NCBI GenBank assembly: GCA_030700225.1
Contig: JAUYJT010000052.1
Location: 3,084 to 67,083, forward strand
Length of the DNA: 64,000 nucleotides
Origin: Candidatus Nanopelagicales bacterium
GTDB lineage: Bacteria > Actinomycetota > Actinomycetes > S36-B12 > GCA-2699445
Direction of reading: 5' to 3'
Under the pieces are notes generated by a model. It had not been told where the DNA came from, did no database searches, and saw only the letters and a program-made list of their open reading frames with translations. Each line of letters opens with the position of its first letter. Positions within the stretch are counted from its first letter, which is position 1. Positions 1 to 64,000 of the stretch are shown piece after piece. A program made the translations under genes and the position numbers.

Positions 1-1
1 C

Positions 2-292
2 GGCTCCGGGGCCTTCTTCGCTCGCGGATCACTGAAGAAGCTTCACCGGCGCGGCCTGACGGAAGACCAAGCGGTCTCCGTCGTCCTACAGGCGATGTAT
101 GACGCGGCCGACGACGACTCGGCGACGGGTGGACCGGACCTGTCAAGGCGCATCTTCCCCGCAGTGGCTGTGATCGATGAGCAGGGCTTCCGGCGGGTTG
201 ACGAATCCCGCCTATCCGATGCGGTCAATGCGATTGTGGCGGGGCGCATGGAGCGGCCTGATGGCCCGCTGGCGATGTCGGAGGGTGAATGA
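2..292 (+). CDS. prcB: 20S proteasome beta subunit, C-terminal part (5' end lies outside window)
   Basis: Frame is open from the window edge. [14 protein letters not shown]...[15 protein letters not shown] matches the conserved actinobacterial PrcB C-terminus. Its TGA overlaps the prcA ATG (ATGA at 289-292). Confidence 0.85.
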
Positions 293-981
293 TGTCCATT
301 CCCTTTTATGTATCGCCCGAACAGATCATCAAGGACAAGGCGGACTTCGCGCGCAAGGGGATCGCTCGGGGCCGCAGCGTCGTTGTCATGCAGTACATCG
401 ACGGGATCGTGATGGTCGCCGAGAACCCCTCGAAGGCGCTGCACAAGATCTCGGAAATCTACGATCGAATCGGTTTCGCCGCGGTCGGCAAGTACAACGA
501 GTTCGAGAGCCTGCGCGTGGCTGGCATCCGCCTGGCAGATCTACGCGGGTACTCGTATGACCGCAGCGACGTCACGTGCCGAAGCCTGGCGAACGCCTAC
601 GCCACGACGCTGGGAACGATCTTCACCGAGGCGCAGAAGCCGTACGAGGTCGAGATCGTTGTGGCAGAAGTTGGTGATGAGGTCTCGGGCGATGAGATGT
701 ACAGATTGACGTTTGACGGATCCGTCGCCGATGAGCACGGAGTTGTGGCGATGGGCGGTTCCGCTGAGCAAATCGGCTCCGCGCTGCATGAGGCTTGGCG
801 CGATGGCCTGTCCCTCGCTGAGGCTGTGAAGATGTGCGTGTCGAACCTCGCCATCGGTGAGGAGAAGCTGACTCCCGCTCAGCTAGAAGTCGCGGTGCTG
901 GATCGGAACCGCCCGCGAAGGAAGTTCCGGCGTGTTACTCCCGACGAACTGTCGCGTTTGCTGGGCGACGGCAGGAAGTGA
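289..981 (+). CDS. prcA: 20S proteasome alpha subunit
   Basis: N-terminus [31 protein letters not shown] is the typical PrcA start. Coupled to prcB and followed by pafA. Confidence 0.95.
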
Positions 982-987
982 CTCGGC

Positions 988-2352
988 ATGGACCGGCGAA
1001 TCTTCGGTCTGGAAACCGAATTCGGGGTCACGTGCGTGTTCAATGGGCAGCGTCGCCTGAGCCCCGATGAAGTAGCGCGCTACCTGTTTCGGCGGGTCGT
1101 TTCCTGGGGCCGAAGCAGCAATGTGTTCTTGCGCAACGGTTCGAGGCTGTATCTGGACGTGGGCAGCCACCCGGAGTACGCGACTGCCGAATGCGATGAC
1201 ATTCGCGATGCTGTCGTGCATGACCGAGCGGGGGAGCGGATACTCGAAGGACTGGTTGTCGACGCCGAACGACGGCTGCGGGAGGAAGGCGTTGCAGGAG
1301 ACATCTTCCTGTTCAAGAACAACACAGATTCCGCCGGAAACTCATACGGGTGCCACGAGAACTACCTGGTCTCCCGCGTGGGGGAGTTTGGCCGGTTGGC
1401 GGACGCGTTGCTGCCGTTCCTGATCTCCCGGCAGATCGTGGTCGGCGCCGGGAAGGTGCTTCAGACTCCTCGCGGAGCCGTGTATTGCGTCAGCCAGCGG
1501 GCCGAACACATCTGGGAAGGTGTGTCGAGCGCGACGACGAGATCCCGTCCCATCATCAACACCCGCGACGAACCGCACGCTGATGCCGAACGGTTCAGGC
1601 GCCTCCACGTGATCGTCGGAGACTCCAACATGAGCGAGACGACGACCATGCTCAAGCTCGGGGCCGTGGACTTGGTGCTTCGGATGCTGGAGTCGGGCGG
1701 ATCCGTGCGCGACATGACCCTGGAGAATCCGATCCGGGCGATCCGGGAAATCAGCCACGACGTCACCGGCAAGCGCACTGTGCGACTGGCTAATGGTCAC
1801 CAGATGTCCGCTGTTGACATCCAGTGGGAGTACTACGGGCGTGTTCAGTCCTTCGCGGAGCGGTCCGGACTGGACGATGACGTGGTTCATCGGCGCGTGC
1901 TGGACCTGTGGCGTCGGACCCTCACGGCGGTCGAGACGCAGGACTACCAGATGGTCGCTGGAGAGATCGACTGGATGATCAAGTGGAATCTGCTGGAGAG
2001 ATACATGGCGAAACACGGATTGGGCCTGAGTAGCCCTCGTGTCGCCCAGATCGACTTGGCGTACCACGACATCTGCCGCGACCGGGGGCTGCACTACTTG
2101 CTCACACGGCGCGGTGTCGCCGCGACCATCGCGACGGACGCCCAGGTGTTCGAGGCGAAATCTATCCCTCCTCAAACCACTCGGGCGAAGCTGCGCGGTG
2201 ACTTCATCCGCGCCGCGCAGGAGCGGCGGCGCGATTACACCGTCGACTGGGTTCACTTGAAGTTGAACGACCAGGCGCAGCGAACCGTCCTGTGCAAGGA
2301 CCCGTTCAGGTCGGTTGACGAGCGGGTGGAACGGCTCATCGAAAGCATGTGA
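988..2352 (+). CDS. pafA: Pup--protein ligase
   Basis: [13 protein letters not shown] start and a carboxylate-amine ligase fold ([21 protein letters not shown]). Sits directly downstream of prcBA. Confidence 0.95.
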
Positions 2353-2408
2353 GTCGGCGGACTCAACCCAGCGGTTGAGGTCGCGGCTCTTCCCGGTATG
2401 TTGCGACA

Positions 2409-2957
2409 ATGCGAATTCGAAGTCTGGTCATTCCCTTCGCGGCAGCCGCTCTGGTGCTCGCGGCCTGCTCTTCTCAGGGCGAACCCTCCGCGCCGTCGCC
2501 CAATGCGGAGCCGCCAAGCGCTCAGGGGTTCAACTGTTCATTCAATGAGACCAAGGACGGAGTCACAGCTGTTCAGGAGCCCGGACAGGCGCCGGAGCTT
2601 ACCGTCAGCAGCGACGCGAAGGTCCCGAAAGACCTAGTCGTAGTGCCGCTTTGCGAGGGCGAAGGCACGGCGTCCAAACCTAGCGACATGGTCACCGTCG
2701 ACTACATCGGCGTGGGGTACAAGACGCAACAGGTTTTCGACTCCTCGTTGGAGCGCGGTGAGCCAGCGACCTTCCCTCTTCAGGGCGTCATCGAGGGGTG
2801 GACCCGTGGGGTGTCGGGAGTCAAGCCCGGGGGAGCGGTGCTACTGCTCGTCCCCTCAGAGCTGGCATATCGGGAACGGGGCAACCCACCCGTGATTCTT
2901 CAGAACGAGGCTCTGGCATTCATCGTTGAGGTCCTCGCGGTAAACCCGTCTGAGTAG
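2409..2957 (+). CDS. FKBP-type peptidyl-prolyl cis-trans isomerase, lipoprotein
   Basis: Signal peptide with lipobox LAAC. FKBP_C motifs VTVDYIGV, FDSS, VIEGW, LLLVPSELAYRERG. Confidence 0.9.
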   Translation: MRIRSLVIPFAAAALVLAACSSQGEPSAPSPNAEPPSAQGFNCSFNETKDGVTAVQEPGQAPELTVSSDAKVPKDLVVVPLCEGEGTASKPSDMVTVDYIGVGYKTQQVFDSSLERGEPATFPLQGVIEGWTRGVSGVKPGGAVLLLVPSELAYRERGNPPVILQNEALAFIVEVLAVNPSE

Positions 2958-3190
2958 CCCGGCGGAAGATCACAACGCCACTACCGGGCGTGTTAGTGCG
3001 CCTACGTAGGGCAATTGTGGGCACTCTGGACACGTCAATTCATGTCCGGTTCAGGTCGCTTTGCACGGATGTGTCCGCCCCGACTAGTACGAAGCGGACT
3101 TCTCTCGCCGTGCATCAGTGCGCGATGAGCGCGATGCTTGCCATGTGCGACAAGTTGTTAGTCAGCGACGTGGTTAGCGAGGTGGCCGCT

Positions 3191-3529
3191 ATGACAACTA
3201 TCAAGGCCACGTGTCCGTCCTGTGGCGATATTGACCTGAAGCCGCGAGACATTCACGTAACAGTTGCCCAGGCGGCCGGATGGGCCACCTACAGCTTCCG
3301 CTGTCCGGCGTGCGATGACCAGATCAGCAAGAGCGCTGACGACGAGGTAGTGGCGCTCCTGAAGGGTGCCGGTGTGGTCGTCGAGAGGATCCACGTTCCC
3401 TCAGAGGCACTCGAAGCGCACTACGGGGCCCCGATCGGTCCCGATGACCTCATCGATTTCGCACTCACCATGGGAATGACGGACCAACTCGTCCAGGTGC
3501 TCCGGCAGGAAGCCTCGGCGGGTCGCTGA
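3191..3529 (+). CDS. hypothetical zinc-ribbon protein (CPSC...CPAC)
   Basis: The ORF opens at 2990, but ATG 3191 has a GAGGTGG Shine-Dalgarno sequence about 6 nt upstream. Two CxxC pairs. Function unknown. Confidence 0.6.
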   Translation: MTTIKATCPSCGDIDLKPRDIHVTVAQAAGWATYSFRCPACDDQISKSADDEVVALLKGAGVVVERIHVPSEALEAHYGAPIGPDDLIDFALTMGMTDQLVQVLRQEASAGR

Positions 3530-3607
3530 CTCCCTGGCGAAGCCGGTCGCCTGGCCGCCGTGAGCCTGAGTCCGGTGGCCGCGACTTGTGGTCTAGGCTC
3601 TGCGGTT

Positions 3608-4519
3608 ATGGGCCGAGCGGTAGGTGTGATCATCAATCCGGAATCGGGCAGAGGGAAGGGGGGCAGGACCGCGCCTGAGCTTGGGGCTGAACTGCATCGC
3701 AGGGGGATCGATGCCGCGCTTCTGGTGGCAGGAAGCGCAACGGAGGCTCTGGTGATGGCCAGGAAGGCCGTGGCGGATGGCGTTGACGCGATCGTGGCGG
3801 CGGGCGGCGACGGAACTGTCAACCTTGGGTTGCAGGCGGTCGCCGGTACCGACACGCCACTTGGGATCATCCCACTGGGGACTGGTAACGATAACGCGCG
3901 CCTTCTGGGGATTCCCCTAGACGATCTGAAGGCGGCCATCGACATCATCGCCGACTTCAAGGTCGCTTCCGTAGATGTGGCCCACCTGAGCACCGACTCC
4001 GGCGAGGAAAGATGGTTCTTGGGAGTCATGTCCAGCGGCTTCGACTCGTGCGTCAACGAGCGCGCCAACGAGATGACTTGGCCCAAAGGCGAGGCCCGCT
4101 ACCTGCGTGGGATCTTGGCCGAGCTGAGAACCTTCAAGCCCGTGCCGTACCACGTGGTGCTGGACGGTGAGGAGCTCAACGACAAGGGAATGCTCGTGGC
4201 CGTCGGCAACGGCGAGTCGTACGGTGGCGGAATGAAGGTGTGCGCGGGGGCGCGGATCGATGACGGACTCCTCACCGTGACGTGGCTTCATCGGCTGCGC
4301 AAGCTGGAGTTCCTGACGGTCTTCCCACGTGTCTACAAGGGAACCCACATCACGCATCCGAGCGTCACTCAGCACCTGGCGCGGAAGGTGCGCCTGGAAG
4401 CGCCCAACCAGATCGCCTACGCCGACGGGGAGCGGGTGGGCCCGCTGCCGGTTGACGTCGAGGTGCATCCGAACGGGCTGCGCGTTATTACGCCGCAGGG
4501 TTTGGTTCACGCGCCCTAG
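3608..4519 (+). CDS. diacylglycerol kinase-family lipid kinase
   Basis: DAGK catalytic-domain motifs IINPESGRGKG, AAGGDGTVN, GIIPLGTGND. The ORF opens at 3560; ATG 3608 was chosen as start. Confidence 0.85.
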   Translation: MGRAVGVIINPESGRGKGGRTAPELGAELHRRGIDAALLVAGSATEALVMARKAVADGVDAIVAAGGDGTVNLGLQAVAGTDTPLGIIPLGTGNDNARLLGIPLDDLKAAIDIIADFKVASVDVAHLSTDSGEERWFLGVMSSGFDSCVNERANEMTWPKGEARYLRGILAELRTFKPVPYHVVLDGEELNDKGMLVAVGNGESYGGGMKVCAGARIDDGLLTVTWLHRLRKLEFLTVFPRVYKGTHITHPSVTQHLARKVRLEAPNQIAYADGERVGPLPVDVEVHPNGLRVITPQGLVHAP

Positions 4520-4528
4520 ACTTCGGTA

Positions 4529-7234
4529 GTGCCAACCCCCGCGGATCGCCACGCGGCTGCCAAACGGCGGCAGCAGCGCGCGCGGCTCGGCTGGGAATCA
4601 TTCGAGCGGCTCTACGACTTCCCGCTGGATCCGTTTCAGGTGGGCGCCTGTGACGTGTTGTCGGCGGGGCGCAGTGTGCTGGTGGCGGCCCCGACGGGCT
4701 CAGGCAAGACCGTCGTCGGAGAGTACGCGGTGCATCTGGCGCTCGAGTGCGGCAGGCGGTGCTTCTACACAACTCCGATCAAGGCCTTGTCGAACCAGAA
4801 GTATGGTGATCTGACGCGTCGCTACGGCGCGGAACGCGTGGGCTTGCTGACTGGGGACAACAGCATCAACGGCGATGCCGCCGTAGTCGTCATGACGACC
4901 GAAGTACTGCGGAACATGATCTACTCAAGCCCCGAGTCGCTGGATGACTTGGCTCATGTGGTGTTGGACGAGGTTCACTACCTCGCCGATCGATCCAGGG
5001 GAGCCGTCTGGGAGGAAGTGCTCATCCATCTGCCCGAGCGCATCCTGGTGACCGCGCTGTCGGCAACCGTGAGCAACGCCGAGGAGTTTGGGCACTGGCT
5101 GGGTACGGTGCGCGGCGCAACAGACGTAATCGTCGAGGAACATCGACCGGTGCCGCTGTGGCAGCACGTTCTCGTCGGCCAACACCTCCATGACCTGTTC
5201 GTCGAAGACGCCCAGAAGGTCAACCCGGAACTTCTCGAGCGCGCGCGCGCGGACATCCGCCGACAGCCGCGTGACCGTAGGCATCGTGCGGGCTCGCGGG
5301 GGTACAGGGCTGGGGGGCGGCCGTCTCGCGCTGGTGTCGTCAGGCGGCTCGATGCCGCGAGCCTTCTGCCCGCTATCTACTTCATCTTTAGTCGCAAGGG
5401 CTGCGATGCGGCCGTGGACCAGTGCCTGGCGGCGGGCGTCGCGCTCACGAACCAGCGAGAGCGGAGCGAGATCCTGGCAGAGGCGGAAGGAAGCTGCGCG
5501 TACCTACCCGACGAGGATCGAGTCGCGCTGGACTACGACCATTGGCTGCGGGCGTTGGAACGAGGCGTGGCGGCACACCATGCGGGGCTTGTGCCGGTGT
5601 TCAAGGAAGTCGTTGAGCGGCTGTTCCAAAGAGGTCTGGTCAGGTGCGTGTTCGCGACCGAAACGTTGGCGCTCGGCATCAACATGCCAGCGCGCTCGGT
5701 CGTCCTTGAGCACCTAGTCAAGTGGAACGGTGAAGCTCACGTCGAGCTAACTCCCGGTGAATACACACAGCTGACCGGTCGTGCGGGCAGGCGTGGCATC
5801 GACGTCGAGGGGCATGCGACGGTGGTCTGGCACGACGGGCTCGACCCCGTCGGCCTTTCGGGCCTCGCGAGCACACGGACCTATCCGTTGAGGTCGAGCT
5901 TCCGTCCGTCGTACAACATGGCCGTGAACCTAGTAGCGGCCACTGGAAGGGAGCGCGCCGCAGGGCTGCTGTGCAGTTCCTTCGCCCAGTATCAGGCGGA
6001 CGCTTCCGTCGTGGGCCTCAGCGCGGAGATTCGTCGCAACGAGGACGCGATGGCCGGCTTCGCCGAAGCGATGCGGTGCGACCTCGGGAGCTTCGACGAA
6101 TACGCGGCGTTGCGCGAACAAGTCCGCGCCATCGAACGTGACAGCGCTCGGCGGGGCCGGGCCCGCAGACGTCTCGACGTCGTGGAAGCTCTTGGCAAGC
6201 TCAGGGTTGGGGACGTCGTCATCATCGGTAGGGGCCGCCGGTCCGGTCCAGCGGCTGTGGTCGCGCCTTCACACGACACCGCCGAGAGCCCGCAGCCGCT
6301 GGTGGTCGACCTGGGTCGCCGGGCCCGCCGAATCTCGGAGGCCGACTTTCCCGCAGGGCTAACGGTGGTCGGGCGGATCAAGGTGCCGAAGGACTTCTCG
6401 AGTCGGTCAGCGACAAGTCGCAAGCAGGTGGCCGAAGAGCTGAAGGACTTGCCTCGGGATGTTGCCCATGCGAAGCCGATCGTGGTTCACGAAGCGGAGT
6501 CGGAGGTAGCTGAGCTGCGAAGTCGCCTTCGTGCTCACGCTTGCCACAAGTGCCCTGACCGGGAGGCCCACGCGCGCTGGGGGGAGCGTTACCACCGCAT
6601 GGCCAAGCGCACCGACGGGCTCAGGCGGCAGGTGGCTGGCCGAACGGGGACCATCGCGAAGCAGTTCGAACGGATCTGCGACATCCTCGGCTCGCTGGGA
6701 TACCTCGCTGAAGTGAATGGGCAAACAGTCACGACTGCTAGCGGGCAGCAGTTGGGGCGGATCTACGCGGACACCGATCTGGTGATCGCTGAATGTCTGC
6801 GTAGCGGCGCTTGGGAGGATCTGGCCGCGGCTGACCTCGCGGCCGTGTGCGCGGCTCTGCTGTATGAGGGCCGGGGGCGCGAGAATCAACCGCGATTGCC
6901 CTCCGGTGCGGTCCGCGCCGCGATTGAGGATCTCCTGCGAACCTGGGACCGCGTACGGGAACTGGAGGCAGCACACGGTTTGTCGACGCTGCCGGAACCT
7001 GACCTCGGACTGTGCTGGGCGATGCGAAGCTGGGCAAGCGGAATGACCCTGGAACGGGTTCTGTGGGAGTCGGAACTGGCGGCAGGGGACTTCGTCAGAT
7101 GGGCTAAGCAAGTGATCGACCTGCTACGCCAGGTCTGCCTCGCCGCGCCTGAATCCAAAGTCGGCGCCACTGCGGGAAGCGCGGCCGCGCTGGTAGACCG
7201 CGGCGTCGTGTCGTATACCGGCGTCTACGGCTGA
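4529..7234 (+). CDS. helY: Ski2-like DEAD/DEAH-box RNA helicase HelY
   Basis: Helicase motifs APTGSGKT, DEVH, SAT, TGRAGRRG, plus a long C-terminal Ski2-type extension. GTG start. Confidence 0.9.
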   Translation: MPTPADRHAAAKRRQQRARLGWESFERLYDFPLDPFQVGACDVLSAGRSVLVAAPTGSGKTVVGEYAVHLALECGRRCFYTTPIKALSNQKYGDLTRRYGAERVGLLTGDNSINGDAAVVVMTTEVLRNMIYSSPESLDDLAHVVLDEVHYLADRSRGAVWEEVLIHLPERILVTALSATVSNAEEFGHWLGTVRGATDVIVEEHRPVPLWQHVLVGQHLHDLFVEDAQKVNPELLERARADIRRQPRDRRHRAGSRGYRAGGRPSRAGVVRRLDAASLLPAIYFIFSRKGCDAAVDQCLAAGVALTNQRERSEILAEAEGSCAYLPDEDRVALDYDHWLRALERGVAAHHAGLVPVFKEVVERLFQRGLVRCVFATETLALGINMPARSVVLEHLVKWNGEAHVELTPGEYTQLTGRAGRRGIDVEGHATVVWHDGLDPVGLSGLASTRTYPLRSSFRPSYNMAVNLVAATGRERAAGLLCSSFAQYQADASVVGLSAEIRRNEDAMAGFAEAMRCDLGSFDEYAALREQVRAIERDSARRGRARRRLDVVEALGKLRVGDVVIIGRGRRSGPAAVVAPSHDTAESPQPLVVDLGRRARRISEADFPAGLTVVGRIKVPKDFSSRSATSRKQVAEELKDLPRDVAHAKPIVVHEAESEVAELRSRLRAHACHKCPDREAHARWGERYHRMAKRTDGLRRQVAGRTGTIAKQFERICDILGSLGYLAEVNGQTVTTASGQQLGRIYADTDLVIAECLRSGAWEDLAAADLAAVCAALLYEGRGRENQPRLPSGAVRAAIEDLLRTWDRVRELEAAHGLSTLPEPDLGLCWAMRSWASGMTLERVLWESELAAGDFVRWAKQVIDLLRQVCLAAPESKVGATAGSAAALVDRGVVSYTGVYG

Positions 7235-7869
7235 GGCTCGCCCTCCTCGTCGACCAGCGGCACGAACCGGACGTCGAGCAGCGGCCGTTCGGAGTATCCC
7301 CGCTCCACCCGTTCGGTCAGGATCAAGGTCTGGCGCCACTGGCCGACCGGGGCGATTAGCCGACCACCCCGCCGGGGTGGATCGGGTTCGGCCAATTGCG
7401 CTACAAGTGCGGGGGGAAGGGTGGCGCAGGCCGCCGTCACGATGATGGCGTCATAGGGTGCTGACTCCGGCCAGCCGAGCGATCCATCTCCTACGCGCAA
7501 GTGAACGTTGTCCAGTCCCAGCTCAGCTAGTACACGGCCCGCGCGTTCGGACAGTTCTGGCCTGATCTCGACCGACCACACTTCTCGCGCGACGTTCGCG
7601 AGAATCGCGCACTGATACCCCGATCCGGTCCCGACTTCCAATACACGCGAGTCTGGGGTCAGTTGTAGCTCCTGAGTCATGTAGGCGACTACGTACGGCT
7701 GCGAAATTGTCTGCCCGGATCCGATTGGCAGAGGCGAGTCGGCCCAGGCGTGCCGTCGCAGATCCTCTGGCACGAATCTGTCGCGCGGAACGGCCTCGAC
7801 AGCAGCGAGCACGCGCGGATCGTTGATCCCAGCGCTGCGAAGACTCTCTACGAGGGCGTTTCTATCCAT
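7225..7869 (-). CDS. pcm: protein-L-isoaspartate O-methyltransferase
   Basis: Motifs RDRFVP, SQPYVVAYM, LEVGTGSGYQ. Has a 10-bp convergent overlap with the helY 3' end. Confidence 0.9.
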   Translation of the reverse strand: MDRNALVESLRSAGINDPRVLAAVEAVPRDRFVPEDLRRHAWADSPLPIGSGQTISQPYVVAYMTQELQLTPDSRVLEVGTGSGYQCAILANVAREVWSVEIRPELSERAGRVLAELGLDNVHLRVGDGSLGWPESAPYDAIIVTAACATLPPALVAQLAEPDPPRRGGRLIAPVGQWRQTLILTERVERGYSERPLLDVRFVPLVDEEGEPQP

Positions 7870-7947
7870 ACTTCATCATGACCCCGCCCGCGGCGGGTTC
7901 GCGCGGCGATACGCGGTGACGATGCTGGTCGGCACTAGCGTGATCGC

Positions 7948-9051
7948 GTGGACTTCGACTTCGTTGGCCGATTGGCCCGGGTGGCGGCAGAGGCGCGCGA
8001 GCAGGGCCGCGACGCGGTGCTTGTCGCGCCTGGATCGGACTTGCGCTACCTATCCGGGTACGAGCTTGAGCAGATGGAACGGCTCACTTGCCTAGCTGTC
8101 AGGGCTGTCGGTGATCCGTTCTTGGTTGTGCCCGACCTGGAGGAGTCGGCGGCAAGGGCGGCCCTGACGGGCGAACTGGACATTGACGTTATCCCGTTTG
8201 GCGAGACAGACGACCCGTACTCGATCGTCGCCAGTCACCTGGGTCAAGCCTCCGCCGTCGCGCTGGACAATCAGATGTGGGCGGAGAAGGTGCTCAGGTT
8301 CAGGGAGGCGATGCCGGGAACCCAGCAGGTGCTCGCCGGATCCATCATGGGACCTTTGCGCGCGGCCAAGAGTGAAGCGGAGATCGCAGCGCTCATGGAG
8401 GCCGGCGCGGCGATTGACTCGGTACATGCCAGGACGGCGGGATTCTTGCGTCCCGGGCGGACCGAGCGCGAAGTCGGCGCCGACATCGCGGCGGCCATCA
8501 TCGACGCGGGGCACGTCCATGTGGACTTCGTCATTGTCGGCTCCGGCCCGAACGGCGCCAGCCCGCATCATGAGGTCAGCGACAGGGTTATCGGGCGCCA
8601 CGAGCCAGTAGTAGTCGACATCGGCGGGATGATGCGTTCGGGATATCGCAGCGACTCGACTCGGATGTACTGCATTGGTTATCCGCCAGCCGAATTCGTG
8701 GACTACTACGACGTGCTCAAGCATGCCCAAGCGACCGCTGTCGCCGCAGTGAGACCTGGGATGACGTGCGAGTCACTCGACGCGGTTGCCCGCGACCTGA
8801 TATCCGGGGCGGGATTCGGTAAGTATTTCATCCACCGCACTGGTCACGGGATCGGACTCGACACTCACGAGGACCCCTACATCGTCGCCAGCAACACGCA
8901 TCGGTTGGTGCAGGGCAACGCGTTCTCCATAGAGCCCGGCATCTACCTAGCAGGCCGCCACGGCGCGCGGATAGAGGACATCGTCGTGTGCGGAACAGAG
9001 CGTGCGATCCTGGTCAACAACATTCCAAGGGACCTAGTGGTAATCGACTAG
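7948..9051 (+). CDS. M24-family Xaa-Pro peptidase
   Basis: Metal-ligand motifs HRTGHGIGLDTHE, FSIEPGIY, ARIEDIVV. GTG start. Confidence 0.9.
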   Translation: MDFDFVGRLARVAAEAREQGRDAVLVAPGSDLRYLSGYELEQMERLTCLAVRAVGDPFLVVPDLEESAARAALTGELDIDVIPFGETDDPYSIVASHLGQASAVALDNQMWAEKVLRFREAMPGTQQVLAGSIMGPLRAAKSEAEIAALMEAGAAIDSVHARTAGFLRPGRTEREVGADIAAAIIDAGHVHVDFVIVGSGPNGASPHHEVSDRVIGRHEPVVVDIGGMMRSGYRSDSTRMYCIGYPPAEFVDYYDVLKHAQATAVAAVRPGMTCESLDAVARDLISGAGFGKYFIHRTGHGIGLDTHEDPYIVASNTHRLVQGNAFSIEPGIYLAGRHGARIEDIVVCGTERAILVNNIPRDLVVID

Positions 9052-9071
9052 CACGCACGTCCGGAGCAACC

Positions 9072-10217
9072 ATGAACAGTGTCCGTCGCCAATTTCCTAC
9101 CGCGGAGGCAGAAGCACTGCTCGACCTGACGCGGGAGATAGCCAACTCAGAGCTTCGAACCGTCGCGGACGAATACGAAGAGGCGGGCCGGTTTCCCCGG
9201 GACGCGTTTCGCCTGCTGGGCAAGTCGGGACTGCTGTCCTTGCCCTACCCGGAAGAGCATGGCGGCGGTGGGCAGCCGTTCGAGGTCTACCTACAGGTGC
9301 TGGAGGAGTTGGCGGCGGCGTGGTTGACCATCGGAGTTGGCGTCAGCGTCCATGTCCTGTCGTGCCATCCGGTGGCCATGTTCGGCACTCACGAGCAGCG
9401 GGATCGCTGGCTTGGCGAAATGCTCGGCGGCGACCTGCTTGGCGCGTATTGCCTCAGTGAGCGCCAGTCTGGATCCGACGCGGCCGCGCTGGAGACCAGA
9501 GCAGTCCGGGAGGACGCGGGCTACCGCGTCAACGGTGCGAAGGCTTGGATCACGCATGGGGGAGTTGCCGACTACTACAACCTGATGGTCCGCACCGGTG
9601 GTCCGGGACCAGGGGGAATCTCCTGTCTCCTCGCGGATTCGGGCACGCTCGGCCTGTCGGCGGCCGCGCCGGAGCGGAAGATGGGGATGAACGGTTCCCC
9701 GACCGCCGAGATCCTGCTGGACGATGCCCTAGTGCCAGCCGATCGGCTAATCGGTGATGAGGGTGAGGGTTTCCGCATCGCCATGGCCGCCCTCGACAGT
9801 GGACGGCTTGGGATCGCGGCGTGCGCGGTCGGCCTAGCCCAGGCCGCCTTGGACTCGGCTGTGGATTACGCGAAGCAGAGGCGCCAGTTCGGCAAGTCGA
9901 TCGCTGCGTTCCAGGGTCTTGCGTTCCTGATGGCGGACATGGCGGCCAAGGTCGCCAGCGGCCGCGCCCTGTACCTGGATGCGGCGCGCCGTAAGGATGC
10001 CGGACTGCCGTTCGGGTCGCAGGCCGCCATCGCGAAGCTCGTGGCCACAGACGCGGCGATGTCGGTAACAACCGATGCTGTCCAGATCCTCGGCGGGGCC
10101 GGATACTGCAGAGACTTCCCGGTGGAGCGGTACATGCGCGAGGCCAAGGTCCTGCAGATAGTCGAAGGAACGAATCAGGTCCAGCGCATCGTCATAGCGC
10201 GCGAACTGCTGGCGTGA
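9072..10217 (+). CDS. acyl-CoA dehydrogenase
   Basis: ACAD fold motifs (YCLSERQSGSD, GFRIAMAALD, QIVEGTNQVQRIVIAREL). ATG 9072 was chosen because the ORF-track start at 8988 overlaps the M24 gene. Confidence 0.9.
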   Translation: MNSVRRQFPTAEAEALLDLTREIANSELRTVADEYEEAGRFPRDAFRLLGKSGLLSLPYPEEHGGGGQPFEVYLQVLEELAAAWLTIGVGVSVHVLSCHPVAMFGTHEQRDRWLGEMLGGDLLGAYCLSERQSGSDAAALETRAVREDAGYRVNGAKAWITHGGVADYYNLMVRTGGPGPGGISCLLADSGTLGLSAAAPERKMGMNGSPTAEILLDDALVPADRLIGDEGEGFRIAMAALDSGRLGIAACAVGLAQAALDSAVDYAKQRRQFGKSIAAFQGLAFLMADMAAKVASGRALYLDAARRKDAGLPFGSQAAIAKLVATDAAMSVTTDAVQILGGAGYCRDFPVERYMREAKVLQIVEGTNQVQRIVIARELLA

Positions 10218-10221
10218 CATC

Positions 10222-11796
10222 GTGGATCCTCATGTGAGCCTGCGATGGCTCGCGGCCGTCGGGGCCGGGGTGGCCATGGCGTTGGCGTTCCCGCCGATCG
10301 GGCTGTGGCCCATGGCCCCGATCGGCGTGGCTGCCTTGACATGGGCGGTGGCGGGACGAAGGGGGCTGGTCGGATTCGGCCTCGGATTCGCATCTGGGTT
10401 GACGTTCTTCCTTGTGCTGATCCGCTGGATCACCGTCATAGGCGTGGACGCGTGGATACTGCTGGCCGCCTACTCCGCGCTGTGGTTGGGCCTGGTGGCG
10501 TGGGCAACCGCCATTGTTGTGCGACTGCCCGGGTGGCCTTTGTTCGTTGCGGCGATCTGGGTCGCGGAGGAGGCCCTCAGGGACCGGATTCCCCTTGGCG
10601 GCTGGCCGTGGGGGCGCCTGGCCCACAGTCAGGCCGATTCGCCGCTACTGCCCCTGGCCTGGCTCGGAGGCTCACCCTTGCTGACCGCGGCGGTGGCCGG
10701 GATCGGCGCATGCCTGGCAGGTATCTGGTTCGCCATGCGCCGCGGAGTCCCACTGCACGTACTTGGTGCGGCTGCGGTGATCGCCGTGCTGCTATTCGGT
10801 GGCCTTCTGCTTCCGGTGCCAATCAGCGGGGAGAGTGATGGGGGACCGGACGACGCCACGATCGCTGTGATTCAGGGCAACGTTCCACGAACCGGACTGA
10901 GCTCCGACGGACAACGGCGCGCGGTCCTGGAAAACCACGTACGGCAGACGCAGCGACTGGCTGACGATGTGGCAGCTGGCCTTGTGCCCGCGCCGGAGGC
11001 GGTGATCTGGCCGGAGAACGCCGCTGATTCTGATCCGCTCGCCGATGGGGAAGCCCGCGCGGCCATCGACGGTGCCGTAGACGTGATCGCAGCGCCCGTG
11101 CTGGTGGGAGCGGTGATCGCCAATCCGCGCGAGCCATCCACGGTCCTGAACGTCGGTATCGTGTGGAGCCCAAGTACCGGTCCTGGGCAAATGTATGTCA
11201 AGCAGCATCCGGTGCCGTTCGGAGAGTACATCCCGTTCCGGGCCGCTCTGGCGTCGCTGATCTCGCGGTTCGACCAGATTCCACGTGACTTCGCAGCTGG
11301 AACCGAGTCCGGGGTTCTGGACGTTGGTCCTGTCCGCCTGGGAGACGTGATCTGCTTCGAGATCGCCTACGACGATCTGGTGCGCGAAACGGTTATGGAT
11401 GGGGCACGGATGATCGCGGTCCAGACCAACAACGCGACCTACACTGGCACCGGCCAAACTGAGCAGCAGTTGGCCATGGCTCGCATCCAATCGGTGTCGC
11501 ACGGCCGCACAGTGGCAGTGGCGGCGACGAACGGTATCTCCGCTGTGTTTCTTCCGGACGGAACACGCGTCGGTCAGATCCCAGAGGATGTTGCCTGGCA
11601 GATCGTCGCCCGTGTGCCCTTGCGCGATAGCTTGACACCTGGTGACGTGTTGGGGCTTTGGCCCGAGGGGATCGCGCTCGTTGTGAGCGTTCTCACCGTC
11701 GCGCTGGGTCTGCGCCGACCGCGCGGAGTTTGGCCAGCGGCGGGCTCGGGCATCACGCCACAAGGTACGGGGCAGAGTCGACGTGAGGATTCCTGA
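10222..11796 (+). CDS. lnt: apolipoprotein N-acyltransferase
   Basis: Polytopic N-terminus plus a CN-hydrolase domain with the E/K/C triad context (VIWPENA, YVKQHPVPFGEY, VICFEIAYD). Confidence 0.85.
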   Translation: MDPHVSLRWLAAVGAGVAMALAFPPIGLWPMAPIGVAALTWAVAGRRGLVGFGLGFASGLTFFLVLIRWITVIGVDAWILLAAYSALWLGLVAWATAIVVRLPGWPLFVAAIWVAEEALRDRIPLGGWPWGRLAHSQADSPLLPLAWLGGSPLLTAAVAGIGACLAGIWFAMRRGVPLHVLGAAAVIAVLLFGGLLLPVPISGESDGGPDDATIAVIQGNVPRTGLSSDGQRRAVLENHVRQTQRLADDVAAGLVPAPEAVIWPENAADSDPLADGEARAAIDGAVDVIAAPVLVGAVIANPREPSTVLNVGIVWSPSTGPGQMYVKQHPVPFGEYIPFRAALASLISRFDQIPRDFAAGTESGVLDVGPVRLGDVICFEIAYDDLVRETVMDGARMIAVQTNNATYTGTGQTEQQLAMARIQSVSHGRTVAVAATNGISAVFLPDGTRVGQIPEDVAWQIVARVPLRDSLTPGDVLGLWPEGIALVVSVLTVALGLRRPRGVWPAAGSGITPQGTGQSRREDS

Positions 11797-12586
11797 CGTG
11801 AGCGAGAACGCTAAGTTCGAGGATCTGGGCCGAATACTGGTTGTGATTCCGACTTACGATGAGAAAGAGAACCTCGAGCGAATCACAGGCCGGGTGCGTG
11901 TGGCGGTGCCTGAGGCGGACATCCTCGTGGCTGACGACAATTCGCCCGATGGCACTGGAGCGATCGCGGATCTACTCGCGAGTTCCGATGAGCATCTGCA
12001 CGTCATGCACAGGCTCGGCAAGGAGGGGCTGGGGGCGGCCTACCTGGCTGGGTTCGAGTGGGCGCTGGATCGCGGATACGAAGTTGTCGTGGAGATGGAT
12101 GCCGACGGGTCGCACAAGCCTGAGGAGTTGCCGCTGCTACTAGACCGCCTGCGCACAGCCGATCTTGTCCTGGGGTCGCGGTGGGTACGTGGGGGACAGG
12201 TCGTGAACTGGCCGAAGAGCAGGGAGATCCTGTCCCGGGGGGGCAACACATACACACGCTTGGCTCTAAAACTGCCCCTGCGCGACTCCACTGGGGGTTA
12301 TCGCGCGTTCCGCGCGGGGACACTGCGCACCTTGGACCTCAGTTCCGTTGGCTCCGCGGGCTACATCTTCCAGGTCGACCTCGCCTACCGCGCGGTAGCC
12401 GCGGGCATGACTGTGGCGGAGGTCCCGATCACCTTCGAGGAACGCGAACTCGGCACGAGCAAGATGAATCAGCGCATTGTCACGGAGGCGCTGTGGCGAG
12501 TGACCGTGTGGGGATTCCGCAAGCGCACCGAGCGGTTCCGGCGTTGGCGGCAACGCCGTCGTACTGCGGCGTTGGAACGCTCGTGA
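11783..12586 (+). CDS. ppm1: polyprenol-phosphate mannosyltransferase (GT2)
   Basis: Motifs VVIPTYDEKENL, ADDNSPDGT, MDADGSH. Immediately follows lnt. An alternative GTG start at 11798 would remove the 14-bp overlap. Confidence 0.85.
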   Translation: MRIPDVSENAKFEDLGRILVVIPTYDEKENLERITGRVRVAVPEADILVADDNSPDGTGAIADLLASSDEHLHVMHRLGKEGLGAAYLAGFEWALDRGYEVVVEMDADGSHKPEELPLLLDRLRTADLVLGSRWVRGGQVVNWPKSREILSRGGNTYTRLALKLPLRDSTGGYRAFRAGTLRTLDLSSVGSAGYIFQVDLAYRAVAAGMTVAEVPITFEERELGTSKMNQRIVTEALWRVTVWGFRKRTERFRRWRQRRRTAALERS

Positions 12587-12587
12587 C

Positions 12588-13088
12588 ATGCGTCGGCTGA
12601 GAGGGCTGGCGTTCTTCGTCATCTACCCGATCCTTGAGGTCATAGCCATCGTCTGGGTAGGCGGCGCTATCGGGTGGGGCTGGACGTTTCTGATACTGCT
12701 CGCTGGATTCGTCGCCGGGCTGCTGATCATCCGGAGCGCGGGCACGGCGGCCTTCGGCGCCTTGACTGGAACTGACCCAGTCACCTCCAAGAAGGCTGGG
12801 CTGGAGCTGAGGGGCTCCGGGATACTGTTCGCGGGCGGGGCATTGATAGCCGCGCCCGGGTTCCTCAACGACTTGGCGGGGCTCATCCTGGTCCTGCCGC
12901 CAGTCAGGGTGTTTCTCGCGCGCCGGTTCGACTGGGCTGGCCCGAGGCGTGGGACCGTGATCGTCGGTGAAGTGATCGTCATGGACGACGACGAGTTCCG
13001 GCCCACCTGGGAATCAACGCCGGATCCAGATGTCATCCAGGGACAGATTCTGCCGCCGGATAGAGGAGAGGCTGGTCCCATCGTGTGA
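12588..13088 (+). CDS. fxsA: FxsA-family membrane protein
   Basis: N-terminal transmembrane helices and the FxsA signature PGFLNDLAGLILVLPPVR. Confidence 0.8.
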   Translation: MRRLRGLAFFVIYPILEVIAIVWVGGAIGWGWTFLILLAGFVAGLLIIRSAGTAAFGALTGTDPVTSKKAGLELRGSGILFAGGALIAAPGFLNDLAGLILVLPPVRVFLARRFDWAGPRRGTVIVGEVIVMDDDEFRPTWESTPDPDVIQGQILPPDRGEAGPIV

Positions 13089-13222
13089 ATTCGGTCGGCC
13101 GAGTTTCGTCAGCCGAGCCGGTGATGGTTTACAGTGCGGGAACCCCGGGAACACAGTCAGCGTCCGAACTGTTGAGAAGTGTCTGGGGTGTTCGGCCTAC
13201 TTGGCCGGGGAAGAGGCGTCAA

Positions 13223-13573
13223 ATGGCTGAAGGTGCGCTGCGCGGGACGAGGCTGGGGGCGTTGAGCTACGAGTCCGACGAGGGAGTGCGTCTGGCTGAT
13301 CGCCAGATGATCGTGTATGACTGCACGTGTGGCGCGACGATCGAGCTTCCGTTCTCCGTCGAGGCTGAGATCCCCAGTGTCTGGGAGTGCCGTTGCGGCG
13401 CGGAGGCGTTGCTGCGCGGGGGTGTTCTGCCAGAGGTCAAGCCGCAAAGACATCAGCGGACTCACTGGGACATGTTGCTTGAGAGGCGCTCGATCGGGGA
13501 GCTGGAAGATCTTCTCGCGGAGTCCCTCGCGACTCTCAGGTCGGGGGTCGACGACTTTCACGGGTCGCGCTGA
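13223..13573 (+). CDS. rbpA: RNA polymerase-binding protein RbpA
   Basis: LRGTRLGALSYESDEG, a Cys cluster (CTCG...ECRCG), and the C-terminal RTHWDMLLERRS motif. GGAAGAGG Shine-Dalgarno sequence before ATG 13223; the ORF opens at 13085. Confidence 0.9.
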   Translation: MAEGALRGTRLGALSYESDEGVRLADRQMIVYDCTCGATIELPFSVEAEIPSVWECRCGAEALLRGGVLPEVKPQRHQRTHWDMLLERRSIGELEDLLAESLATLRSGVDDFHGSR

Positions 13574-13588
13574 CTCTTCCCCCCGGGA

Positions 13589-13692
13589 GTTAGCGGCCGT
13601 TCCCGACAAACGCACCTTTTTGGGTACAGACGCGCCCGTTGCAACGGGAGTTTCTTTCGGTAACGGGTGTTTCTCGCGTTAGCGGCCGTTTC
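13589..13692. repeat. structured intergenic element, copy A
   Basis: The 29-mer TTTGGGTACAGACGCGCCCGTTGCAACGG (13619-13647) is identical to 25134-25162. It is flanked by GTTAGCGGCCGTT(C/T)C arms at 13589 and 13678. Confidence 0.8.
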
Positions 13693-13787
13693 TTCCCCCG
13701 GCCGAGGGGGTTCCCGCGTGAGGAGCTTCGGGGCGCGGTCCTGGTGATTCTCCAGACATTCGGCTCGCCCGCCGCTAGGTTGCCAAC

Positions 13788-14444
13788 ATGAGCAATGCAC
13801 GCAGAAAGGCGCGGGCTGTCGTCGTCGCGCTCGCGCTGATTCCCGCAGCCACTCTCGTTGGAACCGGGGCGCCGGCTGTCGCCGACGCGCCGAATTGCGT
13901 GAAGTGGACCGGAAACGTGACCCGCATCATCGCGGACGCGAACCAGCGCATCGCGAAGGTCTCCCAGAAGAAGTTCCGGCAGTGGTTCGACCTTCCAAAG
14001 CGGGGCGGGAAGTTGGAGTACTACGACGCGTGGGTTGACGCGGATCCGACTGTCAATCGCCCGCGCAGGGGGAAGCAGCTCGGCGACGTGCAAGTCGTGT
14101 ATGGCGTTTCCAACAACAAGTTCTCCGTGTCGGTCGTGTACCGCTACCTCAAGGGGTGCAGGAATGGTATCCGCAAGGTCGACGACACGCCTATGGGGAG
14201 CTTCGGCTTTCCGAACAGGCCGAAAGTCGGCTTGAACCAGGCCATTCGCCTGACGAAGCAGTGGCGGAAGGAGAACCCTGACCTCGACGGCTACCGACTC
14301 GGCGGCGCCCAGCTCCAGAAGGCGGACGCGGCGCCGCCCTGGACCGGGAGGAAGAGGTGGGTCGTCACCTTTGAGAATCCGGGGTTCTTCGACGAGCAAC
14401 TTCTGGTCTACATGAACGGGAAAGTCAAGAAAGCTCAACCATAA
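13788..14444 (+). CDS. secreted hypothetical protein
   Basis: Signal peptide MSNARRKARAVVVALALIPAATLVGTGAPAVADA. No recognisable domain. Confidence 0.75.
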   Translation: MSNARRKARAVVVALALIPAATLVGTGAPAVADAPNCVKWTGNVTRIIADANQRIAKVSQKKFRQWFDLPKRGGKLEYYDAWVDADPTVNRPRRGKQLGDVQVVYGVSNNKFSVSVVYRYLKGCRNGIRKVDDTPMGSFGFPNRPKVGLNQAIRLTKQWRKENPDLDGYRLGGAQLQKADAAPPWTGRKRWVVTFENPGFFDEQLLVYMNGKVKKAQP

Positions 14445-14478
14445 GGTTTGGCGTCCCAGCGATCCTAGAGCTGTCCCT

Positions 14479-14512
14479 AGCGCAGGCAGGGCCGAAGTGG
14501 CGGCCCTGCGCT
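14479..14512. terminator. GC-rich hairpin between convergent genes
   Basis: AGCGCAGGCAGGGCC / GGCCCTGCGCT arms with a small bulge, lying between the stops at 14444 (+) and 14513 (-). No U-tract. Confidence 0.4.
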
Positions 14513-15718
14513 TCAGCGGCGAGCGCTCTTACCTCGGTTGAGACGGGCCATCGCCTCGGTCAATCCGTCAACTGTCATCGGGAACATGTCGAACACCTCC
14601 GCGACGTCCTGGATCGTGGTCCCGGTCCAGCGTGACAGCGGTTCTGGATTGAGCCAGACGCTTTGTCGAAAGTGATCTCTGAGCGTGCTCAGCCATTCCA
14701 GCCCGGAAACCGAGACGTCATCGTCCACCGAGAGCCGCCCGCTCTGAAGGAGCTCGTAAGGAGCCATGAACGCATCACCGACCATGATCAGCTTGTAGTG
14801 ACTCCCGCATTCGCGTAGCAGGTCATGCACCCACTTGGGATCGGTGAAGCGGTCTGTCTCGTAGACCTTCCCGTACACGCAGTTGTGGAAGTAGTAGGTC
14901 CGCAGTTCTTTGAAGTGCGTGGACTTCTTGGTGGCGCTGAACAGCTGTGACATCAGTTGCGAGTACGGGTACATGGAGCCGCCGACGTCGATCAGCAAGA
15001 TGACGTGCGTGTTGGGACGGATCGGGGGTCGGGTAACGATCTCGATCTCTCCGGCGTTGCGAGCCGTCTCGTCTATCGTGCGCTCGATGTCCAGCTCGAC
15101 ATCTGCTCCTTCCCGGACGAAAGCCCGGAGCCTGCGTAGTGCCACCTGCATCTGACGGATGTCGAGGTTCACGTCCGACCTGTAGGGACGGTAGTTCCGC
15201 GCGTCAGCGACGCGGATGGCGGACCGGCCACCGCCTGAAGTGCCGGTGCTGAGGCCCGCCTGCGACGTGCCCGCCTGGCCTAATGGGGAGCTGCCGCGCG
15301 TGCCGATCCAGTAGTTGCCTCCGTCGTGGCGTTCGGTCTGTTCCCTCATGCGTTCTTCGAACATCTGTAGCAGAGCTTCGATGTCGATCGGCTCCAGACG
15401 GTCGGTTTCAGCGAAGCCTCGCTCATCCATTTCCGCCGCTGCGGCGTCGAGCCATTCGCGTAGATCCTCCGACAACCGCGGAGACGGCATGTCCACGCCC
15501 TTGAACTCGGCCAGGAAAGCCCTGTCGAAAGCGTCCAGATGCCCTTCGTGGTGAATCAGAACGGCGCGGGCCGCGTAGTAGAAACCGTCCAGAGAACTGT
15601 CGTGCAGGCCGGCCATGAGCGCCTGCGCCAGCGCCAGCGCCTCCTGGGTTCCGACGGGGACACCCAGGTCGCGCAAGCGATACAGGAAACCGATGAACAC
15701 CGGCCGGTCTTGGGTCAT
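14513..15718 (-). CDS. VWA domain protein (CoxE-like)
   Basis: C-terminal VWA fold with the MIDAS-region sequence LLIDVGGSM. Its start lies 4 nt after the stop of the MoxR-like ATPase gene. Confidence 0.85.
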   Translation of the reverse strand: MTQDRPVFIGFLYRLRDLGVPVGTQEALALAQALMAGLHDSSLDGFYYAARAVLIHHEGHLDAFDRAFLAEFKGVDMPSPRLSEDLREWLDAAAAEMDERGFAETDRLEPIDIEALLQMFEERMREQTERHDGGNYWIGTRGSSPLGQAGTSQAGLSTGTSGGGRSAIRVADARNYRPYRSDVNLDIRQMQVALRRLRAFVREGADVELDIERTIDETARNAGEIEIVTRPPIRPNTHVILLIDVGGSMYPYSQLMSQLFSATKKSTHFKELRTYYFHNCVYGKVYETDRFTDPKWVHDLLRECGSHYKLIMVGDAFMAPYELLQSGRLSVDDDVSVSGLEWLSTLRDHFRQSVWLNPEPLSRWTGTTIQDVAEVFDMFPMTVDGLTEAMARLNRGKSARR

Positions 15719-15721
15719 CGC

Positions 15722-16561
15722 TTAGTAGCGAGCGCGAGCGCGCCCGGAGAAGTAGTCAGAGTAGACGGCCAAGTCCTGCTCCTTCTTGAGCAAAGTCCCC
15801 AGGAAGGGCAGGTTCGTCCTCGGCGCGATGTCGTCGACTCCGGTGGTCTTCAACATGGCGATCCAGTCCACAAGCTCACTCGTGCTCGGCCTCTTTCGGA
15901 GTCGTTCCATCTTGCGAATGGCGTAGAACGTTTCGAGCGCTTGGCTGAGCAGCGACTGATTCAGGTTCGGGTGGTGAACTTCCACGATTCGGCTCATCAA
16001 GTCGGCTTCCGGGAAGTCGATGAAGTGGAACACGCACCGACGCAGGAAGGCATCGGGAAGCTCCTTCTCGGCGTTGCTCGTGATCACGACGACCGGCCTG
16101 TGGGCGGCGACGACTTCGTCACCTGTCTCGGGCACCGTGAACCGCATGCGGTCCAGTTCGTGCAACAGGTCGTTCGGGAATTCCAGGTCAGCCTTGTCGA
16201 TCTCGTCGATCAGGAGTACGACCCTGGCTGGCGACTGAAAGGCCCGGCCGAGTGCGCCCATGTGGATGTACTCGCGGATATCGCGCACGTCGTGATCGCC
16301 GAATCTGCTGTCATACAACCTTTGGACCGTGTCGTAGTGGTACAGGCCCTCCTGCGCACGCGTCGTGCTCTTGACATTCCACGTGATCAGATCCAGGCCC
16401 TGCGATTCCGCGACCGCCTCGGCCAGTAGCGTCTTGCCCGTTCCTGGCTCGCCGCGAACCAGCAGGGGCTTCTGCAGGACCAGGGCGCACCGGACCGCTG
16501 TCTCGAGCGCCGGATTGGTCAGGTACGAGCGTGTTCCGGTGAATTCAGGTGTTGTCGTCAC
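15722..16561 (-). CDS. MoxR/CoxD-like AAA+ ATPase
   Basis: Walker A GEPGTGKT and Walker B LLIDEIDK. Size of about 280 aa is typical of the MoxR family. Confidence 0.9.
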   Translation of the reverse strand: MTTTPEFTGTRSYLTNPALETAVRCALVLQKPLLVRGEPGTGKTLLAEAVAESQGLDLITWNVKSTTRAQEGLYHYDTVQRLYDSRFGDHDVRDIREYIHMGALGRAFQSPARVVLLIDEIDKADLEFPNDLLHELDRMRFTVPETGDEVVAAHRPVVVITSNAEKELPDAFLRRCVFHFIDFPEADLMSRIVEVHHPNLNQSLLSQALETFYAIRKMERLRKRPSTSELVDWIAMLKTTGVDDIAPRTNLPFLGTLLKKEQDLAVYSDYFSGRARARY

Positions 16562-16586
16562 AGCGTCGAGGGTACGGCCTCGCCGA

Positions 16587-17357
16587 CTAGGCCGCTTGGG
16601 TCCACTGCCCCCTGGCGATGAGTACGTCGCGCAAGAGGGTCGGACGATCCGTCATGATCGCGTCCACGCCCATGTCCAGAAGCCGGTTCATGGTCTCGCG
16701 ATCATCCACGGTCCACACGTGCACTTGCCAGCCGTGTTCGTGGGCGGCGCTAATCAGTCGCGGCTCAGCGAGAAGCCGGCCGGCCACATGCTCCGGGATT
16801 TGCACGCAACTCACCGGTGGAGGTGACCAGCGGCGCAGTCGGCCCCGCATATGCATCCGGAAGGCCAGTACTTCCTGCGGCGACATCGACGACGAAAGAC
16901 GCGGGCCCGCCATCCGTCTGACTCGCCGCAACCGCTCATGAGCGAAGGCGGCCACATTGATCCGGTTCCAGGCGTTGTGCGTTCGGATCACGTCCAGGAA
17001 CGGGTCTATGGCGTTGGATTCCTTGATATCGAGGTTGAACCTGGTCGCGGGGAACTCGGACAACAGTTCCGTCAACCGCAAGATGGGGGAGCGGCCGTGG
17101 ATTCGGGCCTGGCTGACCTGTCCCCAAGTCAGATCTCGGATGCGGCCTTCGACGTCAGTCGCCCGATCAAGGACGGCGTCGTGAAACACCACTGCCACGC
17201 CGTCGCGAGTGGCTCGCACGTCGGTTTCCAGGAATGAGTACCCCAAGTCCACAGCACGCCGGAAGGCGAGCGAGCTGTTCTGGGGTTGCTCCCAGGCGCC
17301 GCCACGATGGGCGATAGCCAGCGGCGGCCCCGCCAGCACCGGGTAGGATTTGGTCAC
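16587..17357 (-). CDS. glycerophosphodiester phosphodiesterase
   Basis: GDPD motifs IAHRGG, ETDVRATRDG, VHVWTVD. Confidence 0.9.
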   Translation of the reverse strand: MTKSYPVLAGPPLAIAHRGGAWEQPQNSSLAFRRAVDLGYSFLETDVRATRDGVAVVFHDAVLDRATDVEGRIRDLTWGQVSQARIHGRSPILRLTELLSEFPATRFNLDIKESNAIDPFLDVIRTHNAWNRINVAAFAHERLRRVRRMAGPRLSSSMSPQEVLAFRMHMRGRLRRWSPPPVSCVQIPEHVAGRLLAEPRLISAAHEHGWQVHVWTVDDRETMNRLLDMGVDAIMTDRPTLLRDVLIARGQWTQAA

Positions 17358-17410
17358 ATGCTCATTATCTTGTTTTGCCTGTGGCGTGAACGCCTGTCAC
17401 AGTGATTGGT

Positions 17411-17518
17411 ATGCGAGCCGATCCGCTACTGCCAGACGTCACTACTGACGAGACGCAGATTATCGATCCGCTGGCGGACGACTGGTACCTGACGGAATGT
17501 CCTCCGCATCACGGCTGA
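17411..17518 (+). CDS. possible 35-aa acidic small protein (MRADPLLPDVTTDETQIIDPLADDWYLTECPPHHG)
   Basis: This is the only ORF in an otherwise unexplained 168-bp gap and is below the ORF-track size cutoff. It has a weak ribosome-binding site and moderate third-position GC. Confidence 0.25.
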   Translation: MRADPLLPDVTTDETQIIDPLADDWYLTECPPHHG

Positions 17519-17524
17519 TGTGAA

Positions 17525-18325
17525 CTAGCCCTGCACCGCCGCCTCCCGAGCAGCCTCACGCCAACGAGCCGCGTGCTCGCGGCCCGCGACTCCGGCGTTG
17601 CCTCCCTGGGCCCAGATCGCTTCGTAGATCTGGAATTGGTCCCGCTCACCGGTCTCGGGATTCTGGGGATCTGCGGTTCGCGCGCCGAACGTCTCCGCGC
17701 GCGCTTTGATTCCCTTGAGCTGCTGAACAGCCATGATCGAATCCACGACCTCGAACCCGAGGGTGATGAAGGCGGCACCCGCACCTTCGGCAGTGCCGGA
17801 TATCCGGATGACTAGCCGAGTGCCACTTGCCTTCGGATCCAATCTGATGTCCGTCACCATCCGGACAGTGGCACCGAGCATGTCGTCGCCGGGAACCCAC
17901 CAGGTAGCGCCTCGGCCGGGTTCCAGGTCGCGCAGCCATCCGATCGCCGCCGCGTCACCGACCCGAGGTTCTGGGATCCACGAAACGATGTGCCGTGCCG
18001 ACGCGATCCCGCCGTTGTCCAGACGGTCGTAGCTGTACCAGCCCGCACCTCGTCCCATTTGAGCCACCCACGGCCAAACCGTCTCCGGATCCGCTGCGAT
18101 TGAGATCGCGCGCGTCATCCGCGTGCTGGCCTGCGTCCCGTGTGGGAAATAGGCGTCACCGGGCAAGGCCATGGCCTGTTCGTGCTCCGTGGCGCCCCAG
18201 CGTGTTCCGCGCCTGACCAAGATGGCGGCACCAAGGCCCGCACCGGCGAGAACCCCGCCCGAGAGCATCGCGATCTTCACGAGTAGCTCACCTTCATCGA
18301 GGGATCGCCGATCGAGCCGCTTCAC
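17525..18325 (-). CDS. membrane-anchored hypothetical protein (SRPBCC-like by impression)
   Basis: One N-terminal transmembrane helix (MLSGGVLAGAGLGAAILV). Long ORF with good codon bias. The start is uncertain: GTG 18325 or ATG 18268. Confidence 0.6.
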   Translation of the reverse strand: MKRLDRRSLDEGELLVKIAMLSGGVLAGAGLGAAILVRRGTRWGATEHEQAMALPGDAYFPHGTQASTRMTRAISIAADPETVWPWVAQMGRGAGWYSYDRLDNGGIASARHIVSWIPEPRVGDAAAIGWLRDLEPGRGATWWVPGDDMLGATVRMVTDIRLDPKASGTRLVIRISGTAEGAGAAFITLGFEVVDSIMAVQQLKGIKARAETFGARTADPQNPETGERDQFQIYEAIWAQGGNAGVAGREHAARWREAAREAAVQG

Positions 18326-19067
18326 GGATGTCAGCGACCCAACGGTCCGACATCAGCGCCGAAGGTCGCATTGCCAGGCTGCCTATCGCGAACCGGTCAG
18401 CACCGGCAGCCGCGAACTCCTCCACATCCTGCGGGGATCTGATTCCGCCGCCTCCGATGATCATGGCTTCCAGCCCTAACTCACTGCGGAGCCATCGCAC
18501 ACAAGCGATCGACAGCGGGAGCAGCGGCGCTCCGCTCATGCCACCGCGGGGGACCGGCAGAGTGTTGCAGGCATGGAACCACGTGACGCCGGACGCAGCG
18601 GCGTCGCCAGCCAGCTTCTCGAACCGGATGGGTGGCAGCTTGACGATGACTGGGACCCCGGTGGCCAGAGCATCGTCGAAGAGCGTGCTTGGCCAGGACA
18701 TCTCCCCGACGTTTGGGCAGCTGATGTTCAGCTCGACCGCTAGGGGAGTGATCTTGGCGATTCGCCGCAGCAAGTAGGTCCAGTCGGCAGGTTCGAAGCC
18801 GTGGATGGACACGATCGACTGCTGGATACGTGGGCCATCGCCCAGCCGGTCGATACCTGGGTTCCGCAGACCGATCCGGTTGACCCAAGCGCCGAGGCGA
18901 CGGTAGTAGCGCACGGTCAGCAACGCCCGCCCGAACGCGGCTGGACGGCCACCTCGGCGCGCGGCCGTGTAGGTGCCGAGAGTCGGCGTCGTCCCCGGAG
19001 GGTGAACGTAGTTCCCGAACGGAGCCGAGATGACTAGCGGCTGCACATCCGGGCCTGGCTTCACCAA
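18294..19067 (-). CDS. class-1 dihydroorotate dehydrogenase-like flavoenzyme (short, 257 aa)
   Basis: Motifs RIGLRNPG, LNISCPN (class-1 catalytic Cys context), GGMSGAPLLP, IIGGGGIRSPQDV. Confidence 0.8.
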   Translation of the reverse strand: MVKPGPDVQPLVISAPFGNYVHPPGTTPTLGTYTAARRGGRPAAFGRALLTVRYYRRLGAWVNRIGLRNPGIDRLGDGPRIQQSIVSIHGFEPADWTYLLRRIAKITPLAVELNISCPNVGEMSWPSTLFDDALATGVPVIVKLPPIRFEKLAGDAAASGVTWFHACNTLPVPRGGMSGAPLLPLSIACVRWLRSELGLEAMIIGGGGIRSPQDVEEFAAAGADRFAIGSLAMRPSALMSDRWVADIREAARSAIPR

Positions 19068-20176
19068 AGCACGTCCTGATGCTCCACGACACCGGGCAGC
19101 GCGTCGATCTGGAGACGCTCGCCGTCGAACTCGACGGTCCCGCTGAAATGTCCGCTTGGCTGGATGAACTGGCTGCGCAGGATGCCCAGGTTCAGAGCCT
19201 CGGCGTGCACGGTGGCTGGCTGGAACACCAGATCGACGCTGCCGTCCAGTGTTCTGACCGTCCAGGGATGATCCGGTCGCGCCGGGTCGAATTCGATCCG
19301 GGCCGCCGGGTCCAGTGCCCGTAGCTGGCCGTCAAGCCAGATCCCGTTCTCTAGCGCGTTGTCACCGATTCCGGTGAACCCGCTGACCAGATTCAGCCCG
19401 ATCGTGCGACCCTCGTCGCTACGGCCCGTAGTGAAGGCCCAGCGCCAGTTTGTGTGCCGGGGGAGGTAGCCGTTCGTGTAGTCGTAGCCGCCGAGCCCTC
19501 CCGTCAAGGGCAGGGTCGTGGTTCTACCGTCCGCGCGGATGGTGAGTTGCCCGGTGGTTGGCAGGGCGGCGTTCTTCACCGTGGTCGATACCAGCGGCCT
19601 GCCGTCATTGATCTCGGACACCGCGGTCAGTCCCGGGTGAACGTCTGTGCTTAGCCGCAGATCAAGTTCAACCCACGGCTCGCTCGCCATTGGCACGAAC
19701 GGGAATCTGTGGATCGTCGCCGTCACCGTTAGCTCATGCTTGTCGCCGGATATCGCCATGCTCGTTCCGGGCATCGTGTAGCGCGAGCGATGCCCGGCTA
19801 TCGGCCGGTCGTTGACTGAAACCATGGGACGCATACCGCCGGGCCGACTCGTGTCGGCGAGGACCTCGCCGGTTGCCCGGTCCGTGGCCATGAGGAAAGC
19901 CGTGCCGGTGGGTCCCGCGTCGACGATCGCGGCGATCAGGACCACTTCGTCGGTCGCGGCGAATACGTACATCCACTTCTTGTGGCGCAGGAATCGACCG
20001 ACCGGGTTCCTGGAATGACGACCAGTCAGCCCCGAGAAGTCGGTCGCTTCCGGAGCTCCGGTGAACATGCCGAAATTCGGCTTGCCTTCGGCGTCGAGGA
20101 CCGAGTTGGGAGAGGCGGGGATGGCGTCAGGCTGCTGCTTCCCGCGAGTCTGGGTCACACGACCAAAGTAGCCCAC
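19061..20176 (-). CDS. hypothetical protein (possibly DUF2804-like)
   Basis: 371-aa ORF overlapping the downstream DHOD-like gene by 7 bp. The domain call is from memory only. Confidence 0.7.
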   Translation of the reverse strand: MGYFGRVTQTRGKQQPDAIPASPNSVLDAEGKPNFGMFTGAPEATDFSGLTGRHSRNPVGRFLRHKKWMYVFAATDEVVLIAAIVDAGPTGTAFLMATDRATGEVLADTSRPGGMRPMVSVNDRPIAGHRSRYTMPGTSMAISGDKHELTVTATIHRFPFVPMASEPWVELDLRLSTDVHPGLTAVSEINDGRPLVSTTVKNAALPTTGQLTIRADGRTTTLPLTGGLGGYDYTNGYLPRHTNWRWAFTTGRSDEGRTIGLNLVSGFTGIGDNALENGIWLDGQLRALDPAARIEFDPARPDHPWTVRTLDGSVDLVFQPATVHAEALNLGILRSQFIQPSGHFSGTVEFDGERLQIDALPGVVEHQDVLW

Positions 20177-20195
20177 GAGCCTTGGAACCGTCTGA

Positions 20196-21710
20196 TCAGA
20201 TCAGTTCCTTTGCGAGGTCGGGGTCCACTTCGGTCTTCCAGGAGGGCTTGCGGAAGATCCAGAACACGAACGGCATCGCTACGAAGGCGGCCGTGCCAAA
20301 GAACAGAACCGCGATGTACAGGCCAGCTGGCATCCCCTCAGCCTCCGCGCTCGGGGAGAACGAGATAAGGAGCCCAAGAACACACACCAGGATGCCTATG
20401 ATGGCGACCGCCCAAAGTCCGACTTTCTTGCCGGGGATTGTGTACGGGCGCTCGACGTCCGGGTGGGTGTACCGAAGCTTGACTACCGCGGCCATCATCA
20501 AGATGTACATGATCAACGTCATGTTGGTCTGGATCAGCGCGAACATGAACCACGCGTTCTGCACAGTCCCGAGGAACGCGTATCCCAGGGACAGTACCGA
20601 ACTTATCGACGCCTGCGCGATGATTATCGCTACGGGCATCTTGGATGCGTTCATCTTCTGGAGCAGTGGCGGCAGGTTCCCGCCCTGACGCCCGGCGACC
20701 ATCAGGCCGCGCGATGGGCCGTTGATGATCTGGACCAGGGCCGCGATGAGACCAGTGACCACCATGAATGCGAACACCGGAGCCAGCCAGCCGAAGTTGA
20801 ACTGGTTGAAGATCACGCTGGCGGATTCAACGAGACCGACAACAATGTCTATTTTGTCCGACGGGATGATAATGGCGATGGCGAGCGTCAGAGGCGCGAA
20901 CAGAATGAAACACAGAGCGACGGCGATCAGGTTCGCCCTCGGTATCGTCTTGGCGGGATCGCGCACGTCGCTACCGTGAATCGCCGCGATCTCGATGCCC
21001 GAGAACATCAGCAGGGCACCGGATATGAAGGCGATGTTGCTCCACTGGATGTCTGGGATCAGAGCCGCTGGGCTTACTTCCATCGCCGGTGCGTTGCCTT
21101 GCGCTAGGAACGCTGCCGCGAACACAACCAACAGGACTGCCGGGATCACCGTCCCGGCTATGACTGAGTACCACGCGAAGGCGCTGGCGACCCTCAAGCC
21201 GCGCAGCGCCATCGCGGCGGCGAGCCAGGTGACCATGATGATGACGAGGATCAAGAGGATGGGCCGACCAGGGTGGTCCGGGTTGGTCAGCTCCGGGTTG
21301 ATGGCGAACGCGGTCTGCAGCGTGATCGTGCCCATGATCCCAGGCCATGCCACCACGAAGTTGGCCCACTCCAGCCAGATGATCATGAATCCGGCGCCTT
21401 CGCCGAACGCGAGCCTGGTCCACACGTAGATACCGCCGGTTCTCGGCCAACCGGCGCCCATCTCGGCTGATGCCATGGCAGTGGGCCCAAGGAACAAGAC
21501 AATGGCCGCTACGAAGAGCAGGATCGCCCCGAGGCCGAACTTGGCCAGTTGGGGCGTCGTGTTCACGTTGGCGAGGAAGGCGAACGTGAAGATTCCCAGA
21601 CCTACGACACCAAATACCTTGGCGGGTTTGGGTGCGCCCGGACGAGGCTTGTCGGCTTCGGAATCGCCTAGCTCGGTCGCGTCGTCAGCCATCTCGCCTT
21701 CGCGCGTCAT
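20196..21710 (-). CDS. APC-superfamily amino acid permease
   Basis: About 12 transmembrane helices with APC-type N-terminal segments (GLGAILLFVAAIV..., GGIYVWT). Confidence 0.9.
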   Translation of the reverse strand: MTREGEMADDATELGDSEADKPRPGAPKPAKVFGVVGLGIFTFAFLANVNTTPQLAKFGLGAILLFVAAIVLFLGPTAMASAEMGAGWPRTGGIYVWTRLAFGEGAGFMIIWLEWANFVVAWPGIMGTITLQTAFAINPELTNPDHPGRPILLILVIIMVTWLAAAMALRGLRVASAFAWYSVIAGTVIPAVLLVVFAAAFLAQGNAPAMEVSPAALIPDIQWSNIAFISGALLMFSGIEIAAIHGSDVRDPAKTIPRANLIAVALCFILFAPLTLAIAIIIPSDKIDIVVGLVESASVIFNQFNFGWLAPVFAFMVVTGLIAALVQIINGPSRGLMVAGRQGGNLPPLLQKMNASKMPVAIIIAQASISSVLSLGYAFLGTVQNAWFMFALIQTNMTLIMYILMMAAVVKLRYTHPDVERPYTIPGKKVGLWAVAIIGILVCVLGLLISFSPSAEAEGMPAGLYIAVLFFGTAAFVAMPFVFWIFRKPSWKTEVDPDLAKELI

Positions 21711-21783
21711 TGCAACACCCTAGGGCCTAGTGAGACGATCTTGACGCTTTTCATACACTGGGCGCGGACATTGGAGGTCAGCT

Positions 21784-22332
21784 ATGAGACTCGATCGTCC
21801 TGAAGCCCCCCACCCGCACGACGCGTTGCCGGTCGTTCCATCGTTCAGTGTCGAGAGCGACTCACTGGAGCATGGCGAGCCACAGGGCCTCGCGCATGCC
21901 CATGAAGGCGCCGGTGGACAAAACGTCTCGCCGCACCTGAGATGGTGGGGATTCCCGGCCGAGACGCGCTCCTTCGCGGTAACCTGCTTCGATCCGGACG
22001 CCCCAACCGGGTCGGGTTGGTGGCACTGGCTCGTGATCGACATTCCCGCGACGGTGACCGAATTGGAGCCAGGAGCGGGGGATCCGGACAAGGATGCGCT
22101 GCCCCCGGGTGCGGTACAGATCCGAAACGACTACGGCGAGCCTAGTTACGGTGGGTCCTCTCCGCCGCCTGGAGACCGGCCGCACCGGTACGTCTACACG
22201 GTTCACGCTCTGGATGTGCCCAAGCTGGGTATTGGCCCTGACGTCACCGCTGCGATCTGTGGGTTCAATCTGACGGCGCACACGCTCGCTCGAGCCAGTG
22301 TGACTACGACGTTTCAGGTGAAGTCGATCTGA
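21784..22332 (+). CDS. YbhB/YbcL (PEBP) family protein
   Basis: PEBP motifs CFDPDAPTGSGWWHWLVIDIPA and HRYVYTVHALD. Confidence 0.9.
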   Translation: MRLDRPEAPHPHDALPVVPSFSVESDSLEHGEPQGLAHAHEGAGGQNVSPHLRWWGFPAETRSFAVTCFDPDAPTGSGWWHWLVIDIPATVTELEPGAGDPDKDALPPGAVQIRNDYGEPSYGGSSPPPGDRPHRYVYTVHALDVPKLGIGPDVTAAICGFNLTAHTLARASVTTTFQVKSI

Positions 22333-22403
22333 AATTGGACCACCGTGCGTTTGCCCCGGCACTCTTGCGTCCGTACCGTTGTTATTGACTGAAAGGGGTA
22401 GCA

Positions 22404-22853
22404 ATGTCCGTTTTCCGTACGCGTCTGGTCATCTTGCTAGCTTCACTCGCCGTTCTAGGCTCCGCTCTGGTGGCGGGGACGTCCGCTGGGGCTGCCAGCC
22501 CGCCAACCACGGCTCAGCAACCTGATAGGTCCGTTTCGACCTACCGCAACAACTTTGGTGCGATCTCGCTGGCGTTCAAGGGTGGCGCGGTCGGATGGTC
22601 CTACGACTACTCGACGCGCAAGAAGGCCGTGAAGCGGGCGCATCGGCAGTGCAGGTCTCGTTCAAGTACGAAGTGCACAAAGATCGCTTGGGTCCGTAAC
22701 GGATGCCTGGCGGTGGCGGTTCGCTGGAGTGGAAGCAACGTCACTTACTACGGCTGGGCCGTTCGTGGCAGCAAGAAGAAGGCCTACAGGGCGGCTAAGA
22801 GAGAGTGCGGCGGTAAGTGTGTCCGCCGCGCCTTCACGTGCACCACGCGCTAG
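22404..22853 (+). CDS. secreted DUF4189-like Cys-rich protein
   Basis: Signal peptide, then GAISLAF..GAVGWSYDYSTRKKAVKRAHRQC...C..GC.A.A and a repeated second half. Confidence 0.75.
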   Translation: MSVFRTRLVILLASLAVLGSALVAGTSAGAASPPTTAQQPDRSVSTYRNNFGAISLAFKGGAVGWSYDYSTRKKAVKRAHRQCRSRSSTKCTKIAWVRNGCLAVAVRWSGSNVTYYGWAVRGSKKKAYRAAKRECGGKCVRRAFTCTTR

Positions 22854-22963
22854 ATAGTTCCTGGGTGTCGAGCCGTCCAGACGGTGGTCGATCTCGGGAT
22901 TCTGCGGATCGCCGATAAGTTACATTATGTAAAGTCGGGCGTGGATCGTTCAGCCCAACAGGT

Positions 22964-23917
22964 CTAGCGGTATCCCCCGGCCTTTCCGCGTTTGTTGTAA
23001 CCCGGCCCGAGTCCATACTTGCCCCGCTTCTTCCAGGGCACCTTCGCCATGCGGAGAAGACCCCGCTTCTTCCCCATGAACACATTCAGATCGGAGATGC
23101 GATTCGCGCTGCCGTCCTGGGCGATGCCAACGCTGCCGCCGCCTTGGACGCGTCCGACACTGCTGAACTGCCAGAACTTCGCCTCGCGCATGCCAGGCTG
23201 AGGCGTCGGCGTCGAGTGGCCGCGCGTCCATTGCGCTTGCCAGAACGGGTACTTGCCGAGTCCGGCGTCCGGCTGTAACCGCGTGTTGATGAAGTAGTTG
23301 TAGCTGTAGATGATTGGCTTGCGGTGCGTGAGCCGATGGGCGGTTGAAAGCCAAGTGAGCGCCCAGCTCGTCAGCTGTTCCTTGCTCAGAGACCAGGGCG
23401 CGAGCTCTAGGTCCAGCACCAGCGGCAGATCTCCTCGCCGCAGCCGCCCGACCCGGGCGGCGGCAGCGGTGGCCTGTTCGATCGCGTCGGTTTCAAGGTT
23501 GGCGACCTTCTTCGTGGGAACGGCGTACTGGTACCCGCCGACCAAGATCCCTTGCGCCTTCGCGGCGGCCCTGTCCACCGACCACCAGTGGGCAAGGTCT
23601 TGATCGGCATCGACAGACGGTCGTCCGTCGGAAGCCTTCATGAAGATGAACCGCACGCCCGCGCGCTTCAGCTTCTTGATGTTGAGCGGATATGGGCCGA
23701 GATGGTTCCAGTAGGAGATGTCGACGCCGCGGATCATCTTGTATTTGCCGCGGATGACGCGCTTGAAGCCCTGCTGATTCCAGCGTGTGGCTTCTGTTGA
23801 GTCCGACGCGACGGGGCGCGTTTCCGGGGATGTGTCGGGCACGCCAGCGTACAGAGCCGAGCCGAGCAGCCCTGCCGCAGTTATCAACGCGACAGCGCTA
23901 GCAGTTGGCTTGGACAT
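22964..23917 (-). CDS. secreted GH25 muramidase (lysozyme) with a basic C-terminal tail
   Basis: Signal peptide. GH25 motifs GVDISYWN, FIFMKASDG, LVLDLE, WQFSS..DLNVF. The last ~35 aa are rich in K/R/G. Confidence 0.85.
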   Translation of the reverse strand: MSKPTASAVALITAAGLLGSALYAGVPDTSPETRPVASDSTEATRWNQQGFKRVIRGKYKMIRGVDISYWNHLGPYPLNIKKLKRAGVRFIFMKASDGRPSVDADQDLAHWWSVDRAAAKAQGILVGGYQYAVPTKKVANLETDAIEQATAAAARVGRLRRGDLPLVLDLELAPWSLSKEQLTSWALTWLSTAHRLTHRKPIIYSYNYFINTRLQPDAGLGKYPFWQAQWTRGHSTPTPQPGMREAKFWQFSSVGRVQGGGSVGIAQDGSANRISDLNVFMGKKRGLLRMAKVPWKKRGKYGLGPGYNKRGKAGGYR

Positions 23918-24105
23918 TCAAACCTCCAGATGCTTGGCTGACACGTTCGATGCTAACTCGGGGTTGCGGGGCGAGCTGACAATGCGCCCCGGCGCGGCGC
24001 ACTGGGACGGGAATGCTGCTGCAGACGGGTGCTACTCCCCCGCTCGGGTTGGATCGGTCGCCCACCGAGCCCATACTGAGGCAAGACTCCAGGGCGAGGC
24101 GGAAG

Positions 24106-25065
24106 ATGGCTGACATCAGGCGGTCCGCGGTGGCTATGTTGACGGGCGCGCTGATCCTTTCGCTCGGCGTGGCTGCTCCGGGCGTGGCGCTCGCGGACGA
24201 GGGAATCACCGTCCGATGGACCGTCGTCTCCGATTCTGGCGCGGAGTTCACGGTGTCTGGAGATGTCCGGAATGGGACATCTGCGGCAATTGTCGATCCG
24301 GCAGTGGTGATCCCGTTCGCGCATACGGTTTCCCAGGTGACAGGGATGCTGAGCGTTCAGGACGGTTCATCTCTAACGCTTCAGGCCACTCCCGGTACTG
24401 CTCTTCAGCCTGGAGAGGGCATCGGGTTCACGTTGTCGGTCGCTAGCGGCGCACCGGTGAGCCGGGTGCCGAGCACATGCTCGTCCGAGGACGTGGAATG
24501 CGAACTAGTCATCATCGAAGCGACGCCGGACGCAGAGGAGTCTGGGTCAGAGGAAGGCCCAACCGAGCCACCCAGTGAAGAGCCGCAAGAGCCGATACCT
24601 GGCACTGATGACGATGATCCCCCGGCCGACGAGCAGCCTGAACCGCTCCCAAGCGAGGACGACGCGCCGCCTGGCCCGAGCGAGGCGTCTGTGCCCGAAG
24701 GTCCTTCCACAGAATCCGGCCAGAATCACGCGGCTCACTTGCGAGTGACGGTTGAGAGATCCAGTGACTGGGGCGCCGGTCAGGTCGCTGCCGTGACTGT
24801 ACGCAACGAGGGGCCATCGCCGATTCGCGAGTGGGCTGTTGAGTTCGACTGGCGGGTCCAAGTCGTGCAGATGTGGAACGCGGCCTCAACGTCAGGCGGC
24901 GGCGTCGTTCGATCCTCAAGCATGTCGTGGAACGGTTCGCTGGCGCCGGGCGAGGCCGCGCAAGTCGGGTTGATCGCGTCGCCGGGGGGCGTCGCACCAG
25001 TCGGGGATTCTTGCAGTGCAACCAGCGACGCCGGTCGCACAACTTGCACTCTGGTGTTGGACTGA
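24106..25065 (+). CDS. secreted protein with two CBM2-like modules and an acidic Pro/Glu linker
   Basis: Signal peptide from ATG 24106 (the ORF opens at 24013). C-terminal module W..G..V.VRN.G...W.V.F.....Q.WNA....G......WNG.L.PG....G is CBM2-like. No catalytic domain. Confidence 0.75.
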   Translation: MADIRRSAVAMLTGALILSLGVAAPGVALADEGITVRWTVVSDSGAEFTVSGDVRNGTSAAIVDPAVVIPFAHTVSQVTGMLSVQDGSSLTLQATPGTALQPGEGIGFTLSVASGAPVSRVPSTCSSEDVECELVIIEATPDAEESGSEEGPTEPPSEEPQEPIPGTDDDDPPADEQPEPLPSEDDAPPGPSEASVPEGPSTESGQNHAAHLRVTVERSSDWGAGQVAAVTVRNEGPSPIREWAVEFDWRVQVVQMWNAASTSGGGVVRSSSMSWNGSLAPGEAAQVGLIASPGGVAPVGDSCSATSDAGRTTCTLVLD

Positions 25066-25104
25066 CAGAGCTGACTGGGCTGGAGCCCGACCCGGCCCAT
25101 CGCG

Positions 25105-25188
25105 GAAACGGCCGCTCCGCACAAAGGCGAATGTTTGGGTACAGACGCGCCCGTTGCAACGGTCGTTTCTGTAGTTAGCGGCCGCTTC
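25105..25188. repeat. structured intergenic element, copy B
   Basis: Core 25134-25162 is identical to 13619-13647. Arms GAAACGGCCGCT (25105-25116) and AGCGGCCGCTTC (25177-25188) are inverted complements. Confidence 0.8.
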
Positions 25189-25215
25189 TGGCGGTAGGGG
25201 GGCGGGACGTGAAGC

Positions 25216-25680
25216 TCAGGCGGGGTGGGCCTTGGGTCGGATCGGTTTGAGCGTCCAGACCACAGTCATCTCGCCGGTTCGTGTGCCGTCTTCCGCCGCG
25301 ATGTCGATGTCGACACGAAACTCGGGTCGCTTCCCCTCCGCGAGTTCGGCCAGGACATCCTCGGCGTCCCGGGACATTCGGGCGGTCGCCGTCACTGGGC
25401 CGAGTGCAAGCTTCAGATACCGGATTCGCGCTTCCACAGCGAGCGGAACCACCTCCCCGAGGTGCTCACCGAAGTTCGCCAGAACCAGCGCCCCCGAAGC
25501 CGACTCCCCCAGAGTGAACATCGCGCCCGCGTGTGGACCGCCGACGTGGTTGCGATAGGCCGAGTTGTCCGGCATCCGCATCACCGCTGTCGTAGGCGTC
25601 AGGTCCACGAACTCCAATCCCAGCGTCGCGACCATGGGCACTTGGGCAGGAAGGCCTGCTTTGACTGCTTCGAGATCCAT
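25216..25680 (-). CDS. hotdog-fold (PaaI-type) thioesterase
   Basis: The N-terminal substrate-lid and core pattern LGLEFVDL...NHVGGPHAGAMFTLGESA is typical of PaaI/YiiD-like proteins. Confidence 0.8.
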   Translation of the reverse strand: MDLEAVKAGLPAQVPMVATLGLEFVDLTPTTAVMRMPDNSAYRNHVGGPHAGAMFTLGESASGALVLANFGEHLGEVVPLAVEARIRYLKLALGPVTATARMSRDAEDVLAELAEGKRPEFRVDIDIAAEDGTRTGEMTVVWTLKPIRPKAHPA

Positions 25681-25689
25681 GCCGAGACC

Positions 25690-28575
25690 CTAGTCCCGCA
25701 CCGGTGGAAGCGCGCACACGAGGTTCCTGTCGCCGAAAGCCTGGTTGATACGCGCGACAGGCGGCCAGTACTTGTCGTGTGATAACCCCTCAACTGGGAA
25801 GACAGCGACTTGCCGAGAGTACGGGCGATCCCACGTGCCCACAAGCGACGCGGCAGTGTGAGGGGCTCGGCGCAACGGCGATTCCTGGGCGGTCCACTCC
25901 CCCGCTTCGATCTGGTCGATCTCACGCCTGATCGACAGCATCGCGTCGCAGAAGCGATCCAGCTCGGCCAACGACTCGCTCTCAGTCGGTTCGATCATCA
26001 ACGTCCCAGAAACCGGGAACGACAACGTTGGCGCGTGGAACCCGTAGTCGATCAGCCGCTTCGCGATGTCCTCAGCGGTGATGCCAGTGGCACGAGTGAT
26101 CGGCCGCACGTCCACGATGCACTCGTGGGCGACAAGGCCTGATCGTCCGGTGAACAGAACCGGGTACTCCTTCGAGATCCGGCGGGCCACGTAGTTGGCG
26201 TTCAGGATGGCCGCCTCGGTGGCTCGGCGCAGCCCGTCGGCGCCCATCATCCTTATGTACGCCCACGGGATCGGCAGAATCCCGGCGCTCCCCCACGGCG
26301 CTCCGGAAACCGGTCCGATTCCCCCATCCGTGTACCCCCTGCCGACGGGCCCTGCTTCGGGGCGCACGGGGTGCGATGGAAGATAGGGGGCCAAGTGAGC
26401 CTTCACTCCGATCGGCCCTACGCCGGGCCCCCCTCCACCGTGCGGGATCGCGAAGGTCTTGTGGAGGTTGAGGTGACCGGCGTCGGCGCCGAGTGAGCCA
26501 GGCTTGGCGATTCCGACAAGAGCGTTGAGATTAGCGCCGTCCATGTACACCTGGCCGCCAGCTTCGTGCACAAGGTCGCACAAGGTCCTGATGTCGTCTT
26601 CGAAGACTCCATGGGTCGACGGATACGTGATCATCAGCGCGGCGATCCGGTTACCCGAGTCCTTCAGGTGGCGGCGCAGGTCGTCGGCGTCCACGTCGCC
26701 GCTGTCGCCGCAGGCCACCGTCTGAACCCGCAGCCCAGCCATCGCGGCGCTGGCCGCGTTCGTGCCATGGGCGCTGCTGGGAATCAAACAGATGTCCCGA
26801 TCAGCATCTCCCCGGTCCCGATGAAACGCCCGAATAGCCAAGAGCCCGGCGAACTCGCCCTGCGCACCCGCGTTCGGCTGCACCGACACCGCGTCGTATC
26901 CGCTGATTTCCGCCAGCCACGCCTCGAGCTGCGCGATCAGATCCCGGTAGCCGGTGACTTCATGCGAGGGCGCGAAGGGATGAATGTCCGCGAAACCTGG
27001 CCACGAGATCGGTTCCATCGCGGCAGCCGCGTTTAGCTTCATGGTGCACGAACCCAGCGGGATCATGCAGCGGTCAAGGGCTATGTCACGTTCAGCGAGG
27101 CGTCGCAGGTAGCGCGACATCTCAGTCTCGGAGGCGTAGTCGTGGAATACGCGTTGGGTCAGGTACGCGGACTCACGCCGCAACTCCAGCGGGATCGCCT
27201 CTGAGTCGTCAGTCTCCGGGTGTGGTACCGAGTCAGCCAAAGCTCGGCCGAACTCGGGCACAGCGGCTGCTATTCCGTGCCACACACCCATGACGTGATC
27301 CATCGTGGTGAGTTCATCGGATGTGACGCTGGCGGTGTCGCGGTCCATCACGCGAATGCCAATCCCAAGGCGCTGGATCTCGCGGGCGACTGCTTGGGCA
27401 CGGCCTGGGACACCGAACGCGACGGTGTCGAAGAAGTGTTCATGCAGCAGTTCGATGCCGCCTGCCCGCAGTCCCTGAGCGAGGGCGTAGGCGTGGGAGT
27501 GGGCACGTTCGGCGATGGCTCTGAGCCCGTCGGGTCCGTGGTAGACCGCGAATGAGCCGGCCATGACGGCCAGAAGTACCTGAGATGTGCAGATGTTGCT
27601 CGTGGCATTCTCGCGCCGGATGTGCTGCTCGCGGGTTTGTAGGGCCAGGCGCAACGCGGACCGGCCTTCCTCGTCGACGCTCACCCCGACGAGTCGTCCC
27701 GGTATTAGTCGCTCAAGACCGGCGCGCACACTCATGAATCCAGCGTGAGGACCACCGAATCCCATTGGGACGCCGAATCTCTGGGCGGAGCCCACGGCTA
27801 TGTCCACCCCAAGCTCCCCCGGCGGCCGCAGCAACGTCAGTGCCAGCAGGTCCGTAGCCATGCACACAGTCATCTTGGCGCTCTTGGCCGAGGCCACGAC
27901 TTCGGACACGTCGTTGATCAGTCCGCTGCTCGTGGGGTAGGAGATCAGCATCCCGAAGCCGCTGCCGATCCCATCGCGGCGCAGGTCGCGCACATCAAGC
28001 TGGATGCTCATGGGCTCGGCCCGCGTGCGCAGGACCGCGATTGTTTGCGGGTGAGTGTCGGCGTCGACAACGAATGTCGCGGAATCCGGACCTGTCACGC
28101 GACGCGCCAGTGCCATCGCTTCGGCAGCGGCGGTGGGCTCGTCGAGCAGAGATGCGTTGGAGATCGGCAGAGCCGTTAGCTCGGCGATCATCGTCTGGAA
28201 GTTCAGCATGGCTTCCAGGCGCCCTTGGGAGATTTCGGGCTGGTAGGGGGTGTATGAGGTGTACCACGCGGGGTTCCTTAGGACTCCCCGGCGGATGACC
28301 GCGGGTGTCTCGGTTCGGTGATAGCCGAGCCCGATAAGTGGAACCGTGACTTTGTTGCGAGACGCGAGTCCCCGCAGTTCGGCGAGGACGTCTGGTTCGC
28401 TGCACGCATCTGGGAGCCGTAGGCGCGTGTCGAGGATTCCCGGGGGGACCGCGGAGTTGAGCAGGTCCTCTACCGACCCAAATCCCATCAGATCGAGCAT
28501 CTTGCGGGCGTCAGCCGATGACGGCCCTATGTGCCGCTGCGAGAAGGCCCACCTTGTTGGACCTAAGTCATCCAC
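25690..28575 (-). CDS. gcvP: glycine dehydrogenase (aminomethyl-transferring), single-chain P protein
   Basis: 961 aa. FSQRHIGP N-terminus, and a PLP-lysine region [16 protein letters not shown]. Confidence 0.95.
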
Positions 28576-28593
28576 CAGGCCCCCAGACTCGCG

Positions 28594-29187
28594 TTAGCCA
28601 GTGCGCAACGATCTTCGCGCGGCCAACTCATCTACTATTCCGTCGGGTGCTACGACGTCCCCTCCCGGTGACACCCCCGGAAGCAACGCGAGCGACCCCT
28701 CAACCTCGCGCCACACACTACCCACCGCGATTCCGAACACGCCTTGCCCCCCGTGGACAAGGTCAATCACTTCATGCTCGCTCGTGCACTCGTATACGGT
28801 CGCCCCGTCGCTCATCAGCGTGATCTGAGTGAGGTCCGCGTCGCGGTTCGCGGATAGATGTTTGACCGCCGCTCGGATGTTTGGCAGGGAGACACCCGCG
28901 TCGATCAAGCGCTTGACTATGCGCAGAACGAGGATGTCGCGAAAGGAGTAGAGGCGCTGCGAGCCCGAGCCTGATGCTGGTCTGATCGATGGCTCCAGCA
29001 AGCCCGTGCGAGCCCAGTAGTCGAGTTGACGGTAGGTGATGCTGGCCGCGCTGCAGGCGATGGGCCCTCGGTAGCCGACGTCATCGGCGAGGGGTCGCAG
29101 TTCCCGGTCGTCGAACAGGGCCGCTTGCGCGCCCTCGCCCTGCTGCTCGCCCACGTGGTTCCCCTCTGCGCTCATTCGCTCAACCAT
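28594..29187 (-). CDS. MerR-family transcriptional regulator (Rv1828-like position)
   Basis: Helix-turn-helix ITYRQLDYWARTGLLEPS...RLYSFRDILVLRIVKRL. Confidence 0.85.
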   Translation of the reverse strand: MVERMSAEGNHVGEQQGEGAQAALFDDRELRPLADDVGYRGPIACSAASITYRQLDYWARTGLLEPSIRPASGSGSQRLYSFRDILVLRIVKRLIDAGVSLPNIRAAVKHLSANRDADLTQITLMSDGATVYECTSEHEVIDLVHGGQGVFGIAVGSVWREVEGSLALLPGVSPGGDVVAPDGIVDELAARRSLRTG

Positions 29188-29247
29188 CCCACATCTTGTC
29201 TGTATTCGGGGTGTGCCGACACGGACATTGCGGACGTAAATGCGAGT

Positions 29248-29835
29248 TCAGCTACCCGAAGGCGCATCGGTGCCACCGCCAGTCTGAAAGTCCTCTGGCG
29301 TTATCTGGTCGAGGAACTCGCGGAACCGTTCGACTTCCTGTTCTTGCTCGGCTTCGTCTCCAGGCTCGGCCTGTTCCTCGATAGCGACCCCCGCGCTGTC
29401 CAAGAGCTCCTCGCTGGCCTCTACGGGTGTCCCGGTTCTTAGAGCGATAGCGATCGCGTCGGACGGCCGCGCGCTGACCTCGAGGCCGGACTTGAACACC
29501 ATCGTCGCGAAGAAGACGCCATCCTCCAAATGCGTAATCTGGATTACCTTCAGTGGCTCCTTCAGGGCCTCCAACATGTCCCGTATCAAGTCGTGTGTCA
29601 TTGGTCTTGGCGGAGTGACGCCCTCTTGGGCGAAGGCGATGGCTGTAGCCTCGACGGTCCCGATCCAGATGGGCAGGTAGCGTGAAGTGCCGGTCTCCCT
29701 CAACAGAACGACGGGCTGGTTCGACGGCATCTCCAGACGAACTCCGACGACATCAACTGGCCGCACTCCGCCACTGTAGTGCGTGAAGGGTTCGTTCACA
29801 CTCCCAATGCTCCTGGTGCGGGAGCGACGCGTCAC
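29248..29835 (-). CDS. bifunctional nuclease (BFN/DUF151) family protein
   Basis: VVLLRE..RYLPIWIG..EA.AIA and HDL motifs. Acidic C-terminal tail. Confidence 0.8.
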   Translation of the reverse strand: MTRRSRTRSIGSVNEPFTHYSGGVRPVDVVGVRLEMPSNQPVVLLRETGTSRYLPIWIGTVEATAIAFAQEGVTPPRPMTHDLIRDMLEALKEPLKVIQITHLEDGVFFATMVFKSGLEVSARPSDAIAIALRTGTPVEASEELLDSAGVAIEEQAEPGDEAEQEQEVERFREFLDQITPEDFQTGGGTDAPSGS

Positions 29836-30572
29836 CGAAGGGATGCCAGCCCAGCCGCGAGCAAACAGCGATGCATCTCGGTGAACGCCTCTACCATCGC
29901 GGTCGCGGCATCTCGCGTGCGCGCCCGGTCGCCGGTGAAGGGGGCGACGGCGTTGACTACGAGGCCGGCCTCCCTCGCGGCCGCGGCCTTCATCGACCTG
30001 ATGTGCCTATCATCGAAGCCCAGCGCGCTGAGAGTCTTCGACGCGCGACACACGTGAACTGTCGTCGGGTCGAATCGCCCCGAACGATCCGGTGCGACGA
30101 TGTGCGCCTTCTCCAGGATCTCCAGATCGTTAGAGCTCAAGCCGCTCAGCCGTTGGACGTCCCACCTGTTCAGCGGGCCAGCTGGGATTGAGTCGAAAAC
30201 GCGATCTGGGCCAGGATTTGACGGGTCGGCGCGTTTGGCGGTTTCCGCCGGTGGGCTCGCCTGGACGGGCGCGGGTTGATTGAGAGCTTCGGCGAGGGTT
30301 CCGTCGGAGAGCTTGTCCTTGATTACCCTCAGCGGCAAGTAGTGGTCCCGCTGCGCTGTCAGGATAAGCCGCAGGCGAGCGACGTCAGCGGACGTGAACC
30401 GTCTGTACCCGTTACGAGCGCGGTTCGGGGCCACTAGCCCCTCGGACTCCAGGAAGCGGATCTTGGAGATGGAGACGTCGGGGAAGTCCCTCATCAGCTC
30501 AGCGAGCACGGCTCCTATCGAGCCGGTCCCCGTTGAGCCAGTGGCGACCGAGATCGGACTCGCGCTCATCAA
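29832..30572 (-). CDS. MerR-family regulator, FtsR/Rv1830-like
   Basis: ISKIRFLESEGLV.P.R..NGYRRF...DV.RLR.IL..QRD.YLPL..IK. Located next to the FHA gene, as ftsR is next to odhI/garA. Confidence 0.8.
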   Translation of the reverse strand: MMSASPISVATGSTGTGSIGAVLAELMRDFPDVSISKIRFLESEGLVAPNRARNGYRRFTSADVARLRLILTAQRDHYLPLRVIKDKLSDGTLAEALNQPAPVQASPPAETAKRADPSNPGPDRVFDSIPAGPLNRWDVQRLSGLSSNDLEILEKAHIVAPDRSGRFDPTTVHVCRASKTLSALGFDDRHIRSMKAAAAREAGLVVNAVAPFTGDRARTRDAATAMVEAFTEMHRCLLAAGLASLR

Positions 30573-31081
30573 GCGGGAGCTTGGTAGAAGACGAAACGGT
30601 ACTTGCCTATCTGGACCTCGTCTCCGGAGCGCAGCAACGCAGATTCTGTCCGGGTCCGGTTCACATACGATCCGTTCAGGCTCGCTACGTCACTGAGCAT
30701 CCAGCCGTCCTCGGTGCGCGTGATCTCAGCGTGACGACGACTCACGGTCACGTCGTCGAGGAACACCGAGGCATCAGCTGCCCGACCCACGCTGACCTCC
30801 GACTGGTTCAACGGGAAGCGCGCCCCTTCGTCGGCTCCACGGATAACCACGAGCACGCCGTCGCCGGGAGCGATCCCGGTTAGGACTTCAGGATCGATGA
30901 CAGGCACTGGATCACCGAACTGAGTCGATGACGAAGCCACGGTTTCGCCTGACCGGTCGAGTTCGGCACCGCAGGAGCTGCAGAATCGGCTGCCTGGTTC
31001 GATGACGCGGTGACAGCTTGAACAGCGGGTGATCTCGATGTTGGCGGTGCGTTCCGCCTCTGACTCTGGCTGGTTGCTCAT
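30569..31081 (-). CDS. FHA-domain protein with N-terminal zinc ribbon (GarA/OdhI-position homolog)
   Basis: CSSCHRV...CSSCG ribbon. FHA core VGRAADASVFLDDVTVSRRHAEI...LNGSYVN. ATG 31081 has a GAGGGGG Shine-Dalgarno sequence; the ORF opens at 31111. Confidence 0.85.
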   Translation of the reverse strand: MSNQPESEAERTANIEITRCSSCHRVIEPGSRFCSSCGAELDRSGETVASSSTQFGDPVPVIDPEVLTGIAPGDGVLVVIRGADEGARFPLNQSEVSVGRAADASVFLDDVTVSRRHAEITRTEDGWMLSDVASLNGSYVNRTRTESALLRSGDEVQIGKYRFVFYQAPA

Positions 31082-31117
31082 GTGCCCCCTCGAAGGATCA
31101 CGACGCCCCACCCGTCG

Positions 31118-31146
31118 AACCTAGAACCGACCGGGGTCGAGGTCAA
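31118..31146 (-). promoter_or_regulatory. candidate housekeeping-sigma promoter for the FHA/FtsR-like operon
   Basis: Minus-strand TTGACC (31146-31141), a 17-nt spacer, then TAGGTT (31123-31118), about 35 nt upstream of ATG 31081. A second TTGACC lies 13 nt further upstream. Confidence 0.35.
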
Positions 31147-31167
31147 GCATAAGGGTCAAGTTGAGGT

Positions 31168-31578
31168 TCAGACAGCGCTGGTCAGGGCCTCGTACTCACC
31201 AGGCTCCAGCAGGCCGGTGGCTGGGGTGGTCAGCTCCGCGACCAGTAGCCAGCCAGAGCCGTATGGGTCGGAGTTGACTAGCTCAGGTTTGTCCTCGAGC
31301 CGGTCGTTCCGCTCGGTGACAACTCCCTCAATGGGACTGAATACTTCGCTGACGCTCTTGGTCGACTCAACTTCGCCACAAGACTTTCCTGGCTCCAGGG
31401 CTTGACCAACGTCCGGCAGGCTGATGAACACGATGTCGCCCAACGACTCCTGGGCGAAGTCCGTGATCCCGACCCTGACGGTCTTGGAGTCTGGGTTGAT
31501 ACGCACCCACTCGTGGTCCGGTGTGTACAGCAAGTCTTGAGGTACCAAGGCGTCCTCCCGCGGAGATGATCGTGACAC
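31168..31578 (-). CDS. gcvH: glycine cleavage system protein H
   Basis: YTPDHEWV and the lipoyl-lysine motif GEVESTKSVSEV. Confidence 0.95.
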   Translation of the reverse strand: MSRSSPREDALVPQDLLYTPDHEWVRINPDSKTVRVGITDFAQESLGDIVFISLPDVGQALEPGKSCGEVESTKSVSEVFSPIEGVVTERNDRLEDKPELVNSDPYGSGWLLVAELTTPATGLLEPGEYEALTSAV

Positions 31579-31594
31579 TCGCTCGATTGGAAGC

Positions 31595-34087
31595 CTACGT
31601 CAAAGCCTGTTTGACTACGTTCACCCATTGACCCAGCAGACCCTCGGCGTCAGCTAGAGACTCACCCTCTGCCCAAAGATGAGTCACTGCTTCGGCGGAG
31701 TCTGGTCGCACAAACACCCAGCGCCTCGCGTCGTGGTCAACAAGCACTCCGCCGACTGGTTTCTGCGGCTGGGCACCAGCGTGTTCGCGGACCGTGCCCA
31801 TCACTAGCGCCTTGCGAGCCCAAGGCGTGACGACATCCGCGTGGACAACGTGGGACACCGGAATGCGCGAATCGATCGTCGACAGCGTGAGCTTCGCGCG
31901 CGCGACGAGTCCGAGCACCATCACGAAGGCCGCGAACGGATCAAGATGCGGGCCCACCCCTGGCACGATGAAGCCGCCCTTGCCGTCGGCGCCGAGAATG
32001 ACCTCCGAGCTCGCTACCACTCGCGACAAGTCAGACTCGTCCGCCGGGGTCCGCAGAACGGATGAGCCATGGAACCTAGCGACCTCGTCGGCCACCCGGG
32101 TGGCGATGATCGGCAGCGCGACTTTGCCCTGTCGTTCCGCCAGCGCCAGATCTGACACGATGAGCGCCGCCCGATCGTCGTCGATGACATGGCCTAGGTC
32201 GTCGACGATGCTGAGCCTCTCCCCCGATGGATCGAAGTGAACGCCGAAGGCGGATTGGGAGCTCGACACCAGCCTGGCAAGCGACTGGAGAGCTTCCCTC
32301 CTTTCGGCGGCCGACTCCGTGGGTCTGGATTCGTCCAACCTGTTGTTGACCGTGAGCACGGAGACTCCCAAGCGACCCAGCAAGGCTGGCAGTACAAGTG
32401 CCGCTGTTCCCCCGGCTGTGTCGACGACGATCCGCAGATCAGCCTCCGTGACGCCGACGACGTTCACCGACTCGAGTAGGTCGTTCGCGTAGTCCTCCGC
32501 TACTCGGTGCGGCACCCGGACATCACCGAAATCACGCGGATACGGCCGACGGAATTCGGCGCGGGTGAACGCGCGCTCGATCGCTCGCTGTTTGCCGACA
32601 TCAGCTTCTGTTCCGTCCTTGCCCAGAACGAGCAAGTCAAGGCTGTCGGGCTGGCCAGGTGTTGTCCGCAGGAGGATTCCGCCAGCCGAGTTGTTGGCGG
32701 TGTCCGCACGGACAATCGGGACGGACGCAGTTCGTAGGTCTCTGACGAACAGCCCTCCGGCCGTCAGAGCTCCGATGACCGCTCGGTTGAAGGAGCGTGC
32801 CGCGCGCGAATGATCGCGGCCGACCGTGACGACCGAACCCTTGGGCAGAGTGGAGGCGAAGGCGGCCGCCAGCCGCACGGCCTTGTCAACGGTGAGCTCG
32901 ACATTGACCAGTCCCGAGACGCCGTGAGGTCCGAAGAGTTGCTTGCGGCTGGTTGATTCCCACACGACCGAGTCCTGTACTACGGCGCCGGCGTCAACAG
33001 TCTTGCCCGGGTAGATCAGAACGTCCCTTGTGACTACCGACTCCTCTTCGAGCGTGCATCCGTCCGCGATGACGGCGCCCTCGTCGACACGGCACCCGCG
33101 CATCAGCTGGGAGTCGCGGCCGATGATGGCTCCGCGCAGTTCGACCCCGATGTCGATGCGGCAACCGTCGAACAGCACGGATCGCTGCACGTGGGCCGTC
33201 CGACGCACGATGGCGTTCGACTCTACGACGGTGTCGGGGCCTGCCACCGCGTCCTTCTCTATCTTGCTGAAGGGTCCGACGAAGACAGGGGCAACGAGCT
33301 TGGCCTCCGGATCGACCTCGGCTCCTTCGGCCAGCCACACTCCTGGCCGGACCTGGAATCCAGGCGGCTCAGCGCCGACGAGGCGGCCCAGTACGTCGCT
33401 TTGGACAGTTAGGTACGAAGCCAGCGAGCCGACGTCCTCCCAGTAGCCAGAGGTCACGTGCCCGGCGACTTTGGCCCCGGACCTCAGCAGATCGGGAATG
33501 ACATCGCGAGCCCAGTCGGATTCGCGATCGCTGGGGATCAGGTCGAGCACGTGAGGTTCGACTAGGTAGATGCCGGTGTTTACGGTGTCGCTGAGGACTT
33601 CCCCCCACCCAGGCTTCTCCAGCAGTCTCTCGATCCGCTCGGCGTCATCGAGCAGCGCCACGCCAAACTCGCGAGGGTCCCCGCGATGGGCCAGAAGCAG
33701 CGACATGTCCGCGCCCTGCCTGTCATGGAACTCCCTGAACGCGGTCAGATCCACTCCGGTGAGCGCGTCACCGGAGATGACCAGGAATGTGCCATCGGAG
33801 AGCGCCTGGCCCGACGCCTTGACGCTGCCAGCCGTGCCTAGCGGGCGCGTCTCGTTGCTATAGCGAATGCTGACGTCGAAATCGTGGCCGTCCTCGAAGT
33901 AGTCGCGTATCTGCGCGGCGTGGTAGTAGACCGCGACAATGAGATCCGTGATCTGGTGACGCCGCAGCAGGTCGATTGTGTGAGCCATCAGTGGCCGACC
34001 GACCACCGGGAGCATCGGCTTTGGCAAAGTGGTTGTCAGCGGCCGCATCCGGACGCCTTCCCCCCCTGCCATCAGAACGGCCTTCAT
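31595..34087 (-). CDS. nucleotidyltransferase / hexapeptide-repeat / phosphohexomutase-like fusion protein (830 aa)
   Basis: MKAVLMAGGEGVRMRPLT..KPM NTP-transferase start, then a left-handed beta-helix region and a C-terminal PGM/PMM-like fold. The ATG at 34087 overlaps the upstream stop (ATGA). The ORF-track N-terminal extension to 34390 is rejected. Confidence 0.85.
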   Translation of the reverse strand: MKAVLMAGGEGVRMRPLTTTLPKPMLPVVGRPLMAHTIDLLRRHQITDLIVAVYYHAAQIRDYFEDGHDFDVSIRYSNETRPLGTAGSVKASGQALSDGTFLVISGDALTGVDLTAFREFHDRQGADMSLLLAHRGDPREFGVALLDDAERIERLLEKPGWGEVLSDTVNTGIYLVEPHVLDLIPSDRESDWARDVIPDLLRSGAKVAGHVTSGYWEDVGSLASYLTVQSDVLGRLVGAEPPGFQVRPGVWLAEGAEVDPEAKLVAPVFVGPFSKIEKDAVAGPDTVVESNAIVRRTAHVQRSVLFDGCRIDIGVELRGAIIGRDSQLMRGCRVDEGAVIADGCTLEEESVVTRDVLIYPGKTVDAGAVVQDSVVWESTSRKQLFGPHGVSGLVNVELTVDKAVRLAAAFASTLPKGSVVTVGRDHSRAARSFNRAVIGALTAGGLFVRDLRTASVPIVRADTANNSAGGILLRTTPGQPDSLDLLVLGKDGTEADVGKQRAIERAFTRAEFRRPYPRDFGDVRVPHRVAEDYANDLLESVNVVGVTEADLRIVVDTAGGTAALVLPALLGRLGVSVLTVNNRLDESRPTESAAERREALQSLARLVSSSQSAFGVHFDPSGERLSIVDDLGHVIDDDRAALIVSDLALAERQGKVALPIIATRVADEVARFHGSSVLRTPADESDLSRVVASSEVILGADGKGGFIVPGVGPHLDPFAAFVMVLGLVARAKLTLSTIDSRIPVSHVVHADVVTPWARKALVMGTVREHAGAQPQKPVGGVLVDHDARRWVFVRPDSAEAVTHLWAEGESLADAEGLLGQWVNVVKQALT

Positions 34088-34683
34088 CAGGACATGCCAA
34101 CCGGGCGGGTCCTGATCACTCGACTTGCTTGTTCCATGTACAGAACAGCGGCGTACAGGTAGAGCCCCGTGCCCCAGAGCACGGACGCCCAGCCCACGAC
34201 CTTGGCGATTTCCCCAACCGTCCCACCTATCGCGCCGAGCAGAATCAGCGGGAAGGCATACAGAAGGCAGAACGTGGCGGCCTTGCCGAGGAAGTGCACT
34301 GGCAGGCCGAGGACTCCCCGCCGCTTGAGCGCAGGCAGGAGCGCGGCCAGCACTAGGTCCCTGCCGAGAAGAACCAGGACAAGCCACCACGGCACAAGAC
34401 CCCGAAGGGCCAGCGCGATGAGTGTCGCCGCGATGTAGGCGCGATCCGCTACTGGATCCAGAATCTGGCCGAGTCGAGAGATCTGCCCGGTCGCCCTGGC
34501 GATCTTGCCGTCAGCCCAGTCCGTGATCCCCGAGACCGCTAGAAGCGCGAACGCCCAACCGTCCGCCTTGGGGACCAGGATCAGCCACAGCAAGACGGGG
34601 ATGCCGAGCAACCGCAGGAAGCTCAGGATGTTGGGGATCGTGAAGACGCGGTCGGTCTGGACTCGCGTTTCTTGGATCTTCAC
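34087..34683 (-). CDS. CDP-alcohol phosphatidyltransferase (PgsA / actinobacterial cardiolipin-synthase type)
   Basis: PNILSFLRL start and the DWADGKIAR...GQILDPVADR motif (D-x2-DG-x2-AR...D-x3-D). The GTG 34683 start makes a GTGA overlap with the upstream gene. The ORF extends to 34725. Confidence 0.85.
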   Translation of the reverse strand: MKIQETRVQTDRVFTIPNILSFLRLLGIPVLLWLILVPKADGWAFALLAVSGITDWADGKIARATGQISRLGQILDPVADRAYIAATLIALALRGLVPWWLVLVLLGRDLVLAALLPALKRRGVLGLPVHFLGKAATFCLLYAFPLILLGAIGGTVGEIAKVVGWASVLWGTGLYLYAAVLYMEQASRVIRTRPVGMS

Positions 34684-35363
34684 TGTCCGGGTCCGTCGGT
34701 CGGTGGCGGTGGAAGATCGGGCCATCCATCGTTCGCCCGACGTCGGCGGCTGCGGTATGCGACGGTGGCGCCGCTGGCGGCCGCCGCAGCGCCCAGAACT
34801 ATCGCTGCCACAGACAGAGGAAACACAGTCGACGACGTGTATCCAACGACGAAACTGGCGGAAACTCCTGTGCGGCCGTCGGGGTTCATCACCACGACCG
34901 CGGCCGATCCGCCGGTGGGCGGCACATACTCAAATGACGGGTCGGAACCGACGGCCTGTCGCGTCCAGAATGTCTCATCCCGCGGAGGCGCTGGAGTGGA
35001 TGTCCCAGGCACGGGCAGCGTCTTCCACTGCCCGTTCTCCTGGCCCACAACGTCGTACCGCGCTCCCCGCAGATACTGGTCAACAGTCGACGTCTGAGCC
35101 AGACCAAGGAACAGGCGCTCACCGGACTGGCTGCGCGCTCCGATCGTCGCCTTGCCCAGGAGGTCACCCCCGGGCAGGCCTGTGGTTACGGCGACGACAT
35201 TGGCGACTAGCGCGTGCGCATCTGGACCGGAGGAGATCTCCTGTGTCGCCAGCGTCACCGTGCCTGAGGTCCCAAAGGTGTAGACCCCGACACCCCCCAG
35301 CGTCACCAGGGCGGTGCCGCAGACAATCAGAACGACCGCGATGGCTAGCTTCAACGCCCGCAT
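34680..35363 (-). CDS. hypothetical bitopic membrane protein
   Basis: N- and C-terminal transmembrane helices around an about 170-aa extracytoplasmic region. GGAGG Shine-Dalgarno sequence before ATG 35363. Confidence 0.65.
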   Translation of the reverse strand: MRALKLAIAVVLIVCGTALVTLGGVGVYTFGTSGTVTLATQEISSGPDAHALVANVVAVTTGLPGGDLLGKATIGARSQSGERLFLGLAQTSTVDQYLRGARYDVVGQENGQWKTLPVPGTSTPAPPRDETFWTRQAVGSDPSFEYVPPTGGSAAVVVMNPDGRTGVSASFVVGYTSSTVFPLSVAAIVLGAAAAASGATVAYRSRRRRANDGWPDLPPPPTDGPGQ

Positions 35364-35509
35364 TGCCCGTCCTCCACCCGCCTGGCACCGTGCCAGGAAC
35401 CTGGTCAGCGTACCGTGAGCCAGCGTGGTTCCATCGGCCGTTGGCGATCCTTCACGCGCGCGGCGCGGTATACCCGAAGTGGGTCCGTGACTCCTCTACA
35501 GTCGGCATC

Positions 35510-36181
35510 ATGGACGATCCATACGCAGACGAAGAGATCGCAGCTGGGGATCCGCGGGATTCAGACGAAACGCTGCCTCCCCCGGCGCCACGCGACGTGG
35601 CCACCGTCACGACGGAGGGCCTCGGCGTTCGCAGGTTCGATCAGTGGCTCGTGCGGAACCTGTCACTGAACGTGGCACCCGGATCCGTCGTGACCGTCGA
35701 GGGACCGGCTGGGGCCGGACACAGCAAGGTGCTGCTCGCCCTGTCCGGCAGGGTGGCGCCGGACGAAGGATCCGTCTGTGTGCTCGGCGGCGCCGGAGCC
35801 GTCGGCTGGATTCCTGAGCTGGGGATGCTCGACGAACAGCTCACGGTTGCCGAGACGATGACGGAATGCGCCGGAGCGATTGGCGCCCCTGAGGACGCGA
35901 TAGCCGATGCGTTGGAGCTCACGGACCTGAGGGGCTGGGAGGACGTGCTGTGCGCGTATCTGACAACGCCCCAGCGCGTGAGGCTTGGAATGGCATGGGC
36001 GCTGCTTTCGCGTCCGGTGGCGCTGGCTGTTGACGCCACCGTTGGCGGGCCCGACGACAGTCTGTTCGCGCTCGCGTTTCACATCGCCAAGAGCGGCTGC
36101 GTCGTGCTGCTCGGGACCGCGGTTCCGGACGCACCATCTGACATGACCATCAGACTTCAGCCCAGCGAGGTGACCTCATGA
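35510..36181 (+). CDS. ABC-type nucleotide-binding-domain protein with degenerate catalytic motifs
   Basis: NBD fold with Walker A GPAGAGHS, signature LTTPQ, and Walker B ALAVDA. ATG 35510; upstream, the ORF is only an antisense shadow. ATGA overlap with the next gene. Confidence 0.75.
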   Translation: MDDPYADEEIAAGDPRDSDETLPPPAPRDVATVTTEGLGVRRFDQWLVRNLSLNVAPGSVVTVEGPAGAGHSKVLLALSGRVAPDEGSVCVLGGAGAVGWIPELGMLDEQLTVAETMTECAGAIGAPEDAIADALELTDLRGWEDVLCAYLTTPQRVRLGMAWALLSRPVALAVDATVGGPDDSLFALAFHIAKSGCVVLLGTAVPDAPSDMTIRLQPSEVTS

Positions 36182-38007
36182 CCGGCCCTGTCAAGAACTC
36201 GCTTGTACGTTGGAACCGGCTGACGGCCTTGAGGCTTGCCATGATCGCCGTGCTGGTCGTTCCGCTGGTCTTCGGCGGTTTGATGGTTTGGTCCCACTGG
36301 AACCCCACCGGGAACATGAACAACGTGCCCGCCGCCATTGTGAACGAGGATGTCCCGGCGACTCTGCCGGGCAAGACGCTCAACGCAGGCAGCCAACTCG
36401 CCAACACGCTTGTGTCAGAGAACCGCCTTGCCTGGACCCAGACCACGATGGAGGAAGCGCAAAAGGGTTTGGACTCGGGCGCGTACTACATCGCCTTGCT
36501 GATTCCGTCGGACTTCTCGGCGGATCTGGCCAGCATCGACACAGCCTCCCCCACGCAATCGCAGTTGCGAGTTATCACCAACGACGCCACCAACTACGTG
36601 ATCGACGAGATGGCTGATCGTGTGGTCGAACGTGTGCGCGTGGAAGCTAGCGAAGAGGTGCAGTTCGACTTCATGGATGCGGTCTACACGGCCATCGAAG
36701 AAGTGCAGGCCGAAGGCGGCAAGGCCTTCGACAATTCGACCACGCTTCTTCAAGAGGCGAAGAAGTACGCCAAGCGCGCCACGAAGCTGGCCGGGCAGGC
36801 GGCGGCGGACGTCAAGATCGATGAGCAGACGGCCGCACTCATGAAGCAGATCGAAGCCGCGTCGGCGGCGATTCCTTCATCCGCGAGCCAGATGGCAACG
36901 CAGTCAGCCTCCACCGCGAAATCTGCCAGCGCGGTTCGCAAGTCCGGACAGGACGTTGACGCGCAGCTTGTGAAGATCCAGAAGGAACTCCAAAGCCAAG
37001 GACTCGCGGCCCTGGCCAAGCAGGTCGGCGACGCGAAAACCGATCTGGACAAGAACGTGCTGTCGCAGACGGATTCCATCGCGCAGGCGACTGCGAAGGA
37101 AGCCGCCCAGGCCAAGGAGATATCAACCAAGACGTCTCAGGTAGCGACGCAGGCGAAGACGGCATCGACACAGCTGGCGCAAGAGGCGAAGAACTCCAAA
37201 CAGGTGTCGAAGGCAGCAAGCCTGCTGGCTGATGAGTTGACCGGGAAGTTCGTTCCGGAGGTCGAGGAGATGGATCTCGCGTTGAAGCGTGCGGCGGCGC
37301 AGATCCCTCCAGTGACGGAGGCTGAGCGGCGTGCATTCAGCCAGGTCCTGTCCCAGCCCGTCAAAGTCGAGAACGACCGTCAGAATCCAGTCGCCGCCCC
37401 CGGTGACGGATACGCCTCCAACTTCCTGCCGGTGGCGATGTTCGTAGGCGCGATCTTGCTCCTGGTGCTCGTTCTCCCGTTGAACCCCAGGTTGCTGCAT
37501 CTAGGCCGAAACCCGGTCCAGACCGTCTGGAACTCCTACGCGCCGTTGCTGATCTTCGGGTCTGCCGCCGCGTTCACGATGTTCATCGGGACCGTCGCAC
37601 TCGTTGGCGTGCGGGCCGCCGCCTACATACCCCTACTCCTGGTGTGCCTGGTGACGATGGCGTGTTTCGCGGCGATCGTCCAGTTCCTGAAGGCAGCCAT
37701 TGGCATGGCGGGAACATACGTAGCACTACTCCTGCTTGCTCTCCAGATGGCCGCTTCGGGCAGCGTCTTCCCGATCCAGTCGCTGAACAGTCTGTTCGGG
37801 CTCCTTCACCCGATCCTGCCCATGAGCTACAGCGTCGATGGAGTGCGCAGGACGATCGCTGGCGGGCCGCTGATGCCATACGTGGCGGTGGATCTACTGG
37901 TGCTGATCGGCATCGGCGCGCTATTCCTCGCCGGTACCGTCTGGATCGCGCATCGTCGACGGATCAGGACCGAGCCAACGTTGAAACCGGAGTTGGACAT
38001 AGCCTGA
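36178..38007 (+). CDS. YhgE/Pip domain membrane protein
   Basis: N-terminal transmembrane helix plus the YhgE/Pip N-domain (VPAAIVNED), a long Ala/Gln/Lys coiled-coil ectodomain, and a C-terminal transmembrane helix bundle. Confidence 0.85.
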   Translation: MTGPVKNSLVRWNRLTALRLAMIAVLVVPLVFGGLMVWSHWNPTGNMNNVPAAIVNEDVPATLPGKTLNAGSQLANTLVSENRLAWTQTTMEEAQKGLDSGAYYIALLIPSDFSADLASIDTASPTQSQLRVITNDATNYVIDEMADRVVERVRVEASEEVQFDFMDAVYTAIEEVQAEGGKAFDNSTTLLQEAKKYAKRATKLAGQAAADVKIDEQTAALMKQIEAASAAIPSSASQMATQSASTAKSASAVRKSGQDVDAQLVKIQKELQSQGLAALAKQVGDAKTDLDKNVLSQTDSIAQATAKEAAQAKEISTKTSQVATQAKTASTQLAQEAKNSKQVSKAASLLADELTGKFVPEVEEMDLALKRAAAQIPPVTEAERRAFSQVLSQPVKVENDRQNPVAAPGDGYASNFLPVAMFVGAILLLVLVLPLNPRLLHLGRNPVQTVWNSYAPLLIFGSAAAFTMFIGTVALVGVRAAAYIPLLLVCLVTMACFAAIVQFLKAAIGMAGTYVALLLLALQMAASGSVFPIQSLNSLFGLLHPILPMSYSVDGVRRTIAGGPLMPYVAVDLLVLIGIGALFLAGTVWIAHRRRIRTEPTLKPELDIA

Positions 38008-38026
38008 CGGGGCTGGTCCGCGGATC

Positions 38027-39898
38027 GTGCCAACACCAGCCCGGGTGAGAAGCCGTGGCCCTCTGGCCGTTGCCGCCATCGGAATCGTGTTCGGGGACAT
38101 CGGCACGAGCCCGCTCTACTCGGTGCAGCAGATCTTCAGCGGGGCCCACACGATAGCTCCGGATCCGCCTCGTGTACTCGGGGCCATGTCCCTGATCTTC
38201 TGGACCGTGACCTTGATCGTCTCGGTGAAATACGTACTCGTCGTCATGCGGGCTGACAATGACGGCGAAGGCGGGATCATGGCCTTGGCATCCCTGACGG
38301 TCCTGCACCCGTTCAAGACCGCCAGGCGCAGGATGGTGCTTCTCGGGCTCGGTGTTTTCGGTGCGGCGCTCTTCTACGGCGACAGCATGATCACGCCAGC
38401 GGTCTCGGTGCTTAGCGCCGTGGAGGGCCTGGCGGTGTTCGACTCGGGCCTGCAACCGGTAGTCGTGCCGCTGGCTGTAGTCGTGCTGGTCACGCTCTTC
38501 GCGGTACAGCGATTCGGCACTGCTCGGGTTGGGGCGATCTTCGGGCCGATCATGATCGTCTGGTTCGTCGTGATCGGGGCGCTCGGGGTGGTGAGCATCA
38601 TTGGGACTCCCTCTGTCCTTTCGAGCATCGCCCCGTCGAACGCTGTGTCGTTGTTCGTCAACGAGCCGCTCGTGGGGTTCTTGGCGCTCAGTTCGGTCAT
38701 CCTCTGCGTCACCGGGGTTGAGGCGTTGTACGCGGACATGGGTCACTTCGGTACAGGGCCCATCAGGATCTCGTGGTTTGGCTTGGTGTCTTGGGCCCTG
38801 TATCTGAATTACATGGGGCAGGGGGCTCTTCTCCTCCGGGATCCTGGCGCCGCCGCGAACCCGTTCTACGAACTCGCTCCGGATGTGCTGCAGATTCCTC
38901 TCGTGGTTCTCGCCACGGTCGCCACCGTGATCGCGTCACAGGCCGTTATTTCCGGGGCGTTCTCCATGACCGACCAAGCGATCAAGCTTGGCTTCCTTCC
39001 GCGGATGACGGTCGTGCACACGTCAGCTCAGACGCGCGGCCAGATCTTCGTCCCGTTCATCAACGGGCTGTTGCTGATCTCCATCCTGGCTCTGGTTGTG
39101 GGCTTCCGAAGCTCATCGAACCTGGCCTCCGCCTATGGCCTAGCGGTCTCAGGTACTTTCGTGATCACGACGGTGCTGATCTGCGTTGTAGCGCGGACCC
39201 GGTGGCGCGTTCCCTGGGCGCTACTCGTGCCCGTGACGGCATTCTTCCTGGCCATTGAACTCGCGTTTGTAGCTTCGAACCTCACCAAGTTCAGCCACGG
39301 CGCCTGGGTTCCGGTATTCGTGGCGATCCTGATCGCGGCTGTGCTCACGACCTGGGCGCGTGGACGGACCCTTCTGCGCGATCAGATGAACAAGTACTCG
39401 ATGTCAAACGCGGAGCTTGCCGCCGCTTTTGCTGAGCCTGACACCGCGCGCACCCAGGGAACAGCGGTCTACCTGACGATGGATCAACGGCCGCCTCTGG
39501 CGCTGACCGAGCACTTCCATCTGGGAAGGACCACCAGGAATCTGACGGTGCAGGTTGCCATCGAGACTGCCCGCGTTCCCGTCGTCGCTGAGGACGCTCG
39601 GGTCGATGTGGAGATGGTGTGCCCGGGCTTCGCGCGGGTCGTGTCAAGACACGGATTCATGGAGAAGATCGACATCGGTCGGGATTTGCGGGCAGCCCAG
39701 GCCAAGGGACTTCAGGTCGAAGATCCCGTGATCTACGTCGTGCACACGTCACGAGTCGAACCCCATGGCCGACAGGGAATGGCGCTGTGGCGCAAGCACC
39801 TGTTCGCATTCATGTCGCGCAATGCGGCCGATCCGGCTTCTGCCTTCCGACTTGAGGACGAAGACGTGGTCGAGTACGCCAGCGTTGTGCCGATCTGA
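38027..39898 (+). CDS. kup: KUP/HAK/KT potassium transporter
   Basis: GIVFGDIGTSPLY signature, 12 transmembrane helices and a cytoplasmic C-domain. Confidence 0.95.
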   Translation: MPTPARVRSRGPLAVAAIGIVFGDIGTSPLYSVQQIFSGAHTIAPDPPRVLGAMSLIFWTVTLIVSVKYVLVVMRADNDGEGGIMALASLTVLHPFKTARRRMVLLGLGVFGAALFYGDSMITPAVSVLSAVEGLAVFDSGLQPVVVPLAVVVLVTLFAVQRFGTARVGAIFGPIMIVWFVVIGALGVVSIIGTPSVLSSIAPSNAVSLFVNEPLVGFLALSSVILCVTGVEALYADMGHFGTGPIRISWFGLVSWALYLNYMGQGALLLRDPGAAANPFYELAPDVLQIPLVVLATVATVIASQAVISGAFSMTDQAIKLGFLPRMTVVHTSAQTRGQIFVPFINGLLLISILALVVGFRSSSNLASAYGLAVSGTFVITTVLICVVARTRWRVPWALLVPVTAFFLAIELAFVASNLTKFSHGAWVPVFVAILIAAVLTTWARGRTLLRDQMNKYSMSNAELAAAFAEPDTARTQGTAVYLTMDQRPPLALTEHFHLGRTTRNLTVQVAIETARVPVVAEDARVDVEMVCPGFARVVSRHGFMEKIDIGRDLRAAQAKGLQVEDPVIYVVHTSRVEPHGRQGMALWRKHLFAFMSRNAADPASAFRLEDEDVVEYASVVPI

Positions 39899-39958
39899 CC
39901 CTGAACCGACGCGAATTGTCGGTCCGCTTCATTCGATGTGCTGCCCTAGGATGCTGAG

Positions 39959-40960
39959 ATGCGGATAGCTGTCTTCGGGACAAAGCCATATGACGTCGAC
40001 TCACTGACCGTCGCGAACGAGGCCTACTCCTTTGAGCTCAGGTTCATTGAGGCCAGGCTGACCTCACAAACCGCTGAGCTTGCGCGCGGGTGCGATGCGG
40101 TGTGTGTATTCGTCAACGATCACGGCAACGAGCGAGTTCTCAAGGCGCTGTCTGACGTGGGGGTCAAGTACATCGCGTTGCGCTGCGCCGGCTTCGATCG
40201 ACTGAATGTCGAGGAGGCGCATCGCTTGGGATTGAAGATCGTCAGGGTGCCGTCCTATTCGCCGCACGCCATCGCCGAACACACCGTGGCGCTGCTGCTG
40301 TGCCTGGATCGCAAGATCCATCGCGCGTATAACCGCGTACGCGAAGGCAACTTCGCCCTTAACGGACTGCTTGGCTGGGATCTCTACGGCAAGACTGTCG
40401 GTCTGATCGGTACGGGCAACATCGGCTACTGGACAGCCAAGGCGTTCAAGGGGTTCGGGTGCGACGTGCTCGCGTATGACCTCTACCCAACCGACCAGGT
40501 CAGGGAACTCGGCGTCGAGTTCGTGTCGCATGAGGAGCTACTGGCCAGAAGCGACGCTGTGAGCCTGCATGTGCCTTTGCTGCCGAGCACGATTCACCTG
40601 ATGGACGCCGAACGTATCGCGATGATGAAGCGTGGAGCGATTCTGGTGAACACAAGTCGCGGCGGCCTGATCAACACCCAGGCGGCAATCGATGCGCTGA
40701 TGTCGGGGCAACTATCCGGCTTGGCGATCGATGTCTATGAGGGCGAGGGAGACCTGTTCTTCGAGGATCGAAGTTCGTCAGTGCACATCGATCCGAAGCT
40801 GAGCATCCTCGTCTCGCTTCCGAATGTTCTCGTGACCGCTCACCAAGCCTTCTTCACCCGCGAGGCCCTGGCGAACATCGCGGAGGTCACGATGGAGAAC
40901 CTGGCCATCCTGGACCGCGGTGAGAACTGCCCGAACGAGGTACTTCCGCCCAAGCCCTGA
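39959..40960 (+). CDS. ldhA: NAD-dependent D-lactate dehydrogenase
   Basis: Collinear with E. coli LdhA along its whole length as I remember that sequence (KYIALRCAGF, VVRVPSYSPHAIAEH, GTGNIG, VNTSRGGLI, GENCPNEV). Confidence 0.9.
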   Translation: MRIAVFGTKPYDVDSLTVANEAYSFELRFIEARLTSQTAELARGCDAVCVFVNDHGNERVLKALSDVGVKYIALRCAGFDRLNVEEAHRLGLKIVRVPSYSPHAIAEHTVALLLCLDRKIHRAYNRVREGNFALNGLLGWDLYGKTVGLIGTGNIGYWTAKAFKGFGCDVLAYDLYPTDQVRELGVEFVSHEELLARSDAVSLHVPLLPSTIHLMDAERIAMMKRGAILVNTSRGGLINTQAAIDALMSGQLSGLAIDVYEGEGDLFFEDRSSSVHIDPKLSILVSLPNVLVTAHQAFFTREALANIAEVTMENLAILDRGENCPNEVLPPKP

Positions 40961-40971
40961 CACCCGCGGAT

Positions 40972-41208
40972 TCAAACGCCCGGCAGATCCAAATCCGAGG
41001 CCCATCCGCGCATGCCCGACTCGTCGTGAGGATGCGGGGCGTTTGGATCACGGTTGGGATGTGACGGGTGGTGGCCCTCTTCGATGTGCGCTACCGGGTC
41101 GGACAGATCGTGTATTTCAGCGTCGTCCGCGAGAATGTCAAGACCCAGATCGAAATGCCTGAATCCTGGGTCGTCTCCCGATAGACCGGGAACACCATGC
41201 GACTTCAT
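40972..41208 (-). CDS. small acidic His-rich hypothetical protein (78 aa)
   Basis: GGGAGG lies 6 nt before ATG 41208. Contains HIEEGHHPSHPNRDPNAPHPHDE. Third-position GC is lower than in neighbouring genes. Confidence 0.4.
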   Translation of the reverse strand: MKSHGVPGLSGDDPGFRHFDLGLDILADDAEIHDLSDPVAHIEEGHHPSHPNRDPNAPHPHDESGMRGWASDLDLPGV

Positions 41209-41328
41209 CAGTTGCCTCCCTTGGCTCGCCAAGTCCAGTGTCCCTCCCGCTTGGCCCGGACGGAAGCGGACGGGCGGGTCAGTTCAGCTGGCGGCGGGCG
41301 GATGGTCACCAGGACGTAGCCTTGTCAG

Positions 41329-42477
41329 ATGCGCTGGCCGACCGTACCCCACATCGGTGAGCAGAATCTGGCCTTCGAGTGGCTGTTGGGGCGCTTGGCC
41401 ATGATCGCGACTCTGGCGGTCTTCGTCAGCCGCGAGGCGCCCGGCTTCCGCCTACTGGACAATCCCTCCAAGGTCCGGCTCGGGTTGGCGATCGTGGTGT
41501 TCATCGTGACCTGGGCCTGGTTCTGGCTGAAGCTGGCGGCCGGGCCGGAGACCGCGTGGCATGCGACGGCGGTGGTGTTGATGGTGGCCTCGGCGACGGT
41601 CCTGGTGTTGGACAGGCCGATTGGATTGTTCCCCTTCTACTATGCGGTGATCGTCGCCGGAGCCGCGTTCCGGTGGCGGATCGGAGCCGCGCTCGCGGCC
41701 GGCACCCTCGCGCTGGCTACGTGTGTGTGGTGGTTCTCGGGGATGGCGGCCGCATGGTCGCTCCAGTCCGTCGCGGTGACCGCATTGCTCGGTGGGGCCG
41801 CTGTCGTGGTGCGCCGCTACGTTGGCGTGCGGCTGGAGCTTCAGCAAACCAAGGAGGAACTCCAGCGCCTCGCCGCAGCAGATGCCCGCGCGAAGCTCGG
41901 CCGCGATTTGCACGATCAGCTTGGCCAGAACTTGACGACTACGGTGATGCAAGGCGAGCTCCTCCTGATGGATCTGCCACCGGGCTGTGACGAGAATGTG
42001 GTCCAACGAGCGCAACTCCTGGTGTCGACGGCTCGCGAGGGACTCGTGCTGATGCGGGAGATGGTTACCGAACTGCGAGCCCGTGGCGCGAACGTCGAGG
42101 CCGCACTGGGAAGGCAACTGCTCGAGTCCTGCGGAATCGTCTGCTCCTTCCAGTTGCCAACCGATCCCCTGCCTGGCGAAACGGACGCCGCGTTCGGCTG
42201 GGTCCTGCGAGAGGCCGTCACCAATGTCGTGCGGCACAGTGGTGCTACCGAATGCACTGTCACGATCCGCAAGGACGGCGGCGGATGCGACCTCAGGGTC
42301 AGCGACAACGGGCGTGGAGCGGTGTCCGCCGCGCAGGGAAACGGGTTGACCCACATGCGCGAACGCCTCGAGCTCGCAGGCGGCACGCTGTCGGTTATCA
42401 CGAGTACGACGGGTGGCTATGCGCTCACCGCGAGCGTGCCAGCCGCAGCGGCCGCTGGCGTTGAGGTGGCGCCTTGA
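41329..42477 (+). CDS. sensor histidine kinase (HisKA_3 / NarL-partner type)
   Basis: Multi-transmembrane N-terminus, H-box LHDQLGQNL, and the ATPase N/G boxes (EAVTNVVRH, DNGRG). Confidence 0.85.
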   Translation: MRWPTVPHIGEQNLAFEWLLGRLAMIATLAVFVSREAPGFRLLDNPSKVRLGLAIVVFIVTWAWFWLKLAAGPETAWHATAVVLMVASATVLVLDRPIGLFPFYYAVIVAGAAFRWRIGAALAAGTLALATCVWWFSGMAAAWSLQSVAVTALLGGAAVVVRRYVGVRLELQQTKEELQRLAAADARAKLGRDLHDQLGQNLTTTVMQGELLLMDLPPGCDENVVQRAQLLVSTAREGLVLMREMVTELRARGANVEAALGRQLLESCGIVCSFQLPTDPLPGETDAAFGWVLREAVTNVVRHSGATECTVTIRKDGGGCDLRVSDNGRGAVSAAQGNGLTHMRERLELAGGTLSVITSTTGGYALTASVPAAAAAGVEVAP

Positions 42478-43079
42478 TATCAGTAGTAGTTGCCGAAGAT
42501 CAGGCCCTGCTGCGGGGGGCTTTGTGTGAGATCCTGTCCCGAACTGACGACATCCAGGTCGTCGGCCAATGCGCGCGCGGCGACGAGGTTCCAGCGGAGG
42601 TCGTGCGGCTACGACCAGACGTAGCCGTGCTGGACATTGAGATGCCCGGCTTGGACGGGTTGGAAGTCGCCCGGCAACTCACATCCGTGGCTCCGGTGAC
42701 ACGTGTGCTGATGCTGACAGTTTTCGGCAAGCCTGGGTATCTGAGGCGGGCGATGAACAACGGGGCCTTGGGCTTCGTGCTCAAGGACAGCCCTCCCGAT
42801 CAGTTGGTCGACGCCATACGGCGAACGGCGAATGGGGAGCGCGTGGTTGACCCGGAGCTTGCCATCACCGCGCTGCGCCGGGGCGACTCACCATTAACAC
42901 CGCGAGAAACCGAAGTCCTGGCTGCCAGCCGCCGGTTCCCGGGGACAGCTGATCTGGCGCGGCATTTGCACCTGAGCGCCGGGACTGTGCGCAACACGAT
43001 TTCCACCGCGATTCAGAAACTGGCCGCGACGGGGCGAGCCGATGCCGCTCGCATCGCGGATGACAACGGATGGCTGTGA
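42474..43079 (+). CDS. NarL/LuxR-family response regulator
   Basis: Receiver domain (VVAEDQ..., DVAVLDIEMPG) plus a LuxR helix-turn-helix (LTPRETEVL). 4-bp overlap with the kinase gene. Confidence 0.9.
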   Translation: MISVVVAEDQALLRGALCEILSRTDDIQVVGQCARGDEVPAEVVRLRPDVAVLDIEMPGLDGLEVARQLTSVAPVTRVLMLTVFGKPGYLRRAMNNGALGFVLKDSPPDQLVDAIRRTANGERVVDPELAITALRRGDSPLTPRETEVLAASRRFPGTADLARHLHLSAGTVRNTISTAIQKLAATGRADAARIADDNGWL

Positions 43080-43168
43080 GCGTGCGCTCGCAGCCCTGAC
43101 ATTTGTAATGGCACAACCGTGATTGATGTGTCTGGTGCTCCGGGTCGGACGCTCCTAGTTTTCGTTGC

Positions 43169-44692
43169 GTGACATATTCGAAGCCCGCGCCGCCGTTGGA
43201 TCCCAGTACTCCACCTCAACTACTACCCCCGCCATGGCAGCCCCCGCCTCCATCTGAGACCTGGATAGCCCGCCGCTTCCGAAGTCTGCTCCCCTCAGCG
43301 GTGGCCCCGCTATCGGGGCTGCTGCTAGTCGGCGCCGTCGCGCTGGTCTTCGACCTGAGTGCGAATGGCGGCCTGGGCGGTTTCGGCTTCTTCACCTTCG
43401 TCTGCGTACTGGTCGCTGCCCTCTACGCGGGTGGGACGCGCAACGCATCGCAGGTGACCGCCCTGGCGTGCGCTGTCCTGCTATCGGCGATCTGGGTCTT
43501 CCGTGAGAGCGGCTGGATGAGACTTTCCTCGTCGCTGTTGGTCGTCGCTTGCCTGTTGGCCGCCCTGACTGTCGCACGGGATCGGCCGGTGTTCGATGTC
43601 CGGTGGGTCGACACCATGGTTGCGGCGTACGACGCGATCGTTTCCTTCCTTCTCATGCCTGCGTGGCTGATCCGGGGTTCCCGACGTGCGTGCCCTCCAG
43701 TCACGCGTCGCGGCGCGGATATCACCGTGCGACTCGTGTGTCTGGGACTTCCGCTGCTTCTCACGATCGCGGCCCTGCTCGCCTGGTCGGACGCCGCGTT
43801 CGCAAGCCTGTTCAGCATCAGCATGACCGCGGTCATGACTCACGGTGTCCTGTTCTTCATCGGGCTCGCGATTGCCGGCTGGTTCATGCGCTGCGCGGTC
43901 GTCCGTGACGCGCGTGTCCCCACCCGGGCCAGCGCGCTGAGAGCGTCCTTCGCGGAAACTGTCGCGATCCTTGGCGGGATCGCGCTGCTCCTGGGGGCGT
44001 TCGCGAGCGTCCAGATCGCCACCGCACTGGATGACAGCGGCCCTGTGGGCAAGGGGTCGGCGGCCGCCTACTCTGCCCATGCGAGATCTGGCTACTTCCA
44101 GCTGCTGGCGGTCGTCGCCATCGTCGTGATGACTCTCGTTGTGTTTGACAGGTTGGCCCAGCACGAGCACCGGTGGCAGCGGCTCACTCAGATAGCTCTC
44201 TCGCTGGCGATCGTCGGCCTGAGCATCGCTATCGCGGGTGTTGCGTTGCGTCGGCTCGCGCAGTACTCGGAGGCCTTCGGGCTGACCATGCTGCGACTCG
44301 TCGCGATCCCAGCGGCGGCTTGGATGGTGATCTTGCTCGTGCTGGTGGCGGTGTCGGTGTGCGGCGGGCGCCGGCGCAGCTGGCTGCCAGGAGTCGCCGG
44401 TATCGCACTGGTGGCGATTTGGTTGGGCTTCGCGGCGATCAATCCTCAGCAGGTCATGGTCGACTACGACTTCGCCCATGCCGACGAGGCGCGACTGGAC
44501 CTGCGCTACCTCACATCGCTGTCGAGCGACGCCACACCCGCACTCGCCGCGCATGTCGCGGACCTGCCGCTGGAAGAGCAGGCGCTGGTGCGCAGGCGTA
44601 TGTGCTGGCGCGGGGACCGGCCTGTCGGGCTTGCGCAGCTCAGCGTGTCTCAGATCAAGGCCCAGGAAGCCCTCGAGGCGATGTGTCCGTGA
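43169..44692 (+). CDS. polytopic membrane protein (DUF4153/DUF4173-like by impression)
   Basis: Pro-rich N-terminus followed by at least 10 transmembrane helices. GTG start. Confidence 0.7.
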   Translation: MTYSKPAPPLDPSTPPQLLPPPWQPPPPSETWIARRFRSLLPSAVAPLSGLLLVGAVALVFDLSANGGLGGFGFFTFVCVLVAALYAGGTRNASQVTALACAVLLSAIWVFRESGWMRLSSSLLVVACLLAALTVARDRPVFDVRWVDTMVAAYDAIVSFLLMPAWLIRGSRRACPPVTRRGADITVRLVCLGLPLLLTIAALLAWSDAAFASLFSISMTAVMTHGVLFFIGLAIAGWFMRCAVVRDARVPTRASALRASFAETVAILGGIALLLGAFASVQIATALDDSGPVGKGSAAAYSAHARSGYFQLLAVVAIVVMTLVVFDRLAQHEHRWQRLTQIALSLAIVGLSIAIAGVALRRLAQYSEAFGLTMLRLVAIPAAAWMVILLVLVAVSVCGGRRRSWLPGVAGIALVAIWLGFAAINPQQVMVDYDFAHADEARLDLRYLTSLSSDATPALAAHVADLPLEEQALVRRRMCWRGDRPVGLAQLSVSQIKAQEALEAMCP

Positions 44693-45684
44693 CCACCGCG
44701 ACTGGGTCGGCACGTGGCGGTCTGAAGATCCTGCCGTCCGGATGGCCGGGCTGGGTGGTTGGCGTTGCCGTTGCGGGGGTCGCCGACATTACCGCCTTTC
44801 GCTACCTCGGAGTCGAGACGGGGGTACTGGCCTTCGCTATCGCCTTCACGCCATTCGTGTGCTTGGCCTCGGTGCTTCTGCTGCCGCTGGCGCTGCTGTC
44901 ACGATCGGTGGCGGTAGCGGCAGTCGCCGTGGCTGCGGCCGCCATTCAGCTCTGGTGGCTTGTGCCTGGCTTCGTGGGCGCCGGCGTGCCGTCGGACTCC
45001 CCCGCCACATTGACGGTCATGACGTCCAATCTGCAGGTCGGACGAGCCGACGCTGACCGGATCACCGGGCTGGTCAGCGCGAATCGCGTCGATCTGCTCG
45101 GCGTCCAGGAGATGACCGCCCCGGCCCGCGAACGGCTACGCGAAGCTGGCATCGATTCGCTGTTGCCATTCGGCCGCTTCGACAACTCCGGCAACGGGAT
45201 CTGGTCCCGATATCCGATCGGGGGACCTGACGCAGGCGGCGTCGCTCTGGAATGGCCGACCCTGGGTGCTCGAGTGGAGGGCCCGCGCGGAGACTTCACC
45301 TTCGTCACCGTTCATCCGTCGGCACCGCTGACACCTGGCCACGCCAGGTGGACCGCCGACCAGCCACTGCTGCTGGCGAACCTGAACTCGACTCGCGGAC
45401 CGGTAGTTGTCGCTGGCGACTTCAACGCAACTCTTGACCACCGAATCATGCGGGATCTCCAAGCCGCAGGATTCTCAGATGCTGCCGAGGCCTCGGGGGC
45501 AGGCCTGAATCCGACCTGGCCCGCGGGTCGGCGGCTGCCATTCCCAGCAGTGAGCATTGACCATGTCATCTACCGCGACATCGATCTGGCTCCGGTCAAC
45601 ACCTTCACTGAGACCGTCGGCGGGTCGGACCACTTGGCTGTGATCGTCCGTTTCGCTGAGGCGTCAGCTGAGGTCCGGTCGTAA
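44689..45684 (+). CDS. membrane-anchored endonuclease/exonuclease/phosphatase (EEP) family protein
   Basis: GTGA overlap with the upstream gene. Transmembrane helices followed by EEP motifs VMTSNL, LLGVQEM, GDFNAT, SDHLAV. The ORF-track extension from 44173 is rejected. Confidence 0.8.
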   Translation: MTTATGSARGGLKILPSGWPGWVVGVAVAGVADITAFRYLGVETGVLAFAIAFTPFVCLASVLLLPLALLSRSVAVAAVAVAAAAIQLWWLVPGFVGAGVPSDSPATLTVMTSNLQVGRADADRITGLVSANRVDLLGVQEMTAPARERLREAGIDSLLPFGRFDNSGNGIWSRYPIGGPDAGGVALEWPTLGARVEGPRGDFTFVTVHPSAPLTPGHARWTADQPLLLANLNSTRGPVVVAGDFNATLDHRIMRDLQAAGFSDAAEASGAGLNPTWPAGRRLPFPAVSIDHVIYRDIDLAPVNTFTETVGGSDHLAVIVRFAEASAEVRS

Positions 45685-46985
45685 TGCGCAGCTGTGCCGA
45701 AGGCCTGCCAGAGCCGGAGTTGGGCTACGGTTGCGTAAGTTCACTGGCATGTCCGTTGGGAGCGACCTTGTTGGGCAGCGAGAAGAAGTCCGCGGCTGTG
45801 GACGCGTGCGCTGCCATCGCGGAAGTTTCCACAGTTGTCGAAGAGATCCACAAGATCATGATCGGCAGGACCTACAGGGCGATTGGGCTTGGCGGCGCTC
45901 TCCCCGAGCGGGGACACCGCGCCCGCGTCAGTGGCATCTACAAGGCTCTCCGGGCAGCTGTGAAGGTAGCGGGATTCGTTACCGGAACCACACTTGAAGC
46001 CACCTCGTCGCCCGACTCGAAGCCGCTGGCTGATACCCCCCGAGGTGCCGCGTTCGTGGCCGGACTGACATGCGCTTTTGGCGACTCTCTTCGTGGCGTC
46101 GGCAGTGCTCTGGCCACCGAGATGTCAGTCCGCATCGCGGGCCGGGCGATCGCGGCGGACACAGCCAGCTTGCGTAGGGCCTACCCCGTCGCCCGTCCCC
46201 GGATCGTCGTGTTCCTGCACGGATTCGGCGGCACGGAGTTCAATTGGGGCAGGCAGTTCTCATACGCGGACCACCTTCGGCGCGACCTGGACATCTCACC
46301 TGTGCAGATCCGCTATAACTCCGGAGTGCGCGTGTGCGACAGCGGATTGGACCTTGATCGTCTGCTTGATGTTCTGGTCCGCGAATGGCCAGTTGAAGTC
46401 GAGTCCATCGACATTGTCGCCCACTCGTTCGGCGGGCTAGTCGCGCGAAGCGCCTGCGCGATCGCGGAGCGGCGAGGAGCGTGCGAAGGCCAGTCGCGAT
46501 GGCTGCGACTCCTGGACAACGTGTGCTATCTGGCGGTTCCAAACCACGGCGTGCCAACGGAACGCGTGGCCGCCACCGCCATCTCAACACTTGGCGCGTC
46601 CCGGGTGGGCGCGCCCATCGCCCGCCTCGCGAATCGGCGCAGTGCGGCCATCAAGGATCTGCGTCACGGGTCAATCAGCGAAGCCGACACGGCGCATGGC
46701 GACGCTAACCGACGTGAACTGCTGGACCATCAGCACTTGCCGTTGGCTGACAATGTGCGGCACCACTTCGTATGCGCGACCGCCCTGCCTCCCCACTTCG
46801 GAAAACTGTCGCACGCAGTTGGCGACTACCTCGTGCAGCCAACCAGCGCGCTCGCCAGTCGCGCCTCCGGCGCTCGCGAACCGTTCACTCCTACCAGCGT
46901 GCACCCACTCACAGGGAAGCATCACAACAACCTCCTCCAAGATGACGATGTGTTCCAGATCCTTCGGGACACGTTGGCCAGATGA
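45684..46985 (+). CDS. alpha/beta hydrolase (lipase/PGAP1-like)
   Basis: VVFLHGFGGTE and the nucleophile elbow VAHSFGG. Its start overlaps the upstream TAA stop. Confidence 0.75.
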   Translation: MRSCAEGLPEPELGYGCVSSLACPLGATLLGSEKKSAAVDACAAIAEVSTVVEEIHKIMIGRTYRAIGLGGALPERGHRARVSGIYKALRAAVKVAGFVTGTTLEATSSPDSKPLADTPRGAAFVAGLTCAFGDSLRGVGSALATEMSVRIAGRAIAADTASLRRAYPVARPRIVVFLHGFGGTEFNWGRQFSYADHLRRDLDISPVQIRYNSGVRVCDSGLDLDRLLDVLVREWPVEVESIDIVAHSFGGLVARSACAIAERRGACEGQSRWLRLLDNVCYLAVPNHGVPTERVAATAISTLGASRVGAPIARLANRRSAAIKDLRHGSISEADTAHGDANRRELLDHQHLPLADNVRHHFVCATALPPHFGKLSHAVGDYLVQPTSALASRASGAREPFTPTSVHPLTGKHHNNLLQDDDVFQILRDTLAR

Positions 46986-47008
46986 CGGCCGGGCCAGGGC
47001 GCTAGTCG

Positions 47009-48139
47009 CTACTTGTCGTGGCTCGGGGCGGCGTTCTCGGCAGCGGATTCATCGGCCTCCTCGGCCTCAGCCAGGCGCTTGGCCGCGCTTCGGGTTGCCT
47101 TTCCTACTTGATCGACCGCTATTGAGGCGACCTTGCCAGCGCCCGCGGCGGCGCCCACAGCCGCTTCGGCCGCGGCCCCCGCTGCTGCTCCGGCCGCTGA
47201 CTGTACTGGGCCGACTTCCTCGGTCTCGTTCTCGGAAGGCTCGGGTGGGCGGACGCGCTTGCGCTTCGTCAAGAAGTCGGCTGGCGTTTCGCCGTAGCGG
47301 CCAGATCCCTCCAGATGCAGCGTGCTCAGCCATTCCAGCGCCAGGTCGTACGCTGCGGACGCCATCTCGTCACTATCCCCGAACTCGTCGGGTCGGGATG
47401 TAATGGGCCATGGCCCGGGCAAGTACAGGACCGTCTTGTCCGCCACCTTCTCAAGGTCCCTACGGACCTGCTGAGCCGCCATGATCGCCGCCGTGCGCAT
47501 GAGTAGCCCGACATAGGTGTCATCACGCTCTGGCGCTACAACCGTGAAGCCGCAGTCAAGCACGACCATGGTTTCGGCTCCCTGCGTCGCCGCGGCGGCG
47601 ATCGGAACATTGGCGACGAGTCCTCCGTCGACGAGGTTCCTGCCGTCTCGGGGAACTTGAGGGAAGACCAGCGGAATCGCGGCGCTGGCCAGGAGCGCCG
47701 AGACCAGGTCGCCGTCGTTGATCAAGACCGCATCGCCGGTGTCGAAGTCAGTGGCTATAGCTGTATGCGGCAGCGTCAGGTCAGAGAAGTCGCGGGAGGT
47801 AAGCGATTTCTCAATCAGCGCGCGGAGTCCGTCGTTGCGAGTGGCGGATGGCTGGCCGGAGACCATGCTCACCGCCATGCCGACGGTGTTGCCGAACACG
47901 TCTCCCCTCACGATGGAGGACCAGAGCTCGCTGAGCTTGGCTGGAGCTTCTTTTGGATCTTCAGCTACGAGGGCGCCGTTGAGCGCTCCTACGGAAGTGC
48001 CTACAACCAGATCTGGTTCGATGTCGGTCTCGGCCAGCGCCCTGAGGTGCCCGACTTGGACCGCGCCGTAGGACGCGCCGCCCGCCAGCACGAAGGCCAC
48101 GGGCTTAGGAAGAAACCGGGCCAGTTCGATCGTTGGCAT
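47009..48139 (-). CDS. patatin-like phospholipase
   Basis: Oxyanion region LAGGASYG, nucleophile GTSVGA, and catalytic DGG. ATG 48139 chosen; the ORF opens at 48382. Confidence 0.85.
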   Translation of the reverse strand: MPTIELARFLPKPVAFVLAGGASYGAVQVGHLRALAETDIEPDLVVGTSVGALNGALVAEDPKEAPAKLSELWSSIVRGDVFGNTVGMAVSMVSGQPSATRNDGLRALIEKSLTSRDFSDLTLPHTAIATDFDTGDAVLINDGDLVSALLASAAIPLVFPQVPRDGRNLVDGGLVANVPIAAAATQGAETMVVLDCGFTVVAPERDDTYVGLLMRTAAIMAAQQVRRDLEKVADKTVLYLPGPWPITSRPDEFGDSDEMASAAYDLALEWLSTLHLEGSGRYGETPADFLTKRKRVRPPEPSENETEEVGPVQSAAGAAAGAAAEAAVGAAAGAGKVASIAVDQVGKATRSAAKRLAEAEEADESAAENAAPSHDK

Positions 48140-48177
48140 TGAACTCCATTTCGCCCGCTGTGCGAGTTTGACTGGCG

Positions 48178-49287
48178 TTACCCAAAGCGCAACACGGACA
48201 CAGTGTTGGGGTAGATGCCGCCGAAACCAGTGTTGGTGACGAACAGCTTCCGTCCGCTCTTCCTGAACGCGACGTCCGTCGGCGCGAACCCAGTGGCACG
48301 CGTCTTCGTCTTCCCCGTACGCAGGTTCACGATCGCCACTTTCCCAGTGGTCGAATTCGCGACCGCGAGTCTGGTCTTCCACCGCTTCACCGAGAAAGCC
48401 ATGCCCTGAGGGCCGAGTTCGACGTTCGTGTCTCCGAAACCAACGTCGTACTCCTTACCCTCGGACAGGTCACTGGACCGATACCGCTGAACGGTGTGCC
48501 CGCTGACACCGGTCCAGCCGTCGTTGATGCATTGCTTCGACACGTAGAGCCACTTGGACTTCGGCCCCAGCAGCAGGTCGCCAGCGAACATCCAGAGCGT
48601 CTCCTCGGTGATGTCCACCTGCTTCACGACGCGCCCCGACTCAGCTCGGATCTTCATGAGCTGGGGGTGCGCCGTGTTATCAGGCTGGATGTTCGCGGTC
48701 CACGCGAACAGGAACTTCCCATGCGGGGAGATCGTCTGGGCCGAGAATCCCTCGCTGCCAGGAACGTCGCGTACGCGACGGTTGCGAAGATTCGTCCGCT
48801 GAATCGGCCCTCCGCCGGGCGAGGCATACAAGTACTTCCCGTCGGGCGACAGCACCAGGCTTCCGCCAGAGCTCTTGTACTTGCGCACTTTGCCGGTAGT
48901 TGTGTTGATGGCCCTGACCCCGAAGTCGGAGCTCACCGAGACGAATACGGTCTTGCCGTCGGGGGTCGCGATCACGTTCTCCGCGTCCGGGAAGCCGGTA
49001 TAGCGGGCGACCACCTTGTTCGACCTGATGTCGATCGCGGCTACGGAGTCGGTCCCCAGGACGGCCACATACATCCTGCCTCGCGCCCGAGCGATACCTG
49101 TTGGGCTGCCGCCGACCTTGATTTGCTTGGCCTGAGACACGCGGGCCGCCGGGTCGAAGCCCGGGTCCTGAGTTGGCGCGCTTGGCCGCGCCGTGCCCAA
49201 CCCCGGCGCGAGAATCCCGATGCCGATTACGCCAGCAGCCATCCCCGCAGTTGCCCAGTTCATGCTCGCCCTCTCGATCGTCTTCAC
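48178..49287 (-). CDS. secreted beta-propeller repeat protein (YVTN/YncE-like)
   Basis: Signal peptide followed by about 40-aa repeats of the form ...P.G.....DGK.LYV. Confidence 0.75.
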   Translation of the reverse strand: MKTIERASMNWATAGMAAGVIGIGILAPGLGTARPSAPTQDPGFDPAARVSQAKQIKVGGSPTGIARARGRMYVAVLGTDSVAAIDIRSNKVVARYTGFPDAENVIATPDGKTVFVSVSSDFGVRAINTTTGKVRKYKSSGGSLVLSPDGKYLYASPGGGPIQRTNLRNRRVRDVPGSEGFSAQTISPHGKFLFAWTANIQPDNTAHPQLMKIRAESGRVVKQVDITEETLWMFAGDLLLGPKSKWLYVSKQCINDGWTGVSGHTVQRYRSSDLSEGKEYDVGFGDTNVELGPQGMAFSVKRWKTRLAVANSTTGKVAIVNLRTGKTKTRATGFAPTDVAFRKSGRKLFVTNTGFGGIYPNTVSVLRFG

Positions 49288-49345
49288 CCTGCCACAAGTG
49301 TGGCGTGTCGGTAGGTTTGTCGTCGTGCCATTTCGAGATCGGTCT

Positions 49346-50497
49346 ATGCGACTGGCGCCCGCTTGTGTAAGCGACTACCGGGAGTTCGCGCGCCGAAGGC
49401 TCCCCCGCCAACTCTTCGACTACATCGACGGCGGTTCCTACGCCGAGACAACGATGAAGTCGAACATCGAAGACCTCGCCTCCGTCAAGCTCAGGCAACG
49501 CGTGCTTCGGGATGTCTCGCACATCCAGTTGGGCACGCGAGTCTTGGGCGACGACTTGGCGATCCCAATGGTCCTGGGCCCGGTTGGCTTGGCGGGGATG
49601 TTCGCCAAGCGAGCCGAGGTGCAGGCCGCCCGAGCAGCTGAACGATGCGGGGTGAGCTTCTGCGAGTCGACGGTTTCGATCTGCGGGATCGATGAGGTGC
49701 GAGCGGCCACGACCCGGCCGTTCTGGTTTCAGCTCTACGTGATCCGGGACCGGGGCTATGCCGAACACCTGATGCACCGCGCGCACGATGCCGGATCCCC
49801 CGTCCTGGTGCTCACCGCCGACCTATCCGTGGTCGGGGCTCGCTACAGGGATACGCGCAACGGCCTCACTGATCCGATCTGGCCACCCAAGCATGTCTTC
49901 CGTGGCATCGATCTAGGACGGCACGTTCGTTGGGTCATGAACGTGGGGCTGGGAGGCCACCCGCTCGTGTTCGGCAATCTCGAAGAAATCGTGCCTGGGG
50001 CGCACACACCAAACGCCTTCCGCGACTGGGTGGACAGCCAGTTTGACCCGAGCGTTACCTGGGCCGACTTGGATTGGGTTCGCGATCACTGGCCCGGGAA
50101 GCTGGTCATCAAGGGAATCCTTGACCCAGATGACGCGGTACAGGCAGTCGCCCATGGAGTGGATGGGATCATCGTCTCCAATCACGGCGGGCGCCAGCTC
50201 GATGCGACCCCGTCGACGATCTCCGCGTTGCCGGGCATCGTCGAAGCTGTCGGGGACAAGACCGACGTTCTCGTCGACGGCGGGATCCGCAGCGGACTGG
50301 ACGTTGTCAAGGCGCTCGCGCTCGGCGCGAAGGCGTGCCTCGTCGGCCGACCGTGGGCTTGGGCGGTGGCCGCTCGCGGTGAGGCCGGTGTGGCACACAT
50401 GCTTGACGTCATCAAGGCGGAGATGCAGGTAGCGATGTCGCTGACCGGTGTAACCGACGTCGCTGACCTCGACCGGAGCGTCCTGCTGAACGCCTGA
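49346..50497 (+). CDS. lldD: FMN-dependent L-lactate / alpha-hydroxy acid dehydrogenase
   Basis: Collinear with E. coli LldD as I remember that sequence (DYIDGGSY, FWFQLYV, ARYRD, VSNHGGRQLD, DGGIRSG). ATG 49346 chosen; the ORF opens at 49193. Confidence 0.9.
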   Translation: MRLAPACVSDYREFARRRLPRQLFDYIDGGSYAETTMKSNIEDLASVKLRQRVLRDVSHIQLGTRVLGDDLAIPMVLGPVGLAGMFAKRAEVQAARAAERCGVSFCESTVSICGIDEVRAATTRPFWFQLYVIRDRGYAEHLMHRAHDAGSPVLVLTADLSVVGARYRDTRNGLTDPIWPPKHVFRGIDLGRHVRWVMNVGLGGHPLVFGNLEEIVPGAHTPNAFRDWVDSQFDPSVTWADLDWVRDHWPGKLVIKGILDPDDAVQAVAHGVDGIIVSNHGGRQLDATPSTISALPGIVEAVGDKTDVLVDGGIRSGLDVVKALALGAKACLVGRPWAWAVAARGEAGVAHMLDVIKAEMQVAMSLTGVTDVADLDRSVLLNA

Positions 50498-50511
50498 GTC
50501 TGCGAGGGCCG

Positions 50512-52068
50512 TCAGAACATCGCGGGGACCATAGCCTCGATAAGGTGCGGACCGGGCTTGGCGAAAGCCTTTCGCATCGAGTCGGCCAGCTCCTCGCAAG
50601 TCGCTGCCCGTGTCGCCGGGACGCCGAGTCCTTGCGAAATGGCCACGAAGTCCAACGCGGGGTCTTCCAAGCTCAGCATCCTCTTGGCCCTCTCGCGCGC
50701 GGCGTGCGCGCCGACCCGGCCCAGCTCCATGTTGAGGATCGAGTAGGAGCGGTTGTTGAAGATGATCGTGGTGACGTCCAGGCCCTCGCGCGCCTGAGTC
50801 CACAGTGACTGGATCGTGTACAGGCTGCTGCCATCACCGTCGAGGCAGATCACCGGGCGGTCCGGGCACGCCACCGCCGCTCCCGTGGCGACGGGCAGGC
50901 CTTGGCCGATCGAGCCACCGGTGAGGTTCAGCCAATCGTGACGGGGTGAGCCAGCGGTGTGCATGGGGACCAGGAGTCCCGAGGTGTTCGCCTCGTCGGA
51001 CACGATCGCGTTCTCTGGCAGGAGCGCGCCCAGGACTTGCGCGAACGTCTCCACAGTCAGGTCGCCTGACGGGATCTCGGGTCGCGACAGTTCGGCACAG
51101 GCAACGACCGCGTCGGCGACGCCCAGAGCTTCGGCCAACTTGGTCAGACTGGCGAACGAGTCGTCAGTATCGGCGGCAAGCGTCTGCGGCTCGCACCCGT
51201 TCGGTACCAGATAGGAAGGCTTATCCGGGTAGGCGAAGAACGACACCGGCGCCTTGGCGTCGACGAGGATGAGGTGGCTGAGCCCAGCGAGCTGAACAGA
51301 CGCCATCTCGGCCAGGTAGCCGAGCCGGTCGATCGGTGGTATGCCCGCGCCGCGTTCGAGCCGGGCAGGGAAGGTCTCGGCGAGCAACTTCGCGCCGGTC
51401 GCCTGGGCGATGCGCGCTGCCGCCATAAGCCCCGGTTCGAGCAGCGATGTGCCTCCCAGGAACAGTGCAGTCGGCTCACCGCTTCGCAACGCCGCCACGG
51501 CGCGCTCGATGGTCTGGTCGCTGGCGACCGGCGGCACCGTAGCCGGGCGGGGCGCGGCTGGCACTCCGCCTTCAAGCCAGCTGACATCCGCTGGGAGGAT
51601 CAACGTGGCGACCTGTCCGGGAGGGCCGAGCGACGCGGCCACGGCGTCGGCGGCGTCGGCGGCGACATCGACTGTCCGCCGCGATGTCCGCACCCACGAA
51701 GAGGCGTTGCGGGCGACGGTCTCGATGTCGGATTGAAGCTGAGCGTCGTACTTGCGGTGGTAGGTGGCGTGGTCCCCCACGATGTTCACTACGGGGGTCT
51801 TGCCCTTTCGAGCGTTGTGCAGGTTCGCTAGGCCGTTACCGAGCCCTGGCCCCAGGTGAAGAAGCGTCGCCGCGGGGCGGCCGGTCATCCTTGCGTAGCC
51901 GTCCGCCGCACCTGTGGCCACGCCTTCGAACAGCACCAGGACGCCTCGCATCTCAGGCACGTCATCGAGAGCGACGACGAAGTGCATCTCGGATGTACCC
52001 GGATTCGAGAAGCACACCTCGACGCCGGAATCGACCAGCGTCCGGATCAGAGACTGTGCACCATTCAT
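50512..52068 (-). CDS. thiamine-pyrophosphate enzyme (acetolactate synthase large subunit / IlvX-like)
   Basis: N-terminal PYR domain (FSNPGTSEMH, GAADGYAR) and C-terminal PP domain (GSIGQGLP, GDGS...N). Confidence 0.85.
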   Translation of the reverse strand: MNGAQSLIRTLVDSGVEVCFSNPGTSEMHFVVALDDVPEMRGVLVLFEGVATGAADGYARMTGRPAATLLHLGPGLGNGLANLHNARKGKTPVVNIVGDHATYHRKYDAQLQSDIETVARNASSWVRTSRRTVDVAADAADAVAASLGPPGQVATLILPADVSWLEGGVPAAPRPATVPPVASDQTIERAVAALRSGEPTALFLGGTSLLEPGLMAAARIAQATGAKLLAETFPARLERGAGIPPIDRLGYLAEMASVQLAGLSHLILVDAKAPVSFFAYPDKPSYLVPNGCEPQTLAADTDDSFASLTKLAEALGVADAVVACAELSRPEIPSGDLTVETFAQVLGALLPENAIVSDEANTSGLLVPMHTAGSPRHDWLNLTGGSIGQGLPVATGAAVACPDRPVICLDGDGSSLYTIQSLWTQAREGLDVTTIIFNNRSYSILNMELGRVGAHAARERAKRMLSLEDPALDFVAISQGLGVPATRAATCEELADSMRKAFAKPGPHLIEAMVPAMF

Positions 52069-53459
52069 CGCGCAACCACTTCCTCTTGGTCGAAGATCTT
52101 GCCCGCGTTGAGGATCCCCTTGGGATCGAATGCCGCCTTGACCCGACGCATCAGGGCCACCTTGGCCGGGTCTTCGAGTTCCTCGAAGTACCGCTTCTTC
52201 TCAGTTCCCAAGGCGTGCTCTCCGGAGATCGCGCCCCCGAGGTCCATGGCCGCACCGAACAGTTCCAGCAGGACCTTATGCAGGATCTCAGGGTCCTTGC
52301 AGAACACAGCCAAGTGCACGTTGCCGTCTCCGGCGTGACCACAGCCAGCGATCCACGTCTGGTTGGCAGTAGCGACTTGTTGAGCCTTCGCCAGGAACAC
52401 CGGGATCGCCGCGCGCGGTACGACCGTGTCCACGATCTCATCGGCGCCGGCGGCCTTGGCGACCCAGAACGCCTTCTCCCTGGCCGAGATCAGCTTCGCC
52501 GCAGACTCGGAGGGCAGGACGTACATGTCCATGGCGCCAAGCTCATCCAGCAGGCCGCAGGTGGTCTCGACGACTTGCTCGAGCCTGTCCTCGCCTAAGT
52601 CCTCCAAGCCAACCACCAGGTACGCCGCCGCCTTCTCCTTCACCGCAGGGGGAATGCCGAGATTCAGGTCAGCGCTATGGGCCGTCGCGGCCATAGTGAC
52701 CATGTCGACGTACTCAAGCAGCGCCGGGCCGATCCCGCTGGCCACGATCCTCGGCACCGCCTTGGCGACTTCGCTGACTGTCGTGAACGGCGCCAGCACT
52801 GTAGCCCCGCATCTGGGCCTGGGAACAAGCTTCAGGGTTGCCCGCGTGACGATCGCCAGAGTGCCCTCCGACCCGACGATCAGCTGAGTCAGGTCATATC
52901 CGGTGGAGTTCTTGGCGACGGGTCCGCCTGTCTCGATGACTTCGCCTGTGGCGAGCACGGCTTGCAGGCCGAGGACGTTGTGCCGTGTGACTCCGTACTT
53001 GACCGCACGCATGCCGCCAGCGTTCGTAGCTACGTTGCCGCCGAGGCTCGCCGAGTACTCCCCCGGATAGACCGCGTAGGCAAGGCCCGACGGGGCCAGA
53101 GCTTCGTCGAGCTGGCTGAGCAGTACGCCGGGCTCCACCGTGGCGACGGAGTTGTCGGCGTCGATCTCGATGATCCTGTTCATGCGTTCGAACGAGATCA
53201 GGATTCCGTCGGCTGTCGGCACGCAGGCGCCAGACAGTCCGGTCCCGGCCCCGCGCGCGGTGACAGGCACGCCGTGCTCGTTCGCTATCGACAGCACCGA
53301 CCGGACGTCTCCGACCGACTCGACGCGGACAAGGGCCGCTGGTGTCACCCAGGACGCCGTGAGTGACTCATCGTGGGTGTAGTCCTCGCCGATGTCCGAT
53401 CCGACACTGACCTTCCCGGCGCCAAGCGCATCAGTGAGCAGCTCCGTCAGCTCGGCCAC
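52065..53459 (-). CDS. FAD-linked oxidase (GlcD / D-lactate dehydrogenase family)
   Basis: FAD_binding_4 motifs (VTARGAGTGLSG, GGNVATNAGG) and the C-terminal GDGNVH. GTG start with a GGAGG Shine-Dalgarno sequence. 4-bp overlap with the TPP enzyme gene. Confidence 0.9.
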   Translation of the reverse strand: MAELTELLTDALGAGKVSVGSDIGEDYTHDESLTASWVTPAALVRVESVGDVRSVLSIANEHGVPVTARGAGTGLSGACVPTADGILISFERMNRIIEIDADNSVATVEPGVLLSQLDEALAPSGLAYAVYPGEYSASLGGNVATNAGGMRAVKYGVTRHNVLGLQAVLATGEVIETGGPVAKNSTGYDLTQLIVGSEGTLAIVTRATLKLVPRPRCGATVLAPFTTVSEVAKAVPRIVASGIGPALLEYVDMVTMAATAHSADLNLGIPPAVKEKAAAYLVVGLEDLGEDRLEQVVETTCGLLDELGAMDMYVLPSESAAKLISAREKAFWVAKAAGADEIVDTVVPRAAIPVFLAKAQQVATANQTWIAGCGHAGDGNVHLAVFCKDPEILHKVLLELFGAAMDLGGAISGEHALGTEKKRYFEELEDPAKVALMRRVKAAFDPKGILNAGKIFDQEEVVAR

Positions 53460-53521
53460 CTGATACCTCCACGCGGAGTTCGATTCCGATCGCGATGGGC
53501 CACCGGAAAGCGTTCAGGAGT

Positions 53522-54532
53522 CTACGCGGATCGGGCTGTCCAACGCCCATCAATGCGAGGGGCTTGACCCGTCGGCGCGACCGGGCGATAGCGGTCCAAC
53601 GCGCGCTCGGTGCGCAGCAGTGCGCGCAGGCCGAAGCGGGCTAGACCGCCGAGTAGGGCTATCGCTCCCAGCGGCGGTCTCGCCCCGGGCTCCCAGTCGG
53701 CTAGCTTCGGCAGCATGCCGGAGTCGGCGCAGCCTTCCAGGGAGAACACATACAGCCGCTCGGTCCCGAAGGAGGCCGCCCAGTCGAGTTGTTGCTGGAC
53801 CTGTCCCCAGTCGAGCACCCGGGGTCCGTCCTGGTCGGCGAAGACGCCGCCTCCGGTGACGCCGATGGCCGCAGCCCGGTTGCCCCGGAGGAACGCCAGC
53901 GCGAGCGCCCTGCCCAGGTACGTCGAGTACGCCATCGGCACGCGGTCGTCCGCTGGGGCGTCGACAATCCCGAGGACCCTGCGAAGCAGGGTGGAGCCAG
54001 CCCTCACCTCGTCCAAGATCAGCGGGATGCAGTACGTCTCGACGCTCCGGCCGGTTCGGCGGATCGCCTCACAAAGTTGGGCGTACGCGGATTCGGCGGC
54101 GTCGATCGTCGCGCGGCTCCTGCGCCGCCGGATCAGGCGGACGAGTGCTGGCAGGCCGTCGTGGATCAGCTCGTCCAGGTCCTTCCGTGGAGGCTCGATG
54201 TCCAGCCCGACTCTTGCTAGGCGAAGGTCATTCTCGTGGGCGAAGGCGTCCAGCTCGCGGAAGCGGCCCAACGCTTTCTCCGCGTTGTCGGCGTTGAGCC
54301 AGTAGCCGTCAGCCGGGTCGAGCAACAGCCAGGCCGTGACCTCAATGCCACGAGCCTCGAGCGCCCGAATGGCCTGCGCCCGCTCGGCGCTCAGATCCAG
54401 CATCGCCATCGAGATGCCGAACCGCCCCGTGCGCAGAGCAGCATCGACTTCTCCCCGCGCCAGAAGCTCGACGAGTTCCGGAGCCTCGAGTTCGGTGAAC
54501 AGCGTGATCGGGACCCGCGAGCTGCGCTCCAT
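53522..54532 (-). CDS. hypothetical protein (336 aa)
   Basis: Long ORF with coding-like codon bias, on the same strand as and tightly spaced with its neighbours. No domain recognised. Confidence 0.65.
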   Translation of the reverse strand: MERSSRVPITLFTELEAPELVELLARGEVDAALRTGRFGISMAMLDLSAERAQAIRALEARGIEVTAWLLLDPADGYWLNADNAEKALGRFRELDAFAHENDLRLARVGLDIEPPRKDLDELIHDGLPALVRLIRRRRSRATIDAAESAYAQLCEAIRRTGRSVETYCIPLILDEVRAGSTLLRRVLGIVDAPADDRVPMAYSTYLGRALALAFLRGNRAAAIGVTGGGVFADQDGPRVLDWGQVQQQLDWAASFGTERLYVFSLEGCADSGMLPKLADWEPGARPPLGAIALLGGLARFGLRALLRTERALDRYRPVAPTGQAPRIDGRWTARSA

Positions 54533-54569
54533 GGGGGCAGCCTATGAGGCGAAGGTTGCCCGTGTCCTA

Positions 54570-54824
54570 TCACCCGAGCCGCGAGGGGACCCTCCCCAGC
54601 CGGCGGCGTGGACCCGGTGCCGCCCGACCGATTGCCAGCATCAGGCGACACACCTGAGTGATGACCAGCGCCAGAGCGATACCTGTCAGGGCTAGGGCGA
54701 TTCCAGCCAGCGGTCCCGGCTCGGCGGTGACAACCCTTGAGAGCAAACCCACCAGCAGGATCGCGACGACGGTCAGCAGCCAGAACCACCGCTGAGCCCG
54801 CCGCAACGCAACCGTCGGATCCAT
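54570..54824 (-). CDS. small two-TM membrane protein
   Basis: 84 aa with two hydrophobic helices. The start lies 1 nt after the cytochrome b stop. Confidence 0.5.
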   Translation of the reverse strand: MDPTVALRRAQRWFWLLTVVAILLVGLLSRVVTAEPGPLAGIALALTGIALALVITQVCRLMLAIGRAAPGPRRRLGRVPSRLG

Positions 54825-54825
54825 G

Positions 54826-55944
54826 TCAAGCCCCCATCATCTCGAGGTGCTCCTGGGCGGGCTGAAGCAGCATCATGAGTGTTAGCGCTATGTAGGCGAT
54901 CAGGAACAAGGCGCCGAGGGCGAGTGCGACCCTGCGCCGTTTCGGGTGCCGGGCCGGGTTGCGGTCGACGAACGGAACGATGAAGAGCACCCCGAACAGG
55001 CCCGCTGACCCCCATAGGATGCCCGGGAGCCCGATCCAGTTCTCGAGAGTGAACATGGGCCAGAACTGCCACAGCGGCGTAGTGATCTCCAAACCCGACG
55101 CCGGTGGCGTGCCGATGCCGGTCGGCACGACCAACGCGAGCAGACCGAGGATGCCGACCAACGCGAGGCCGAACGCGGAGATCCGCCGCATGTGCTGGGT
55201 GAACGGCTCGGTCGGCTCGCTGGCCGGAGCCTGACCGTCACCCGTGTCTGGCAGCAGAGGATGCGGACTGATCTTGTGCCGCTTGATGAGCAGGACGTGA
55301 AGAAACAGCAGCACGACAATCAATATCGGAATGATCGCCACATGTGCGGCGTAGATCCGAGCTAGCACGGAGATGTCGGGCGCGAACTCAGGAGTGAAGA
55401 AGGACCCGGCTGGACCGAGGAGTTCAGCTGCCGCGATGTTGTGTCCGAGCGCCTCGAAGCCTTCCTGGTCCCACTTGAGCACGCTGCCTGTGAAGATGGC
55501 CAGGAAGGTGAGCACGAACATGCTCACTCCGATCAGGTAGTTGCCCTCACGCGGCTTCTTGTACGACGCCGTCAGGAACACCCGCAACAGATGCAGACCG
55601 GCGAGCACGTACATCGCCTGCGCTGCCCAGAAGTGGATGTCGCGGATGAACGCGCCGCCGGGTACGTCGGTCATGATGTCCCGGACCGACTGGTTCGCGT
55701 CCGTTGGGTACGGGGAGTACCACTGAGCCAGAGCCATGCCCGTGACGATCAGCACGACGAGACTCACCGCAGTCAGACCACCGAGGCTCCAGGCGAGTCG
55801 GTTGGAGTGCTCCGGGACGGGGTACTTCAGTGCGCCGATCCCCATGCGCTCATCGATGACGGCAACGACCCGCCGGACGAGGCCTGTGCGGTGGCGTGAG
55901 TCCGGGGACGGCGACGCGGCGTGGGATTCGGTCGTTGTGGTCAT
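54826..55944 (-). CDS. cytochrome b (b6-like spacing), orphan
   Basis: Haem-ligand pairs HFWAAQAMYVLAGLH (H-x13-H) and HVAIIPILIVVLLFLH (H-x14-H), plus a PREGN motif. ATG 55944 overlaps the upstream stop (ATGA). Confidence 0.85.
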   Translation of the reverse strand: MTTTTESHAASPSPDSRHRTGLVRRVVAVIDERMGIGALKYPVPEHSNRLAWSLGGLTAVSLVVLIVTGMALAQWYSPYPTDANQSVRDIMTDVPGGAFIRDIHFWAAQAMYVLAGLHLLRVFLTASYKKPREGNYLIGVSMFVLTFLAIFTGSVLKWDQEGFEALGHNIAAAELLGPAGSFFTPEFAPDISVLARIYAAHVAIIPILIVVLLFLHVLLIKRHKISPHPLLPDTGDGQAPASEPTEPFTQHMRRISAFGLALVGILGLLALVVPTGIGTPPASGLEITTPLWQFWPMFTLENWIGLPGILWGSAGLFGVLFIVPFVDRNPARHPKRRRVALALGALFLIAYIALTLMMLLQPAQEHLEMMGA

Positions 55945-56684
55945 CGTGGCTCCCCTTCGGTCAAGCTCTCGCGGAGGTCTTCCAGGGATTTGCGCGGTCG
56001 CCAACGGTAGGCCAGCAACAGGCCGGCTACGATCGCTGCGGCTGAGAGAGCGGCCAGCGCTGCCGCCGCGCCACCCCATTCAGTACGGCCCGAAAGCGAG
56101 TCGAGCATCGCGGTCGTCCCCGTCTCATCCCCAACGACCGGCTCCGTGATGGGTGCGATCGACGACTGCAGCAGGGCACGTACGGCGACCATGTCTCCGG
56201 CCTCGAGCGCCTCCTCAGCTTCGGCGACCTTAGTCAGGTCCACTCCGGACTTGTCGGGTGCCTCAAGCGCGTCCTCGATCTTCTCGGCGATGGCCTCGAA
56301 GTGGCCGGGGCGGTCGTTGGCCAAGTGCGCCAGGGCGTCTATCACTAGATCCCGCGACTCACCGCTTTCGGCGTGCTCGTCCGATTCGCCTTCCCCACCG
56401 CCCGGCTCATCCATCTCATCGCCGCCGCTATCCTTCTCGCCGCTATCCTTCCCGCTGCGGTCCTTCCCGCTGCGATCCTTCTCGCGATCCTCGTCATCGT
56501 CGTCGCCATGAGCGAGCAGGGTGACACCGTCTGCGCCACCCTGCCCGTCACCGTCGTGGTCGCTTTGCGCGAGCACGGGCGCCACCGGCAGCAGCATGAA
56601 TAGCCCGGTCACCAGTGCCACGAGCAGCTGCCGCTGCCCAGTTCTACGTCGGCGTGCGTCCATGGTCTCCACCCCTTCGACCAC
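55941..56684 (-). CDS. exported acidic repeat protein with C-terminal membrane anchor
   Basis: RRRR-containing signal peptide, a D/E/G/K/S low-complexity region (DRSGKDRSGKDSGEKDSGG), a helical domain, and a C-terminal transmembrane helix. Confidence 0.65.
   Translation of the reverse strand: MVEGVETMDARRRRTGQRQLLVALVTGLFMLLPVAPVLAQSDHDGDGQGGADGVTLLAHGDDDDEDREKDRSGKDRSGKDSGEKDSGGDEMDEPGGGEGESDEHAESGESRDLVIDALAHLANDRPGHFEAIAEKIEDALEAPDKSGVDLTKVAEAEEALEAGDMVAVRALLQSSIAPITEPVVGDETGTTAMLDSLSGRTEWGGAAAALAALSAAAIVAGLLLAYRWRPRKSLEDLRESLTEGEPR
56424..56483. repeat. four imperfect 15-bp in-frame tandem repeats
   Basis: GCCGCTATCCTTCTC / GCCGCTATCCTTCCC / GCTGCGGTCCTTCCC / GCTGCGATCCTTCTC, encoding the KDRSG/KDSGE units on the minus strand. 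Confidence 0.8.
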
Positions 56685-56703
56685 TCAGGTGCCCCCCACG
56701 AGT

Positions 56704-56721
56704 CTCACGATCGACTCACGA
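56704..56721. promoter_or_regulatory. direct heptamer repeat CTCACGA-N4-CTCACGA in a divergent promoter region
   Basis: 11-bp periodicity, located between the cytochrome b operon and the response regulator/kinase operon. Candidate response-regulator site. Confidence 0.2.
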
Positions 56722-56779
56722 CGAGCGATCCGGCACAGTAGTCGCCGCCAGCCCTGGTACCGGATCTCCGCCAAACCTC

Positions 56780-57478
56780 ATGGGTGATCCCACGTACACC
56801 GCAGTGGCGGTTCCGCGTACCGTCGATGGTGTGGACGCTGACCCGATCCGTGTACTTGTCGTGGACGACCACGCCCTGCACCGTGATGGGACCCGACAGA
56901 TCCTCGAGCAAGAACCGGACCTTGAAGTGGTCGGCGACGCGGAGTCCGGCGAGCTTGCGCTCGCGATGGTGAGTGAGCACCGGCCGACTGTCGTGCTTAT
57001 GGATATCAGGCTTCCTGGGATGAGCGGGATTGAGGCAACGCGTCGCATTAGCGAGCGGCATCCTGACGTGCGTGTGCTCGTGGTGACGGCCTACGACGAC
57101 GACGAATACGTACGGGGAGCCCTCGAAGCTGGTGCGGCCGGCTACCTCATCAAGACTGTCGCAGCTCGCGAGCTCGTTGAAGCGGTCCGGGCTGTCGCCA
57201 CCGGGAACGCCGTCCTACAGCCGGGTCTGCTCCACTCCTTGCTCGCCGACCACGCCGTCGGCGCCGACAATCTGACCGAGCGCGAACTTGCGGTGCTGCG
57301 GCTTATCGCCGACGGGCTGCGCAACAAGCAGATCGCCACACGTCTGGGGATCAGCGCCCGCACCGTCGAACGGCACTGCGACAACATCTACGGCAAACTA
57401 GGCGTCGGCTCGCGCACTGAGGCGGTCGTCCGAGCCTTGTCCAACAAGCTGGTCCGAGTCGCCGATGACCCGCGCTGA
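56780..57478 (+). CDS. NarL/LuxR-family response regulator
   Basis: Receiver domain (RVLVVDDH, VVLMDIRLPG) plus a LuxR helix-turn-helix (LTERELAVLRLIADG). ATG 56780 chosen; the ORF opens at 56615. Confidence 0.9.
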   Translation: MGDPTYTAVAVPRTVDGVDADPIRVLVVDDHALHRDGTRQILEQEPDLEVVGDAESGELALAMVSEHRPTVVLMDIRLPGMSGIEATRRISERHPDVRVLVVTAYDDDEYVRGALEAGAAGYLIKTVAARELVEAVRAVATGNAVLQPGLLHSLLADHAVGADNLTERELAVLRLIADGLRNKQIATRLGISARTVERHCDNIYGKLGVGSRTEAVVRALSNKLVRVADDPR

Positions 57479-58937
57479 CCCGCTCTCGGCGGACTGTTCA
57501 GTTACGGGCGGAACGCACGGGTGGCTCCGCTCGGTACTCCCGCCCGTGGGTCAGATCCGCTTCTGGATAGTGCAGGCCAGCGTCGCACTGCTCGCGGCCG
57601 CGCACGACTTCGGTCTTGAGCCATCCCTGGTCTTCGGGTTGCCAGCGCCGTTCACATCCTGGCTGCTGCTGATCCCAGTCGTCTACGCCGCAGTGACCTT
57701 CGGGCTGCGAGGGGCGGTCGCCACGTCGCTGTGGGGGACGTTGCTTGTCGTCGCGCACTGGCCGTTTCCCATGGATCAGACCCCCGCGCATGTGTGGATC
57801 GAGCTGCGCTTCGTCCTGATACTCAATGTGGTCGCGATCATCGTCGGTCAGCGGGTCGAGAGCGAGCAGCAAGCCAGGCTGCGGGCCGAAGCAGCCGCCC
57901 GAAGCGTCCGAATCGCCAAGGCGCGTTACCACAGCCTGTTCGACGGTCAACCGTCACCTGTGATCATTACTGACGTCACCGGTGTGGTGAGCGAGGTCAA
58001 TGCCGCAGCCGTCACCCTGTTCGGCCGCGACCCTGCCGGACAGCCGTCCGCTGAACTGCTGGGAGACGAGGCCGCCGATGTTCTTGGCGGTGCGCCCCAT
58101 CGCCTGATGTTGCACGATGGGCAGGGGCAGGACCGGCTTTTCGTGCCGACGGCGCGCGAACTCGCCACGGACGACGGCACGTACCTCGTCCAGGTCGTGC
58201 TCACCGACGTGACGGAAGAGCACCGGCGTCATGAGGAGCAGCGCTACTTCGCCAGTCAACTCCTAGCCGTGCAAGAGGAGGAGCGGCGCAGGCTCGCACG
58301 CGAACTGCACGACGACCCGCTGCAGAACGTCATGTTTCTCACCCGAGCGCTGGACGATCTCAGCCACGAATCTGAGATTCCGGAAGCTGTCGCCCAGCGA
58401 CTCAACGTCATCGGTGGCGTCGCCGACGACGCCGCGACAGCTCTGCGCAAGCTGATCCACGGGCTCCGGCCAAGCGTCCTTGATGACCTCGGACTCGTGT
58501 CTGCGTTGCGGCAGCTGGTCAACGAGGCACGGAACCGCAGCCGGTTGGTTGTCGACTTCACTGCTACGGGTCCGGAGGCCCGGCTGCCAGCACAGGTGGA
58601 GCTCGCCGCCTACCGCATCGCCCAGGAGTCCCTCAACAACGTGATCCGACACGCCGACGCCACTCGAGCGACCGTTCGCTTGCGGTTCGGCGAGCAGCTG
58701 ACCCTGACGATCACTGACGACGGAAGTGGCATTCCCCCGAGCAAGTCCCCGGGCGACCCAGTGCCTGGGCTCGGACTCATCGGCATGCGGGAACGGGTCA
58801 ACATGACAGGGGGCACGCTCACTGTCGGGCGCGTGTCCCCTCACGGGACCCGCGTGCGGGCAAGGCTGCCCTGCGTTCATCCCGGAAACCAACAGCGCGC
58901 GGGAGTTCGCCTGCGCAGGCGTGCCAGCTCCACCTGA
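57465..58937 (+). CDS. PAS-domain sensor histidine kinase (HisKA_3)
   Basis: Four N-terminal transmembrane helices, a PAS-like region (YHSLFDGQPSPVIITD), H-box LHDDPLQNV, and HATPase motifs. 14-bp overlap with the response regulator gene. Confidence 0.85.
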   Translation: MTRADPLSADCSVTGGTHGWLRSVLPPVGQIRFWIVQASVALLAAAHDFGLEPSLVFGLPAPFTSWLLLIPVVYAAVTFGLRGAVATSLWGTLLVVAHWPFPMDQTPAHVWIELRFVLILNVVAIIVGQRVESEQQARLRAEAAARSVRIAKARYHSLFDGQPSPVIITDVTGVVSEVNAAAVTLFGRDPAGQPSAELLGDEAADVLGGAPHRLMLHDGQGQDRLFVPTARELATDDGTYLVQVVLTDVTEEHRRHEEQRYFASQLLAVQEEERRRLARELHDDPLQNVMFLTRALDDLSHESEIPEAVAQRLNVIGGVADDAATALRKLIHGLRPSVLDDLGLVSALRQLVNEARNRSRLVVDFTATGPEARLPAQVELAAYRIAQESLNNVIRHADATRATVRLRFGEQLTLTITDDGSGIPPSKSPGDPVPGLGLIGMRERVNMTGGTLTVGRVSPHGTRVRARLPCVHPGNQQRAGVRLRRRASST

Positions 58938-59015
58938 GCGCTCGTGTGCTGGGTGCTATTCGGACGACTCCTCGGCGATCGGTTGAGCAGTCAGCTACCG
59001 CGTCGCGTCCGAGCG

Positions 59016-60329
59016 TCAGGTGACCTCCCACCTGATCCATCTGCTGCCCTCACCTGCCTTCACGCGCTTGACGCGGCTGATGATGGCCGGAAGCGCGGCG
59101 ACGCCCACAACCGCGTTGGACAGCAGCAGCGCAAGGCCCGCGCCGGAGATGCCCATCGTCGGCGCTAGTGCGTATGTCAGACCGAGGGTCCCCAGGGCGA
59201 TGATCAAGTAGGCCCCCGCGATAGACAGCAGGCGGTTTTCCAGCCACATGAACGTTGACCAGAAGCTCCTGAGGGTGAAGAAGGGCACCGCGAGACCGAT
59301 CAAGCGAAGCGCCGGGGTCGCGGCGTCCTGGTAGCCAGGAGCGATGATCGCCAGAATGAGCGGGGCCGCTATCACAACGACCAGGCCCCCGAGTACGCCG
59401 ACGACGAACATCATCGCGCCCAGCCTGCGAAGCGCCGCCGCCGTGATGGCATCGCCGGAGCGTACGTGGTAGCAGAAGGACTGTGAGATGTTGCTGAGCA
59501 GCGCAGCGAACGACGCCCCGACGAGCCAGGCGATCGCTAAGTAGCCGTTCTGCTCCGGCCCCAGGGTCAACGTGACCAGGATAGGTACCCCGAGGATCGC
59601 GAGTTGGCTGGTAATAGACGCCGCGTACTGGGAGAAGAGCAGCGGCCACAGCTCACGTCGCGGCGGCAGGGGTATCGATTCTTCCGCGCGCTCACGCGCC
59701 GGAACGACACGGCCGAACACGTAGACGGAGATGATCACTGCCGATGCGGCGGCGGGGATGATCCACGCCATGAAGATCCCCGACACGAAGCTGACCGACG
59801 CCAGCACTGGAAGCAGCGCGATCTTGGCGACCGCGAAGAGAGTGTTCTCAATCGGGATGATCGACGAGCGGCCGAGCCCGAGCAGTGCCTGATCCTGAAT
59901 CGCGAACAGCGTCAGCGTCAGCGTGCCAACAACGAACACTGTCTTGGCGACGAGGCCTTCGTCGTTGTCGATGTCGGAGACGATGACGACGGCCAGGAGC
60001 CCCGCCAGCACCGCGCAGGCTGACACGACGAGGTAGATGCGGCGGATGATCCATCCGGTGTACCGTCCGGCCCGCGGTACGTAGCGGCTGCACACCGAGC
60101 CGAGACTGAGCTGCGCGATCAAGGCCAGCAGTGTCGCAGCGGATAGGGCGGCGTTGGCTTCTCCGACTTCCTCGGTGGAGAACATGCGGGCGGCCACAGC
60201 CCAGAACACGACGCCCAGACCCGCCGTGATCACGGTGGAGGTCACCAGGTTCGTCGCTGTGCGAACGACGTCGTTGCTGCTGCCGGCCGCTGGAGCCAAG
60301 CGCTCCGGGGGAGGTTCGGCCTGGGGCAT
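59016..60329 (-). CDS. MOP-superfamily polysaccharide/lipid-linked oligosaccharide flippase
   Basis: About 12-14 transmembrane helices, with the typical Wzx/MurJ-like N-terminal pattern. Confidence 0.8.
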   Translation of the reverse strand: MPQAEPPPERLAPAAGSSNDVVRTATNLVTSTVITAGLGVVFWAVAARMFSTEEVGEANAALSAATLLALIAQLSLGSVCSRYVPRAGRYTGWIIRRIYLVVSACAVLAGLLAVVIVSDIDNDEGLVAKTVFVVGTLTLTLFAIQDQALLGLGRSSIIPIENTLFAVAKIALLPVLASVSFVSGIFMAWIIPAAASAVIISVYVFGRVVPARERAEESIPLPPRRELWPLLFSQYAASITSQLAILGVPILVTLTLGPEQNGYLAIAWLVGASFAALLSNISQSFCYHVRSGDAITAAALRRLGAMMFVVGVLGGLVVVIAAPLILAIIAPGYQDAATPALRLIGLAVPFFTLRSFWSTFMWLENRLLSIAGAYLIIALGTLGLTYALAPTMGISGAGLALLLSNAVVGVAALPAIISRVKRVKAGEGSRWIRWEVT

Positions 60330-60405
60330 GGATCAATCCTGGCACGACCCCGCGGACACGAGGCGGGGTTCGCCGCAAGCTCAACCTCGCATGGCAGGGA
60401 CGAGG

Positions 60406-61266
60406 CTAAATGGACTTGGCGAACCGGTACAGCCGCCTCCGCTGGAGCCTGGCCATCCCAAGGACGTCAGGAACCCGACCCAGCAGTTCGAGTCCGAATG
60501 TCCGCTCCCCCAGGTACAGGGACACGAACAGCCGCAGGTAGTCGCGCAATGCGGCGCCGTCGAGAGGCCGCAGATTCCTGTATCCATCCACGAAGCTCGC
60601 CGCGACCTGGGTCGGGTCGTCGATCCGCAGTGGCTCGCGGATCCGTTGGTAGTGGAGGTCGACCATGAACGCTGAAACATCCCACATCGCGCTTCCGTGC
60701 GTCGCGAGAAACATCGCCCAAGGTGGCGATGCCCAGTCGAGGATCACGAGCTGATCTGTTTCGGCTCTGTACTGGATGTTCGACAGCGTGAAGTCGCCGT
60801 GCAGCGGGACAGGGTCAGGCGTGTCGAACGGAGCAGGCATCAAGGTCACTTCGGCTTCAGGTAGGCGCATGTGGAGATGGATTGAAGCCAGGGCTAATCC
60901 GGCCCTGCGCGCGAGCTCCGGATTCGCGGATTCTGCCAGCGTCTGCCGCAGGGAGACGAGCCCCGGAACACGCACCATCTCGAGGCGTCCGACGTCCTCG
61001 GAGACTAGATCCGGCACTTCGAAACCGCGCATCCCACGTGGTATGGCGACCGCCGCCCGCATCTCAAGGGCCTCTCGGGATACGCGTGCCGGATTCTCGA
61101 TCTTGACGACCGAGTGCTCCCCGACGCGGACCACTGCCCTCGTCGGTCTTGGGGCCACGAGCCGCCGTAAGCGGGACGCCCTTGAAGTCAGCGACATCGG
61201 CCACCCTTGGTGTCTTCGAGTGCGGACGGCGTGATCACAGCCACCGCCATCATGCCGGGAATGCAT
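60406..61266 (-). CDS. aminoglycoside-phosphotransferase-like kinase-fold protein
   Basis: Catalytic-loop motif HGDFTLSNI followed by ILDW (the metal-binding Asp). An alternative start is ATG 61197. Confidence 0.7.
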   Translation of the reverse strand: MHSRHDGGGCDHAVRTRRHQGWPMSLTSRASRLRRLVAPRPTRAVVRVGEHSVVKIENPARVSREALEMRAAVAIPRGMRGFEVPDLVSEDVGRLEMVRVPGLVSLRQTLAESANPELARRAGLALASIHLHMRLPEAEVTLMPAPFDTPDPVPLHGDFTLSNIQYRAETDQLVILDWASPPWAMFLATHGSAMWDVSAFMVDLHYQRIREPLRIDDPTQVAASFVDGYRNLRPLDGAALRDYLRLFVSLYLGERTFGLELLGRVPDVLGMARLQRRRLYRFAKSI

Positions 61267-61316
61267 GGGCGTGTCTCCCCGACGAGTGCGTGCTCATTCA
61301 GGGACCCATGATGCAG

Positions 61317-61360
61317 AGGTGAGTAGCCCGGGGGGAGTTGCACCCCCCGGCTACTCACCT
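61317..61360 (-). terminator. strong GC-rich hairpin downstream of the lipoprotein gene
   Basis: AGGTGAGTAGCCCGGGGGG / CCCCCCGGCTACTCACCT, an about 18-bp stem with one bulge and a 7-8 nt loop. No U-tract. Confidence 0.5.
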
Positions 61361-61408
61361 TCGCATCACCTTGCTGGGTAGCGCCTCGCCCCTTGGTCGC
61401 GCGACGGG

Positions 61409-61846
61409 TCAGTTACAGACTTCCGCGTAGTAGGCCACGACGACCGGTCTGGCGGCTGTCTGTGCGGCTGCCTGCTTCTTGGTCACTGTCCCCGCCGCGG
61501 TGTTCTTGATGGCGGTGCTGATGGCTTGGTAGGCCTGTTTGACATTGTCGGGCGCGTCGGCCGGTACGGAATCGACCATTGCCTGGGTTTCCGCCAGGTA
61601 TACCTGATACGCAGCCTTGATCTGTTCCGGGTCGCCGCTCTCGATCGCGGCCTTGACGTTGACGCTTGCCGCCGACGTACCCCATGTCGTGACAGCGGTG
61701 CAGTATTGAGTCTGCTCGGCGGTCAGGCCCGTGTCCGTTGCGCTCGGTGTTCCAGAAGTGGTGCCGGAACAGCCCGCGAGAAGTGCGGTAGTGATCGCCG
61801 CAGCGCCGAAGATGCCGATCGCGGCTGTTCTTGTCCGGGTCTTCAT
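61409..61846 (-). CDS. small helical lipoprotein
   Basis: Signal peptide with lipobox LLAGC. Ala/Gln/Thr-rich mature part with two Cys. Confidence 0.75.
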   Translation of the reverse strand: MKTRTRTAAIGIFGAAAITTALLAGCSGTTSGTPSATDTGLTAEQTQYCTAVTTWGTSAASVNVKAAIESGDPEQIKAAYQVYLAETQAMVDSVPADAPDNVKQAYQAISTAIKNTAAGTVTKKQAAAQTAARPVVVAYYAEVCN

Positions 61847-62066
61847 ACACTCTCCAAAGGTTAGGTCGGGGCGCTCTTCCAGCGGGCTGCCTCGAGTCTA
61901 GCTCCCCCTTTCTGCCGGGGATGATAGCTCCCGCTCGACCCGCACTAGCGCGATTGCCCGAGTCCGCCCTTCGGAGGTCTTGCTGGCCAATCCGATGTCG
62001 CTGATCTATCCGACAACATTCTCAGCTGAGGTATGTCTGAGTCAGAGCGAGAGGGGAACTGGGGCA

Positions 62067-62357
62067 CTAGAGACACTCGTTGTGTGAGCCGCTGGGCACG
62101 CACGTCCTGCCATCGACCCAAATCGCCCCGGTCAGGTTCGCCCTGGAGAGGCTCGCCTCGCGCAGGTTCGCCCCGGTCAGGTCCGCCCCGGAGAGGCTCG
62201 CCCCGGTCAGGTCACAGTCGGCGAGGTTCGCATCGGGCGCCTTGGGGATCTCAAAGCAGTCCCTCAGGGTTGGAGCCGCCGAGGCCGTGGGCCCGCCGGC
62301 CTCTCGGAGTGGTTCGGTGTCGGTCGGCGCGGCGCACGCTCCCAGCGCCAAGGCCAC
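62067..62357 (-). CDS. pentapeptide-repeat lipoprotein paralog 1 (7 repeats); ancestral start codon mutated, possible pseudogene
   Basis: Same caps as paralogs 2 and 3. The family start position 62397-62399 reads ACG instead of ATG, and the frame is open from 62411. The only canonical start is GTG 62357, which would truncate the signal peptide. Confidence 0.55.
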   Translation of the reverse strand: MALALGACAAPTDTEPLREAGGPTASAAPTLRDCFEIPKAPDANLADCDLTGASLSGADLTGANLREASLSRANLTGAIWVDGRTCVPSGSHNECL

Positions 62358-62564
62358 ACCAACACCAATCGTCGTGATTCCCGTTAGCTTGATGCGCGTA
62401 CTGCCAGTGTTTCAGCAGCCACTCGCTGTGTCTAGCCTCGGCAGAGACTCACCAGTCGTGGCCCCGTGCGGAAGTCACATGCCGCATGTCCAGCAATGCC
62501 CGCCGCTGGTGGACGCCACCTCCCGACAGGGAACTCCCGAATCAGCGCACTTGAAACCGCGACA

Positions 62565-63164
62565 CTAGCGGCACTCGCCGCGTGAGCCGGGCCCGCACGT
62601 CCTGCCATCGACCCAAATGGCATCGGGCAGGTTCGCCCCGCGCAGGTTCGCACCGGACAGATCCGCGCTGCGAAGGCTCGCGTTGCGCAGGTTCGCACCG
62701 GACAGATCCGCCCCGGACAGTCTCGCCCCGCGCAGGTCCGCGGCGATCAGGTTCGCCCCGGACAGTCTCGCCTCGCGCAGGTCCGCCCTGGAGAGGCTCG
62801 CCCCGGCCAGTCTTGCCTCGCGCAGGTCCGCCCTGGAGAGGCTCGCCCCGGCCAGTCTTGCCCCGCGCAGGTCCGCCCTGGAGAGGCTCGCGCCGGACAG
62901 GTACGCCCCGGTCAGGTTCGCCCTATGCAGGTTCGCCCCGGACAGGTCCGCCCCGGAGAGACTCGCCCCGGACAGGTCACAGTCGGCAAGGTTCGCATCG
63001 GGCGCCTTGGGGGTCTTCGAGCAGTCCCCCAGGGTTGGAGCCGCCGAGGCCGTAGGCCCGCCGGCCTCTCGGAACGGTTCGGTGTCGGTCGGTGCGGCGC
63101 ACGCGCCCAGCGCCAAGGCCACAGCAACGCCGAGCGCCTGGATTCCCGTTAGCTTGATGCGCAT
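62565..63164 (-). CDS. pentapeptide-repeat lipoprotein paralog 2 (25 repeats)
   Basis: [16 protein letters not shown] signal peptide and lipobox, a Cys-containing N-cap, 25 A(D/N/S)LxG units, and the C-cap AIWVDGRTCGPGSRGEC. Confidence 0.85.
   Translation of the reverse strand: MRIKLTGIQALGVAVALALGACAAPTDTEPFREAGGPTASAAPTLGDCSKTPKAPDANLADCDLSGASLSGADLSGANLHRANLTGAYLSGASLSRADLRGARLAGASLSRADLREARLAGASLSRADLREARLSGANLIAADLRGARLSGADLSGANLRNASLRSADLSGANLRGANLPDAIWVDGRTCGPGSRGECR
62771..62860. repeat. perfect 45-bp tandem duplication inside paralog 2
   Basis: 62771-62815 is identical to 62816-62860 (CCTCGCGCAGGTCCGCCCTGGAGAGGCTCGCCCCGGCCAGTCTTG). A third partial copy follows. Each unit encodes ARLAGASLSRADLRE. 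Confidence 0.9.
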
Positions 63165-63267
63165 ATCGCCAGTGTCTCCCGAGGCACCCTCTGTTGCCAG
63201 CCGTGGAAATGACTCACCAGTCGTGGCCCCGTGCGGTAGTCACATGCCGCTCGTCCGGAAATGCCCG

Positions 63268-63798
63268 CTACGAGCGGCTGCATTTGCCGACTGAGCCGGG
63301 CCCGCACGGCCTGCCATCGACCCAAATCGCCCACACCAGGTCTGCCCCGGACAGGTTCGCCCCGGAGAGGTTCGCCCCGAACAGGTTCGCCGCGCCCAGG
63401 TTCGCCCCGGAGAGGCTCGCCCCGGACAGGTCCGCCCCGGAGAGGTCCGCCCTGAACAGGTTCGCCCCGGTCAGGTTCGCTCCGACCAGGTTCGCCCTGA
63501 CCAGCTTCGCCCTGACCAGCTTCGCCCCGGTCAGGCTCGCCCCGGTCAGGTTCGCCCAGTTCAGGCTCGCCCCGGAGAGGTCCGCCTCGGACAGGTCCGC
63601 CCCGGTCAGGTCACAGTCGATAAGGTTCGCTTTGGGTGTCTTGGGGACGTCCGAGCAGTCCCTCAGGCCTGGAGCCGACGAGGCCGTAGGCCCGCTGGCC
63701 TCTCGGAGTGGTTCGGTGTCGGTTGGCGCGGCGCACGCACCCAGCGCCAAAGCCACACCAACACCAACCGCCGCGATTCCCGTTAGCTTCATGCGCAT
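63268..63798 (-). CDS. pentapeptide-repeat lipoprotein paralog 3 (20 repeats)
   Basis: [16 protein letters not shown] signal peptide and lipobox, the same caps, and 20 pentapeptide units including AKLVR x2. Confidence 0.85.
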
Positions 63799-63870
63799 AC
63801 GCGCAGTGTCTCACCAGTCACTCGCTGTCGCAAGCCTTGGAAAGGACTCGTCAGTTGCGACCCGGCGGTT

Positions 63871-64000
63871 GTCACCCGCCGCACGTCCTGCCATCGACCC
63901 AAATCGCCCAGGCCAGGTCACAGTCAGACAGGTCCGCTCGTGGCGCAATTGTGATAGTCGAGCGGTCCTTCAGGGCCGCAGCCGGAGGCCCGCCGACTCT
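63871..64000 (-). CDS. pentapeptide-family paralog 4, 3' part only (5' end outside window), repeat array collapsed to 2 units
   Basis: The minus-frame translation ...[42 protein letters not shown] keeps the N-cap and C-cap with no repeats between them. Confidence 0.6.

Follow-up and report, generated by a model that had tools for sequence, protein, structure and literature searches.

The closest described counterparts of the proteins treated here are the secreted pentapeptide-repeat proteins (sPRPs) of the YjbI class, which combine a signal sequence with two conserved Cys pairs flanking the helix (PMC12864828). YjbI of Caulobacter crescentus, characterized in 2026, is an envelope-stress silencer with a role at the outer membrane: sPRP function is linked there to association with the LPS outer membrane and to silencing of envelope-stress two-component systems, and it requires a charged C-terminal tail that follows the second Cys pair (PMC12864828). 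A second group comprises the lumenal proteins Rfr32, Rfr23, and TL15, which are signal-targeted, contain 5-6 coils, and have disulfide-stabilized ends (PMC8145042). PedD and RL1369 are further exported pentapeptide proteins that were known earlier. MfpA and Qnr have the pentapeptide β-helix fold in common with the proteins described below; however, they are cytoplasmic dimeric DNA mimics and possess neither a signal peptide nor Cys caps.

The locus described here lies in a window (the whole stretch of DNA that was analyzed) of 64,000 nucleotides from Candidatus Nanopelagicales (Actinomycetota), a freshwater-type host that we take to be monoderm. It consists of four homologous units at 62067-64003, all on the minus strand and named A, B, C, and D. 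Likeness to Caulobacter YjbI is judged by the published features of that protein, not by its sequence. Like YjbI, copies B and C are predicted to carry an export signal, to form a quadrilateral helix with a Cys pair at each end, and to reside outside the cytoplasm near the membrane. They differ by a signal that ends in a lipobox (type II), as opposed to a plain Sec signal, by the lack of a charged C-terminal tail, and by a monoderm actinobacterial host devoid of LPS. The Caulobacter mechanism is not directly transferable to them. Moreover, the array genes stand in tandem with degraded copies, whereas the proteobacterial sPRP-type loci examined are single genes. B and C represent a lipoprotein variant of the known secreted Cys-capped PRP class and no new kind of system; their new traits are a lipobox as anchor, a monoderm host, the absence of a charged C-terminal tail, and the arrangement in a tandem birth-and-death array. 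The original prediction had regarded exported, Cys-capped pentapeptide proteins as a family without assigned function, which the sPRP/YjbI class and the other exported proteins named above contradict.

Architecture of the array

Along the genome, the copies follow each other in the order D-C-B-A with 3, 21, 26, and 8 in-register pentapeptides, respectively. These counts take in the first ANLxD and the last AIWVD; the numbers given originally (7, 25, 20, and 2 for A to D) are the same under a count that is lower by one. The term "graded" that accompanied them does not hold since the order 3-21-26-8 has no meaningful direction. The repeat numbers of A, C, and B (8, 21, and 26) equal 0, 1, and 2 modulo 4, which would give different rotational registers.

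On the DNA level, the units form a repeat family of 300 nt with three copies (85-87% identity) and one of 81 nt with four copies (72-91% identity). They exhibit a 15-nt periodicity and, in addition, a 45-nt higher order. Together with the matches to the Pfam Pentapeptide family PF00805, this bears out the proposed tandem array of same-strand repeats. As had also been proposed, A, B, C, and D are paralogs that differ mainly in the number of pentapeptides; their shared parts diverge by 9-14%.

The regions upstream of A, B, and C are alignable over about 65-95 nt. The intergenic region upstream of A (62397-62564, minus strand) holds a 39-nt block at 62447-62485 that recurs with one base different at 63212-63250, within the region upstream of B (63165-63267, minus strand), which also carries the SD-like motif GGGAG. 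The region upstream of C (63799-63871, minus strand) is homologous to both. Hence, the duplicated unit is the gene plus its upstream DNA, in agreement with what had been concluded from the 39-nt block. The conserved blocks are simply duplicated upstream DNA: an Rfam scan assigned them to no family, and their RNA folding z-scores are about 0 (upstream of A, z = -0.07, not significant). Scans for σ70 and terminator consensus sequences yielded nothing useful.

Over 73 signal and cap codons, dN/dS among the paralogs is high (0.48-1.07; 0.86 for B versus C). Such values are compatible with relaxed constraint as well as with diversification and, thus, weaken the claim of purifying selection acting on both B and C.

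The intact copies B and C

Copy B (62565-63164, minus strand) is an intact gene of a predicted lipoprotein of 199 aa with 26 pentapeptides, corresponding to about 6.5 coils. Its signal, with the lipobox LGA|C22, is followed by a Pro/Thr/Ala linker, and the repeats stand between a Cys-x13-Cys N-cap and a C-cap (AIWVDGRTCGPGSRGEC). Copy C (63268-63798, minus strand) is likewise intact; its product, a predicted lipoprotein of 176 aa, bears the caps found in B and has 21 pentapeptides, equal to about 5.25 coils. The shared signal and lipobox and both Cys caps are present as originally described. In B and C, the repeats run in register without interruption over 176-199 codons, and both copies retain the SD-like motif and all four cap Cys residues.

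The lipobox was assessed by PROSITE PS51257, meaning [LIVMFWSTAG]2-[LIVMFYSTAGCQ]-[AGS]-C preceded by six uncharged residues, with a K/R among the first residues and the Cys at position 15-35. The signals of B and C conform to this rule with Cys22 as lipobox Cys; they consist of an n-region with R2 and K4 (two K/R), a hydrophobic core of 17 residues, and the lipobox. Among the four copies, only B and C combine an ATG, a signal peptide, and a rule-conforming lipobox. Judged from these sequence features, they are predicted lipoproteins. The claim of four exported lipoproteins is, hence, reduced to two: A has ACG in place of ATG and its lipobox fails, and D contains no signal. The C termini are short, with B ending in ...GECR, C in ...GKCSRS, and A in ...NECL, that is, 1-3 residues past the last Cys.

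Fold and Cys caps

A copy was assigned to the pentapeptide-repeat superfamily on the basis of a significant PF00805 match and at least eight contiguous in-register A(D/N)LXX repeats. B (E = 8.5e-47; 26 repeats), C (E = 1.1e-34; 21 repeats), and A (E = 2e-13; 8 repeats) belong to it, and D falls short with three repeats. The AF2 model of C has a mean pLDDT of 85.2. Residues 45-176 exceed 90 and show one bridge residue every five positions, and the N-terminal 44 residues are of low confidence; the low-confidence linker comprises roughly 25 residues. For A, a core of about 50 residues is modeled with a pLDDT of 86-90. Foldseek places the C model among pentapeptide-repeat helices, both natural and designed, with E values of 1e-8 to 1e-6 in the PDB matches listed. 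B and C are predicted to form the right-handed quadrilateral pentapeptide β-helix with flanking Cys pairs that had been anticipated.

In A, B, and C, the N-cap reads DC-x13-C(DL) and the C-cap C-x7/8-C. In alignments, both caps coincide with the Cys pairs that signal-bearing PRPs of Proteobacteria possess, and the conserved pair at each helix end probably forms a disulfide; in C, the pairs are Cys48-Cys62 and Cys165-Cys173. Rfr32 (2F3L/2G0Y), Rfr23 (2O6W), and Arabidopsis TL15 At2g44920 (3N90) match the C model with E values of 4e-7 to 2e-6. However, their C-caps are two α-helices held by a disulfide, whereas the C model contains no such helix. No PDB sequence match extends over the short cap W-x-D-G-R-x-C-x2-G-S-x-G-x-C.

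The degraded copies A and D

Copy A (62067-62396, minus strand), a short paralog, has both caps but a run of 8 in-register pentapeptides. It reads ACG where B and C have ATG, and the SD-like GGGAG/GGTGAG of the other copies is replaced by CTGAA. Its sole start codon is a GTG at 62357, from which the NCBI product P0001 of 96 aa is called; this product begins with a truncated signal (MALALGAC) that fails PS51257. Copy A recurs with 100% identity, including the ACG and the degraded ribosome-binding site, on contig L018 of the sister MAG; elsewhere, this strain diverges by about 1.5%. Copy A is probably a recently disabled gene.

Copy D (63872-64003, minus strand; in full L001 9162-9293) is a 43-codon relic reaching over the edge of the window by 3 nt; no gene is called in the record at its position. 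Its N-cap is fused to the C-cap with three pentapeptides, and signal peptide and lipobox are missing. The first cap Cys is replaced by Arg, and a stop precedes the second Cys of the truncated C-cap. Upstream of L001 9131, D gradually loses its DNA similarity to A and B, and gaps are numerous.

Relatives of the array proteins

The combination of a Cys-x12/13-Cys N-cap and a W-x-D-G-R-x-C-x2-G-S-x-G-x-C C-cap occurs in many signal-peptide-bearing proteobacterial pentapeptide proteins. Among the best 120 matches, W.DG..C..GS.G.C is present in 15, including the product of copy A itself (P0001), and most of the others among these carriers have a signal-like hydrophobic N terminus. One relative, P0028, can be aligned with copy A along 98% of its length at 35% identity (E = 2e-8). 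The two caps are no inventions of this lineage. Tails after the second Cys pair are present in the proteobacterial relatives P0003, P0006, P0014, and P0016. Twelve proteobacterial loci (L003-L014) encode N-cap, repeats, and an AIWVDGRTC C-cap behind a GYF_2 domain and a TM helix. These gammaproteobacterial proteins have the same C-x12-C N-cap with P..VNW and a near-identical AIWVDGRTC..GS.G.C. They are single-copy and anchored by the TM helix with the GYF_2 domain in the cytoplasm, whereas B and C are predicted to be anchored by lipid. Proteins with lipobox and caps exist elsewhere too, as P0292 and P0332 show in a profile search with capped sPRPs (A4). This search was otherwise dominated by generic PRPs.

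Close relatives were not found outside the species-level lineage. None with the array-type N terminus occurs beyond it in 1.84-5.8 billion proteins, and no actinobacterial relative was found among the GTDB representatives or on JGI metagenome contigs. In a HMMER search with the short copy A, giant multi-repeat PRPs fill the top 150 matches, within which P0002 of the sister strain is the only close relative. Because no close relatives were found elsewhere, conservation is unusable as an argument for function.

Genomic neighborhood

Directly downstream of the array, a gene at 61409-61846 (minus strand) encodes an unrelated predicted lipoprotein of 145 aa for which no Pfam family scored above its cutoff; its lipobox, LLAG|C26, is of the kind seen in B and C and supports their lipoprotein signal. 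At 56831-58937 on the plus strand, 3 kb from the array and opposite to it, lies a two-component system of a GerE/LuxR-type response regulator and a multi-TM PAS-HisKA_3 histidine kinase (with the ORF 57465-58937); a link between this system and the array is speculative. A tRNA gene and toxin-antitoxin modules adjoin the locus. A genomic island was considered and rejected, with no sign of a recent insertion: the 3' end of the upstream tRNA-Pro is unrepeated within the 20.6-kb locus, and the GC content matches the host. A defense system was rejected as well since neither the PRPs nor their neighbors match PADLOC.

Assembly support and strain comparison

The source sequence is a MAG, and polymorphism was sought in a single sister MAG and in three Logan contigs of short length. 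Two of the Logan assemblies, L030 and L031, agree with the array at 100% identity across D-C-B; stemming from two other runs, they match L001 8207-10301 and 9256-10237 with 0 mismatches and take in D, the whole of C, the spacer between C and B, and 100 codons of B. The sister contig L018 overlaps L030 at L001 10207-10301 and extends from residue 69 of B to its end and through the spacer, A, and 6 kb downstream with no gaps in the array. Independent contigs thus tile the whole array, which argues against an assembly artifact. The exact C sequence is found in two independent Logan assemblies and is identical in three assemblies overall, the exact B protein is found on two contigs of 50-200 kb, and the sister MAG reproduces the repeat count of B from residue 69 onward. 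The repeat-number polymorphism among strains that the original prediction suggested looking for was not seen in the stretches shared between strains or assemblies, namely, the whole of C and, in overlap, 26 repeats of B, be it in the sister MAG or in the Logan contigs.

All eight amino-acid differences between the two strains in the B repeats fall on the outward-facing positions i-1, i+1, and i+2, and the inward-facing A and L positions are kept. In other mosaic segments of the two genomes, SNPs are as dense as in the cluster within B. Contig L002 of the sister MAG ends in a C/B hybrid that switches from C-like to B-like just before its end; this may reflect genuine recombination or a chimera at the end of the contig.

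Origin and possible role of the array

We favor, with a probability of roughly 60%, a lineage-specific tandem family in which B and C are lipid-anchored capped helices and A and D have decayed. One gene with its upstream region would have been duplicated repeatedly, after which the 15-nt and 45-nt coding repeats would have expanded and contracted by recombination or slippage. The family would now be in a birth-and-death state with B and C as functional genes, A as a start-less copy, and D as an eroded stub. B and C would be exported by Sec, acylated at Cys22 through the lipoprotein pathway, and tethered to the outer face of the cytoplasmic membrane by the flexible linker of ~25 residues. They would form rigid pentapeptide β-helices of about 5-6.5 coils with ends closed by the Cys pairs. 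By analogy with the systems described above, the helix surface probably functions outside the cytoplasm as a platform to which proteins or cations bind; through it, B and C would monitor or modulate envelope state or signaling, as opposed to mimicking DNA.

That the array or its repeat numbers result from short-read mis-assembly of near-identical repeats, the real locus being a single gene or having other lengths, seems very improbable. The source is a MAG, the other short-read contigs L002, L018, L019, L030, and L031 stop within the B or A repeats, and L002 changes from C-like to B-like near its end. However, the tiling contigs and the recurrence of the exact B protein speak against it, and the divergence between the copies is large enough for assemblers to keep them apart. 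An opposite doubt concerns the genes themselves: all copies, B and C included, could be drifting, functionless remnants of an acquired gene, as two of the four are visibly degraded, dN/dS between B and C is 0.86, and relatives with the same N terminus are missing beyond the lineage. This is distinctly unlikely because B and C keep ATG, SD-like motif, lipobox, four cap Cys, and unbroken repeats, C is identical in three assemblies, the two strains retain the inward A and L positions, and the GC content is that of the host. Cytoplasmic gyrase protection by MfpA/Qnr-like DNA mimicry, with the hydrophobic N terminus being incidental, is exceedingly improbable. Foldseek does match MfpA and QnrB1, and the repeats cause weak similarity to the corresponding NCBIfam models; yet all scores amount to 35-53 bits against cutoffs of 240-500 (best, 47.9 versus 360 for MfpA and 46.9 versus 240 for Qnr). 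In addition, the proteins carry a canonical lipoprotein signal, their Cys-pair caps are common to signal-bearing relatives, and the genes called beside the array include none annotated as an MfpB-type GTPase partner.

Unlikely, too, is a variable surface or contingency family in which recombination would rapidly alter repeat number and surface residues and thereby provide a population-wide repertoire, for example, of phage or predator decoys or of variable adhesins. The differing repeat numbers of the paralogs, the perfect 45-nt higher-order repeats as slippage substrates, the exclusively outward-facing strain differences in B, the paralog dN/dS near 1, the possible C/B recombinant, and the adjacent tRNA gene and toxin-antitoxin modules would suit it. 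However, the repeat number is identical wherever strains or assemblies overlap, the SNP cluster in B does not stand out, and no simple homopolymer or phase-variation switch and no PADLOC match was seen. Furthermore, every pentapeptide protein is under constraint at its inward positions, and change confined to outward positions is, hence, the neutral expectation too. Highly doubtful is a bolder version, in which recombination-driven, length- and surface-variable lipid-anchored rods would act as extracytoplasmic sensors or decoys, for instance, gating the nearby intramembrane-sensing HisKA_3/LuxR system in the manner of YjbI, which silences envelope-stress kinases, with lengths and registers tuning the binding. 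A length-variable spacer or ruler, which had been put forward originally, is unlikely as well. The pentapeptide β-helix rises ~4.8 Å per coil, and B exceeds C by some 1.25 coils or roughly 6 Å, a difference that the flexible linker of ~25 residues would swamp.

The function of secreted PRPs is only beginning to be understood, in one diderm bacterium. A lipid-anchored, tail-less form in a monoderm actinobacterium, as predicted for the favored tandem family, would mark the Cys-capped helix as a portable extracytoplasmic module attachable by a signal peptide, a TM helix (with GYF domain), or a lipid, and its core activity is, therefore, probably LPS-independent. Beyond that, the locus is an ordinary case of a repeat-protein gene that has been duplicated in tandem and has decayed; its length series of 2, 5.25, and 6.5 coils with identical caps could be used to test how helix length affects folding and binding.

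Architecture of the array

The 3′ end of the window carries four minus-strand copies of a pentapeptide-repeat gene (A, B, C, and D), which the original prediction took for four exported lipoproteins. That observation is real but overstated: B and C are intact lipoprotein genes, A is a start-less copy, and D is a relic. This anatomy, together with the relationship of the products to secreted Cys-capped pentapeptide-repeat proteins (PRPs), has a probability of roughly 80%. The array most probably arose by lineage-specific tandem expansion with ongoing decay, and the expanded gene probably represents a lipid-anchored, tail-less variant of this known secreted class.

A six-frame ORF listing with translation yields three minus-strand pentapeptide-repeat ORFs, A (62067–62396), B (62565–63164, 199 aa), and C (63268–63798, 176 aa). 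The fourth homologous stretch, D, also on the minus strand, extends from 63872 across the window end. DNA repeat analysis gives a 300-nt family with three copies of 85 to 87% identity and an 81-nt family found in all four units (72–91%); Tandem Repeats Finder reports 15-nt arrays with a higher-order period of 45 nt. The Pfam family Pentapeptide (PF00805) matches B (E = 8.5e-47), C (1.1e-34), and A (2e-13), and in NCBIfam no family reaches its cutoff, with Qnr and MfpA scoring 35 to 53 bits against cutoffs of 240 to 500. Two long plus-strand ORFs with RFAPxRSAP-type repeats, at 62080–62568 (162 aa) and 62617–63294 (225 aa), are not evidence of genes; they arise as mirror images of the GC-rich 15-nt repeat, and Pfam matches occur in the minus-strand frames only.

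The intergenic match of 39 nt between 62447–62485 and 63212–63250, with one mismatch, is correct as first reported. The upstream DNA of A, B, and C aligns over ~65 to 95 nt; hence, the duplicated unit comprises the gene plus its upstream region, as had been proposed.

Lipoprotein signal, caps, and predicted fold of B and C

Both B and C match the PROSITE lipobox pattern PS51257, which was implemented directly, and the expected lipoprotein signal is therefore predicted for these two copies. The signal consists of an n-region with R2 and K4, a hydrophobic core of 17 residues, and the lipobox ALGA|C with Cys22. It is followed by a Pro/Thr/Ala-rich segment of ~25 residues and then by the Cys-containing segment at the start of the pentapeptide helix, the N-cap (R/G)DC-x13-CDL. 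With the initial ANLxD and the final AIWVD included, B has 26 in-register pentapeptides and C has 21. The C-cap at the other end reads AIWVDGR(T/P)CGPGSxGxC, with one to three residues beyond the last Cys. Disulfides may close both helix ends of B and C. As a curiosity, the repeat counts modulo 4 differ between the copies (A 0, C 1, B 2, D 3), so that the C-cap points to a different side in each.

The pentapeptide β-helix that had been anticipated is predicted by an AlphaFold2 model of C, calculated from a 16-sequence alignment. Its mean pLDDT is 85.2, with values >90 at residues 45 to 176 and low confidence for the first ~44 residues, and a bridge residue recurs every five positions. The Foldseek PDB matches listed for this model are natural and designed pentapeptide-repeat helices, including the exported Rfr32 (2G0Y/2F3L), Rfr23 (2O6W), and TL15 (3N90).

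The probably silenced copy A and the relic D

At the start position, A carries ACG, whereas B and C carry ATG; ~12 nt upstream, A reads CTGAA as opposed to GGGAG/GGTGAG. Downstream of the preceding stop, the first available start codon is the GTG at 62357, from which the NCBI product (P0001, 96 aa) is annotated; this product begins with MALALGAC and fails the lipobox rule. In a sister metagenome-assembled genome (MAG), A is 100% identical including the ACG, with adjoining segments differing by 1 to 6%, which rules out a sequencing error as the source of the ACG. Apart from its start, A is intact, a miniature of two coils that retains both caps; its core of ~50 residues is modeled by AlphaFold with a pLDDT of 86 to 90. 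Most plausibly, A was silenced recently.

The exact B protein also occurs on JAXMJW010000061.1 (137 kb) of GCA_034376245.1, and the proteins are annotated by NCBI as belonging to a Candidatus Nanopelagicales MAG. The locus from this second assembly, L001, is identical to the window across 11,436 common bases (L001 position p corresponds to window position 73165 − p) and reveals D in full as an ORF of 43 codons (43-residue sequence not shown). It has neither signal peptide nor lipobox, bears Arg at the first cap Cys, and stops ahead of the second C-cap Cys. The record calls no gene at this site, and upstream of D the DNA similarity to the other copies breaks up into gaps. D is a relic.

Assembly support and strain variation

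Short-read contigs tend to end inside these repeats, and in the sister MAG (GCA_034523275.1) the array is split between two contigs, L002 and L018, with a switch from C-like to B-like sequence within the last ~90 nt of L002. An origin of the array as an assembly artefact is nevertheless very improbable, as independent assemblies tile it completely. Two further sequencing runs provide Logan contigs that agree with L001 8207–10301 and 9256–10237 at every base, spanning D, the complete C gene, the C–B spacer, and B over 100 codons; L018 runs from residue 69 of B through A and 6 kb further, with no indels in the array. Polymorphism in repeat number, which had been envisaged, is not seen, since counts are equal wherever assemblies overlap. 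On L002 (9514–10235), the sister strain's first PRP gene (product P0002) is C-like for 49 codons and then B-like in the N-cap, shortly before the contig ends. Either this hybrid is a genuine allele that lost one copy by unequal C/B crossover, or the end of the contig is chimeric.

Between the two strains, the B repeats differ by 13 SNPs and eight amino-acid changes, all eight at the outward-facing positions i-1, i+1, or i+2. Inward-facing positions are under constraint in any PRP, and divergence between the two MAGs is a mosaic of 0% across some kilobases and 3 to 6% in others; for these reasons, outward-only changes are not by themselves proof of diversifying selection. In the comparison of L001 10207–17000 with L018, zero SNPs occur at L001 10661–11714 and 14145–17000, and divergence of 3 to 6% is found in the B repeats, the B–A spacer, an APH-like gene, and the end of a Wzx-like gene. 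Such a mosaic suggests that homologous recombination is frequent in this population. Over the 73 codons of signal and caps, a small sample, paralog dN/dS ranges from 0.48 to 1.07, values that are as compatible with relaxed constraint as with diversification.

Relationship to secreted capped PRPs

Copy A with its start restored, being short and cap-rich, served as the query for the caps. Near-identical proteins are limited to P0001 and P0002, but the same search returns many proteins of 100 to 190 aa with a hydrophobic N-terminal signal and Cys pairs at both ends. Herein, the N-terminal pair is C-x12-C with a P...V-x-W motif, or CxxC, and the C-terminal motif is W-x-D-G-R-x-C-x2-G-S-x-G-x-C. 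The alignment of one match, P0028, covers 98% of the query, and the C-cap is present in 15 of the first 120 matches, P0001 included. The scan of GTDB species genomes gave no actinobacterial relative; the peptide IWVDGR[TP]C occurs there at 15 loci, 14 of them in Pseudomonadota. At 12 of the 15, a cytoplasmic GYF_2 domain precedes a TM helix and the capped module.

These 12 loci (L003–L014, mostly Gammaproteobacteria; e.g., L006 1407–2279 and L014 472–1320) share a conserved single-gene architecture: cytoplasmic GYF_2, basic linker, TM helix, Cys-x12-Cys N-cap, pentapeptide helix, and AIWVDGRTC..GS.G.C C-cap. No characterization of this architecture was found, and it looks like a transmembrane-signaling version of the secreted module. 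In two metagenomic proteins from outside Actinobacteria, P0292 (L028 4027–4908) and P0332, a lipobox occurs together with a CxxC N-cap, pentapeptide runs with interruptions, and a W.DGR.C...G.C C-cap; the P0292 gene adjoins an OmpA-domain gene in a diderm-like context. Hence, the capped extracytoplasmic module occurs with three attachments: cleavable signal, TM anchor, and lipid. Judged by these sequence matches, the caps are a widespread module and not a local invention.

The starting view that exported capped PRPs had not been described is outdated in light of the literature. YjbI of Caulobacter, of the secreted class with a signal and two Cys pairs, is located at the outer membrane and silences two two-component systems of the envelope-stress response; zinc stress leads to its degradation (PMC12864828). 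Rfr32, which bears a signal peptide, and the lumenal TL15 have disulfide-stabilized C-caps, and Rfr23 contains a Cys39–Cys42 bracket (2021 PRP review, PMC8145042). Pseudomonas PedD is listed as an extracellular PRP, and Rhizobium RL1369, with a predicted signal peptide, was detected in culture supernatant. Nothing specific was found in the literature on lipobox PRPs or actinobacterial tandem PRPs; the new aspect is the so far undescribed lipoprotein form in a monoderm host. Unlike YjbI, the window proteins have no charged C-tail, and its LPS context does not apply to their host; thus, they are not strict YjbI orthologs. By analogy with YjbI, an envelope-monitoring or binding role of B and C may be proposed with low confidence.

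Genomic neighborhood

No att-like repeat of the tRNA-Pro 3′ end lies within 20.6 kb, GC content at the locus shows no anomaly, and searches for defence systems and structured RNAs gave no match. In coding-strand order, the array is preceded by tRNA-Pro(GGG) just beyond the window (L001 8162–8236, equal to window 64929–65003), an RHH/BrnT-like pair that follows the tRNA gene, and two flanking VapC-type PIN toxin–antitoxin pairs (these pairs occupy L001 8380–8864, 7401–8050, and 4203–4780), and it starts immediately after this cluster. Directly downstream on the minus strand lies a predicted 145-aa lipoprotein (61409–61846; lipobox LLAG|C26, similar to that of B and C) unrelated to the PRPs, with no Pfam family above cutoff and a sub-threshold KfrA_N-like coiled region. 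It is followed by an APH-like kinase-fold protein and a Wzx-like polysaccharide-biosynthesis membrane protein. The opposite strand encodes a PAS-HisKA_3 kinase with a GerE-type regulator.
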